In this document: positions 1 to 64,000 of the stretch, one piece after another
Layout: each line of letters begins with the position of its first letter
Numbering within the stretch: position 1 is the stretch's first letter
DNA from: Antedon mediterranea
Taxonomy: Eukaryota; Animalia; Echinodermata
Direction: 5' to 3'
Length of the DNA: 64,000 nucleotides
Assembly: GCF_964355755.1 (NCBI RefSeq)
Contig: NC_092674.1
Location: 6,696,001-6,760,000, forward strand
Translations under genes and position numbers: made by a program
Notes under the pieces: generated by a model
The model's input: only the letters and a program-made list of their open reading frames with translations
Database searches by the model: none
What the model was told of the DNA's origin: nothing

Positions 1-708
1 CCAAACTGAAAATAGTGTCCTATCTTTTGCATTACAATTAGCAAAATTTAGTGGCCAAAAAATCCACCTATGGTACTAGGTGAATCCTGGAACAGTAGGC
101 ACCCATTACTACTGTTAAATTGGTGGAGTCTACATTTTAACCAAAACACCAGGTGACTCATCACAAGCCATTTAGGATACATACACTATACCTCTGCATA
201 TATCACACTAAAATGCAGTTTCCAAAAATAATTATGCCAATAAACAATAGTGTACCCCATCTTTGGGACATCCCTATTATTAATCTATTAAGGAGATATT
301 ATTAAGGGCCACCCACATTAAGGGGACACTTTGGTCATGTAGGTTTCCCCCTAACAGGCTACAGTTTTCTAGTTTTCACTGTGCTCCTTTAAATCCAAAA
401 ATAATTTTTACGAAGTATCTTCCGTAACTACAAATGAAATACATTATCTGTTATTGAAGAGAATAAAAAAATTAAAATCAACGCCACACAGAGAGGTTCT
501 GATCTAAACATGACTAACACAAGCTATAAATACTAACAATACAAATTGATGATTTACAGATAATGCAACAAAATAAAATATGGATAACAGATGTACAACG
601 CTAATACGTGATGACGTCAATAAAAAAAAAATGTGACAAGTCTAGTCTTTGCGTGTATTGATTGACTGGCGGTTCGATATCTGAAGTAGAACGGATAAAC
701 TCACTTAC

Positions 709-781
709 CGAAGATAAGTGTGGTAGATATAAAGGACAAGTGTAATGCGAGTAGACTTTGTCGTATTGTGTCTTAACACGG
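709..781 (-). other. candidate 73-nt exon of an unidentified gene
   Basis: tgtttttccttttaag acceptor and CG|gtaagtgag donor; two open frames; no recognisable domain. Confidence 0.35.
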
Positions 782-2931
782 CTTAAAAGGAAAAACACAT
801 GACATACAGAGAAGGAATGCGAAAAGACAGTAGGAGGAACCAGTTATTTTGACCCTGGATTAAAGGCTAATCTTTTAAAATAAATCTGATAATCCTTTGT
901 GGATTAACAGTGCATTGGCACATGCAAATACCAGACTAACAACAATTCAAGTTTAATAGCTAGATAACAGTGATTTAATTGTTTGTTTATGAACAGTTAA
1001 AAACCTTTTAACGATTGTATCAAGATCATTAAATTAGACGAAGAGGATACTTATAAATAATCTTGATATTTCAAATAATTTTTGTATTGTTACGATATCA
1101 ATAAAGTCTTACTTCAGTTTTCGTTATGTAATTTTTTATTTTTTTTGAAAAGGCACTGCATGAAAGGGGGTTTGTTCAAACCATCATAAAACTCTCCCCA
1201 AAACCCCTCCTATGGGCCTGCATACATAGTCAAGATATTAATTGCCCTGAACAATTTTTGATGCAACATTGTTTTCAATTTCAATTAATGAATATTTATA
1301 ATAACCAATATATATCATATTCATATTGTCATGCTGTTATACTATTCCATACCTTTACATCATCAAAAACACTAATATAATAATTACGGTTTTTAGTAAT
1401 GGATATGACATCAGTCATTTTAAAAAATTGCAATTATTGAATATTTATGAATATATTTATGAATATATATAATATAATAATTACGGTTTTTTAGTAATGG
1501 ATTGTCACCAGTTTTTTTTTTATTTCAATTAATGAATATTTATAACCAATATATATATATATATATATAACTTTTATACTCTCGTACTGTTGTACTATTC
1601 TATACCATTACATCATCAAAAACACTAATATAATAATTACGGCTTTTTAGTATGGATACGTCACCAGTCGTTCGCATACCACCTACGCATCTATTAATAG
1701 CATCCTTCAACAATACATTAACCTCATATTGGCCTCCATATGCTTTAACAGTTTTAATCATCAATCATGACAATTTATATTTATTCATTTAATATGAACA
1801 AACAACACCCCCACTTGTGTACTTTTTAATGTTTTTTACATAGATTTTTAAGTAAATTACGAGATGAGCTTAGTGGTGCGCTAAAAGCAGTAGCGGTGAT
1901 AATAATACGAATCATTTATATCGCAGATATTGTGAAACAAATGTACTTTGATGCATGTCAGCGATTCGTGGACATTTGTTTTCCAATTATAGGTCAATAA
2001 TTATTCCAATTAATGATGCTATTAAAAAAATATTAATGGTTTGTTTTGTGTACTAAGACTAAGCTATCAACTCTTTAAAATATTATCTTTTCTGATACTC
2101 ACTTTAGAAGTGTTCGATGATAAAACAACAATTTATTTTCTGTTGCACATGAGCACATCAATTTCAGTGAATGTCACTGGTCAGTGAAAAGACTTACTAC
2201 CCAGGTTAAGGTGCAATTATTTTTTCCTCAACAAAGGCCATGGATACTTTTTACCATTGTTCGCACATGGATAGATTGACTATGGTTTAAGTAGTGTAGC
2301 CGACATGTATCAAGACAATACTGTACATGAGCGCTAATAGCGCCCCCACCAAAAAACAACCAAGTTCTCGCTCTATTAAAGAAACCTCAATTTCTTTTTT
2401 CATGAATTATGTTTAAAAAAATCACAAAACATACAGTAATATATTTTTTCATTTTAATCAAATTGTCAAAATTGTTGGAACAAATAAACAAACTTACCTT
2501 ACTGTAATTTTAATCAAAATTGTAGATTAATTTCTGAATCTACAATACGTACGTCAGTTGAATATTGCTGGGAGGCATTATAATTTCGCTTGTTGTGCTC
2601 ATCTTTGATAGTTTAATGACAGAAAGTTTCAAATTTATTTTTACCTTGACTTGTATGTATCACTTTTCTAGAAGAAACAAACAAAATAAGCCTTAATGCT
2701 ACTAAGGTATCTACTCATGAAATTTCTTATTTGAATGAAAGCTTTAAGCTCTGTCTACACTTTCAAACTTTATGTGACAAAAAATGCCAGCCGGCCAGTC
2801 CCCCTCTAAAATTTCACCAATTTTAGGCTCTGGGCCTCCTATTTCAAAATCCTGGATCCACTACTGTAAAGCTGATTAAGAGAAACAAAATTAAATTGGC
2901 TCTTGGTACTGTATGTTACTAAAAATATAAT

Positions 2932-2934
<3 letters not shown>

Positions 2935-2966
<32 letters not shown>

Positions 2967-3144
2967 CCAAAGGCAAATTACTGAAAAAAATGACAATGCT
3001 GTGGGTATCAGTGGCTGGATCTCAATGGAGATACAAAATAAAAGCTTTTATTTTGTATCTCCATTGAGATCCAGCCACTGATACCCACAGAATTGTCATT
3101 TTTTCAGTAATTTGCCTTTGGATTTATATATATATATATATATG
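2935..3144. repeat. near-perfect spacerless palindrome with (TA)n ends
   Basis: centre AAAG|CTTT at 3044/3045; about 80-bp unique arms with one substitution and one A-run difference. Confidence 0.95.
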
Positions 3145-4375
3145 AACAGCTTTAACCTTTATAGTCTCCAATCCAATCTATTTCATTAATCTTCTGTGGT
3201 CTCATCTTTTGTAACATAATTTAAATTGTACATGCACACAATTAAACACACTTTAATAGCAGTTACAAAGTAACAAAAACTTACAATGATAATAAAAATG
3301 GTCATAAAAGTAAAGTGATACATTGTCAAATATCATCGTAGAAACACAATAGCATAGAAAATAACAATTGGAATACAGTGTGGGAATTAGGTTATGTAAT
3401 TAGCAATCACAAAAATATTTGTGAATGAGTATCTCCTGGTAATAGTCTCTTTTCAAATTTTCATCAAATATGGTAGCTATGAGACAAATAGGGGGCGCAC
3501 TGTCAAATTTACGGACAGCTATACTTCTGGTCGTTAGCATCTTGATGTTTGTTGTTGCACACATCATATACGGTGTAAGTGAAGTAAGTTGATCAAATTT
3601 GTAGGCGTGATGACATCATCAAAATGAAAATGGTGGAAACTTATGAGAAAGTGAATTGGCTGAGCAAGCACATATTAAAATTGAAAGAAAATTGTTCATG
3701 TTGAAACATCTTGATGTTTTTTGCACACATTAAGGAAAAACCTAGGAGAAGCACAAAGGTTACATATTTCCCCTTTTGACAAACAGCTAAAATGAAATTA
3801 TGAACTAATTTTATGTATCTACTTTTTACAGACTATATTATACTGAATAGCATTCCCTCATTTTAAAATATCACTAACTGATTAACTGAAAAATACCAGA
3901 ATGTTGATTTAATAGTAATTATGCAGTGGCTTAACGTCTATGAGGGCTCACTGCCTAAATCCATGGCTTAAGGGGCCTCAGAGCATCTCAGCCACAATGC
4001 AACTATGCAAAATGCTAAAACAAGGGATCTTTTCCTCCTGCATTATGCCACTTTTGCACTACTGTATATGGGGATTTAGCTTTAAATACAATAGAATGGC
4101 AAACATGTTACATATTTTATTAGTGTTTTAACTGAAGGAATAAATCTCTGTTTTCATCAAACAAAACCAGAATTTGAGACTAAAACAAATACTAGAACAT
4201 ACATTAAAGAAACCAATCTTCATTGCAAATTGGAGTCAAGTAAGCTATCACTACCCCAATCCATTCACTAACCTTCTCAAAGATGCAATCACAAGACAAA
4301 CATATACAAGATGCTCTACATAAACAAAGTCTTATTAAAGTCTTTGGGAGTGGAGTTGTAATTTGTCAGAAAAAA

Positions 4376-4447
4376 TCCTGACATATGACAGGACTTGAAC
4401 CTAGGACATTTGAATTGGTAGCCAAGCATCATAACCACCAAGCCACA
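4376..4447 (-). mobile_element. tRNA-derived SINE head or degenerate tRNA
   Basis: minus strand has A-box-like TGGCTTGGTGG and B-box GGTTCAAGTCC at tRNA spacing; stems look decayed. Confidence 0.55.
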
Positions 4448-6047
4448 ACTACATGTTATAATTAATACAGCATACAAAAATCAAAATCTCACTATTTGTA
4501 AGGTGTGAATAACTTGACAACTAACCTTTACCTGCCTATTGTTACAAACACAAATGGATTGGAATATATATTATGTGTGGGATACATTGGCCAATTGTCT
4601 GCTATTCCGGTTTACTGATTACTCCGGATAATTAAATTTCTATTGAGCTTTACTTTCCCATGAAAGTTATATTAAAAAATAGGCCTCATATTATCTTTTC
4701 GATTTGGTGTTAAGTCACCTAGAACTTGTCTATATCATCCTTTTGTTAATAACTTCAAAGCAGAAAGAATATGCTTTACATTTCATGACACTTGAATGAT
4801 AAAGGGAATTAATTAGGTTGAGAAGTTGGAAAGTTTGTGCTTTTAAAGCCTACAGTAGCACTAGGTGAATGTATCTTTGCGAGTCAAACAATTTAGCAGA
4901 GAAAGAACAGAAAGAATTGTGCCATACTTTAAAAAGAGTGAATAGCTGTAATTTTCATTTTTATCACTTTTTTGTTTGAAAGAATTTTAAGTTTTGGATG
5001 ATCCAAAGGTAATAAAACTGTAAAATTTATGTTTTTACTATAACTATATAACAACATACTAAGGAGGAGGCCCTGACAATCCCATATGGGTAAACCTGAA
5101 TGTTCCATAGATGGCGTTACACCACCTATGAAATTTCAACAAGTTACATAGACTCGCTCATGGTTAAGCTGTGTCGTTGAACCACTGAAAGCTACTGTAG
5201 AACGTAAGTTTTACGGTTTTATTCCCTTTGGATCGACCAAAAGAAAAATGTTATGAATACTATACAGAGATCCAGATAAACTTTTATACTAAATACAGAG
5301 TACCTTTAAATTGGGATTGCGATATTGTTAAAACATACATTGACCCTCATTCGTTTCACAAGAAAGTGTCCCCACAATAGGGATGTCTTCTGAATAGATA
5401 TTCCAAAAGAAGGGTTTTAGTGTAGTAGGCATTTTTATTTCATAGTTTCACCTGAATTTATTGATTGGTTAGTAGTAAAATTAAGGCACTTCGCTGTTGT
5501 TCCTTCGTCACGCAACATTTAAGAGCATCCAATCATAATATGAGCAGTATTCTTAAAAGATCTATTATTTATTGAAGCAAACTTTAAAGAGGACTTTAAA
5601 ATGAATTAACCAGAAATTCTTAAGCCCTCTCATAATCTTCCTAAATTAAAAACTAAAATTGGGAATTAAGAAGAACTTGTAAACTGCCTCCAGGAATCAT
5701 GCTATTCAAATACCTCTCTTTGGATTAATCCGTTTTAAATTAAGTTAGTGTACATATTTTGTAGACATACTGTACATAAAAACTGTATAGAAATGTTTTA
5801 GAACATAATTTTGTTTCCTTGATGCAATTGTCAAGGACATTTAAATTTGTTTCTTTTTATGGCTTGAGGCCCAAATAAATTATTTCAAACAGGTTAAGGA
5901 ATAAGATGAATTAAAAAAAATTACATTGTCGACTAAAACTTGAATGAATTAACTAAAGAAAATGTTTTTGAATATCAGAAACATATTATGTTGTTATCTA
6001 TGTACTATGTTTAGCTTTTAGCAACTTGCAGTACTGTCTGCAACAAA

Positions 6048-8748
6048 GATTAATTATCATTGGTCAATACTTAATAAGCCATTGTGATTGGTCACAATAC
6101 TTTTATATTCATTGTGATTGGTCAATACTTTACATGGGATAATTATCATTGGTCAGTACTTAATAATCCATTGTGATTGGTCACAATACTTTTATATTCA
6201 TTGTGATTTCTCAATACTTTAATATTCATTGTGATTTGTCAATACTTAAGAATCCATTGTGATTGGTCAATACTTTACATGGGATAATTATCATTGGTCA
6301 ATACTTTAGAATGCATTTTGATTGGTCACAATACTTTAAAATGCATTGTGATTGGTCAATACTTTAATATTTATTGTGATTTGTCAATACTTAAGAATCC
6401 ATGGTGATGGTCAATACTTTAGTATCCATTGTGTCTGGTCAATATTTTTCATTGGTCAATACTTTAAAATGCATTGTGATTGGTCAATACTTTACATAGG
6501 ATAATTATCATTGGTCAATACTTTAGAATGCATTGTGATTAGTCAATACTTTACATAGGATAATTATCATTGGTCAATACTTTAGAATGCATTGTGATTG
6601 GTCAATACTTTACAAGGATAATTATCATTGGTCAATACTTTAGAATGCATTGTGATTAGTCAATACTTTAGAATGCATTGTGATTGGTCAATACTTTACA
6701 TAGGATAATTATCATTGGTCAATACTTTAGAATGCATTGTGATTGGTCAATACTTTACAAGGATAATTATCATTGGTCAATACTTTAGAATGCATTGTGA
6801 TTAGTCAATACTTTAGAATGCATTGTGATTAGTCAATACTTTAGAATGCATTGTGATTGGTCAATACTTTACAAGGATAATTATCATTGGTCAATACTTT
6901 AGAATGCATTGTGATTGGTCAATACTTTAGAATGCATTGTGATTAGTCAATACTTTAGAATGCATTGTGATTCGTCAATACTTTAAAATGCATTGTGATT
7001 AGTCAATACTTTAGAATGCATTGTGATTGGTCAATACTTTACAAGGATAATTATCATTGGTCAATACTTTAGAATGCATTGTGATTGGTCAATACTTTAG
7101 AATGCATTGTGATTAGTCAATACTTTAGAATGCATTGTGATTCGTCAATACTTTAAAATGCATTGTGATTGGTCAATACTTTACAAGGATAATTATCATT
7201 GGTCAATACTTTAGAATGCATTGTGATTGGTCAATACTTTAGAATGCATTGTGATTAGTCAATACTTTAAAATGCATTGTGATTGGTCAATACTTTACAT
7301 AGATAACTATCATTGGTCAATACTTTAGAATACATTGTGATTAGTCAATACTTTAAAATGCATTGTGATTCGTCAATACTTTAAAATGCATTGTGATTGG
7401 TCAATACTTTACATAGATAACTATCATTGGTCAATACTTTAGAATGCATTGTGATTAGTCAATACTTTAAAATGCATTGTGATTCGTCAATACTTTAAAA
7501 TGCATTGTGATTCGTCAATACTTTAAAATGCATTGTGATTGGTCAATACTTTACATAGATAACTATCATTGGCCAATACTTTAGAATACATTGTGATTGG
7601 TCAATACTTTAAAATATATTGATTGGTCAATACTTTAAAATGCATTGTGATTGGTCAATACTTTATTCATTGTGATTTGTCAATACATAATAATTCATTG
7701 TGTTTGGTCAGTACTTTATTCATTGTGATTTGTCAATACATAATAATTCATTGTGATTGGTCAATACTTTATTCATTGTGATTTGTCAATACATAATAAT
7801 TCATTGTGTTTGGTCAATACTTTATTCATTGTGATTTGTCAATACATAATAATTCATTGTGTTTGGTCAGTACTTTATTCATTGTGATTTGTCAATACAT
7901 AATAATTCATTGTGTTTGGTCAATACTTTATTCATTGTGATTTGTCAATACATAATAATTCATTGTGTTTGGTCAATACTTTATTCATTGTGATTTGTCA
8001 ATACATAATAATTCATTGTGTTTGGTCAGTACTTTATTCATTGTGATTTGTCAATACATAATAATTCATTGTGTTTGGTCAGTACTTTATTCATTGTGAT
8101 TTGTCAATACATAATAATTCATTGTGTTTGGTCAATACTTTATTCATTGTGATTTGTCAATACATAATAATTCATTGTGTTTGGTCAGTACTTTATTCAT
8201 TGTGATTTGTCAATACATAATAATTCATTGTGTTTGGTCAGTACTTTATTCATTGTGATTTGTCAATACATAATAATTCATTGTGTTTGGTCAGTACTTT
8301 ATTCATTGTGATTTGTCAATACATAATAATTCATTGTGTTTGGTCAATACTTTATTCATTGTGATTTGTCAATACATAATAATTCATTGTGTTTGGTCAG
8401 TACTTTATTCATTGTGATTTGTCAATACATAATAATTCATTGTGATTGGTCAATACTTTATTCATTGTGATTTGTCAATACATAATAATTCATTGTGTTT
8501 GGTCAGTACTTTATTCATTGTGATTTGTCAATACATAATAATTCATTGTGTTTGGTCAGTACATTATTCATTGTGATTTGTCAATACATAATAATTCATT
8601 GTGTTTGGTCAGTACTTTATTCATTGTGATTTGTCAATACATAATAATTCATTGTGTTTGGTCAGTACTTTATTCATTGTGATTTGTCAATACATAATAA
8701 TTCATTGTGTTTGGTCAGTACTTTATTCATTGTGTTTGGTCAATACTT
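6048..8748. repeat. 2.7-kb satellite of about 28-bp units with higher-order variants
   Basis: unit cattgtgattggtcaatactttagaatg; from about 7660 a homogeneous 53-bp dimer. Confidence 0.97.
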
Positions 8749-8893
8749 ATGGAAACATTCATAGCTTTATTAGATAGAAAGAAAAAAATAGAATCACAAA
8801 ACAATGAAGCGTATTCTCTTGATGGTGTAAGTAATCGTACATAAGTAACAATAACATGTAAAAAAAATATTAACACATTATACTACATTATTA

Positions 8894-9565
8894 CCGTACT
8901 GACGCGGGTATAAGCCCACCCCCCTTGAACATGAAATCACGTCAAGTTTGGGGGGTGGGCTTATACGCGAGGATCCAAAAATGCAGATCGTCAAAAACAG
9001 CACATGTACACTGTGTGTTCCACCATGCGAGCGAGCGCCCTCACGTGTACGACGTTGCCTCTAAATACACGAGGTGTAGAGTGTCGGAAAATTAAGCTTA
9101 TATAGGGGCCTAGTTCGTGTAATTTATCGTAGAATATCTTATTTTAAACATCAATTGAACAAGAATTTATCAAGCAGAAAAGCAAGTATATAATGTTCGT
9201 TAAATAGAAATGTACCAAAGAAATTTAATAAGCTTGTTTATGGCAGCCGATACCAAATAGTGGTTTTCCGTTTTGGCGACTTATAGCATTGTGTGTGAAG
9301 CGATCTTCGACCGCGATGGAGTGTAAACAAAACAGGACCGCTAGGCCTCATATGGCCTAGCATATATTAGCTTGGTTACGATCAAAGGTAGGTGTATTCG
9401 GTGTATGGACGTCGCCAAATACAAAATAATGTATTACGACACACACTGTAGATCTTCGAATTAATGTGTGGGCTTATACCCGAGTGCCTCATTTTTCATG
9501 AAAATTAGTCAAAAGTCGGGGGTGGGCTTATACCCGAATATGGGCTTATACCCGCGTCAGTACGG
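8894..9565. mobile_element. Tc1/mariner(pogo)-type MITE
   Basis: 25-bp TIR CCGTACTGACGCGGGTATAAGCCCA, TA on both flanks, subterminal GGGCTTATAC repeats. Confidence 0.88.
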
Positions 9566-10055
9566 TACTTGTCTGGACATTAAAACACAAGGAAATAATT
9601 TGATTAGATGATACTTGCATATGTGGTGACATAAAAACAGCCCAAGGTTATGTGATATTAATAATTTAATTTCATTGAAATTACATAATTTGTGAAGGGT
9701 GAATTGTCTGGGTTACCAAAGTGCTTAAACAGGCTACAATAACATTTTATAAATTTATGTTACAAAACTGCATATAAGCTCAATATAAGACCATGGGAAA
9801 TGTGTTCTTTCAGTGTGTGCAACATTTTTTCTTTATTTAATTTCAAAACATAACATAACAGAAAAAGGTGATTTGACAAAATCACTTTATCATTAACATT
9901 TTTTCCAAAATTAAATACAGAGACTGGCAGTGAAAAATACAATTCTTGTAACATTTGTAAATTCTCCAATCTCAGAAGAAAACAGACTTGCAAATTTCCA
10001 CTCAGTAAATATTTCCGGTAATACTGCTATTAGGCCTATAGTATCCCTATTATAA

Positions 10056-10208
10056 AGCTCTGTCTACACTATCAAACTGTATGCGACAGAAAAATGTGAT
10101 GTGTCATATGTGGACATGATGATGTCACTACCATACTTGGGTATCACTACCATATTTGGGTGCATCACCCTTTTTTAGTCAAATTAGTTTGATAGTTCAG
10201 ATAGAGCG
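10056..10208. mobile_element. about 150-bp palindromic MITE family (ctctgtctacactatcaaact...)
   Basis: related copies near 20150-20305, 29255-29400 and 29825-29920; fragments at 2746 and 37770-37870. Confidence 0.8.
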
Positions 10209-11045
10209 TAAGTCTAAAAAACAGCCAATCTGAGAAAAAATGGAAAGTGTTTCTCAACTGATTTGTGTCATATGGGGTCTATATATCCACCAAAACAAAT
10301 TTCCAGCTCATCTGGCCTGGGGAAAGCTGCCATTTTTAAAATGGCCAACATAAAATACAGATTTCTGCTCTTATATTAATATCGAAGATCCTAAAAATGT
10401 GTTTGTATTTCTACGAAGAAAAAAAATATCTGAAACAAATCAATTAGCTTAAGCAATGTACAAACTACATACTCAAACAGTTTCGTAAACACACAAAAGT
10501 TAACTCAACGTCGTTTAGCCATCATAGCTTTGATGACGTTGACAAGATAATGGTTTTTAGATGACCTTTTCTCGTTTCGTAACAAATAACCTGTCAGGTT
10601 TCAACCTTTAATCGCGTTTACTAGGCATACAAAAACATATCTTTGATTAGTAAGTTGAGTGATATGAGCACCTTTAAGTAGTTTACAAAAGATCGCCGAA
10701 CTAACCTTTTGAACTCTGTGTATGTTTTAACCATTTCTGACGAATGCTATGAAAATTAATATTACAAATTTAGGCTGTCATCAATACTGTTGAACATTCT
10801 TCCAGCCGAAACGGTTTGAATATTTGGCTAATGATATACTATTGAGGTACAGGTATTTAAATTGCAAATACAGGCTTCTAGTTGTTTTTCAAGCTTGTTC
10901 TTCATTTATATTGTCTCACAATTTTCTGAGTTCACCAGCCTACATAACAGCATATATACCTGAATTACAATCACTGCTACATTGTAGGCCTAGAGTAGAA
11001 CCCCGGCCTATTAAGAGAAAACCTTTGGGATGCAACAAAGTGTCC

Positions 11046-11255
11046 CCTTAATATGGGTTTTCCCTTAATATGGGTTTTCCCTTAATACAGGTATGGGTTT
11101 TCCCTTAATATGGGTTTTCCCTTAATATGGGTTTTCCCTTAATACAGGTATGGGTTTTCCCTTAATATGGGTTTTCCCTTAATACAGGTATGGGTTTTCC
11201 CTTAATATGGGTTTTCCCTTAATATGGGTTTTCCCTTAATATGGGTTTCCCCTAA
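11046..11255. repeat. 18-bp minisatellite (tcccttaatatgggtttt)
   Basis: about 10 tandem copies, some with an acaggt insertion. Confidence 0.92.
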
Positions 11256-11901
11256 GTAATAGGGATTTTTTCTGAATAGCGGTTAACTATACTGTTGATT
11301 GTTCATCATTCGATCATTACACATTAAAGTATCCCTCTTATTAATAGGGGTGTCCTCTGAATAAGGATGTCCTAAGGAAAGGTTCTAATATGAAGATGTG
11401 TCCCTGCTTTTCAAACATAAGAAATATTCATTATTTTCTCAATACAATACAATATTTCTTCTCAAAGATTTATATTTTTATTGAATTTTTTCAGTAAAAA
11501 TATAAATTGTATGAAAATTGAAATATCATCTAACATTAAATCTGCACGTAAATTTCTGTAAACTCAAATAATTTTTTAAAAACATATTTGTTTATAATGA
11601 CGATCATAAACATAGAGTGTGATTTCATTAGAAATAGAAGGCACAAATAAAATCTTTGTTGACATTTCCTTTACAATTATTCACAGCTTGTCATTTTCTG
11701 ACATACGTTTTTGTGATTGATTAAAAAGTATTCTCGCTTTCTTCGATAAAGCCATAGGCACTCGCCATTCCAAATTTACAAATTTGTCATTATAATCTAA
11801 AGTGTAACACAGATGTCATCAGTATATATTATTTTAAAACTGTAAACATGGTACTAAAAGTGTCAGTAACCTATATCTTCTGTGGATAATACATTGAAAC
11901 A

Positions 11902-12980
11902 GGGTGTCACGAAACCTAAGACCACGAAAGCTAAGACCCCCTAAGACCTAAGATCACAAAAGCTAAGACCCAAGACCTAAGATTACAAATATTTATCTTT
12001 CGCACCTGCCTTGTATTTTAACTCCCAACATTTATTCTGAATACCACACCTTAGAATTGGCACTTTCATGAAAAAGAATCACATAAAAAGTAACAAACAC
12101 ATTTTTAAATTGATGATTTTACAGACGTTTTTCTCGCACACAAAATGACTAGCCTACAGCACACTAGAAGTAGGCCTACCCCATGTTCAATGTTTTTGTT
12201 TCTATGGAACGTCAAAAGAGCAAAAATTATATAGAGGGCTGAAAACTCTGTGGAGTCCATCTACAGTGAGGATGGAACAATGTAAAATTAAAATTGTAAT
12301 GATAATAGTATAATCATGCAAGTACGAAGAAATAAATACTGGCAAATAAATTTTAAATTAAAAATTATGATAAGTTTTTTTGTTTCGTTTTCTTTCTGTT
12401 TTTATACTTGTACTATTATTGTTGCTCTTTTGGTGCTCCATAGAAACGAAAACATTGAGCATGGGGAGCTCGAGGAGTTACATTACAGAATACAAAGAAA
12501 CACGTCTGTAAAATCATCAATTTAAAGGATTTATTTATTTGTTATTATGTGTTTCTCCTTCTGAAAATACTTATAAGTCCTAATTTTAAAGTGTGGTATT
12601 CAGGATAAAGTTAGTCAACAAATTTGAAGTCAAAATACAAGAAAGGCAGGTGCGTAAGAAAAACATCCTCTGAACCAACACATTGGAGTAAATATATACC
12701 AACAAACAACCCGTCAAGTTTGTTTGTTGTAAAGAAAAAATATACATTTACTCAACGGGCGAAAATAATGTGAGTTTATCTATGTTTTGCGGTAGTATTA
12801 AATTATATTTATGGTAATAAATGAAACCTACTGTGTTTAAAATTATGTATGGATAAACAAGTATTGTTTTTAAGCTGTAGTATATCTTAGAATTTGTAAT
12901 CTTAGGTCTTGGGTCTTAGCTTTCGTGATCTTAGGTCTTAGGGGGTCTTAGCTTTCGTGGTCTTAGGTTTCGTGACACCC
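11902..12980. mobile_element. non-autonomous MULE-like element
   Basis: about 90-bp TIR starting GGGTGTCACGAAACCTAAGACC; 10-bp TSD cattgaaaca (11892-11901 and 12981-12990). Confidence 0.9.
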
Positions 12981-13087
12981 CATTGAAACAAGGGAAACCA
13001 AGTGTTCTGTTAACGGGAGTGTCAACTGAATAAGTCTTGGTATTACTTTCAAGTGTTTCCACAACTCTGCCCCTTACTATATTCAAG

Positions 13088-13200
13088 ACCTATCAATTTA
13101 CCACTTTGAAACATCGTTTCTCGTAGGATCACCGAAGTTAAGCAACGTTTGGCCTGGTTAGAATTGGATGGGAGATCATCTGGGAATATCGGGAGCTGTA
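13088..13200 (+). pseudogene. 5S rRNA-derived sequence (pseudogene or SINE3 head)
   Basis: ctcgtaggatcaccgaagttaagcaacg...ggcctggttagaattggatgggagatcatctgggaatatcgggagctgta matches metazoan 5S with many substitutions; no T-run terminator follows. Confidence 0.85.
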
Positions 13201-16200
13201 TATGGAGCTGGGGTCCCGTTATGCATTTGAAATCAACACTGTCCCTGCATCTAGTATCTGCCTAAAGATGTATTGGCCCATGCCTTTCCTCTGGTTAAGG
13301 TTAGAACTGGAAAAGAGAAGCCATTTGTCAATGATAGGACCAATCAAGGTGCTTTAAAAAGTCCTGGCTTAGTTTCATCTACATTTAGATGAATGTAAAA
13401 AGAAATTGTCGCTGGAAACATACGTCGGCCATAAATTAATACCCATTTATCAACCTTGTCGTTGTCTCTACTCATCCACTGATAATCTTAAAATTTCACT
13501 TCCCACACAACCTTTTCCGTTGGAATACAATACCTCATTGTATACAGAATTCGTCCGCCTCAAAAAGTTGTTGGCTGTTGTGTCCCCTATTCTGGGGACA
13601 CCTCTATTAAGAAGACAGTTTGTTAGGTTCCAAAGATGTTACATGTTTTTGGATGCAAACTCCATCAACCATTTTCAGCGAGAGATAATGATTTTTAAAG
13701 ACATTTACTATCTATTATTGACATGTTATTGAAATATAATATTTTAAAAGCTACCTAATTGTAATGTAATAACATGTCCACCTACACTTTTGTTAATTAT
13801 GAAACTTTTTCACCCACTCAAAAATTTTAATTTAGAAAAAGTAATATTGTTATATTGCAGTTTACATATTCCATCAGCTACAGTAATTATCTGATTTACC
13901 AGATAGATGATTTAAAATTTGGTAAAATATTTTCAGCAAAAGAATTAGTTGGTTTACTTTTTAGTCGTAAGGTGGTTTCCCGAAAGATCGTAAAATCAAA
14001 ACGGTACTAAGTATGACCAATTAGCATTCTTGTCACCAACTAGGCATCCATTCATAAATGTACTGATGTAGCAGTCTATCTGTATGGCGACTACAGAACG
14101 TGACCCTAGACATGACTAACCACGACTTTTAGTTGATAGAAGATTGAAAAAATTGTTAAGAAGAGTTGTACTGTATGTGGATGTTTAATAAAATTATGTC
14201 AGTAATGTTTAGGCATATTAACAGTAATGTTTGCCAGTAGTATAGTATAACACAATTTGAATTAATAAGAATTAGATATAAGGAAGAAAAGTAAAGAGAC
14301 TATGGAGCAGCTATTCCTGAATATGCAATACTAAGTACTAAGTTTGAAATTCAACAACTTCAATATGCTAAATGAGTTATTGTCACTCTGTTGGGGACAT
14401 GCATGGGCGCTGAAAGGGACAAGTTGGTGATGTCATCTCACAATTCAAGGGTAAATGATTTAATTTGGAAACAATGATTTTACCAACTTTACGCTTTTAA
14501 TCTATTCCATTTTGTACAATAAAACCACAGCTATTAAATTAATATTTTATTCAGCACCTGTGATTACTAGTAAACATTTTTGCCCGAGAAAACTGGAAAA
14601 CCCTTTAAATTAAACTTTTCTTTTCTTAAAGTCGCAATTTTTTCTACTCTTTTCCCAAAAAAGGATTTTCAAAAGATTATTATTATAGGAATAGTATTAT
14701 TATAGGTCCTTGTTTAGAGTGTTAAAACAATATACTAGGACTTTTGGATTGTGAGCTATAGAGCTACATTGACTCTTTAGAAGTTCCAGCCACTTTGTGG
14801 AACAAATTAATGAAATAATGAGTTTATTCAACTGCAACCCAGATACACAGTTTACTATAATACAAAAAAATGATTGTAAACAAAATGTTTATGTTAAACC
14901 TATCAATAATACCAAGGTTATTACACTAATAGTTATATTAATATCCATCTTCCTACATTCAATGTGACCAATAACTGTATTACTGATTTCCTCATGACCG
15001 GAAATTCATCATGGAATGCTATCTTTCCTAGAAGTCATATTAATTTTGTTGCTTCTTCCCTTTCTAACCTGTAGTATAACATTATCAAAACCACTGCCGT
15101 CATGATTATTACATCATATACCATTCTAAGTTTATCAAAAAACAAAACCTATTATTGTGTGGCACAATTCTGGTAAAATTTGCTTTACATGCAAACAACC
15201 CACTCAGCAATAAATGAATCGACCTGTATGCTTACTAAACTAACTTTTACCTATAAAGTAAAACCCCTGTTAAGTGGACACCTTCAGGACCAAAAAAGTG
15301 ATGCCCTCTAAATAGGAGGTTGCCTGGCTGTAGTGTTAAAACATACTTCCCCCTCATATGCTTTTTTACTGAAAATTGTTCCTTAAACTAAAGTAGTTTT
15401 TATATAAATTTCAACATTGCATACTGAATATTTTTAAATAACTTTTAACATAAATTTAAAATGTCTTATATACTGTAAATGTTACTGTTGCCTTTGGATA
15501 TAATTGTTCCCCTGAAAAATATTTTGTTGTTTTTGTTGAATATGTCATTTTAATTAATAATATAATAAAAGTTATTCACTTTGACCAAAAACTGGGTCGT
15601 AAAAGTTTACCTGAAAAGTGAAGTTTTTTCGGGATTTTTTTCTAGAGAAGTGAATTACTTTTATTTTTCATGTTTTTGGGGATAAGATAAACAAATTTCA
15701 AATAAATTTGACAATAATTAATCTTCTTGAAGCAATGTATTTGACTGAAGGGGGCAGCAAATAATTTTTTTATGAAAACTTTCAAATGAAGGACGGGGCA
15801 AGACCTGTGTAAATATTCCTGTATTAGGGTACTGTCACGATGCTATCCTACCTTCACAATGTCATTTACATTTATCAAAATATCTGCTACAAATAAATTT
15901 CATGTTTACCTAAATACAACAGTAATTGATAGGTCTACTTATAGTTCATGTTCGATTTAAAATATTGTACTAAACTATTTAGTTGGTTTTTTTTCCCAAA
16001 AATATTACAAAGTGTCACATTAACCTGCAAAATCAATGACTGATAGAATTTTTATTTTACACCAATCACATCACCCTACTTTCACACATACACATTTTTT
16101 AAATTAGATCACCTATATTATAAAGGTAACACTATCATTTTCTTTAAAAGTGAAAAGAAGATTTATAAAGTTTACTAATAAAAAAGCATAAATGTGTTTT

Positions 16201-16754
16201 CACGGATATCTTTACAGATGAATACTTGTAATGATATATCCTAGAAAAAAAATTTAAAAAATATATACAGTACTGTATATAAGATTAAGGTAACAATACA
16301 TTAGGCTCTTCCCCTTTGACAAGGTGTGCGCTTTAAAGAACACCAGTTCTTCTTTTCAAAGTAGGAAGCTATCTTGGTTATTTAGGCTCAAAAATTGTGC
16401 AGAAAAGCAAAAAAATTATATTTTAAATCTATTTTGAAATAAATGGTTTATTCAGCACTATGCAGCAGAAACAGAAGACTACCTAAATATTTCAGTATGT
16501 ACACTACATAAATCTCAGTTTACAAACATTCTGATATATTAATGGGCTGTGTAGGTTTTAACGGGGTTAATATATTCAATCATGTTTGTGGTAACATTAA
16601 TGCTGATTGACAAATGTACAACCTGATACCACAATATTGCTAGATGCTATTAAACAAATAAAAAATACAGTATGAGCATTCTCAACCATTTATTTTAGTT
16701 CAAAGTTTTCAGTAAGGGTATTAGTTGTCCTACAAAATGTTTTACAAGATGTTA

Positions 16755-17310
16755 TTTATTTTTGGGTATCACGCTATTGAATAGTTACTCATTTCACTAT
16801 GTTATTTTTGGGTATCACGCTATTGAATAGTACTAATTTTTACTATGTTTATTTTTGGGTATCACGCTATTGAAAAGTACTAATTTCACTATGTTTATTT
16901 TTGGGTATCACGCTATTGAATAGTACTAATTTTCACTATGTTTATTTTTGGGTATCACGCTATTGAATAGTACTAATTTTCACTATGTTTATTTTTGGGT
17001 ATCACGCTATTGAATAGTACTAACTTTCACTATGTTTATTTTTGGGTATCACGCTATTGAATAGTACTAATTTCACTATGTTTATTTTTGGGTATCACGC
17101 TATTGAATAGTACTAACTTTCACTATGTTATTTTTGGGTATCACGCTATTGAATGGTACTAATTTTCACTATGTTTAATTTTGGGTATCACGCTATTGAA
17201 TAGTACTAACTTTCACTATGTTTATTTTTGGGTATCACGCTATTGAATAGTATTAATTTTCACTATGTTTATTTTTGGGTATCACGCTATTGAATAGTAG
17301 TACTCATTTT
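16755..17310. repeat. 47-bp minisatellite, 12 copies
   Basis: tttatttttgggtatcacgctattgaatagtactaattttcactatg. Confidence 0.96.
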
Positions 17311-17743
17311 CATTTAAAACATTTTTAAATTATAACATGTTTTATTAAAATTGTTGAGGTATTTATATATTGTTCGATAAGATGATTTGGTTTAGGAGGA
17401 TGCTACTTAACGTATACTCAAATAAATGCCCCATTTTGAATTGTTATTATTTAAATTAGCACAGTTTATTAATGGTTTTAATCTAAAAGAGGCATGGTAT
17501 ACTGTACATACTAACTGTAAATACTGTACATGGAGCAAGAGCAGTTCATTCTGTTTAGGCCTATGATTGATTGATTGATTGATTGTGCTTGATATAATAA
17601 AATGTCGGAGAGAGAGGCTTATGTTGGTTTATCCAGGTAAGCTAGGCACGATATAGACACATAGTATTTTTAATACTAATAATACTTATTTTTAATTGGT
17701 GTATCTCATTATAACTTTGTTTTGTTTGGTTTTATTTTGACTT

Positions 17744-17912
17744 AATTTGTGCTACTTAGTTTTGTTATTTTTGTATTTTATAAGTAATGATGGAGTAAGA
17801 GCAGTTTTCTGTTTGGGCTCATGCCTATTACTTGCTCCTGGCAAGATGAATTGTAAAATGTACTTTATGAACTTTTGCCGAATAAATATTATTATTATTA
17901 TTATTATTATTA
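17744..17912 (+). mobile_element. 3' end of a non-LTR retroelement with AATAAA and (ATT)n tail
   Basis: near-identical reverse-complement copy at about 33635-33800. Confidence 0.75.
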
Positions 17913-20396
17913 TAGTATTATACTTTGGCGTGTCATCCAGAGGGTACAAAGTGTCAACGAAAGTGTACAAAGTGGCATGCAGGGGGTAACATGGTACCAT
18001 TTCAGTTCTCCTTCTCACTTTCGATACTGACCAAAGAAACCACAAAATAATTTATTTTGTTTATGCAATCTTCCCACTCCCATAACCTGTATATGCCCCT
18101 AAAACAAACTTATGCCCAGATTTAATATTAATTGTAGAAAGGCTCTTTAATCGATCGTGTAGCATTACTGTTAATTGCTAAATGCAAAATTTGATACAAT
18201 GACTGTGGCATAACAGTTTCTATGTGGGCACTAGTTGACCTGAAAAATTTTCAGTAAGGTTTTGATTCTGATTTGAACTTGCCTCCTCTCTTTGATGCTG
18301 TCCGACAAACCACTTAAAAATTTGCTTCACATGCAATCAGCATACTCAGCAATAAATGAACCGACCTGTATGCTTACTAGACTAACTTTTACCTATAAAG
18401 TAAAACCCCTGTTAAGTGGACACCTTCAGTACCCTTAAATAGGGGTGATGCCTGCTTGTACTGTTAAAACATATATTGCCTTTATTCTTTTTACTAAAGT
18501 GTCACTTAATAGGAGTTTGCTCTTAATATAGGTGTGCCCTTAATATAGGGGTGTTCCAAAGGAGGGGTTTAACTGTTTTGAACAAACACTATAATACCAA
18601 TAATAGTATCAGTGCAGATCCTTGGGTGGGGTGGAGGGGGAGTTTGTGAAGCAATACCTTGCATACTGGATGTTCGCACCCAAAACTTCAGTATAAATAA
18701 TGCATGCCAACAGCAACTGTTTGTCTACTTAAAGCTAAACATGAAATAGATAGCAGCTGTAATTTTGTAATTTAATTTTTGTTACCAAATACTGTAGTGA
18801 GTGGGACATTTCTTCTCTGCCTGCCACAAATGTTATCAAACCTCTTTTTCCTTCTACAACTTGGCATCTGTGAACTAACTCTAGTCTTGTGGTAGTTGAC
18901 ACACATTTAATCAGGGTTGATATTTGTAAATCATACAATTATGTTTAAGGTTACATTACTGTTGATTGAAAAATGTAAAACATGAAACAAGAATTTCATG
19001 TGCATGCCTATAAAACAAAGACAATTATGAGCACTTTGATTTTAATTCAAAAGTTCAAAAAGAAGTCTATAGGAGCATTACTGATCAACGAAATGTTTGA
19101 AGGAGGTTATGATTTTTATATAGTTTTAGTAGGCTCATTTCAAGTTACAATTTCAATTTTGTTCGCATGACACTCACAGATTTCAAAAGGTTTAAACTGA
19201 AGATCACAAGCAACAAAAAGTAAAAATAAATAAGTAGTTATTATAAACTTCACTTCATACATCCGTCTCATTAATTTTGTTCAGAACTTTGAATTTCAAG
19301 TATGATAAATGGCGTATGAGGGCTCCATGGCTAAACCCAGGGACCCCGGAGCTTATGGGGGCCCATGAGCAGTGCCCTGAGGAAAAAACAGGCATTCAAA
19401 TATGTTGAAAAAGGCTAAAAACTCCCGAGGTCCCCAGCGTTAGAGGGCCACTTTAGGGTTTCTAAACCAGGGGCCACAGGCCTCTGCGTTACGCCACTGA
19501 GTATGCTGTACTTACCTACTGTATCTACAAATTTAACTACATATTCATTTCACAATTATCACCAGACAAAAATTTAAATTTCTAGTATGGCATGACAATG
19601 TTGACAAAAATGTCTACATACAGTTACGCTTTTTGACAGAGGTCAAGAAACACAAGTTTTATAGCCGAATTCCCAGGGGTAGCATAAGAGTGGGGTTCAA
19701 GAATGAGAGGAACTCCGAGTCCTAGTGAGGGAATTATGCCCCAACAATTGACCCTAATTAATTTTCAAGCATACAGTATGTGTTTGTAAAATGCTTTCAA
19801 CATAGTTAATGTCTTTTTTCATGGGTTATTAAAAAGTGTCAAAATATGAAATTAATGAAATTTTTAAAGTCAGACTTGTCTGATTCTTATAGGTGGCCAG
19901 TAGGCTTACATGGTAGCTATGATGGTACTGTATTTTGTTACTGGGTGTGATTGGATTCAGACATCAAAAAAACATTATCTTAAATCTAAATTTAATGTTA
20001 TACAAAATAAATCTTTTATTTATAATTAATAGTTAATGATCAGGGATGTAACTTGAGATGTCGATGATGGTGGGTCGCAAAAAGAAAAACAGGTACCCAA
20101 AGCGCCTTGGGTTGCGGATACATGGTGAAATTTGGCTGGTTGTATGTAAAACTCTGTCTACAGTATCAAACTGTGACAATAAAATGTGATGTGACCAAAT
20201 ATGGAAGTGATATACAAATATGGTAGTGCTATATTATCATCATGTCCATGTATTGCCACATCCAATTTTTTGTCATATAAAGTTTGATAGTGCAGACAGA
20301 GCTTTAGACATCTAATAAGCTTCAGGAGGGGTAGAAAACTTAAGGTGGATGTCCAACACAAATACATCATTGATTTTTATTTATGAAAAAGCCAGA

Positions 20397-20578
20397 GGCC
20401 GTATTTACCAATCACACTTAAGTGAGATAAATTTCCCTTAAATATTGAATATTTCACTTAACTCAATAAATAAGTGTTTCTCTTAAATTAAATTGTATTT
20501 ACTTAGAATTAGATAGGGGATTTTTTAAATTTTAATGGTAAGTGTTTCTCTAAGAAAGTGTGAATGGTGAATATGGCC
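20397..20578. mobile_element. short TIR MITE
   Basis: ggccgtatttaccaatcacactt ... aagtgtgaatggtgaatatggcc. Confidence 0.65.
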
Positions 20579-21565
20579 ACAGGATTTGATGTTATCCTAC
20601 TCAAAAAATGTGATCTTCGAGCATATTCAGAACTTAGGAACAAGACAACTGGCAACATAAAACATCAGACCACCTCAAAAACACAACATGATTGTTCATT
20701 ATTCTACACAGACAGATAAACTTTATTTAATATAATATTTCTCAAAAACATATGCCGTATGTACACAATCCGGCAGTGCGTTGGCCTGCTTTAAAACTAT
20801 CAATCATTTTTTACATAAATTTCACACTAATGACAGACTCTAACCTTTGCATTTTACGCCATATTATTCAATCATTGAAAAGGCCACATGAGTGGAAAAC
20901 GTGCTGAAGACACATAGGAATGTGAAGCGAGGGTCTCATTTGAATGCTTGTAACATTTAAAAGTGACACCAAGATGAAACTACTCCCAGCAGGGCCAGGC
21001 TTTATATGATATGCTTAACAATAATTATTTAAAATTGATGATTTACAGCTAAACAATGGTATAGAGAATACGAATGGTTTTTATAATATTTCTCCACTCT
21101 ACACAACTCTAAACAACACAGAATAGCCTATACCTTTTGCTGATTTTTTCTACAGCGCCATGAGCAATGAATGTTGGAATGGCGCTATATAAATCGAACG
21201 ATTGATTGATTGATATACAAATGAAACATAAAACAACAAACAAAATAAATAATGATTGAATTAAACTAACGGACATCATCTTTAGTCAATCATGATGACA
21301 TCACTGTGACTTGAAATTGGTCTCAAAAATAGATTTTATAACAACATAAATATGCAATCCTAACATACGCTTAACAATAATTGTATTATTTAAAATTGAT
21401 GATTTACATCTAAACAATGGTAATAGTATAGAGATTTTGAATGTTTAATTTATTATTTTTTATTTACTCTACCTAAACCAACTCTAAAGAAAACCTGAAT
21501 AGCTTATAAAAACTGCAACCTAAAGCATGTGTGTAATCAGTGCAAGTTTTTCATCATGTGGGTTA

Positions 21566-21994
21566 AGCTTGGTTCCCACTAGAACGTAACGCAAGGACGT
21601 AAACGCAATGCAAGCGTTTTAACCAATGACAAGCGAAGTTATAGACAGTTTGCAATCACAAGCGAATAAGCCATCGCTTGTGATTGGTCAATTCATTTGC
21701 GTTGCTTTACGTCCTTGCGTTGCGTCGCTAGTGGGAACCAAGCTTAACCAATGACAAGCGAAGTTATAGACAGTTTGCAATCACAGGCGAATAAGCCATC
21801 GCTTGTGATTGGTCAATTCACTTGCGTTGCTTTACGTCCTTGCGTTGCGTCGCTAGTGGGAACCACGCTTAACCAATGACAAGCGAAGTTATAGACAATT
21901 TGCAATCACAAGCGAATAAGCCATCGCTTGTGATTGGTCAATTCACTTGCGTTGCTTTACTTCCTTGCGTTGCGTCGCTATGGGAACCACGCTT
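21566..21994. mobile_element. palindromic MITE with its right half triplicated in tandem
   Basis: TIR aagcttggttcccactag/ctagtgggaaccaagctt; about 125-bp unit x3; related single copy at 58449-58611. Confidence 0.85.
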
Positions 21995-22075
21995 TAGGAA
22001 GAGATAGCTGAGTACCAAACATTAGGTTTGCGTTAATTATAATAACATATAAACGATTTCGAATAAGAGAATTCG

Positions 22076-22225
22076 ATCCAACTCGGCCCTAAACCGTCTC
22101 GGCCAAAGTCAAGTCGGCCCCAAGTCAAGTCGGCCCCAAGTCAAGTCGGCCTCAAGTCAACTCGGCCTCAAGTCAACTCGGCCTCACGTCAACTCGGCCA
22201 AAAAATAATCGGTCAACTCGGCCCC
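22076..22225. repeat. 15-bp tandem repeat caagtcaactcggcc (probably transposon subterminal repeats)
   Basis: about 8 imperfect copies. Confidence 0.8.
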
Positions 22226-23757
22226 GTTAAAGTATGGAACGCAAAAAGTGCTAATGAAGAATTATAAACACATACAGTACAGTATTGTCTTTGTACTGTA
22301 TATATCTTCTAAACCATGCTCACATCATTCATGTGTAGCTTTAGGGCACCTTCTAATAATTTAAAGTATGCCGATTTAAAAAATGTATATTTTAGACAAA
22401 TTTAGAGGCCAAACTGCTGAACATGCCTATTGCTAATTCTCGACCATCTTTACAATGTATCACTCAGGTCACAGAGAGGTCAAACATACACGTCCTACAG
22501 ATGCGCCGTACAGATGCGTATCAGCTAGTATATTATTTTATAATTCTTTCAATTTCTTTTGAAATAATAATCATCATAACATTTTGTGATACTGACGGCC
22601 AATACAATAGAATGTAAAATTTAACAGGTGACAGAAATGTGGAGGTGATGTATTTTTAAAAAGAACATACCACAGGTAAATGATATGCCCCTTGACAAAT
22701 TTATCAAGCCAGGTAAATTCTAAGAAGTTTCCAGCAAGGTTAGTCTGTCTACATACCTGTGTCTATAACACAAATTAGTAAACACATACAATATATTTGA
22801 CAAATTATCTTTTTAGTTTTAAATCATTTTTGGTTGTTAAAATGACATAATATTTTATTCATTTTATATAATATTAATTATTATTTACTACCTTATTTCT
22901 CTGTAAGTATGAACTTTGTACTGTATTATTTATATATTATATGTTATGAAGGAAATAAATATTATTATGAAATGAAATAATGAATGAAAAATCTCTAGGT
23001 AAAATAGTGTTTTATAGTAATCACTTATCCGTTGATTAAAACAGGACAAATCGGGACACACCTATTCAGGGGAGACTTTCCTGTGAAAAATGGGTAATAC
23101 AATTAATGTTTAACACTAAGGCCACAATTTGGAGGGTAACTGTGCTGCTTATTCGAAGTTCCTTATTTAAATTATGAGCTTATAATTTGGAGAAAGCAAC
23201 ACATGAAAAATTGTATTTACACATTGTATTACAGAAATGGAAATTTTGCGAGTTAGAAAGTTATGAATCTATAGAGGGCAGCAAACAGGTTTATTAATAT
23301 ATCACATACATATTTTTAAGGAAAACATTACATTTAAACTCGGAAATATAATAAGCTAAATGTGATTAAAGTCTAAAAAACTTGTAGAATTAGTAGACAG
23401 TTGAAGTATTTTAATCTGCAGTTTTTAATTTAAGCTAATTACTATGATTGGCTAGGCCATCATCACCCCACACTTAAATCTGAGGATGCACCATGATGGG
23501 ATGATATTCTACCTAGCCTAGCCTAGGGCCTAACTAAGAAAAGTCTGGTGGTTCATTCAGGCCTCATTGGCCTACAATTTTTAAGTCCTGGTTTTAAAGT
23601 ATATACTTTACTGCCAACTTAAAAGAATATATCATAAACATTTAAAAAAATAATTATACTTACCTACTGAGATCATATTTTACAACAAAACAACCACAGC
23701 GAAATTAACACATAAAATCTGACCACCCTGTGTGTAAACTTTTTTTATTTAATTTAA

Positions 23758-26700
23758 GAGCCATTGTCTGTAAAAATCAAAGATTTGGTGGCAGATGTAA
23801 AAAAATGGATTTCTCTCAAATTTTTACCATGAATAGACATTTCAATAAAAAGCATATCTACAACATTCATTTTAATTTTTAGCCTCCGTTGCCATGACAA
23901 CGGTCAATTATCCAAATTTTGTTGTTTTTGCCATTTTTCACAGATTTTCTATAGTGAAAAAGTACAAACTTGTATACTTATTTTAACCAAAAATACTTAC
24001 ATTATACGGTTTTTGTTTATAGCAGTGTAAACAACATGTATTGAGTTCCATTTAATGTAGAAAAAAAATAAATTACAAAATGGAGTTTGGTTGATACCAT
24101 TATTTTAAAAAGGGGTGTTTTTAAAAAATATTTTTTTTATAAAAGTATACCTCATAAACGTACCTATAACTTCCAAAGTGGTGTTTTTAAATCAATCAGG
24201 TTTTTTAATTTGATAGTCAATAGGTTTTTCAACAATAATCACGAAAAAAACACTGGGGTAAATTTCGTACATAGGTTTTGTGTTGCCAGGAAAATACGAA
24301 AAATGCAAAAAATATAACAAAATATCAACAAACAAAACACATGAAACACAATTTAAATATGGCTAATCCAATAATAAAATGTATATATGGCTTGTCATAT
24401 TGCTACTAGAGTCATACGAATAGTTTAGATAAAATAGGAGAATGTGTTGCCAGGTTTATTTCAATTAATTGCCAGAAAAACAGTATTTTGCATTGAAATA
24501 TTTAGTTGATGGAAAATAATGTTAAACTTGGAAATAATTGAGTCAATGGTTTTTATAAATTTTTAAATCTATTTTGTGTAAAGAGATACAGAAAGACCTC
24601 CCAAAAAATCTGACCTTGTAAATAGGTCATTTGAGGTCAAAAGGGGTCAGATTGCAAAACAGGACAGGTCCCCACTTTACTACAACTATTAATGTTTGAT
24701 CAAAATTTACAAGATAGTTCATAACAATTCTCAACAATTTTCATATTTTACCTATAGTGTTACCTTAGCAACCATTTCTATGTGTAACTAAGGAAAGTAA
24801 TTTTTAAAAAACGTAAAAAATGGCGTTTTTATAAATACAAAGAATTGATTGCATTTGTACATGTTTCTCAATTTTACTTCTACTGCATTCCATTAATGAC
24901 CAACTTGACCTTGTAAATTCATTCATTTTGAGGTCAACATTTTACCATAGTAACTTTTTCTATGCGAAAATTTAAAAAAAATAAGGGGTTTTTCATAAAT
25001 AAAAAACATTTTTTCTACATAGTTTTACATTTCTACTTTTTGCCAAATTTACTTTAAATACTGAATCCTAATAATCTCAGAAAGAAAGTCTTGAAGAATC
25101 TGAATAAAGGTTAAAAAAAATGACCTTTAGTGTTATCTTAAACCTGTTTACGTAACAAATGATATTTAAAAAAAAAATTAAATATGGAGTTTCATGAAAA
25201 AATAAAAATTTTACATATTGAGGTCAAATGACATCAACATTTTACCTATAGTGTATTGTAGCAACTGTTTCTATACGTAACTAAGTACAATATTTTTAAT
25301 ATGGGGTTTCATGACTACAAACAATTGATTACATAGCTTTACTACCTTTTCCCAAATTTACTTATCTACTGAATCCCAGAAAATGTCTGACCTTGTGAAA
25401 AAAATTTTTTGGTCAAGTTATGTCAAAATGTATTATTTATGTTATCTTAGAACCTGTTTCTATGCGTAACTAAGGATAATTGTTTTGTTAAATACAGTTG
25501 TGGCCACCCTCGGGACCTGGAAAAGTGGCCGCTTACGGGCGGTGACCCCTTACGGGAGGTTCTGCCGATAAAGGGCCAAAATCACTTATTATGGCTATAT
25601 ACGATATTCTTAACGAAACGAGCCTCTCAATTTTCCAGCTAATTGTAGGCATATTATTATTTATAATCAGGTGGTTTAGTATTTTTTAGCATTTTCAGAC
25701 AAATTTTAAAAACTTTTATCATATGAAAAATGGTCGGTCAAAATCTGTGTAGTTTTCTCATCTCTTCACAGTAATGTTTTTAAAACCTCTTCAAAATAAA
25801 GCTAATATATAAAGAAATACAATAAACATGCACCTCTAATTCATAGGTCCATGCAATAAGTATCACATTTTTCGATTGGCCGCTTACAAAAAATCTCACT
25901 TTTAGTATAAAAAGGTGCTCGCAGCTGCTTACGGTAAGCACCAAATGCACTAATTAGATAGGAAGAACAAACAGGCTTTTCAAAGTGCGTCCGTTAAGGG
26001 AGGTGGCCGCTGTAAATAAAATATGGGGTTTTCATGAATAAAAATAATCACAGAAGAAAGTGCTTACGAATATGACCTTGTGAAACGGTAATTTGAAAAT
26101 GCAAATAAGGCATGCCTGCTAATAATCTACAAATTTAAATTTGTATGAGATAAATATGCAAAATCTAAAGAATATCTCATTTTTAGTTACCATAGTAACT
26201 GTTGCTATGCATAACTAAGGGAAATTAAATAATTATCAGATAATTATTAATTAATAATTATTACTGAATCCAACCATCACAGTAAAAAAAATATAGAATT
26301 TAAAACCAATATTTAATAATAAAGTGTGATATTTTACATGCTGACCTTAAATGAAATGAAATTTCAAATCAGGGCTTCAATATTTGTTATGTAGCATTAA
26401 CATACCTGAGTATATCATTGACTTTTGATTGGTTCTATTTTGGGGAGGGGAAAGTGGTGGATCCAGGACTTTTAAATAGTTAGGTGGTTGAAGGCGAGGG
26501 TCTAAAAACTTAACTTTATGTCCTATCTTTTGCATTGCAATTTTTAACTTGGGGTGGGTGGGGGCTTGGAGAAAAGGGGGAGGTGGTTGGATGGAGGAGT
26601 TTGAATCCGTCTATTCATTGGGGCGATAGTAGCGGCAGTGTGGGTGGTGCTTGAATGCATGCATTTGACACTCTATAGTGGATGATCGACCAAAGTGTTG

Positions 26701-27648
26701 CAGTTTATCTTTTTGTGGTTATAGTCGGGGTGGGGGTGGGGAGGGGTGGTAGTCGAAAGTGGTGGTGGATGGGCATATGGGATCTGCTTAGGTTAGCAAA
26801 TAAAAGAAGTAAACAAATGAAAGAGGAGCTTCAAAATAAGAGAGGAGTAATCTGTTGCAAAGATTAAAATTCACAACGATCTGATAATTTATTCAAATTT
26901 CCAGAGGATATAACCTATAAAATGACATTAAAACTGGGAATTACAGAATCTATAATTAAAAATTAATTTTTTTTCTCACAACACAACTAGAACTATATAA
27001 AACATTAAGAATTTTTCTGACCAATGAGTTTCAAATCAAATAATCAAAGAAAATAAAATGTTTTTACTAATATACCATGTTTTTTTTTATATAAAAATGC
27101 CTATGTTTCTCGCAACACTGCTTGTAGATTTTAAATTTACCCCAGTATTTTATTTTAGAAATCAATTATTAAACATTAGAACTACCTATTTGTAATAAAT
27201 CAGCTAAAAAAATACACCACTTTGGGCGTTATGGTGAAGTAAAGTTTAGTTGCATTGAACAATTTAAAAAAAGTGAAAAACACCCCTTTTTAAATAAATG
27301 GTATCTCCCAAAGTATGAAATAAAAAAAAATAAAAAAATTTGAAACAGGTACACAATGCATTGTTATTATGCATACACTAATTATTTTTTATAATTAAAT
27401 GAACAACACAAAAATATCGCTCATCAAAGTAGTGCCAATATCCATTTTAAAAAACCTTAAAAAAGGACAAAATTTGTCAAAAACACAAATTTGGCCGTTG
27501 CCATGGAAATATACGTTTGAAATAAAAAATACTTCATATTTGATTTCTCGCAACACATATATAGCCATGTGCAAAATTTGAAAGAAATCCATTTTTTTGA
27601 GTCTGCCACTTTTTTTGATATTTCTTTGATTCTTACAGACAATGGCTC
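23758..27648. mobile_element. non-autonomous Sola3-like DNA transposon
   Basis: TTAA on both flanks, GAG...CTC termini (gagccattgtctgtaa/ttacagacaatggctc), degenerate TIR over several hundred bp, internal subrepeats, no transposase ORF. Confidence 0.8.
25495..26012. mobile_element. MITE nested in the Sola3-like element
   Basis: TA-flanked CAG...CTG ends, repeated gtggccgctt subterminal motifs. Confidence 0.5.
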
Positions 27649-28804
27649 TTAATAGTTAGTGCGCCCTCTTTGCAAACCTGTGTCGAGAACCGTACTATTC
27701 CGTGTAGAATTACGTAATCGTCCTCATTTTAGACCTACTCTACTGGATTTTTACAGTTATTTTCCATCACATACACCACTTTGAATAGTTTAATAAGTTC
27801 AACATGTTTTTTCAAGAAGTTAATCAAATCAACTGAACCGAAATCTGTATTCCTTCTCCTCCCGGCCTCGGCCGTCCGCTTCCTCTCTCTTTAGTCTTAT
27901 GAGAACAGAATCTTCTGCTAAGGACTACTACAGACAGTACTATTAAAACAATTGAATATATTATAACATCTTTCCAGCACAAAATCAACTGCGATCAATT
28001 TAAATATAAAATGATCAGTATCAAATTCTTCTTTCCAATGACACCATGGATGCCCATGTTGAATGTGGATGGTTTTCGGCCATTTTGAAATCCAAAATGG
28101 CCGCTTTCTGATCCTGTGAACAAATTTTAGGCAACCCTTCCACTTTATGTTTTTGATACCCCAATTTGAAATAAAACATAGTAAAATACAACCACAACGA
28201 AATAACCAAGACATTTATTTTTTGTTTAATGGTTAGTGCGCCATAACTCGTACTATTCCGTAGAATTACGTAATCGTCCATATTTAGACCTTCTCTAATG
28301 GATTTTTACAGTTATTTTCCATCACATACACCACTGAATAGTTTAATAATAACATGTTTATTCAAGAAGTTAAAGAGTTCATCAAATCAACTGAACCGAA
28401 ATCTGTCACATTCGCTTTGCTTCTCCCCTCCTCCCCGCTCCTCTCAGAATCCGACCTCGAAATCTTCTGCTTCTTGCTTTACATAAGGACTACTACAGAG
28501 AGTATTATTATAACAATACCCGTCAGGGTTCCAAACGGAGTTTTTACTTAATATTAGTAAAAACATAAATGTTTTGCCACATATGGCGTTTCATACGTAT
28601 ACTACTTGAGCTTCGTTGTAAACTCCAGATAGATAAAAATCGAAACGTCGACTTAAAAAGACAATAAATATACAGACTTGGGACAAGTCTAAGAAAATAC
28701 ATTTAACTCAATTTAACTTAAGCATAGAAAAAATAATCCTAAAACAGAAACATTTTTAGGTATAAATGTTTTTTTTTTAATGTATAGTTGTTAACGCATT
28801 GTAC

Positions 28805-29142
28805 TCAAACTGCCGTTTCCTCTTCGTTTACTTCAGTATTTTTCTGTAACTTCAAAACGTATCTGACCATGATATCCAATGCGTTGTAGTGTTCGATGCG
28901 TTTAAGCTCGGGCAGGAACGCGTCTAGCCTAAAATCGCAACGCGAATCCCTATACTTCAAAAGGCTTAAAAGAGGATCAGAATCACGTTCAAAATTGTCT
29001 AGCATTCTGCCTCGTACATTTAGATTGCTACCAAGGTGTTTCCAATTCTTTGTTCCGGTTGAACATTTTGGGTTGAGTTCCGTTGAAAGGTTTTGAAGTA
29101 TCGCAATGTTACAATCCATAACAGTCTTATTACACCGCTTGT
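28805..29142 (-). CDS. gene 1 exon 9, death domain
   Basis: LSTELNP...KNWKHLGSNL...FLPELKRIEHYNALDIM; in frame with ORF 28805..29176; ends ETAV*. Confidence 0.9.
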
Positions 29143-32100
29143 CTACCAAATAAAAAATTACGTTTACACATGTCACAATTAGTACATTTTACACTATTAT
29201 TAAACGGATTGTTAAAGGCTGTCGAACTGCACGAGCCGAACACTTTATATACTAAACTCTGTCTACACTAATACAACTAGTTTGACTAAAAAAGTGTGAT
29301 GTGACCAAATACGGTAGTGATACGGTATGATATCATCATGTCCAAATATGGTCACATCACATTTTTCACACATAAAGTTTGATAGTGTGGACAGAGCTTT
29401 ATGCCCAGGCTTTCCTGGCCTATTCTAACTATAATTTGAAGTATTCTATATTCAATATCTCAGATTCAAATGGCAATGTATTGCATGGTTTGTTTCGGTG
29501 AGCCATTTCATGTGCACTTTTGGAAGTTATAAACTACTTTGATTCGATTTGCGCCGGCTGTTTTAGTCATTTCTTACGATTTTCCGTTGTAACTGACCAT
29601 GCCTAAGTATCATTATACAAGGTAGGCGTCAATCAAGAAGGGATTTCATTGTAAATTATTCAGAAATTAGTTTTGATCATACCTTTAGATAAGATTTGTG
29701 TTGCTTTCTCATAGCGATGCCTTAACTCTTCAGGTGGAAATTCTACCTGTAAATCACAACAAATTGAAATAATTATATATAGATGACGTCACAATTCGCG
29801 TATTGGGATACAAGCTATGTATAAGGCTCTGTCTACACTATCAAACTTTATGTAACAAAAAAATGTGATGTTCCCTTATATTGACACGAAGGCTAGTTTG
29901 ATAATGTAGACAAAGCTTTTAAAAAATACACAACATCAATCTATTTTGTGTATTTTTTTATATAAGCATGTTTAGAAGAAGGTCTGTTACTCCATCCATA
30001 GAGTAGGCCCTACGCCATGCTCCACCCATGGAATACTCCATGCTCTATCCAGAAGTAAGTCTTTGCTCCATCAACAGAGTACTCCATTCTCTTTCCATGG
30101 AGTAATCCATACTTCATCCATGGCATAGGCCTACCTCTTGCTCCATCCCACGATTTAAACATCTCATAAGTTCAAATTGAATGCCCACCTCATCTGTTAT
30201 GTAACCACTGCTTGATCGTGATATTCTCGTCTCGTTTTCGACATTGACAGCAGTCACAAAGGGGGACGTCTCTCTGAAGAAATAATGCAATAGGCCTAAT
30301 TATTAAGAAATAAATTGAGGCTATGTTTGGGACAAACAGATACGGTAATTATATATTGGGCTAGGAATGGTCACCGTCGATACGTATCCATTCAATTATT
30401 CATGGTTATACCAAATGTATACTTACGTAGTATCGGTATTCGGACTTTCAGTGTCTATTTGCACGGCGATAGTTTGTATTTGAGTGCCAGGTTCGACATC
30501 CGCTAATAATCCGAAAATCAAAACAATAATATATATAATATATAATTTCATCAATTAGTATACAAACAAAACCAGTAATGTATTGGTTACTAATAATAAA
30601 CATAGTGTTCGGCATCATTCATAAATTGTCATAATTTCATTTTCAACTCATTTTAATGTTTAACTCAATTAATTACGAAGTCTTAATTTTTGGCTTAAAT
30701 TGGTTTTTTTTAAATGAAAAGTAATAACTTTATTATTTCACTAACCTTCTTCATTTGTATGTGTGATTTTCCAAAAGGTTCTTTTTCGAATTCCGCATAG
30801 GGTGGTGGAAAAAATAGCTATCACAAGTATTAATATCATCACCGCCACTACTATACCCATTGTCCACCAATAATGGTTAAGTGGTGTGGGCTCAACTGAT
30901 TCTTTAAAAAAAACAATGATCAATTTGTCAATGATCACAATCTGTTTTGTTCCCTAACAGATCTAACTATTACAATCAGTGGCAATACGAAAGTTGGGGG
31001 GTTGCTATTAAACCATAATGACTCTGGTCCATTTTTCTGCTGACGTTATAAAAAATGTAAACGTTCTAAAAATGAATAACCTTATTATATAGGCCCTGTA
31101 GCGTTTTGGAATAATAAAGAATAAGTTTACTTTAGTTAGTAGTCTAAGTTCCAGACGGAGTTTTGTCTTATTTTTAGTAAAAAGATAAATATGTTTGCAC
31201 ATATGGCGTTTCATATGTATACTACTTAATTGAGCTTGTATTTTCAGACAAAAATCGAAATTCTCACAAGAATATTTCTTACAAAAAACGCTGCTCGCTT
31301 ATTGTTATTGCTAAGGTCAAGTCTGGGGGTCACTTTATCAAGCCTAGATACTTCAAGTATCCTATTACAAACAAAAACTTCAATGGACATTGATAATAAT
31401 TCAATGATTATCTGACAGTGAATTATAGTAATATCATGGGACTCATAAATACCAGAAATGCTTTGGGATTTGTCATTAGACTCTTTTCCCAGCCGTTTTT
31501 TGGATTCAACAGGTGGTACCTATAAATTATAGTCGAGTTTCCATTTTAACAAAAATGTCAAAGTGTAGTACTATACTGCTGCTTGATTTCATCTAATGAA
31601 TGAGTCATCTCGTGTGACGTAGCGGGCCAGAGCAGCAGCGTGAAAAATTAATAAAAAATGACAATGAATACAGACTTGGAGAAAGTCTATTTAGTTAGAT
31701 TCGGACCCACGACTTCGTATTGGATCTTGATGAAAGAGTAATGCTCAATGGAATTTATTTTCCAATTTTATCACATTCACCAATGACTAATGTCTCCACC
31801 TATTCTATCCTTTTTGTTGTTATACATAATAACAGGTAAATCAGGAATGTTTTTGCTTTGAAGCAATTGTAAAAAAAAATCCATCAGTGGCAATTCTCTT
31901 TATTCTGATACTGTACAAATATAATAATGAATAGCCAGATTTGATACCGTTCGTTACAGTTTTGATGACTAATCAAAATAATATATTTATAATATTTATA
32001 GCCTGTGTATGTTTTTGTTTCTGTGCCCTGGATATGTGTTTATTCCGGATGTCATTGTTTGTGGTTTCTCACCTGATCGACCGGACGAATATTTCGTAGT

Positions 32101-34902
32101 GGTGTGATCTTTTCATGCACGTATAGGTATGTAATATGTTTCATGTGACTATTTTATGTACCCTGGAAATGTGTGACGTTGTTTTTTACCTGCGACTACG
32201 CTGAAAGTACATCTTTCAAGTGGTGTGATCTTTTCATACATGATGTTTCATGTGACTATTTTATGTACCCTGGAAATTAAATTCGTGACGTTGTTTGTTA
32301 CCTGCGACTACGCCGGAAGTGCATCTGTCAAGTGGCGTGATATCTTCATAATGACATCAATAATATATTTAGCTTTTGTTTGTGTGTGCCTTAAATATTT
32401 TTATTGCTGGGGTATTTTTGTTGTTTGTTTGCTTACCTGTGACAGAAGCAGGCCTACCCTCTGTCGCATCCTCTGCCGTCGGTAGTGACGTGGTGTCTTC
32501 TTCATGTGACGTCATTGGGCTTTTTGTTGTAACAGTTGTCTCAGGATTGTCTATCGTGTGACAATTAGTACAAGGTTCGCACGGTGATGTGATATTGAAA
32601 CTAACGAACCTGAAAAAGGTTTCAAATAAGAATTACGTGTGCAACTTATTTATTTTTCTTTCTTTTTTTTATATACTGGGTAACCTCTTCAGTCAAAGAC
32701 TGGCCTCAGCGGGCCGAATTATGATCAGTGGCTGTGTGTGTACTCGTCTTGTTTCTATCGGCGGTTCGGTTAATCTGTGACCATTTCTCGAAATAGGGAA
32801 ATAGGGGGAGGGGTTTGTGGGGGGGGGGGGCTGTGAAGTTGTTAATTAAAAGGGGAATCTTCTTCAGTAAACTTAGAATTGGTATAGGCCTATATTGAAA
32901 AGTTATGTTTTAGATTTGTGTAGTCCTAATCGTAAATGATGGTCTTCATCATTGATATAGGGAGAGATAGATACTTACCCTGGTAGACAGTCCCCACACT
33001 TCGCATCATGTGACGTGACAAGTTCGTGTGAACAGCTCTGTACTTCATGCCGATTCAGAGTACTGCATTGTGTACAAGGGGAACATTGACCATGACCATG
33101 TTCCGATTGAAATTCACCGATTTTACAACCCCGACAGTCACCACTTAATCCTTCAATTCCGTACCCACACGGAAATATCTAAACATGAAAGAAATTATAA
33201 TTTTATATAATTAAATTTTATCTGGGCTGAAAATGTGCTTATTTTATTTCGCATACCGATTCAATGCATGGGGTGGATGCACACAATTTGTGTAGGCCCT
33301 GGGTCTCCAAACCCCACCCTACGTTTAAAACTCGCCAAACCTTTTGTGTTTGTTATTGCTTTATCAGTTGTTATGTTGAATCCATGTTGTTCATGAATGT
33401 AAATATTATGTGTGTATTGTTTTGTTTGTGTTTTTTTTTTATCATTGTACTAAGAATGACTTAAATCGAAGCTGAATCTAAATCTGAAATCTGAACTATC
33501 AGACAATATGTATACAATCACCCCGCAACACCCCCTCCCTACTACCCATTATATTGAATCTATTTATTTAGATTTACACCTTTTGTTAAATCGGTGGCAA
33601 ACACAAAGATACATCCTTCAAAATAACAATATTAATAATAATAATAATAATAATATTTATTCGGCAAAAGTTCATAAAGTACATTTTACAATTCATCTTG
33701 CCAGGAGCAAGTAATAGGCATGAGCCCAAACAGAAAACTGCTCTTACTCCATCATTACTTATAAAATACAAAAATAACAAAACTAAGTAGCACAAATTAA
33801 ATATAACATATAAATATAAAAGACAACAAATTTTAAAAATACAATATAAAAGAAATATAATCTATGGGTGTTAAAATGTTTTCTTATAGAATTGATCAAT
33901 CACCTAATTTTCGAAAAAGGTATAAGAGAATATCTTACGCCAGTATATTCAGTTCCAGGCGGACAGACCAGACACCGCATGCATCGTTGCTTCTCTGTAT
34001 CCCATAATACAGACTTGGATTGACAACTTGGATGTAAAGACTTCGCTAATGAATACTACAAAAGAAACAATATTACCATTAAATCAACAACATTTACAAC
34101 AATCGTAAATCCATTCCCTTACGGAAATTTCCATCAACAAATTTTAGTTCTTTTATTTCAGATATTATAAAAGAAAAATGCAATACTGGAGGTATACAAA
34201 GGAAAGTAAGCATTTTACAAAATCGTATACATTCCTAAATATAAAATATACGTCAGTAATAGTTTGGGATTAAAAAATGCTCACCGACCCAGCCGTCGAT
34301 TGTTGTAAGCCATATACCCTAAATAACGGGCTGTCATAGATAATGTATATAGGCCCTACCACACGGTCAAAGCTACAATCCATCTGCACGGTACAATTTG
34401 AATTCTTTTTTTACAATATCATAGTTGATTGGTAAACTAATTAAAACAGTAACATCAGTTTCGTTTCATTGACCAAAGGCTATAATTTACACAGACGAAC
34501 GGTACGGTAACGCTAAGCGGAAACCGCGTAGCTTGTCGGATGTAGAATCTGTATCTATCCTGAGCGGAAACCACCCGTCCGCTCCACGTTGTGTGTAAAT
34601 GGTCATAAGGAATAACATAAAATCTATATTTTTATTACCGTTACCATTCGTCTGTGTAAATTGGCCTTTATGCATACAGTGAGGACAGAGTACAGGATAG
34701 AGAGAATGCAATGTGAGAAGATACAACGAATAAGGAACATACAAGATTTTTGTTTTAATTTAAACAAATAAATAAAATAAATATGTATAAAATAATTAAT
34801 AAAATAAACAAATTTAATATAAATTTGAATTCTACTTACCGGTACAGTATTCATGAAAATCATAGTATATACAAGCATAACAAACATTTTGTCAACATCC
34901 AT
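28805..34902 (-). CDS. TNF receptor superfamily member, EDAR/EDA2R/TNFRSF19-like, with death domain (gene 1; 9 exons, 423 aa)
   Basis: Hand-spliced exons 34902-34840, 34055-33939, 33178-32979, 32609-32437, 30901-30746, 30502-30427, 30273-30189, 29746-29683, 29142-28805. All introns GT-AG; phases 0,0,2,1,1,2,0,1; 1272 nt open through the stop. Signal peptide, CRDs (CMRCLVCPPG; CGYG...CSPCTQCSTLNRHEVQSC...DAKCGDCLPG), TM, death domain. Confidence 0.9.
29683..29746 (-). CDS. gene 1 exon 8, cytoplasmic
   Basis: gatttacag acceptor, gtatga donor, phase 0-1, VEFPPEELRHRYEKATQILSK. Confidence 0.82.
30189..30273 (-). CDS. gene 1 exon 7, cytoplasmic
   Basis: tttcttcag acceptor, gtgggc donor, phase 2-0, ETSPFVTAVNVENETRISRSSSGYITDE. 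Confidence 0.78.
30427..30502 (-). CDS. gene 1 exon 6, cytoplasmic
   Basis: attattag acceptor, gtaagt donor, phase 1-2, ADVEPGTQIQTIAVQIDTESPNTDT. Confidence 0.8.
30746..30901 (-). CDS. gene 1 exon 5, transmembrane segment
   Basis: WWTMGIVVAVMILILVIAIFSTTLCG followed by basic IRKR; phase 1-1, 156 nt. Confidence 0.9.
31267..31648. repeat. about 380-bp interspersed repeat, second copy at 44599-44975
   Basis: caagaatatttcttacaaaaaacgctgctcgc...gcagcagcgtgaaaa, highly similar, same orientation. Confidence 0.9.
32437..32609 (-). CDS. gene 1 exon 4, partial CRD3 plus Ser/Thr-rich stalk
   Basis: ctttttcag acceptor, CAG|gtaagc donor; FVSFNITSPCEPCTNC...ETTVTTKSPMTSHEEDTTSLPT. Confidence 0.88.
32979..33178 (-). 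CDS. gene 1 exon 3, CRD1/2 (IFPCGYG...DAKCGDCLPG)
   Basis: tttctttcatgtttag acceptor, gtaagt donor, 200 nt, TROY/XEDAR-type motifs. Confidence 0.93.
33635..33800 (-). mobile_element. 5'-truncated retroelement tail in gene 1 intron 2
   Basis: reverse complement of 17744-17912. Confidence 0.75.
33939..34055 (-). CDS. gene 1 exon 2, CRD1 part (YSLAK...CQSKSVLWDTEKQRCMRCLVCPPGTEYTG)
   Basis: ttcttttgtag acceptor, gtaaga donor, 117 nt open, TNFR cysteine spacing. Confidence 0.9.
34477..34668. mobile_element. MITE in gene 1 intron 1
   Basis: TIR aatttacacagacgaa/ttcgtctgtgtaaatt. Confidence 0.75.
34840..34902 (-). CDS. gene 1 exon 1, signal peptide MDVDKMFVMLVYTMIFMNTVP
   Basis: ATG at 34902, hydrophobic core, CCG|gtaagt donor, phase 0. 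Confidence 0.75.
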
Positions 34903-35013
34903 TATATTCCGCCGAATCACGTATAATAAAATTACACCGCCACACGTTTACAATAAACAAAATACTATACTACTTCCGACAACTTATCTATTGCTATTGG
35001 TTTGGTAAAAAAT

Positions 35014-35092
35014 CACGTGCGGAAATTCATGAATTAAAACACACCCGTGACCATCTTGGTCGTGCGCCAAGATCTCGCGGTGGAAATTTCCC
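35014..35092 (-). promoter_or_regulatory. putative gene 1 promoter: E-box CACGTG (35014-35019) and kB site GGGAAATTTCC (35082-35092)
   Basis: consensus motifs 110-190 bp upstream of the ATG in a CpG-enriched patch; another GGAAATTTCC in intron 1 at 34123-34132. Confidence 0.55.
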
Positions 35093-37938
35093 AGCCTTTC
35101 ATAGTCAATTATGAAAAAATAATACAAATAGGCATCTGATAGGCATACAGTAAATATTTATCAACTTCATCATGAAAAATTTTTAATCTCATAAATTTAC
35201 TCTGTCAATTTTTAATACCGATAGCCTACATTTTGTGCAAACACATTTGGTTAATTACGTATACTAGAGGGTGAGCTCGCTTCGCTCGCTCCCCCTCTAG
35301 GAAGTGTAGACGATGGTTCTCGGAATGATAATGTTCTCCTTATACATTTTCTGTCGGTTACCATTATTGAAAATGCTTGACATTCGTAAAACTGAACTAC
35401 TTTGTTTCACAGTGTTTTAGATGATTAATAACATTTTAAAGTATAGTTTTTATTGTTTGGTAGGGCCCTTTGGGGAGGCGGAGGTCATTTGAGGGAGGTG
35501 CTTATTCGAGGGATATATGTTAAATTTTTTAGTTCTAATAATATGGTAACATTTATAATCAAATGAAATCCTCTCATAGATATGAAAAGTGGTAAAAAAG
35601 AATAACAAATGCTTGGTAAATTGCAGATAACAGTGCGGTGAATTCTACTACAAATAGTATAATTGTGTTATTATAAATATGTGGATGGACGTTTATTAGA
35701 TAGTTGGGTTGTGGGGGGGGGGGGGGGGTATTATTCAAAGTGATGTTTTATTGGAGAGGCGTTTATTCAAATGAATACCATCCTAATAATTATTAATACA
35801 TTATTTAATTTAATCATCTTTTGAAACTAACTGCCGTGACAGAGTGGGCCCAAGAAAGAAGACATTACGGCTTGCAACATGGGCAGACATCTCGGTCCTA
35901 ACGGGACACAGGAAGATAGCCTACAGTTATTCATGCAAGCTTACTCAATAAAACTCAGCTATCGGGATTTCACTCGAAAAATGTCTTATCACCAAATCTC
36001 CCTATGTAATTGTATAATACTATTCCCCACAATATATTCTGATTCTTTATGGCGTATATTTAATTTGATCTTTATTAATTTGCAGTATAATTCCTATTAT
36101 TTAACTACTGTACCTTCACACACGTGTGGTATGTTTTAAAATAAACAAAAAACTGAAATGGCTATGATTAATGGCCAATTTTTTCGTCTTCCAAAGGGAC
36201 ACTGTATTGATTGATGGAAAGTGCCTGTTTCCAGTCACCTTTAGGGTCAAATCTATTATTTTAACTGCTCCCTTGTGTATAAAAGAGAGAAAATATTTGA
36301 AACTAAGGTGAACTTATCTTAAACCCGGAAATTACTTTGACCGGGAAGAATTGAAATTGAGAGGAAAATCCAATGTTGAAATCATAAATGTTGTTAAAAA
36401 ACTCTTTATAATATCTTCCTAAGATATAAATATGGAACAATAGCGTCGGCGTGCACACTAATGTTATCAAATCTACGTTTCGCGGTACATCTCGGATAGA
36501 TAATGTAGGTATCCAAGGCGGAGATTTGTACCGAAGTTTTTGCATTGTGCTCGCCTATGTCAAAATTAACCATAATTTATATATAGATAGTACCCAAAGT
36601 ATAAGGCCGCGTATTCTGCATAAATCGGCATAGTTGACTACTCGTGGTTAACAGAATACTAGAACAATCGGACATCAATGACAACTTTTAAGTTAAAACC
36701 AAATGGTTTAATTTATTTAATAAATATTAAACGTCATAACAGATTTGAAGAAGATATTATAATAACCTATTTATCAGTATTCATTATTTTTCATATTTGT
36801 TATTCACTTGCATAATAATAGCACGGTAACTGAAAAAAATTCCCTTTTTCAAGGGTATGGATAGCCTGCAATAAACAATTAGTTTATAGATTATATATAC
36901 TTCAATTCAATAAATAAACATAGATAACTCAAATAGGCCTCGCCCACGCTCTATACAAAATACACTGTCATGTGCATCGATTGAAGCCTAGATATCTTTA
37001 GGCCTATGCTTTCATATATATATATATATATATCCTCATCTTTATCGTTTCAAATTAATTAATTAAATTTCAGTATATCACCGGGCGGTTTAGAATTAAT
37101 GTTCTTTGCCTCTTGTGTTTATATATATATATATATATATATACAAATTATGAAATAAGGTCGAGGTATCCACTGCACTGCAATGTTTCCGTTATAAAGA
37201 GCTCAGCTCAATCTCCCGTAGTTTTTTATGACAGACTACCGGTTAAGAATAAGACATTCAACGATAAAATGCTTTTAAAATGCTTTTTATTTCACTGACT
37301 GAATGTATTCTCAACTGAGATCAATTTTTTACAAATTCTTCATTTTTCGTCTATATTATTTATTTTTTTTTGCATTGGAGGTGAGTTTCAGTTCACGAAT
37401 CACGTACAAGTGAATACTGAAAGTCACTTTGAGATGCTGAGCGTATTAAAAGTGAGAACTGTATGTAGGCCGTTGTACCATAAAATCACCAGTTTATTAT
37501 GACAATAGGTCTACTGTACTATGAAACAAAAATCTAGCAAGAATAAGTGTGCGATGTATGCTGTAGTAGCCTAATAAATTGACCCGGATGTGATCGCGCT
37601 TTGACAGCAGAAGAATACAGTATATCTCATTGAATCAATTGCAAGAGAAAACGGATCGATAGTTTATAAATAAAATATTAACATAATACCAGTGTAAATA
37701 AAGAAAAGTAACAGACTCATTGTGAATACCTACTTGCGCACCGCAGCCACACAGTTAGCCAGTCAAAAAATGTGCCCATATATAATTATATATATAGACA
37801 TGAATGAATGATGTCTATCACTACCATATTTGGGCATGTCACAAGCTGGTTTGATAGTGTATACAGAGCTTTAAAGATTGATAGTGAAATTCTGATGAGA
37901 TCGTAACTCATAAACTACCCTCGGTACGTCGTAGTGAC

Positions 37939-40900
37939 GAATACCGTCGTGTTCGGCCGCCAACGAGTTCGGCCGCATGTATTTAGTATGGAACGCCAGG
38001 CTTGCTTGCATTGTTTATATTAAATGCATTGTTTAGATTGGCGATCTCCGTGGCTTATTCCATTAAAAAAATAGGGGTGCATTGCTTTACCGATTTTTCT
38101 CTACATTTGTATTATTGTATATAATATTACGATTTCTTTTCAGATACAGTTAGATTCATCACAGAGATAGAGAAAAATGAAAATTATTTTATTATATACA
38201 ATCTTAACACATTTATTATCAATTCCTGTATTTTTATTTAGACATGTTATAAGTTTGAGAATTTACGAACGAATTAACTTAACTACCATATTTTATAAAT
38301 AAACATATAATATAACATTTATATTTATAATTGTTTTTTCATATATAACCACTAGCATGCATTAAAATTGACTTTATTACTAGTAATAACATGTTATATT
38401 ACAAAACTACTTAACTAATAAGTAATATAGTTTGCAAATAGTTTAAAATGTAACAATGAAACAATATCTTTTTTAATGTTTATTACTAACATACGATTTT
38501 TACTAATATCTTACTTCTTTACATATATTAAAATTGACTTTATTTCTAGCAATAACATGTTATATTACAAAAGTTCTTAACTAACGTATTTTGCAAATAG
38601 TTTAAAATTATATTTAATGTTTATTACTAACATAAGAGTTTTTACTAATTTTTTAACTAATTTAACTAACATACATACATTAGCACTATTCAACGCGAGC
38701 ATCGCGAGTAATAAGTTTACTCGCGGCAAGCATTTGAGAACGTACACTACGTTGGCCCTCGCGGTACTCGTCCCACAATGTTTCAACTCCATTCTTCTCC
38801 AACACTGTTGCTTTGCACGTCACATTCTTGTTTCCGAGAAAACATCTCCATGTTGTATTTGCCCGTCTTTTATCAATCTTCTCTGTATATTGGTACCCAT
38901 GACTGTCTACAAGCGAGTCCTGAAACAACAGAAGGTTAAGTTGGTTTTCACAAGAAATGCGATAATAAAAAAAAAATTACAAAGAATAGATTATAAATAT
39001 TTTAAGAACTTACATTCCCACGTTTTGTTGTTCCTGCTAATCGCCGATAAGTAACGACGTCATCATCAACAGCAGGCATCACTGGTATTGGTTGTGGTTC
39101 AGGGTAAAGATTCAGTACCTCTTCTTCTATGAACGATTGGTTCCAAAAAGTCGCCAAGGTCGGCTGCAAAAATCTCCAGTTGCGGCACCGGTTGGACGTT
39201 GTTTTCTGGAGCACATTCTCTACATGTCTAATCAATAAAACCCTCTTCGACGGCTAACCTGTACGCTGCTCCTCTTTTCACTCCTGAGTCACACCGACGA
39301 TGTTGCCATCTCTGACACTCTTCGCAAAACGGTCCTTCTTGCTGTTCCGTTACGGGTTCGCGACATTCAATACAATCGTTCATGGTTCGTAGATAATCAG
39401 TAAAAGTGTAGTTAACAATTCAGATGGCAATTCCACCCGATTCTGCTACTGTCCACAGGTGCTATCTGTAAAACTATAGCAGAATCGGGTGGAAATTCAG
39501 AAATAAGTAATATTCTCTAAAATGAGGTTCTCTTATAAAGATGCGCGCACTCCGGTTATTGTTTTACCGATTACAAAAAAAGAATCCTTAAATGTACCGA
39601 ATTTTGTGTGTGTGTATTGTGTGACGGTAAACGCCTAACTTAAAAGCGTTATTAATAAATAATGGTCATTGTTTAGCCAAACTTCTTGCAAGTAACCGAC
39701 TGCGCTTGTGTCATCATGCGCTTTTTGTAGGTGACTATACTTTTAAACTTTAACTTTAGAGGCCTAACTGTAATAAATCAAACCAAAATGAATAACGATG
39801 CAAGCGAAAACACACAAAATTATATATTTACAAAATTTCCTTTTTCATGTAACACTACGATGAAATCAAACAAACAACTGTTTTTTTTAAGTCTTTTTAC
39901 TAATTTTTGTAATAACTAGTGAATCACGTTATGAAATTAGACATTATACAGCAAAGTTTCGATGTTATACTTAGATCACTTACCCTACTTTTTTTATGTG
40001 AGATTATACAGTCATAAATATCTGACGTTTTATTATTAACTAAGTACAACAAAATGTTATTTATAAATCAAATTAAATGAGATTTAATGCGTATTTTGTG
40101 ATATTGAACATAAAATCATGCTTTCTTTTTTCTTATATAAAGATTGAATTATAAATAATGACATAAGAAAATGAAATGTTTTCATTTTTGTACCGGTCGG
40201 AAAATGTGCCCCAACGATTATATTTAAGACTGAAAGGAATGCAAGTTATATACAGTACTGTCATTAGATTAATTTAAGGATATGCACTTCTATAAGTTAT
40301 AATGAAAAAGAGTGTGTGTACTTTACAAATAAATATTAACTTTTAATTATGTTTTTCTTCATGTATCGTTGTTGTTACTGTATATCAATGTCGGTGAAGT
40401 TTGCCACATATAATTTGTACACTTGAAAATCAGAATCAGTAATGTATACCACAACTTAATAACATTTATTTTTACAAATACTGTACAGAGTAAAATAAAT
40501 ATAAAACCAATAATGAACATATTATATTAACATAACGTAAGAAAAGAAATGTAAGTGAAAACGGACGCAACAACAATAATAAGCAAGGTTTATTTATTTA
40601 AATTGTTCTTGCAGTTAACAAACTGAATTACAACAATCGTGACAATTTATAAAAATAGTAAATATTGGATAAATAACATAATAAAATGTAACATTAATAT
40701 TAACATCTCCATTAATCACATACAACAAGCAAGCTAGCTTCCCTCTAATTATTAAAAACATAAAATAATTCACCATTATTTTTATATTTAACTTTGATGT
40801 TAATAACACTTCAACAAATTGAAGACACGAAACGTAACACATTTCATTGTTATGTTAATAAAAAACAACCATGCTACACCACCTTCATTGTCTAAGATGG

Positions 40901-41603
40901 AATTCAAGACACTCCCTCATTGTTTTAAAACAATAGCAGTAGTAGCCTTTTCAGAGTTTTCGCAATCCAATGTTGGTAGGTTTTACTGTGGAACTGTATA
41001 ATCCTGAAATAATTCAAGCCTTACTATATATTAATTTTTCCAAAAATCGCTATAAAAAAGGAATTTCGAAATACTGTAATGTTATTTCCTCCTATTTTCT
41101 TACGAAGGCATAGGCTTATTTAAGTATTGTTGATAGTATACAATAATTATTAGACATACAATAGGCCTATATAACCAGAGTTTTAAAATACTTAATGTAT
41201 TATTAACTGATTTAATGGTCATTTCTGTTTTTATTAGAACACATTAGGCCTGCAAGAGTAAATGTACAAGACACAAGTACAAGTTTATTGCCCGTTTAAG
41301 ATTATTATAATAATAAACGTATATCTAAATCATTTAAAATAGATTCAAATATATCCACACCACAGCATTCTAAATAATACTTATCACAGAAAGTAATATG
41401 ATAATACGCCGTACATTTTATGTCGGTCAATTTCGATCGATCACGTTAGAATGCACCCACATTTTTAGAATGGAATAACCCAATGAAAAAAACCAGCAGA
41501 ACAAACGGAAGTTGATGCATAGTTGGCGCTCCATACATAGCGCCTTATATGGGCATTCAAAACATTGCGGCCGAAACCGTTTGCGGCCGAACACGATGTA
41601 CAC
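37939..41603. mobile_element. MULE-like element carrying a FLYWCH-type fragment
   Basis: 9-bp TSD cgtagtgac (37930-37938 and 41604-41612); TIR tcgtgttcggccgc.../...gcggccgaacacga. Confidence 0.85.
38686..39235 (-). pseudogene. spliced FLYWCH-like zinc-finger fragment, probably transposase-derived
   Basis: YRRLAGTTKRGN|DSLVDSHGYQY...TTWRC...CKATV across a GT-AG intron (39013-38920); terminal His residues and DDE domain not seen. Confidence 0.65.
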
Positions 41604-42375
41604 CGTAGTGACCCGGCCCACATAGGCCTACTTATAGGTATAACGATGCAAAATTAAAAGTTATTATTTTTCACAAACAAATTATACATATATTGCCTGT
41701 TAGTATTTTGTATCAATATTATAATAACAGAAGAATTATGAAAATCTCTGACTTGATTGAAACATAGGGTCTAAAACTTCGCCGAAATAATCGTTTTTAG
41801 CCGGCCACGAACGAAGTAAAATTGCGCCCTCACATTTTTCGAGAATGTTACACTACAATACATAAAATTACGGGTTTTAGTAATACAGTATATTTTGTAC
41901 AGTATATCAACATTGTAAAATTCAATAAAATATGATATTACATGTTTATTAAATAAAAAATAGTGTTTATTTAACCTCATTCAAAGAATTTAAATACATT
42001 ATTTTCCCGCGTATTAGACAGACCGAAGAGACAACGTGACTTCACGGCACACGCGAGGAAATTGTTACCATAGAATGTTTTGACCACCATTATTCAATGA
42101 TAAGTTGATGGTATTTATTATACCCGGCTTATTTTGACAGATAGCTTACAACAGACAGATGATGATAGTCATGCTACTACCTGTCTGCTTCCTAAATCTC
42201 AAGACTCTCATTTCCCACACGTGCTTTGGGTCTAAATTAGTCGAGTTTACACATTCTCAATTCTGTCAAGCCGTAGCTTTGCGCCCGATACTGCTTCCTA
42301 ATGCTTACTTCCTCCGGGTATATAACTGCCTGAGGCAGCATTACCGCAACATTATTGATATTACTTTCTACTTAC

Positions 42376-42430
42376 CGGTACATAATTCATTAAATACAAC
42401 ATACAAAATAAACATTTTGACTAAGGACAT
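42376..42430 (-). pseudogene. orphan, frame-shifted paralogue of gene 1 exon 1
   Basis: ATG TCC TTA GTC AAA ATG TTT ATT...ATGAATTATGTACCG|gtaagtaga versus gene 1 ...AAA ATG TTT GTT...ATGAATACTGTACCG|gtaagtaga; 55 nt (phase 1). Confidence 0.65.
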
Positions 42431-42526
42431 TATTTTATTTTGTTTACACATCAGCATGCAACACCTTCCGAATTTTTCAATCAAAACAATCGGGTAGATA
42501 CCGACGACACCTTTACTGATAAGTTC

Positions 42527-42575
42527 CACGTGCCTAATCTTTCTGGAGGGAATTCCCCTTTAATGATAGCCAATC
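42527..42575 (-). promoter_or_regulatory. E-box CACGTG (42527-42532), palindromic kB site GGGAATTCCC (42548-42557) and CCAAT upstream of the orphan exon
   Basis: same motif order as the gene 1 promoter. Confidence 0.5.
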
Positions 42576-45066
42576 ATGAAGCAGGGTTTGTAGGTGGTCA
42601 TTGCGTCATGGAAAGTATTTGAGATAGAGGCCGAATTAATATTATGTTGAATTGCTCAGAAATACACTAATCATCAAACATCCATGCCAAATCAGTTCGA
42701 TTATGTTTTGTAAATAATATTCATCAAACTATCGATCCATGTTGAAATACCAGACTAATAATATCCACATTTATTGGTCTGGTATTTCAACATAGATCAT
42801 ACAACCTAGCGCATCATACAGCCTAGCTTTAGAGATTATTTGTGATCGTAAAAAAAGATTACATAATAATTAATATGCAATACACTGAAGTGCTGAAAAC
42901 AAAATTAAATTTTAAAAGTAAACAAATATTGACCAAAAAATGCAATATTAAATCGTCGATAACTACCGTATATGAGAGCATAATATTCGTGTAAGTTGAT
43001 AATTATTATGTGATGGGTATATCCAACATATCTATTTTACTTACAATAATTATAGGCAAATCAGTGTTTAATGAACGAACACACTCTAAAGGGGAATATC
43101 TGTATTGATCCATGATTGGATTGAGTCCAACATTTATTATGCACTTTGTAGCATCCGTGAGTGAACACAAAAGATGACTTTCAGAGTGGCATCCTCTAAA
43201 TAAACGTCAAACTTTCCAGAGGCGAAATACAATGCTGAGCGGAACACATTCTGAAGGTGACTTTCAGAATGCCATCATTGGAATTAACTAAACTAATAAA
43301 GTCAACCGGGCTTATTAGAGATATTCAATATAAAGTGGAAAAATATAAAATGTAATGTAATTTGTATCATGCACAATGATTTAAAGATATATTGTCCTCT
43401 AAAAAGAATATTTTAAACAAACATACAAGGAGTAACTCAATGGCTAACACATAGTAGGCCTACTCCCGAATTAGTCAGTGAATTAACACCAAGCATTCTT
43501 TATAATATAAGTTAATTATTTATAGATATTAAAAACTCTTAAATAAAACGGCAGTTACTGCTGGATAGATACTTGATCAATCCGTGATTAACATTGAAGG
43601 TGACTTTCAGTATATATTCACGTACGAATGAATATTGAAAGTCACTCTCAGCATTATTATGCATGTTACAGTAGAATCATCAATTAAAAAGGTGTAAAAA
43701 ATATAGCGCAATGAACCGCATAAAATCACTTGTATAGTCTTATCAGTTTAAACCGGATTCATCAGCTGAGAGCTAATACTCCATTCTTTGTACGGTATTA
43801 TTGAATTTGAACTCAAATAACGTGATGATACAGCAATTCAATATCATTATGCAAGAATGGCATTATTGAATACAATACATTGTATTGTACTGTACTGTAT
43901 ACATGCAATAGTATATCAGTAGTTCATCAAGAAATATTTATTTTGGGTGTGGTCGCTGCACTTGACAGCGGAAGAATACCTGACAGTATATTATTGCTTT
44001 GGGTTTGAGTCAAAGGGTATTGCACAATCATTGCAACAACCGATCGATATGGCCGGCTTTTCACAAATAAATTATAAACAACACTTCATTAGTGTTAGAC
44101 GCACGAATACAAGTATACATGGCGTGATTTGATTAACTGATTATTCATTTGTTGTATTTGAATCTTCTAATAGTAACCCACAGTGGCGTAACAGGCGGGG
44201 GGGGGGGGGGGGGGGGGCAGGGGGGTCGGAATACCCCCCTGGCGGATTTCACCGGGTTGAGAAGCGTTCGATCGGGCTGGGTAACAAGTCAAAAAAATAA
44301 AATAAAATACAAAGAAGGGATAGAAGAAAGAAAAAGAAAGAAAATATAAGATAAGAATAAATATACGATATATGATATGGCTTCAAATGAGTCGCAGTAG
44401 TGTACAGTATGATATTCAAGTAAGATGATATGAAATACACAAAATCCTGACTGACAACTCGTGGGAAGACGCACTGCTTATCAGCACATTAACATGCGGT
44501 CAGTTGACTGTGGTTTTTGGCGTCTTTTATCTAAGCCGCCATCGCGGGCATCTCATACACAATTGTGACGCTGTGCTGTGCGTGTGAGGCCACCTTAAAC
44601 AAGAATATTTCTTACAAAAAACGCTGCTCGCTTATTGTTATTGCTAAGGTCAAGTCTGGGGGTCACTTCATCACGCCTAGATACTTCAAGTATCCTATTA
44701 CAAACAAAAACTTCAATGGACTGTTTTGATAATAATTCAATGATTATCTGACAGCGAATTATATCATGGGACTCATAAATACCAGAATGCTTTGGGATTT
44801 GTCGTTAGACTCTTTTCTCAGCCGTTTTTGGATTCAACAGGTGGTACCAATAAATTATAGTGGAGTTTCCATTTTAACAAAAATGTCAAAGTGTAGTACT
44901 ATAAAGCTGCTTGATTTCATCTAATGAATGAGTCATCTCGTGTGACGTAGCGGGCTAGAGCAGCAGCGTGAAAAATACACTCCTACTAATCGTATGTAAC
45001 GCTCTAGCGATCAGCAAAACGAACGTACTTTTGTGGCTGGCTGTCGCTCCAATACTCAATCTTTCA

Positions 45067-45843
45067 CAGGCCCGTAACCAGGGGGGATCGGGGGATCGTA
45101 CCCCCGCTGAACAGCGAGTTCCGCTTGTCCTCCCACTTTTTTTTTGCTGGGCATACTAACACAACACTACGATTGTTTACTACAGGCCTAGTCAAGCCTT
45201 AATAAATTTAATTAATATAAATCGACATAAGAATATAAAGTATATTTTAACTAAAATATAAAAACCTAACACTAAATTTACAAGATAAATTCTATTTGAT
45301 AACTGCTGAACATCGTGGTTCTGGAGCTAGCCGTACACAGAGCATAGTTGTTTGCTTGACATAAAAGGGTATTCCCCTACACAGGTATCTGCGTGCGTGT
45401 GACGTGCCCAGCCAGCTGCTAGAGAGAAAGCATGCAGCTTACGCAAGTGCAAGATGCAATGGTTGAGTGAATTCAGGGATCATCTTAATTCCATGGTTTG
45501 TTACCTAAACACCACATGATGGTGAATATGCCTGTTAAAGTCTCAATGATACGATCCATTAATGTACCATGTTGTTGCTAGGAGGCTTAAAGGGAGCAGG
45601 GATCTAGCCTAGTTTCGGTCGGCAAGAGAATGCCGTCCTCTGACAATTTAAGGTCGGCAATAAGGTCGGCAATTGAAATTTGTGGGCTGGAAATTACACC
45701 AAATTATATAGTTCATAAACAAAAGAGATTACCCGGAAATGCGATTTGCGGCCATACATAGGCCTATAGAGAAAAAAAAAATTCGAGGGTATGGTTCCAC
45801 TAAACAACGATCCACCCCGCCGTCAAACCTGGTTACGGCCCTG
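45067..45843. mobile_element. TIR MITE
   Basis: 16-bp TIR caggcccgtaaccagg/cctggttacggccctg with one mismatch; tttca on both flanks. Confidence 0.65.
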
Positions 45844-48800
45844 TTTCAGTCTTCTAACCGGAAAAATTACTACCTTTGCCAGGTGCGGATCCAATGTTAG
45901 ATTGGGTTTTCACATGTTCAAATGTTATTTCACCTGTGTTTTTAACGGTGGAAAATGTACGATCATTTTGCTGATTGCTGTGCAATAAATGAGAGTGTTA
46001 TTTCCAGGCCAACTACTACTAGTTGGCGAGGCGCCATTTATCATGAATTTTATGTGCAAGAGTACCATTTCCGACGATCTAGGGGTGTCATTTACCAAAA
46101 TTCGCTTCGCCACAGCCCCCACCATGGGGGGGGGGGGGGCTGTGGCTCAAATACTTGGTGTCTGGAAGGATCAGCCCCTCTTTGCGCCCCCCCCCCCCCT
46201 GACAAGACTCCCTTGTTACGCGGCTGGTAACCCACCTTATAAGTCAATCTATAATAGTAACCCACTACTCTAGTAGTAACCCATGGAGGTTATTAGTCAC
46301 AAAAACTATTGACAAAATGATTGGTTTATGATGCAGCTGTATTTTTAAAATAAGGAGATAATGCATGTTGATCTCGGGAGTGGAGGAAGATTGAGTGTTT
46401 TTGGGTTTATAAAAAATAAAGTTAGAGTTCAACCATCTGGATTAGTAATAGTAACACACTACTCTAATAGTAATCCCACTTCCAATATAGTAACCCACCC
46501 TAAAAAACAATTAGAAGATTTACGGTAGGCCTACAACGTATTATTTTTCAAATGATGAGCCTTTAATTACCGGGTAGAATACAGCACATTTTATCACTGT
46601 ACCGGTAACGTAGCCATGTAGGGATTGTATCTGTTAGCCGGTTTTCGTGCACGTACATTGACAGCGTATAATTTAGTATAAGTTATACTAGTGATGTTTA
46701 CATTTATTATTTAAGAAGTCGTTTTTACCCTATATGATACTCAACATGGCCATGAAACAGGTACTCCGTCTCATAATTGATGTGTTTTTATCCTATATAA
46801 ATATGTTTTAAATAAATAATACTATATAAAGGCCCAATAAAAGTGGAAATTAGTTTAAACATAATTGCAATCTATCAGGTGTCATTAAATATGAAAGAGT
46901 GTTACACATACGGTAAACAATAATGTTAAGTGTTGGTAGGGCAAAGTCTCGTCGTTTTTAAATAAATATCTTTATGTCACTGACCAGGGCATGTGTTGTT
47001 GATTGCTTTCCCCTGACGTACATTAACAATTCGAGTTCCAGAGAAGAGAATTTCCATTATTTGGGTGTGGCTGCTATAATGTCAAATCCTGGCTAGCGGC
47101 CAATTGCATGTTGTATACCGTAGCCTAGGTTACTTATGAATGTATACCAACCGTTCGATTGCAAGCAATAAAGCATTTCGCAATATAAAAAAAAATCTGT
47201 ATGTAAATAATAATTCCTTCGTGGTATGTATGATACCTGGAATTTGAACGTGGGCTGAATGATTCTATTGTCATTTGTTCATCTTGAGGAACTTCTATCT
47301 ATGTACATTTGAAAAGAGTAACAATACGTGATGGTATTGCTTTGTACTGTCAAAACTGGAATAATCTAGGATTGCTTTGCCAATACAATCAACCGTATGT
47401 CATCATCTTTTTAATACCACAATACGGAATAGGGCGGTATTTAACACACACCAAATCAAACCCGTAGAAAGTTGTCTAAATATCTGAAAATGGGGGTGTT
47501 TCGGCGTTCTGTGAATTTTAGGCCATTTTAGGTACTTAATGTTAAACAATTTCATTGCTGCTGCATACAGTTCTTATAGGCATGTGGTTTTTTTTTATCT
47601 TAAGGTGAATTATACCATTGGATATTGTTATAGTCCTAATTTAGTATAAGTTATAGTGATTTTTATATTATTATTTTAAGAAGTTGTTGAGTATGTTATT
47701 TTACCCTAATAAATATATCATAAGGATCATAATATGTAAAACAGGTGCTCCGTCTCTTAACTGATTTGTTTTTATCCTATATAAATATGTTTTAAAATAA
47801 ATAATAATATATAAAGGAGGCCCAATAAATAAATAAATTGAAACCTAATTCTGATCCATGGTCAATTTAATGAACCATTATAATAATCCATCCGTCGATC
47901 AATCAATAGTTATCACTTATATTTCACACAGAAATTTGTAGCACAATATTTGCAACAACATACACAATAGTGGAAAGGAGTTGAACAGTTAGTAATGGCA
48001 ATTAGTATCAGGTGTCAATCACTCATAATAGGGCCCTACATTAAATATGAAAGATTGTTACATAACATGGTTCAAAATCCTGTAAGGATGAGTTCAGCGG
48101 AACGGAGAATGTCGATTATTATACTTGGGTGTGGCCGCTGTTAATGTAAGATTATGGCTTGGTGCCAAAGGTAGACTACGTTTGGCATAACTGATCGATT
48201 GCAGTTGGTTCTGGCTTGGTGCCAAAGGTAGCCTAGGTTACTTATCAATGGCATAACGAAACTGATTGATTTCAGGCAATACAGATATCGCTCTTTGCGT
48301 ATTTCGCAACTTACATCTTCATATCATACTACTGTAATTCATATAATATATATAACATATAAAACATATTAAAACACTTGTTAGTGTGTATGATTTAAAT
48401 AGCTGAGTTTAATCAGTTGAGCTGAATAGATTCTATTGTTCACTCATCTAATACCCATTGTCGGTGGAATGTAATAGTTGAAAAGGGTATACTACTGTAG
48501 CAATACGTGATGCTATTGCTTTGCACGTGGCTTACTGGCAAGAATTCAAGATTCAATCGTATTGAGTCATCGCCTATTTAAATACTACCACAATACAGGG
48601 GTAGTAACAAAGTGCGAGGCAGCGAGGCACGCGAGGCAGGGAAGGCATGCGAGGCAAGTCAGAAATTTATGCGAGGCATCGTTTTACCATCATCAAAAAA
48701 TGCGAGGCATCATTTTATCATTTCTCAAAATTGCAAGGCAGGTAATCACCGAAATTGAAGTAGCCTAGGCCTAGGCCCGCTAGGCTAGTTTCCTTTTGCA

Positions 48801-50662
48801 CCTGCCTTGTATTTTAACCAACTTTATCTTGAATAGGCCTACCACAGCTTAGAATTAGTAGGCCTACTTTAATGAAGAAAAATCACATAAAAGTAACAAT
48901 ACATCCATTAAATTGGTGATTTTACAGACGTTGTTTTTCTCGCATTTCGCACACTCAATGTTCAATATTTTGGTTTCTATGGAACGCCAAAAGAGCAAAA
49001 TTAATTAGAGGGCTAAAAACTCTGTGGAATCCATTTATATTTAACGCATTATTTGGTGAAAATCAAGTACAATTTCAATAGATTTTGTCACTGTCAGTAA
49101 GGAAAAATGTTACTGTTGATAATGTACACGGTTTCGTTAACCTTTTAAAGAATAAAATAGAAAAATTCATCATAATATCCTTAGTAGGATGTCCTAGGTC
49201 TAGACTAGGTAGTGATGTTGATTTAGGATCGATTATTATTCTTTGAAGAAAACAGAACAGTATCAGCAGTAACATATTACAACATTTTTATTGACAAATT
49301 AACAAATATATTGAAATAAAACGTGTTTTTCACCAATAAATGCATGAGAAATTGACGCATTCCACTGAGTTTTAGTCCTCTATTATCGTTGCTCTTTTGG
49401 CGCTCCATAGAAACAAAAATATTGAACATTGAATAATAGTCCAGTCAATCTAGTGATATTTAGAGGTAAACCCACCACAAATTGCAATAGTAACGAAACA
49501 TTGATTTTTTCATTCCAAATGTAGTTTAGAATGACATATTAAAAGTCACCGAAAATTGAAGCATTGGAACACATTATTTTTTACGTAATCTCAACAACTA
49601 TATAGTGATTTTATTCCGTCAATATTTTTGGGGTAGGGGTAACATTTATGCCCATAACTTGTGGGTTTATAATCCAATCTCAATAATCTTGATATCAATG
49701 TGTAGAATATATATTTCTTTCTAAAATGCAATTTAAAAAAACAAAATACAACACTTATTTATATAACTAGAGGTCAAAGGGTTATTGACCTTTTACAAAA
49801 AATCATTTTTTCCTTAAAAAAATGATTAACTGCAATATCGTATGCCATAATTGTGGATGCATTTTAATCAAAATTGTGTTTTTTCTGTACCTATCAATAT
49901 ATAAAATAGGAAACATGATGTTAACTAGAAGAATTTTAAAAGTAATGATGTACTATTCTTATTGAAATTGATTCTTGATCAAATGTAATGTAAACAATTT
50001 TGGGGTAGGGGGTAGCGTTTATGCCTATAATCTATTATTTTATAATCATATCTAAATAGCTTTAGTACCAATGTGTAGAGTATATATATCCTACTAATAT
50101 ACATTAAAAAAACAATTAATACAACAGTTATACGTAACTAGAGGTCAAAAGGTTATTGACCTTTTACAAAAACTCAAATTTTTCCTAACAAAATTATTAA
50201 CATGCAATGTCTTATTCCATAATTGTCGATGCATTTGATGTAACTTGTGTTTTTTCTGTACCTATCGTCATATGAATTAGGAAAAATGATGTTAAGTATT
50301 TTAAATTAATTATGCACTTATAATAAATAAATAAATAATAATAACAATAATAAAAATAATCCTATAATAATGATAAATTGTTATCAACAACAGGTAGTGT
50401 AGTAGTAGGTAACATTATTTTATGCCTGACAATAACATCTAAATAACTACAAATGTGTATAATGTGTATTGCTTACTCTAAAAACTAATTGATACAACAG
50501 TTTTTATGTAACTATAGAGGTCATTGACCTTTTACGTAAAACTAAATCATAGTTATATATATTTTATTTATATTTTGGTAGTATTTGGTGCAAATAATGT
50601 TTTTCCTGTACCTATTGTATCATCATGAAATAGGAAAAATAATGCTAGCTAGAAGAATGATG

Positions 50663-51490
50663 ACTGTCGCAGAGAACAGGACAATAGTCATCTTGTCAAA
50701 TTTGCTGACGACACTGTCTTGCTGTCTCTCCTTCAAAATTCACAGGACGGTCATGGTTCCGCATTAGATTGTTTTATCCAATTTTGTGGAAACTTCTACT
50801 TGGAACCCAATGTGACCAAAACCAAGGACATGATTGTAGATTTTAGGAAGGAGAAAGGACGCAGCCCTCTGGTATCCATCATAAATGACGAACCAGCGAT
50901 ATTGTCCATTCCTTTAAATACCTAGGTACTATATTTGAGGACAATCTCAGCTGGGAATTAAATACAGAGGCATGAATAGTAAAGAAAGGACACCAGAGAC
51001 TTTATATGTTAAGGAAGCTGAACCATTTTAATGTCGATAGATAAAGTAATTCTCAGGCTTTTTTTATAATTCCTTTATTAAGAACGTTTTAACTTTTTTC
51101 CTTTATATGCTGGTTTTTCAGTCTTAGGGTCAAAGAGAGAAACTCACTACAAAGAATTGTTAACTTAAGTTCTAAATTAATAGGTTGTCAACTTTGTAGC
51201 TTATCTTCCTTCTGTGACATGCAAACTCTAGAAAAAAGTAGAGCTATTCTAAAAAATGTTAACCATGCCTTGTTCAGTGATTTCGAGCTTATGCCTCATG
51301 GGTGTCGCTTTCGATGCATGTAGAACAAACCGGAAAAGAAATTCGTTTTTGCCAGTTGCCATCCGACTCTTCTTGAACTTTGACTCTTGTTATATTGTAC
51401 TGTGTATTGTGATATTTTTGTATATTTTGTAGGATCATTTTAATCCAGACCTTTTTATTTGAATTGCTCCGTGTGGGATGATATTGTTAA
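50663..51490 (+). mobile_element. 5'-truncated CR1/Rex1-Babar-type LINE (RT C-terminus, pseudogenised)
   Basis: LVKFAD, NVTKTKDMIVDFRK, FKYLGTIFEDNLSW, QRLYMLRKL with frameshifts. Confidence 0.85.
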
Positions 51491-53103
51491 ACCCTTCAAA
51501 TAGAAAAGGACTCACAACTTATATGTCATCAGTATCACTTTCTTGTTCGGGTATTAGTACAGTGAAATGCCATTGCATTCACCACATGTAGTTCTAGTTA
51601 CCCCTGAATGCTTCAAGGAGATACTCAGGTGCTGGCTTTAAGTCTGTGTGTAGAGGAACCATGTTTCCATCATCTGATCTTCCATCCCCAATCCTCGGTA
51701 CACATATCAACCCCACTCCATTGCTAAAAGATAACTTGAACTTGAACATGATGTTAAGTACCTTGGTTGTGGTACGATTATGAAGTTGGCGATATGCGAG
51801 GTTGTACTTGTAGATGGGATGGAGTCAAAGGCATTCCACGTTTTCCAGGTCGTCCATTGTACAGACACACTAAATCATTTTCTCTAGCAATCACAATGTC
51901 ATCCTTTCAAGCTTGTTTGCATCTGAAGACTACAGCATAATGTAAGAAATAAGTGCAATGACAAGCTTTTTTTAGAGGCAATTCTGAAAACTCTGGATGT
52001 TGTGTCACCAGTATCGCATGAGCAAACAGAAGGTTATCACAGATGTCTCTCAAAAGTACTGTTTGAACCAGTTTGATAGTCCAGCATCTCAGTTCCAGTC
52101 TAAAGAATATCACAATATGCTTTAAATGCTTGACTGCAGAGGAGCACTAGTAGATCCCTGTCATCGGATAATGACAGATGTTTTCCTGTTTGCTGATTCA
52201 ATGGTTTTTTGTACTATCCGAAAGAACATCTGCATCAGCAGTTGCATTCACTCATTGCCATGTTGTTCAAATACTAGTTATTTGAATTGCTCCGTGTGGG
52301 ATGATATTGTTAAACCCTTCAAATAGAAAAGGACTCACAACTTATATGTCATCAGTATCACTTTCTTGTTCGGGTATTAGTACAGTGAAATGCCATTGCA
52401 TTCACCACATGTAGTTCTAGTTACCCCTGAATGCTTCAAGGAGATACTCAGGTGCTGGCTTTAAGTCTGTGTGTAGAGGAACCATGTTTCCATCATCTGA
52501 TCTTCCATCCCCAATCCTCGGTACACATATCAACCCCACTCCATTGCTAAAAGATAACTTGAACTTGAACATGATGTTAAGTACCTTGGTTGTGGTACGA
52601 TTATGAAGTTGGCGATATGCGAGGTTGTACTTGTAGATGGGATGGAGTCAAAGGCATTCCACGTTTTCCAGGTCGTCCATTGTACAGACACACTAAATCA
52701 TTTTCTCTAGCAATCACAATGTCATCCTTTGTAGCTTGTTTGCATCTGAAGACTACAGCATAATGTAAGAAATAAGTGCAATGACAAGCTTTTTTTAGAG
52801 CCAATTCTGAAAACTCTGGATGTTGTGTCACCAGTATCGCATGAGCAAACAGAAGGTTATCACAGATGTCTCTCAAAAGTACTGTTTGAACCAGTTTGAT
52901 AGTCCAGCATCTCAGTTCCAGTCTAAAGAATATCACAATATGTTTTAAATGCTTGACTGCAGAGGAGCACTAGTAGATCCGTGTCATCGGATAATGACAG
53001 ATGTTTTCCTGTTTGCTGATTCAATGGTTTTTTGTACTATCCGAAAGAACATCTGCATCAGCAGTTGCATTCACTCATTGCCATGTTGTTCAAATACTAG
53101 TTA
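51455..53103. repeat. 823-bp tandem duplication
   Basis: copies start at 51455 and 52278; only about 5 substitutions seen. Confidence 0.93.
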
Positions 53104-54944
53104 CGAAGATTTATAAATTGTTGTTTGTTACAGAAAGTGATCTAATTTTGTGGAACATGTCACTGGTAAAATGTACAGGAACACTACCACCTGACACGCC
53201 TTACCATGTGCGCCGTCTTTGGTGTATGAACCGCTTTCATAATCATCAAAGACTATGATGGCAGAGCAATATTTTTTACAGATCTCTACACTATTCCATG
53301 GAATGCTGTGCAGTAGAGCACTACCATCTAGAATGTAGGCCTACTGGACATCATTCAGTGATTTGGATGTGTTAGACTATTCAGAAGAAGTTGTTTCCAC
53401 ATAGCATCATGTTGGTTTATTAGCTGAAAGTATTGTAAGTTGGTAGTTTCAGAAAGTGCTGGTGGATAACAAAGTTCATGTTCATGTTGTCACCTCGAGT
53501 CTCCTCTGGAACTGTAGGATCAATGCACACATATTTGCCTGTATGTACATATGACTTGATTGCCAGGATCTTGAATACATTGCAAGGCCAAAATATTCAA
53601 TGCTTAATACCACATTGCTTATATTCCGAATCACCTGCAGTAACTCCCGTATCAATGGTATGAAGTCTCTGAGTCGTAACCAAATGTATTTCTCAATTGC
53701 CATTGTGTCCCTGACGTGTGGCCATAAGGTCTTATGTTGGCCGCTGCTGGAGTAACGCCCTGATACTATTGCAAGGCATTACATACATTTCAGCGCAGAT
53801 TTGGTCTGGATGTACTCATTCCTATATCTCTTGCCAAACCTCTGGTTTTCTTTGAGGCTTCTCATAGAAACCCTTTCAATCCAGTCCAGATGGTCCGAAC
53901 GTCATACAACATGGAGGTCATTGTCAAACTGCTGTTGAACATCTTTGTATTTATACTGGTTAAAAAATCGTTAAAATACTTATACATCCCAATATAAATA
54001 CTGTAACTATGGCAACACAAATGCCATCTGGAAAAAATGGAATGTAGATCATCCAGAAGCAACAGGAACGGAGATGTCACTCATCTGCATCTTGAGCTGG
54101 TCATTAGTGTATCGCTTTGGACTGAAATGTTCACCCCAGGGTATCCCTGTGTGTATACCATTGTTGATTACAGCTAAAACAACATTTTTTGCCAAAATTG
54201 ACACATTATGTTGTGTTTTTCCGCAAAAATGACATTCTAAATAACATGTTATGACTATAAGTTTGATATCACTGAATAGAAAATTTAATAAGCTTTCGGA
54301 TGACATAAATCACACTTGTATATAATGTATTTCAAATGGTTAAATATATGTAATTAATGGGGCATATTAATTTTGACTTAAAATGACCTTTATTGACCTC
54401 TGACCCCTTGACCCAATGCTTGGATTTTCGGTGACTTTTAGTATGTTGCTCTACACTTTATATGGAATTCAAAAATACTTGCTTTGTTACTATTGCAATT
54501 TGTGGTGGGTATATCATTAGATTGACTGGACTATAAGTGAAATTCGCGAACAGTGTGCGAGAAACACGCCTGTAAAATCATTAATTTATTAAGGATTTAT
54601 TTGTTACTTTTTATGTGATTCTTTCATTAAAGTACTCATGAGGTATACTTCTAAGGTGTGGTATTCACACGATAAAGTTAGTTATCAAATTTGGAGTAAA
54701 AATACAAGCGAAGGAAACTAGCGCCACGTTTATTAGTACGTACATGGACAACAATAAATAAAAATCGTTCGTAATATACCTAGCTTACTAAAACAGGAAT
54801 AGTGTATCATTATTAAATATTACACAAATTATTATTATATCAAAATTGATTAAATTATTTTCTACATAGGCCTCTTATCTAGGTTAGGGCTAAGCATATT
54901 AAAAATTATTAGCTAAAGTTTAATTTTAGGCCTAGTATTACAAT

Positions 54945-57031
54945 GGGTAGTAACAAAGTGCGAGGCAGCGAGGCACGCGAGGCAGGGAAGGCATGCGAGG
55001 CAAGTCAGAAATTTATGCGAGGCATCGTTTTACCATCATCAAAAAATGCGAGGCATCATTTTATCATTTCTCAAAATTGCAAGGCAGGAAATCACCGAAA
55101 TTGAAGTAGCCTAGGCCTAGGCCCGCTAGGCTAGTTTCCTTTTGCACCTGCCTTGTAATTTAACCAAGGCTTTATCCTGAATACCACAGCTTAGAATTAG
55201 TAGGCCTACTTTAATGAAGAAAAATCACATAAAAGTAACACTAAATCCATTAAATTGGTGATTTTACCAGGGAAGAGTTAAATTACTTAACTCTTCCCTG
55301 ATTTTACAGACGTTGTTTTTCTCGCATTTCGCACACTCAATGTTCAATATTTTGGTTTCTATGGAACGCCAAAAGAGCAAAATTAATTAGAGGGCTAAAA
55401 ACTCTGTGGAATCCATTTATATTTAACGCATTATTTGGTGAAAATCAAGTACAATTTCAATAGATTTTGTCACTGTCAGTAAGGAAAAATGTTACTTTTG
55501 ATAATGTACACGGTTTCGTTAACCTTTTAAAGAATAAAATAGAAAAATTCATCATAATATCCTTAGTAGGATGTCCTAGGTCTAGACTAGGTAGTGATGT
55601 TGATTTAGGATCGACTATTATTCTTTGAAAACAGAACAGTATCAGCAGTAACATATTACAACATTTTTATTGACAAATTAACAAATATATTGAAATAAAA
55701 CGTGTTTTTCACCAATAAATGCATGAGAAATTGACGCATTCCACTGAGTTTTAGTCCTCTATTATCGTTGCTCTTTTGGCGCTCCATAGAAACAAAAATA
55801 TTGAACATTGAATAAGTGAAATTCGCGAACAGTGTGCGAGAAACACGCCTGTAAAATCATTAATTTAAGGATTTATTTGTTACTTTTTATGTGATTCTTT
55901 CATTAAAGTACTCATGAGGTATACTTCTAAGGTGTGGTATTCACACGATAAAGTTAGTTATCAAATTTGGAGTAAAAATACAAGCGAAGGAAACTAGCGC
56001 CAGGTTTATTAGTACGTACATGGACAACAATAAATAAAAATCGTTCGTAATACAAACAGGAATAGTGTATCATTATTAAATATTACACCAATTATTATTT
56101 TATCAAAATTGATTAAATTATTTTCTACATAGGCCTCTTATCTAGGTTAGGGCTAAGCATATTAGCTAAAGTTTAATTTTAGGCCTAGTATTACAATTGT
56201 CGGACGGAAGTCTTTTTTCACACGCGCTCCAGAATTCTGTCGCAATTTTTTTCTTTGCGGCATGTTATTGGATCGGCATATCAGTTACCTTTTATTCACC
56301 GCCAGTTATTGAACTTGTCCTGGCAATCGCTGTTCACCTTATTTGCGAGAGAGGTACACGTGTTGTTCCTAGAGAATGGAATGTCAAAAATGTCTTTGGC
56401 ACGCCGCTCAGAGAGAAGTCTGTGCGTTGCTGCTGAAACCACGTGCTATAGGAGGGGAATGCACCACAATCCTCTGAGCTGAGGGCTGAATCATTCCGCT
56501 ACCTGCTAAATAGTAAAGAGGGATTGTCCATCTCTCGGGTCTACCGGATCTAGGCGCAGGGGTGTGTCAAAATATTATTTTCACTCTGCTATGTTCGAGA
56601 GACATGTGAGTGAACACGCTCGAAATGCCAACAAACATTGACAGTCATTTGATGAGTGTGTCGCTATAACAATTATTGTTTATTGAAAGTTGAAGACTGT
56701 CGTTCAGATTTTTGAACCGTAGTTTGGGCACTTTTGTAAAAGTAAAATTTGACACGATATGACTTGAATGAAAAAACAATCGTTACATAAAAATAAACAA
56801 CATGATGAGTGTATACACGAATCTATTTAGATACGCTTGTATCGATTGATTATTAGGCCTATAATATATCATAATAGCACGTTAAGATATGCCTCGCACC
56901 TTTTTGAAATTGTAAACTATATGCCTCGCATGCCTCGCACTTTTGGAAATGATAAAATGATGCCTCGCACAAATATTTGGCATGCCGCGCTTGCCTCGCG
57001 TGCCTCGCTGCCTCGCACTTTGTCAACACTC
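54945..57031. mobile_element. inner 2087-bp MULE copy inserted in its own family member
   Basis: 9-bp TSD tattacaat (54936-54944 and 57032-57040); the empty site is seen inside itself near 56189. Confidence 0.93.
55268..55300. mobile_element. 33-bp micro-element: 14-bp TIR, 7-bp TSD
   Basis: attttac|cagggaagagttaa-attac-ttaactcttccctg|attttac; empty site at 48919-48925. Confidence 0.85.
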
Positions 57032-59253
57032 TATTACAATTGTCGGACGTAAGTCTTTTTTCACACGCGCTCCAGAATTCTGTCGCAATTTTTTTCTTTG
57101 CGGCATGTTATTGGATCGGCATATCAGTTACCTTTTATTCACCGCCAGTTATTGAACTTGTCCTGGCAATCGCTGTTCACCTTATTTGTGAGAGAGGTAC
57201 ACGTGTTGTTCCTAGAGAATGGAATGTCAAAATGTCTTTGGCACGCCGCTCAGAGAGAAGTCTGTGCGTTACTGCTGAAACCACGTGCTATAGTAGGGGA
57301 ATGCACCACAATCATCTGAGCTGAGGGCTGAATCATTCCGCTACCTGCTAAATAGTAAAGAGGGATTTTCCATCTCTCGGGTCTACCGGATCTAGGCGCA
57401 GGGGTGTGACAAAATATTATTTTCACTCTGCTATGTTCGAGAGACATGTGAGTGAACACGCTCGAAATGCCAACAAACATTGCAGTCATTTGATGAGTGT
57501 GTCGCTATAACAATTATTGTTTATCGAAAGTTGAAGACTGTCGTTCAGATTTTTGAACCGTAGTTTGGGCACTTTTGTAAAAGTAAAATGTGACACGATA
57601 TGACTTGAATGAAAAAACAATCGTTACATAAAAATAAACAACATGATGAGTGTATACACGAATCTATTTAGATACGCTTGTATCGATTGATTATTAGGCC
57701 TATAATATAGCATAATAGCACGTTAAGATATGCCTCGCACCTTTTTGAAATTGTAAACTATATGCCTCGCATGCCTCGCACTTTTGGAAATGATAAAATG
57801 ATGCCTCGCACAAATATTTGGCATGCCTCGCATACCTCGCGTGCCTCGCTGCCTCGCACTTTGTCAACACTCACAATACAGAATAGGGCGGTATTTAATA
57901 ACCCACCCAAAAAATCGTAACAGTTAAAATATGAAAATGGGGATTATTAATAATAATGGGGTTATTAATTTTGAACAACAATTTCATGCTGTTGCATATA
58001 CTATAGGCCCATGTCCATTTATTGTTTTTTTTTGTTCTCTCTTACGTTACCGTAATATGGTTTGTACCATTGGATATTGTATTATTGTATTATACTGTAT
58101 ACTATAGTTTAACTTGATGTTTACAGTTATTATTTAAAAAGTTGTCGAGATGTTAAGTACCCTAAATGGTACTCAAAACATGACCATATGATTGTAAGTG
58201 TTCATCTGGTTTGATATTAACAAGTTGGTTACCATCTGTACCATTGGTTTGATAAAAATAATTTTTTACACATGACTATATTATTTAGTGTTTGAAGGTT
58301 TGCATGGCGAAATATATATTATATAGAACAATAATAAATCATCAGTTCATAACATTACTTATTTCGCATAGAATTAGTCTATGGAAATGAGTTTAATTTT
58401 AAAATAGTGTCACATCTATCAGCTGCTATGTTGCACTCTAGGACCATGAAGCTTGGTTCCCACTAGGACGCAACGCAAAGACGTACGTAGACGTAACGTA
58501 AGCTAGTTGACCAATGACACGCAACTGTTCAAATAATCCATCGATTGTGATTGGTCAGATTGCTTGCGTTGCGCTTACCCTACGTCTGGGCGTTACGTCT
58601 TAACCAAGCTTAAGTTAAAATGAAAGATTACTACATTATACAAAATAATTGCGGGTTCCTACCACTATTTGAGGATGAATCCTGTTATTTAAATAAAATG
58701 TCTTTATGAAACTGACCATGGACACGTGTTGTTACATTGCTTTGCACTGACATACATTAACAATTAGAGAAATTGCAAGACACTTTGTACACCATGATCA
58801 TTACTATTTGCATTATTATGTTGTGTTGTGAATCATTAAATAGGCTAATAGCCCAGCATTGGAATATTCGACATTAAAATATTAGCCTGCGATGTGTGAC
58901 TCTTTTTGTCAAGCTACGACAACTCCCTCATGATGAACAATGGGCATACTCGCATGACAGGAGATGGAATTGGAAACGTGTTATGCTTACAAACAATATA
59001 GTTTCGAAAATGTAAAAAGCTATTATTCCCCAGCCGGATATGGCATTGGGAGTCACCCCACCATATTTATCCTTTTACCACGAATTCATCAACACCAATC
59101 CGACTGGGTGTAGCCGTCATGCGATCCTCCATAATCTTTGAACAAACCCTTTTATTATACATTGTTAAAAAAAAAAAATGATCAATACCAAATAAGGGCT
59201 GTTAAGAGTGTAGCCGTCACGCGATCCACTACGATTTTTGAACAAAACCTTTT

Positions 59254-59374
59254 GTTCACATTCACATTCTCACTCCTGAGGACGATCAAAGAATATTGAT
59301 GACCGAAACGTCGAGAAACTCAACAGTTCTTTTCAGAACTAATATACGTGGTGTACCGTAAACTTTATATTAAC
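59254..59374 (+). mobile_element. Penelope-like retro-insertion with minimal hammerhead ribozyme motif
   Basis: 12-bp TSD acaaaacctttt; CTGAGGA-stem-GAAACGTC core; 3' part repeated at 60314-60363. Confidence 0.6.
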
Positions 59375-61816
59375 ACAAAACCTTTTATTTACATTGCCAC
59401 GGTTTTTCTGACTATAATATTGATGACAAATAATATTATATAAAAGCTGAGCCGGGAGCTGAGCTGGGCTGAGATTGTCATCTCAATCATGAATGACAAT
59501 AATCGTAACGGGGTAAATCATCTCTTATGCCTACCAATCATCTCAGTTCTCTGCAATGCTTAGGCCTACCGTGATTTCCGAAAGCTTTACAAAGTCATAA
59601 ATACTTTATTGAATGGTATGTGTTTATTTATTACACCAATCAAAACTACACCAATACACTAATAACAACAATACCTCAAGAAGAAGAAAATTTAAATTAA
59701 TTGAACATAAACAACCATTTAAAACAACATTAATGTTTTAACTTTAACATAAAATTTAATGACAAAAAAGATCGACGTTTCGGAACCATCATGAAACCAT
59801 TCTCAAGAACAAATGAGTAAAATTAACAAAGTACAGAGCACCAAAGGGTGCTTGTCGATCTTTTACTGTTACTGTATTAATACGATTGATCAATCAATCA
59901 AAACAATATCTAGGATTTTACCGACTCTACAGTATTAATTATTAGATTAATATATGAACAAAATTTATAAATTAAAGCAATTATCTATGGTTTTAATTAC
60001 TCTATAGTATACTTGGTTAATTAACAAATCAATTGATTTGAAACAACCATTTAAAACAACATCAATGTTTTACTAATATATTATTAATTCCAAACAATTT
60101 TATCGACTCTACAGTATTAATTATTCGATTAATATATGAACACAATTGATAAATTAAAACAATTATCTATGGTTTTACTGAATCTACAGTATATTAGTTA
60201 TTTGATTTGTTTGAATACAATTGATCAAATCAACACAATATCAATGGTTTAATTATAGTAAACATTGATTAATTAACAAAAACAAATCAATTATTTTGAA
60301 GGTTTGCATGGCGACAGTTCTTTTTCAGAACTAATATACGTGGTGGTGTACCGCAAACTTTATATAAAATCAACTGAGTTAAACTATTTAATTGAGTTAA
60401 ATATGACACCGTGAATAATAATAAACAAGTAATAGCATTCCCGATTTAACAATTATGACAAATACATATATATGAACTGTATTATCTGGAAAATATCTGG
60501 TTGAACTTTAAAACATTAAGTACACATTGTTTATTATGGTAGTAAACAAATACTGTACTATTGTAGTTCACTGATCCTAGTTGGAGGTAAGGAGGGCGAT
60601 TACAATTAAAATCATGCTATTTGTCTATTTATAAAAATACAAAGTTAAGCTTTATGATAAAGTTAACCCACTTTATCGACACCCATCATCCATTTTTTAT
60701 TCCACAATGCGGCGCCATAAACAGTGAAGCAACAAATATCTGCACATACTCACAAACTAATCTGTGTTGTGATAGCTACTGTAACCAGGGAATTGTTATT
60801 TTACAACTCCCTGCTGTAACATTACAGTACTTAATTTGGGAAAACACAGATTGGTTTGCAAGGATGCGCAGATGTTTATAACGCTCTATGCTATTGCTTC
60901 AAAGTCTTTGATGGCGCGTCGGGCAATAAAAACAGATGTTTGAATGACACAGATAAAGGGTTAACTTTTAAAGTTTAAGCAACACATTCATAAACAGCCT
61001 ATTTATAGGAATGTATATAATGTAAAATATATGTTGATATAAAGTTCCACAAATGTGGTGTAACAAATTGATTTTCACCATGCAAACCACCTTTTAAACA
61101 ATATATGAAATACTGTAGATACAAACTAATAATAATAAAATCTGTATTTTACAATGATTTAATTAATTAATTCATTACTCTAATTTAATCTAATCTAATA
61201 ATTTAATATTGAGGTTTACAAATTAAAATTTAAATTCACAAGCACGTCGCAATCCCAAGTTAACCTATTTTAACCATCATTCAATGTTTGAATTGAATGA
61301 CTTTGCTAGCAGATTAACATTAGACCTAACCAACTTAAAAAAGCTGGCTTAATTAATTGTTCAAAAAAATTCAGCCAAATTTGCAATTATATTTTGATAT
61401 ACATGAATTTAGTTGTGCCTCTCTTAGTGGAACCATATAATTTTGTTGAATACAGTACAAATAAAGATTCGAAGTTGAAAAATAATTGTTCCAAAAATTC
61501 AGCCAATTTTGTATTCAGTCACAAAGTCTAATATTATGTACAATAATTTGCTTTAAAATTAAAAATACAGTAGTATATAGGAAACAATTTTAAACAAATC
61601 CTGTAGAATATAAATTTTAAAAAAAGACTGTACAAAATATTAAGGGAGAAATCTGAAACTTTTAAAATGAGGCAATATTAATAGTTGAATACTAAAACCC
61701 TTAATTACAGAGAAAAAAAACAGTTTTGGCAAAAATGGATTATTTCACACAGAATTCACAATGGCTTCTTGGAAGAAAAATGGAATTATCAAAAAATAGA
61801 TTTTATATTTGTTATA

Positions 61817-62013
61817 CCATATTTATTCGAATAAATGCCTGCCTTGAATAAACGCACGCCCATACCCTCCCCCCCCCCCCCTCTCGAATAAACACCCTCC
61901 ATGTGTTGCATTTCATATCTACCTTCAAACCCAAAAAATTAACCCCGAATAAATGCACCCTACAAAACCCTCCCGAACAATAAGCACATGGGAGCTTACT
62001 CAAATAAATATGG
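61817..62013. mobile_element. Tc1/mariner-type MITE just downstream of the gene 2 stop
   Basis: TA-flanked ccatatttattcga.../...tcaaataaatatgg. Confidence 0.7.
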
Positions 62014-62068
62014 TAATATAAAAATAAGACATTTAAAATAGAATTTAGATATGAATACTAAATAGAAT

Positions 62069-62565
62069 TTATACGCATGTTGTTAATATTTCTCCATGAA
62101 ATGTGCGTTTCTTTGGAATGCATGGAGCATCACAATCATTATTTATATCATCATTATCATCAAAAACATCATCATTATCATCAAAAACATCATCATTATC
62201 ATCATCTTCATCTTTTCCAGTCAACATTTTTTGATGCACCTCATCTTTAACGGTCACATTATCGGCTGCCGCCGTTTGGTCCTCCTTTAACTTAATTATA
62301 GCCCTACAAACCACATTTATGGCCTCCGAATTACCCACTTCTTTTAATGCTGTCAGAAATTTTTCCATAGGTAATTCCAGAGTATGCAGATATTGATGAA
62401 GCCTTACATAAGACCCAAGACTGTTTATTCTAGCTTGATCTGTAATTCCAAGTGCAGACGCCAAATGTCTCCAACATTTAATTGGCGGTTCAGGATCTTT
62501 ACGTGGGTTAAGCAGCTCTGCTAGACGGTCAGTTGTGTTGATATTAAGATCAGTATAGCCAAATC
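62069..62565 (-). CDS. gene 2 last exon, death domain plus acidic tail
   Basis: LAELLNP...IKCWRHLASALGI...FLTALKEVGNSEAINVVCRAI; Asp-rich repeat; ends TTCV*. Confidence 0.9.
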
Positions 62566-63937
62566 CTATTGGTAACAAGAAAACAACAACATAAGATGAT
62601 ATACACATGGAATAATGAATGTTTTTGACTAATACTTCTATCCATTTTTTCATGACCAATTTGTCAAAAGGGAACCTGTTACTTAAATTCCTTTTTGATC
62701 GCGTGACTAACTACAGGTACAGTATTTAGGTAATTTTCCGTATGTTATTTTGACAATTGAGTCTTAACCTTAAACTGTACATACCATTGCAATATTCATA
62801 GGCTTTGTAAAGAAGACTGCTACTATTAGTTTCATCCTCAGGTTTCTAAAAGAAAAAACACAAAACATAAATACTGGATTTTGAAGATGACTGCTACTGG
62901 AAGCCCACCAATGTTTAATCATTCCTGTACTTATTTGCATATATATGTAAATTAAGCAGTAGGAAAACTGTCATTATTAATAAATTAATCATAAATGTTT
63001 TAGTATTTCCTGTACATATTTGTTGCCAGTTAATCGTGTAGTTCTCGCTCTAGAATATAAATAAAATATTTTATTTTGAATAAAGATTAATAAAGAAAGC
63101 AAGAATTTACCTTTTTTGTGCAAGTTCTTGTTACCATCTCAATATTGGCAGTGCAATCTTTATCTGAGATGTAGTTGGTTGAAGACGATGTTTGAGGAGG
63201 AATATAGCTACAAATAATAAAATTAACTCTACTTGGCATCTACATCATTGATAAGGCTAGGTTACAGTTTCAGAAAGACTATTTATCATTAAACATAGCA
63301 CTAAGTTGTACATTACATAATAACATAAAAATCTTCACTTGAAAAAGAGTGCATTCAGAATTACAAATATCTCTCAGGGGCACCTGTGACTACAACTTGT
63401 TTTGTATCATTTATGAAAAACAATATATTATATATAATCAGATTACTTACATCTGAGTTGCATATCTCGGAAGACCTGAAAATGGAATAAAGTTGGATGA
63501 ATTTGACACGAGTAAATCAATTAAATTCATTCTGTAAGAATCTGAGCATCAATCAGACTTAGCTTAGATAAGACTGGAATTGGAAACACACAGAAAATTG
63601 AAAAGGGAACCTTTAATTTGAACAATCTTGCTTTAGGCAAGAAAAAAAAACACACAAAAAATACTTAATAGTACACAATAGAGCAATTTCCTATAATCTA
63701 AACAATTTAGTAAATATTCATTCTACATAGATAGAGCAATTGTCTACTTTGTAAATAGCTTTTAAAGGCATAACAAAAAAAACCTACCACGCATACAACA
63801 ATAGCCTTTTATACCTTTAAAAGCACAAAACAATATGATGACAGTCATGTTTACAACAGATAAAATGAATATCCAGAAGTTGAAAGTTTTGAAATCCATC
63901 TTAACGCAGAAAAAGTAGCCTGGTTTACGGCTGTCAT
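62069..63937 (-). CDS. second EDAR-like death-domain TNF receptor (gene 2; 3' part only, ectodomain exons lie beyond the window)
   Basis: Exons 63937-63788 (TM), 63475-63451, 63207-63111, 62845-62785, 62565-62069 (death domain). GT-AG introns; phases 1,1,2,0,1 match gene 1; frame open throughout. Confidence 0.85.
62785..62845 (-). CDS. gene 2 penultimate exon, 61 nt
   Basis: tttcttttag acceptor, gtatgt donor, phase 0-1, KPEDETNSSSLLYKAYEYCN. Confidence 0.8.
63111..63207 (-). CDS. gene 2 cytoplasmic exon (YIPPQTSSSTNYISDK...)
   Basis: tttgtag acceptor, AAG|gtaaat donor, phase 2-0. Confidence 0.78.
63451..63475 (-). CDS. gene 2 25-nt microexon (GLPRYATQI)
   Basis: ttccattttcag acceptor, gtaagt donor; needed to join phase 1 to phase 2. 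Confidence 0.72.
63788..63937 (-). CDS. gene 2 transmembrane exon
   Basis: long polypyrimidine tract + AG, gtaggt donor; FNFWIFILSVVNMTVIILFCAF then KGIKGYCCMR. Confidence 0.82.
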
Positions 63938-64000
63938 CTTTGGAGAAAAAAAACGAGAGAAAAATACAAATGTTTAGTTATTATATTACTGAGACAAATC

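Follow-up and report, generated by a model that had tools for sequence, protein, structure and literature searches.

A death domain in non-mammalian XEDAR was reportedly described in 2007-2008. In EDAR, a vertebrate receptor of hair and teeth, this domain is C-terminal and encoded on the last exon (PMC7963410), and the first coding intron is in phase 0 (c.52-2; PMC6892193); gene 1, described below, shares both features. EDAR intron 8, named with c.730-2 (PMC5353988), falls outside the intron comparison with gene 1. The 2021 PITA preprint assumes that the death domain of EDAR was acquired through a fusion in early chordates; it lists a sea-urchin receptor of the EDAR/XEDAR/TROY (EXT) subgroup that has no death domain, and finds the domain in only 3.4% of protostome EXT receptors. 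Coral TNF receptors (TNFRs) bearing a death domain have been reported to cluster with EDAR (PMC4979521), and the idea of an ancestral death domain is not wholly new. Here we describe a gene which we take, as the likely reading, to be a spliced crinoid type I TNF receptor of the EXT subgroup, with a predicted death domain inherited from the ancestor of that subgroup.

In the window analysed, a 64,000-nucleotide stretch of the Antedon mediterranea genome, gene 1 occupies positions 34902-28805 of the minus strand. Its nine exons join into 1272 nt encoding 423 aa, all eight introns are GT-AG with phases 0,0,2,1,1,2,0,1, and the product is 100% identical to NCBI protein P0001, an "uncharacterized protein [Antedon mediterranea]". 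Exon 1 (34840..34902, minus strand as are all the others; 63 nt, phase 0) contains the ATG and a likely signal peptide, judged by eye, where the structural model has a helix at aa 3-25. The first cysteine-rich repeat is encoded by exon 2 (33939..34055; 117 nt, phase 0; TNFR_c6 14.4 bits, below the cut-off) and the second by exon 3 (32979..33178; 200 nt, phase 2; TNFR_c6 24 bits), which also holds the motifs CGYG (aa 64), CxxCxxCxxxNR (aa 92) and CGDCLPG (aa 121). Exon 4 (32437..32609; 173 nt, phase 1) encodes the last cysteine-rich part and a Thr/Ser-rich stalk, modelled with low pLDDT at aa 152-193, and exon 5 (30746..30901; 156 nt, phase 1) the single membrane helix of this type I protein, located at about aa 197-221 (30866-30792) by hydropathy (up to 3.0) and by the model. 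Exon 6 (30427..30502; 76 nt, phase 2) encodes a disordered cytoplasmic linker, and exon 7 (30189..30273; 85 nt, phase 0) linker sequence in which the motif ExxP[FL][LIMV] is found at aa 263-268. Exon 8 (29683..29746; 64 nt, phase 1) encodes a pre-death-domain helix (aa 296-311), and exon 9 (28805..29142; 338 nt including the stop codon) the death domain itself, at about aa 316-418. Intron 4 contains an open frame (31519-31247) and three repeats that resemble exons; all were rejected as additional exons on the grounds of wrong entry phase, stop codons or a lacking acceptor, and they are also missing from P0001.

None of the runs that cover the stretch is recorded as RNA. Contigs of run X1, tentatively taken as RNA, join 29142 to 29683 (exons 9 and 8) and 30273 to 30427 (exons 7 and 6) with 0 mismatches. 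The stretch compared, exons 6-9, has three junctions, and these are two of them; the exon 7/8 junction was absent among the contig pieces listed for X1. Intron 8 is read through as uninterrupted DNA in runs X2-X4 where pieces are listed. The nine-exon, 423-aa type I receptor of the original prediction is upheld by the match of the GT-AG model to P0001, the one membrane helix and the two joined junctions. Near the membrane helix, EDAR is divided into more exons than gene 1, and the remaining EDAR intron positions may agree with those of gene 1.

Gene 2, a partial paralog on the minus strand (62069..63937), has its ectodomain outside the window. The gene model, with GT-AG introns, comprises exons at 63937-63788 (membrane helix), 63475-63451, 63207-63111, 62845-62785 and 62565-62069 (death domain and acidic tail), and its post-membrane intron phases, predicted from sequence, are 1,2,0,1. 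The penultimate exon measures 64 nt in gene 1 and 61 nt in gene 2, exactly as predicted. The death domains of the two genes are 25% identical (E 4e-6).

The short ectodomain of gene 1, with about two and a half cysteine-rich repeats and a fold that matches many TNFRs, is that of a TNF receptor superfamily member; it is of the EXT type and is nearest to that subgroup over its full length. Single-sequence searches ranked the p75NTR death domain and 4-1BB above EDAR (16 bits). When an alignment of 19 relatives was compared with solved chains, the EDAR ectodomain came first, with 88 bits in a single stretch, against at most 39 bits per stretch for p75NTR. With a 10-row alignment from which the vertebrate-type rows were left out, EDAR again gave the best single stretch (66 bits), and p75NTR (43+39) gave the highest total, 70. 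Among the Foldseek matches listed, EDAR had the top target TM-score (0.79, rmsd 2.2), and the Atlas feature search with gene 1 returned "Ectodysplasin A receptor" as its top match (0.95), with TNFRSF16-like clusters at 0.93. The EXT-type ectodomain that had been claimed is borne out. The three motifs had been read as marks of TNFRSF19/EDA2R, and all are present; CGYG and DAxCGxCLPG occur in EDAR too, however, and only CxxCxxC..NR sets XEDAR and TROY apart from EDAR and RELT, which have CxxHxxC.

By sequence, the closest solved structure to the gene 1 death domain is that of p75NTR; together with the profile total and the TNFRSF16-like clusters this could be read to mean that gene 1 is a shortened death receptor of the p75NTR lineage whose ectodomain merely resembles that of EXT receptors. 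We regard this as very improbable. p75NTR/NGFR has four cysteine-rich repeats, a TNFR_16_TM segment and neurotrophin ligands, and its ectodomain matches gene 1 only piecewise, whereas EDAR aligns across the entire ectodomain in one stretch. TNFR_16_TM had no match in gene 1 at E 1 and none in the 85 relatives among the Pfam families listed for them, and the vertebrate-type matches among these relatives are XEDAR-, TROY- and RELT-like. The NGFR gene has six exons, in contrast to the nine of gene 1, and other intron phases.

The cytoplasmic tail of gene 1 is predicted to carry a death-domain fold. The model has a pLDDT of about 86-95 across aa 301-410, and its top match among solved folds is the MyD88 death domain (Z 11.4, rmsd 3.4, 102 aligned); that of NF-kB p100 is also among the top structural matches, and that of FADD matches with Z 9.6 and rmsd 2.2. 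A leave-out profile, built from nine other probably invertebrate death-domain blocks, scored gene 1 at 45 bits, whereas the highest of 500 shuffles reached 5.5. These two results support the death domain of the original prediction. In Pfam terms, gene 1 matched these profiles under their cut-offs: TNFR_c6 with E 7.8e-5 and 23.4 bits (cut-off 29.4), and Death with 15.1 bits (cut-off 22.6). The description of the domain as "EDAR-like" is weak for gene 1. Gene 2 has a Death_EDAR match; in gene 1, a Pfam scan gave no match to Death_EDAR (PF24979), and no EDAR death-domain chain appeared among the PDB matches, p75NTR being the best solved one. The crinoid receptor also differs from EDAR in two characters by which an EDAR orthologue would be recognised: its second repeat carries CxxCxxC..NR as opposed to CxxHxxC, and Death_EDAR reaches its cut-off in neither gene (none in gene 1; 15.6 bits against 27 in gene 2). 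The best solved match of the death-domain profile is likewise p75NTR, whose 35 bits are similar to the XEDAR-like scores given below. An Atlas search with the death domain alone returned only generic matches (0.80-0.81). A partly p75-like Atlas cluster aligned over the extra N-terminal helix as well (TM 0.76), and an IGFLR1 cluster aligned with aa 290-413 including that helix (TM 0.73), which we treat as a lead only; the IGFLR1 ectodomain is different and shorter. Matches of the death-domain exon to CRISPR-associated APE2256 (E 0.01) were taken as chance.

Homolog searches seeded with words from exon 3 or from the complete protein returned only P0001 itself, and a profile search for relatives returned almost exclusively one fish clade. 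XEDAR-like proteins carry the extended death domain, i.e. the domain with its extra N-terminal helix, as do the newly listed "EDAR-like" receptors of the fish clade (42 of 42) and further relatives that are probably invertebrate. The names XEDAR-like, TROY-like and mammal-type EDA2R are putative for these relatives. Five XEDAR/EDA2R-like proteins, which we take to be non-mammalian (P0005, P0007, P0021, P0035, P0082), have the CxxCxxC..NR ectodomain, membrane helix, linker, extra helix and death domain of gene 1, and the fish "EDAR-like/TNFRSF19-like/27-like" clade (P0086-P0127) has the same overall layout. The leave-out profile scored 42 bits for gene 2, 15-42 for the five XEDAR-like proteins and 15-34 for the 42 fish-clade receptors. 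Of the 85 relatives, only 21 reach at least 15 bits on the death-domain profile. Profile-profile comparison over 109 columns, extra helix included, gave 98.1% against the XEDAR-like proteins and 98.4% against the fish clade, and nothing for six TROY-like proteins. The model of XEDAR-like P0035 shows the helix pattern of gene 1 and also has the MyD88 death domain as its top match (Z 10.9). These comparisons show the death-domain block of gene 1 to be homologous to those of XEDAR-like and fish "EDAR-like" receptors, although identity to the crinoid domain is only about 15-17%. It had been claimed that ectodomains of the EDA2R/TROY type lack a death domain in vertebrates; this does not hold for the XEDAR-like and fish-clade receptors, so that gene 1 does not join parts that are separate in vertebrates, and its layout is not peculiar to it.

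Among the relatives compared, only the TROY-like and mammal-type EDA2R sequences are without the extended domain, which favours an ancestral death domain that was lost later. These DD-less receptors share with gene 1 the ectodomain motifs and 35-40% ectodomain identity, and the five XEDAR-like proteins show 44-52% identity with an EDA2R-type sequence that lacks the domain. The ExxP[FL][LIMV] motif, a pattern picked after the data were seen, is present in 11 of 19 linkers, against an expectation of 0.21, and the DD-less TROY-like P0054 has it as well. We infer that the domain is of EXT ancestry and was lost in TROY and mammal-type EDA2R; the claim that gene 1 retains the ancestral layout is accordingly judged likely, on the strength of the block shared by XEDAR-like, fish and probably invertebrate receptors.

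A different history is that of the PITA preprint, in which the ancestral EXT receptor lacked a death domain and the crinoid gene, EDAR and others gained theirs separately, for example from p75NTR-like genes. Its sea-urchin and protostome data would fit such gains, as would the p75NTR match of the domain and P0009, which pairs a similar ectodomain with a different death domain; P0009, and P0013 and P0020 with their weak DED-like tails, show that tails can be swapped. We nevertheless consider separate gain improbable. One colinear block with its extra helix is common to several groups, as is the linker motif, which one TROY-like protein also has, and the preprint count relied on NCBI/Pfam domain calls. 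The alignment holds 19 DD-bearing proteins, rows chosen by eye, and at E 0.05 Pfam assigned a Death or Death_EDAR family to just two of them (P0035, with 23.8 bits for Death_EDAR, and P0060); of 13 blocks scanned, five matched Death_EDAR weakly (best E 0.0097) and five the generic Death. Separate trees of ectodomain (a quick version with 80 of 89 rows, nine partial rows being dropped) and death domain recovered the same shallow pairs; neither includes EDAR or p75NTR, and the deep forks are unsettled.

By analogy with EDAR, the crinoid receptor would engage a trimeric TNF ligand of the EDA kind with its cysteine-rich repeats, leading to clustering, and the clustered receptor would probably recruit a death-domain adaptor of the EDARADD/MyD88 kind, since major TRAF-binding motifs are absent from the tail of gene 1 itself (a pattern scan of P0001 for PxQx[ST], PxQxxD and PxExx[DEFWY] gave none). 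The adaptor would in turn signal through TRAF6 to NF-kB/JNK. The XEDAR-like proteins differ in that all five have a PVEC[TS]E motif, presumably TRAF-binding, which is absent from the crinoid receptor. An additional scenario is that the inherited domain recruits a FADD/TRADD-type adaptor and leads to apoptosis by way of caspase-8. The FADD match and a link of invertebrate DD-bearing TNFRs with apoptosis (PMC4979521) speak for this route; against it, MyD88 and NF-kB p100 lead the structural matches and EDARADD is described as MyD88-like (PMC4731439). Similarity of fold is in any case no evidence of function in either direction. We therefore hold the caspase-8 route to be possible yet unlikely, and keep EDARADD-type signalling as the preferred proposal.

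Gene 1 is a new member of a known subgroup and bears on the origin of the ectodysplasin pathway. With the homologous extended domain present both in this echinoderm EXT receptor and in gene 2, apparently in the same exon layout, loss in TROY and mammalian EDA2R is the simpler history. Standard domain scans miss this type of domain, Pfam-based counts overlook it, and DD-bearing EXT receptors are therefore probably undercounted. Taken together, the balance of evidence leans toward an EXT ancestor, before the echinoderm/chordate split and perhaps before the bilaterians, with an extended death domain whose extra helix lay on its own exon of 61-64 nt after an ExxPL-type linker motif; EDAR, non-mammalian XEDAR, the fish EDAR-like clade and possibly IGFLR1 would have kept it. 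If this is true, EDAR-style adaptor signalling would be older than the vertebrate skin appendages.

The receptor gene of the original prediction (gene 1; 34902-28805, minus strand; nine exons with a 423-aa frame) proved to be real and correctly read: all eight introns are GT-AG (phases 0,0,2,1,1,2,0,1), and the nine-exon model is identical to P0001, an NCBI 'uncharacterized protein [Antedon mediterranea]' that was the sole protein returned by an exon 3 search. The crinoid gene is already annotated, though without a name. For the proposed check of its junctions, contigs of four of the five listed sequencing runs were compared with 28790-30508, which holds three of them. Contigs of run X1, presumed to be RNA, connect 29142-29683 and 30273-30427 with zero mismatches, joining two of the three junctions; one low-depth X1 contig kept intron 7 sequence, and runs X2-X4 look like DNA over this interval. 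Introns 8 and 7 contain short, very high-copy genomic repeats with common ends (29254-29427 and 29776-29949; summed contig depth >100,000 in all four runs), which resemble a small non-autonomous element. Intron 4 holds three decayed tandem copies of ~110 bp (32040-32400) similar to the 3'-terminal part of stalk exon 4. Every copy terminates in a GT donor-like site, and none is present in the annotated protein.

An exhaustive homolog search with gene 1 returned 85 matches at E 0.001, itself included, almost all via the ectodomain; 53 are at least 300 aa long. RELT-family proteins are among them (by Pfam RELT), and some others are probably of the TROY and EDA2R types. When a 19-row profile was compared with solved chains, the EDAR ectodomain came top with a single 88-bit stretch, against 39+38 bits for p75NTR; with the vertebrate-type rows removed (10 rows), EDAR still gave 66 bits in a single stretch (p75NTR, 43+39). 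An Atlas feature search ranked the Ectodysplasin A receptor cluster first (0.95), and in Foldseek, where E-values were nearly tied, EDAR had the highest target TM-score among the matches listed (0.79). As counter-evidence, single-sequence searches rank 4-1BB and p75NTR above EDAR. The motifs had been read as hallmarks of TNFRSF19/EDA2R; this holds for CxxCxxC..NR, which is XEDAR/TROY-specific and is replaced by CxxHxxC in the solved EDAR chain, but not for CGYG and DAxCGxCLPG, which EDAR shares with the crinoid protein.

The suggested HMMER check gave matches to both expected domains in gene 1, both below cut-off: TNFR_c6 and, as the only Pfam match of the C-terminal part, Death at 15.1 bits. 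An AlphaFold model made with the 19-row alignment placed a helix over aa 296-311, in exon 8, ahead of a helical bundle that extends to ~aa 420 (pLDDT ~90). Its best structural matches are death domains without exception (MyD88, Z 11.4, rmsd 3.4, 102 aligned; FADD, 9.6; p75NTR, 9.2), and on this modelling the presence of a death domain is therefore well supported. Its supposed likeness to EDAR was not supported for gene 1 alone, as p75NTR was the best solved sequence match; none of the PDB searches listed an EDAR death-domain chain. The Atlas feature search with this part gave generic matches only, and the structure search placed a chordate 'EDAR-like' cluster best (TM 0.77), with a partly p75-like cluster at 0.76 and IGFLR1 at 0.73. 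The IGFLR1 models align with P0001 aa 290-413, extra helix included, which suggests that IGFLR1 may share this type of death domain.

The distribution of the layout was examined starting from 19 homologs ending in a similar block, chosen by eye. Against circularity, P0001, P0002, P0049 and seven vertebrate-type rows were excluded from the test profile, leaving nine rows. This profile scored gene 1 at 45 bits and its partial paralog, gene 2, at 42 bits, with a maximum of 5.5 over 500 shuffles of each crinoid tail. Five XEDAR-like homologs (P0005, P0007, P0021, P0035 and P0082) reached 15-42 bits, and all 42 newly listed fish-clade proteins 15-34 bits; the latter are labelled fish TNFRSF 'EDAR-like', '19-like', '27-like' or uncharacterized, with one lamprey label. 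The layout thus also persists in vertebrates, whose TNFRSF19/EDA2R-type receptors had been taken to lack a death domain. The lamprey label (P0095, Lampetra planeri) is possibly wrong; the protein sits among ray-finned-fish receptors with a similar score. In profile-profile comparisons, the set of 13 death-domain blocks matched the XEDAR-like set at 98.1% over 109 columns and the fish clade at 98.4%; six TROY-like proteins gave no match. P0035 scored 23.8 bits with Death_EDAR, its model has the helix pattern of gene 1 and matches the MyD88 death domain (Z 10.9), and the five are 44-52% identical to P0039, an EDA2R-type protein devoid of the domain. The full death-domain profile gave at least 15 bits in 21 of the 85 homologs, 19 of them training rows. 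A whole-protein Pfam scan called Death or Death_EDAR in only two of the 19 domain-bearing rows, and death domains of this type are therefore easily overlooked.

A linker motif selected after inspection, ExxP[FL][LIMV], occurs in 11 of the 19 linkers (0.21 expected) and also in the TROY-like P0054; we take it to resemble a dileucine sorting signal. Other tails were also seen on ectodomains like those of the EDAR/XEDAR/TROY subgroup (EXT): weak DED-like matches in P0013 and P0020, and a different death domain in P0009. P0049 combines an EDAR/RELT-type ectodomain (CxxHxxC) with an extended death domain weakly matching Death_EDAR, a possible RELT-EDAR link.

EDAR boundaries at c.174, c.356, c.803, c.963 and c.1024 would correspond to phases 0, 2, 2, 0 and 1, with a 61-nt exon 11. 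With such boundaries, three crinoid features would coincide in place with those of EDAR: intron 2, eight residues past Cys52; intron 3, within the glycine of CLPG; and the exon with the helix preceding the death domain, in agreement with the original prediction. Published sources place the first coding EDAR intron after c.51, phase 0 (PMC6892193), the death domain in exon 12 (PMC7963410) and, in zebrafish edar, splice junctions directly after the membrane helix (PMC2542418). In an ectodomain tree built by a quick method from 80 of the 89 rows, a starred TROY-like clade adjoins the XEDAR-like rows bearing a death domain, and the probably invertebrate rows are unresolved; a 23-row death-domain tree gave the same shallow pairs and left the deep forks open. 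EDAR and p75NTR are in neither tree, and hence the trees are no proof of ancestry.

Gene 2, a second EXT-type receptor (62069-63937, minus strand), lies 27 kb upstream of gene 1 on the same strand and continues past the window end, its ectodomain outside. Its part inside the window comprises a membrane exon and four more exons (phases 1,2,0,1; penultimate exon 61 nt). The encoded death domain shares 25% identity with the gene 1 domain and is more EDAR-like (Death_EDAR, 15.6 bits in Pfam), and the tail is rich in Asp/Asn. A reverse-transcriptase fragment (50653-50925, plus strand; RVT_1, E 0.008) is probably a LINE relic, and a Pfam scan of seventeen other open frames gave no informative match.

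The tail of gene 1 contains no PxQx[ST], PxQxxD or PxExx[DEFWY], with minor [PSAT]x[QE]E matches only, unlike the XEDAR-like proteins, all five of which carry PVEC[TS]E. This argues for an EDAR-like mode of action as the most likely one; signalling by the apoptotic FADD route instead is a live alternative. In the EDAR-like mode, as family knowledge would have it, a trimeric EDA-type ligand would cluster the receptor, its death domain would recruit a death-domain adaptor bringing TRAF6, and NF-kB/JNK activation would follow.

Gene 1 is an additional member of a known receptor subgroup. Pantalacci in 2008 and Drew in 2007 reportedly described a death domain in non-mammalian XEDAR. Topic literature searches, with incomplete coverage of key papers, found no paper on an echinoderm EXT receptor with a death domain. 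The bioRxiv study defining EXT (10.1101/2021.12.26.474206) describes a sea-urchin member without the domain and puts the share of protostome EXTs that have it at 3.4%. Its authors assume that EDAR acquired the domain in early chordates. In other sources, the split of TROY/XEDAR/EDAR from p75NTR is put at the deuterostome root (PMC2772990), sea-urchin EDA2R and amphioxus EDAR are listed (PMC13367198), with amphioxus EDARADD-related proteins added in a corrigendum (PMC13712372), and seven of 13 coral TNFRs with death domains cluster with EDAR (PMC4979521). According to PMC4731439, XEDAR has a death domain, one not seen in the short EDA2R-type homologs found here. PMC12686597, PMC7674686, PMC5042395, PMC5353988 and PMC12971886 contributed little. 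We consider it likely that the death domain is ancestral in EXT, and the value of gene 1 lies in the evidence it offers for such an ancestral domain, contrary to the assumption published in 10.1101/2021.12.26.474206.
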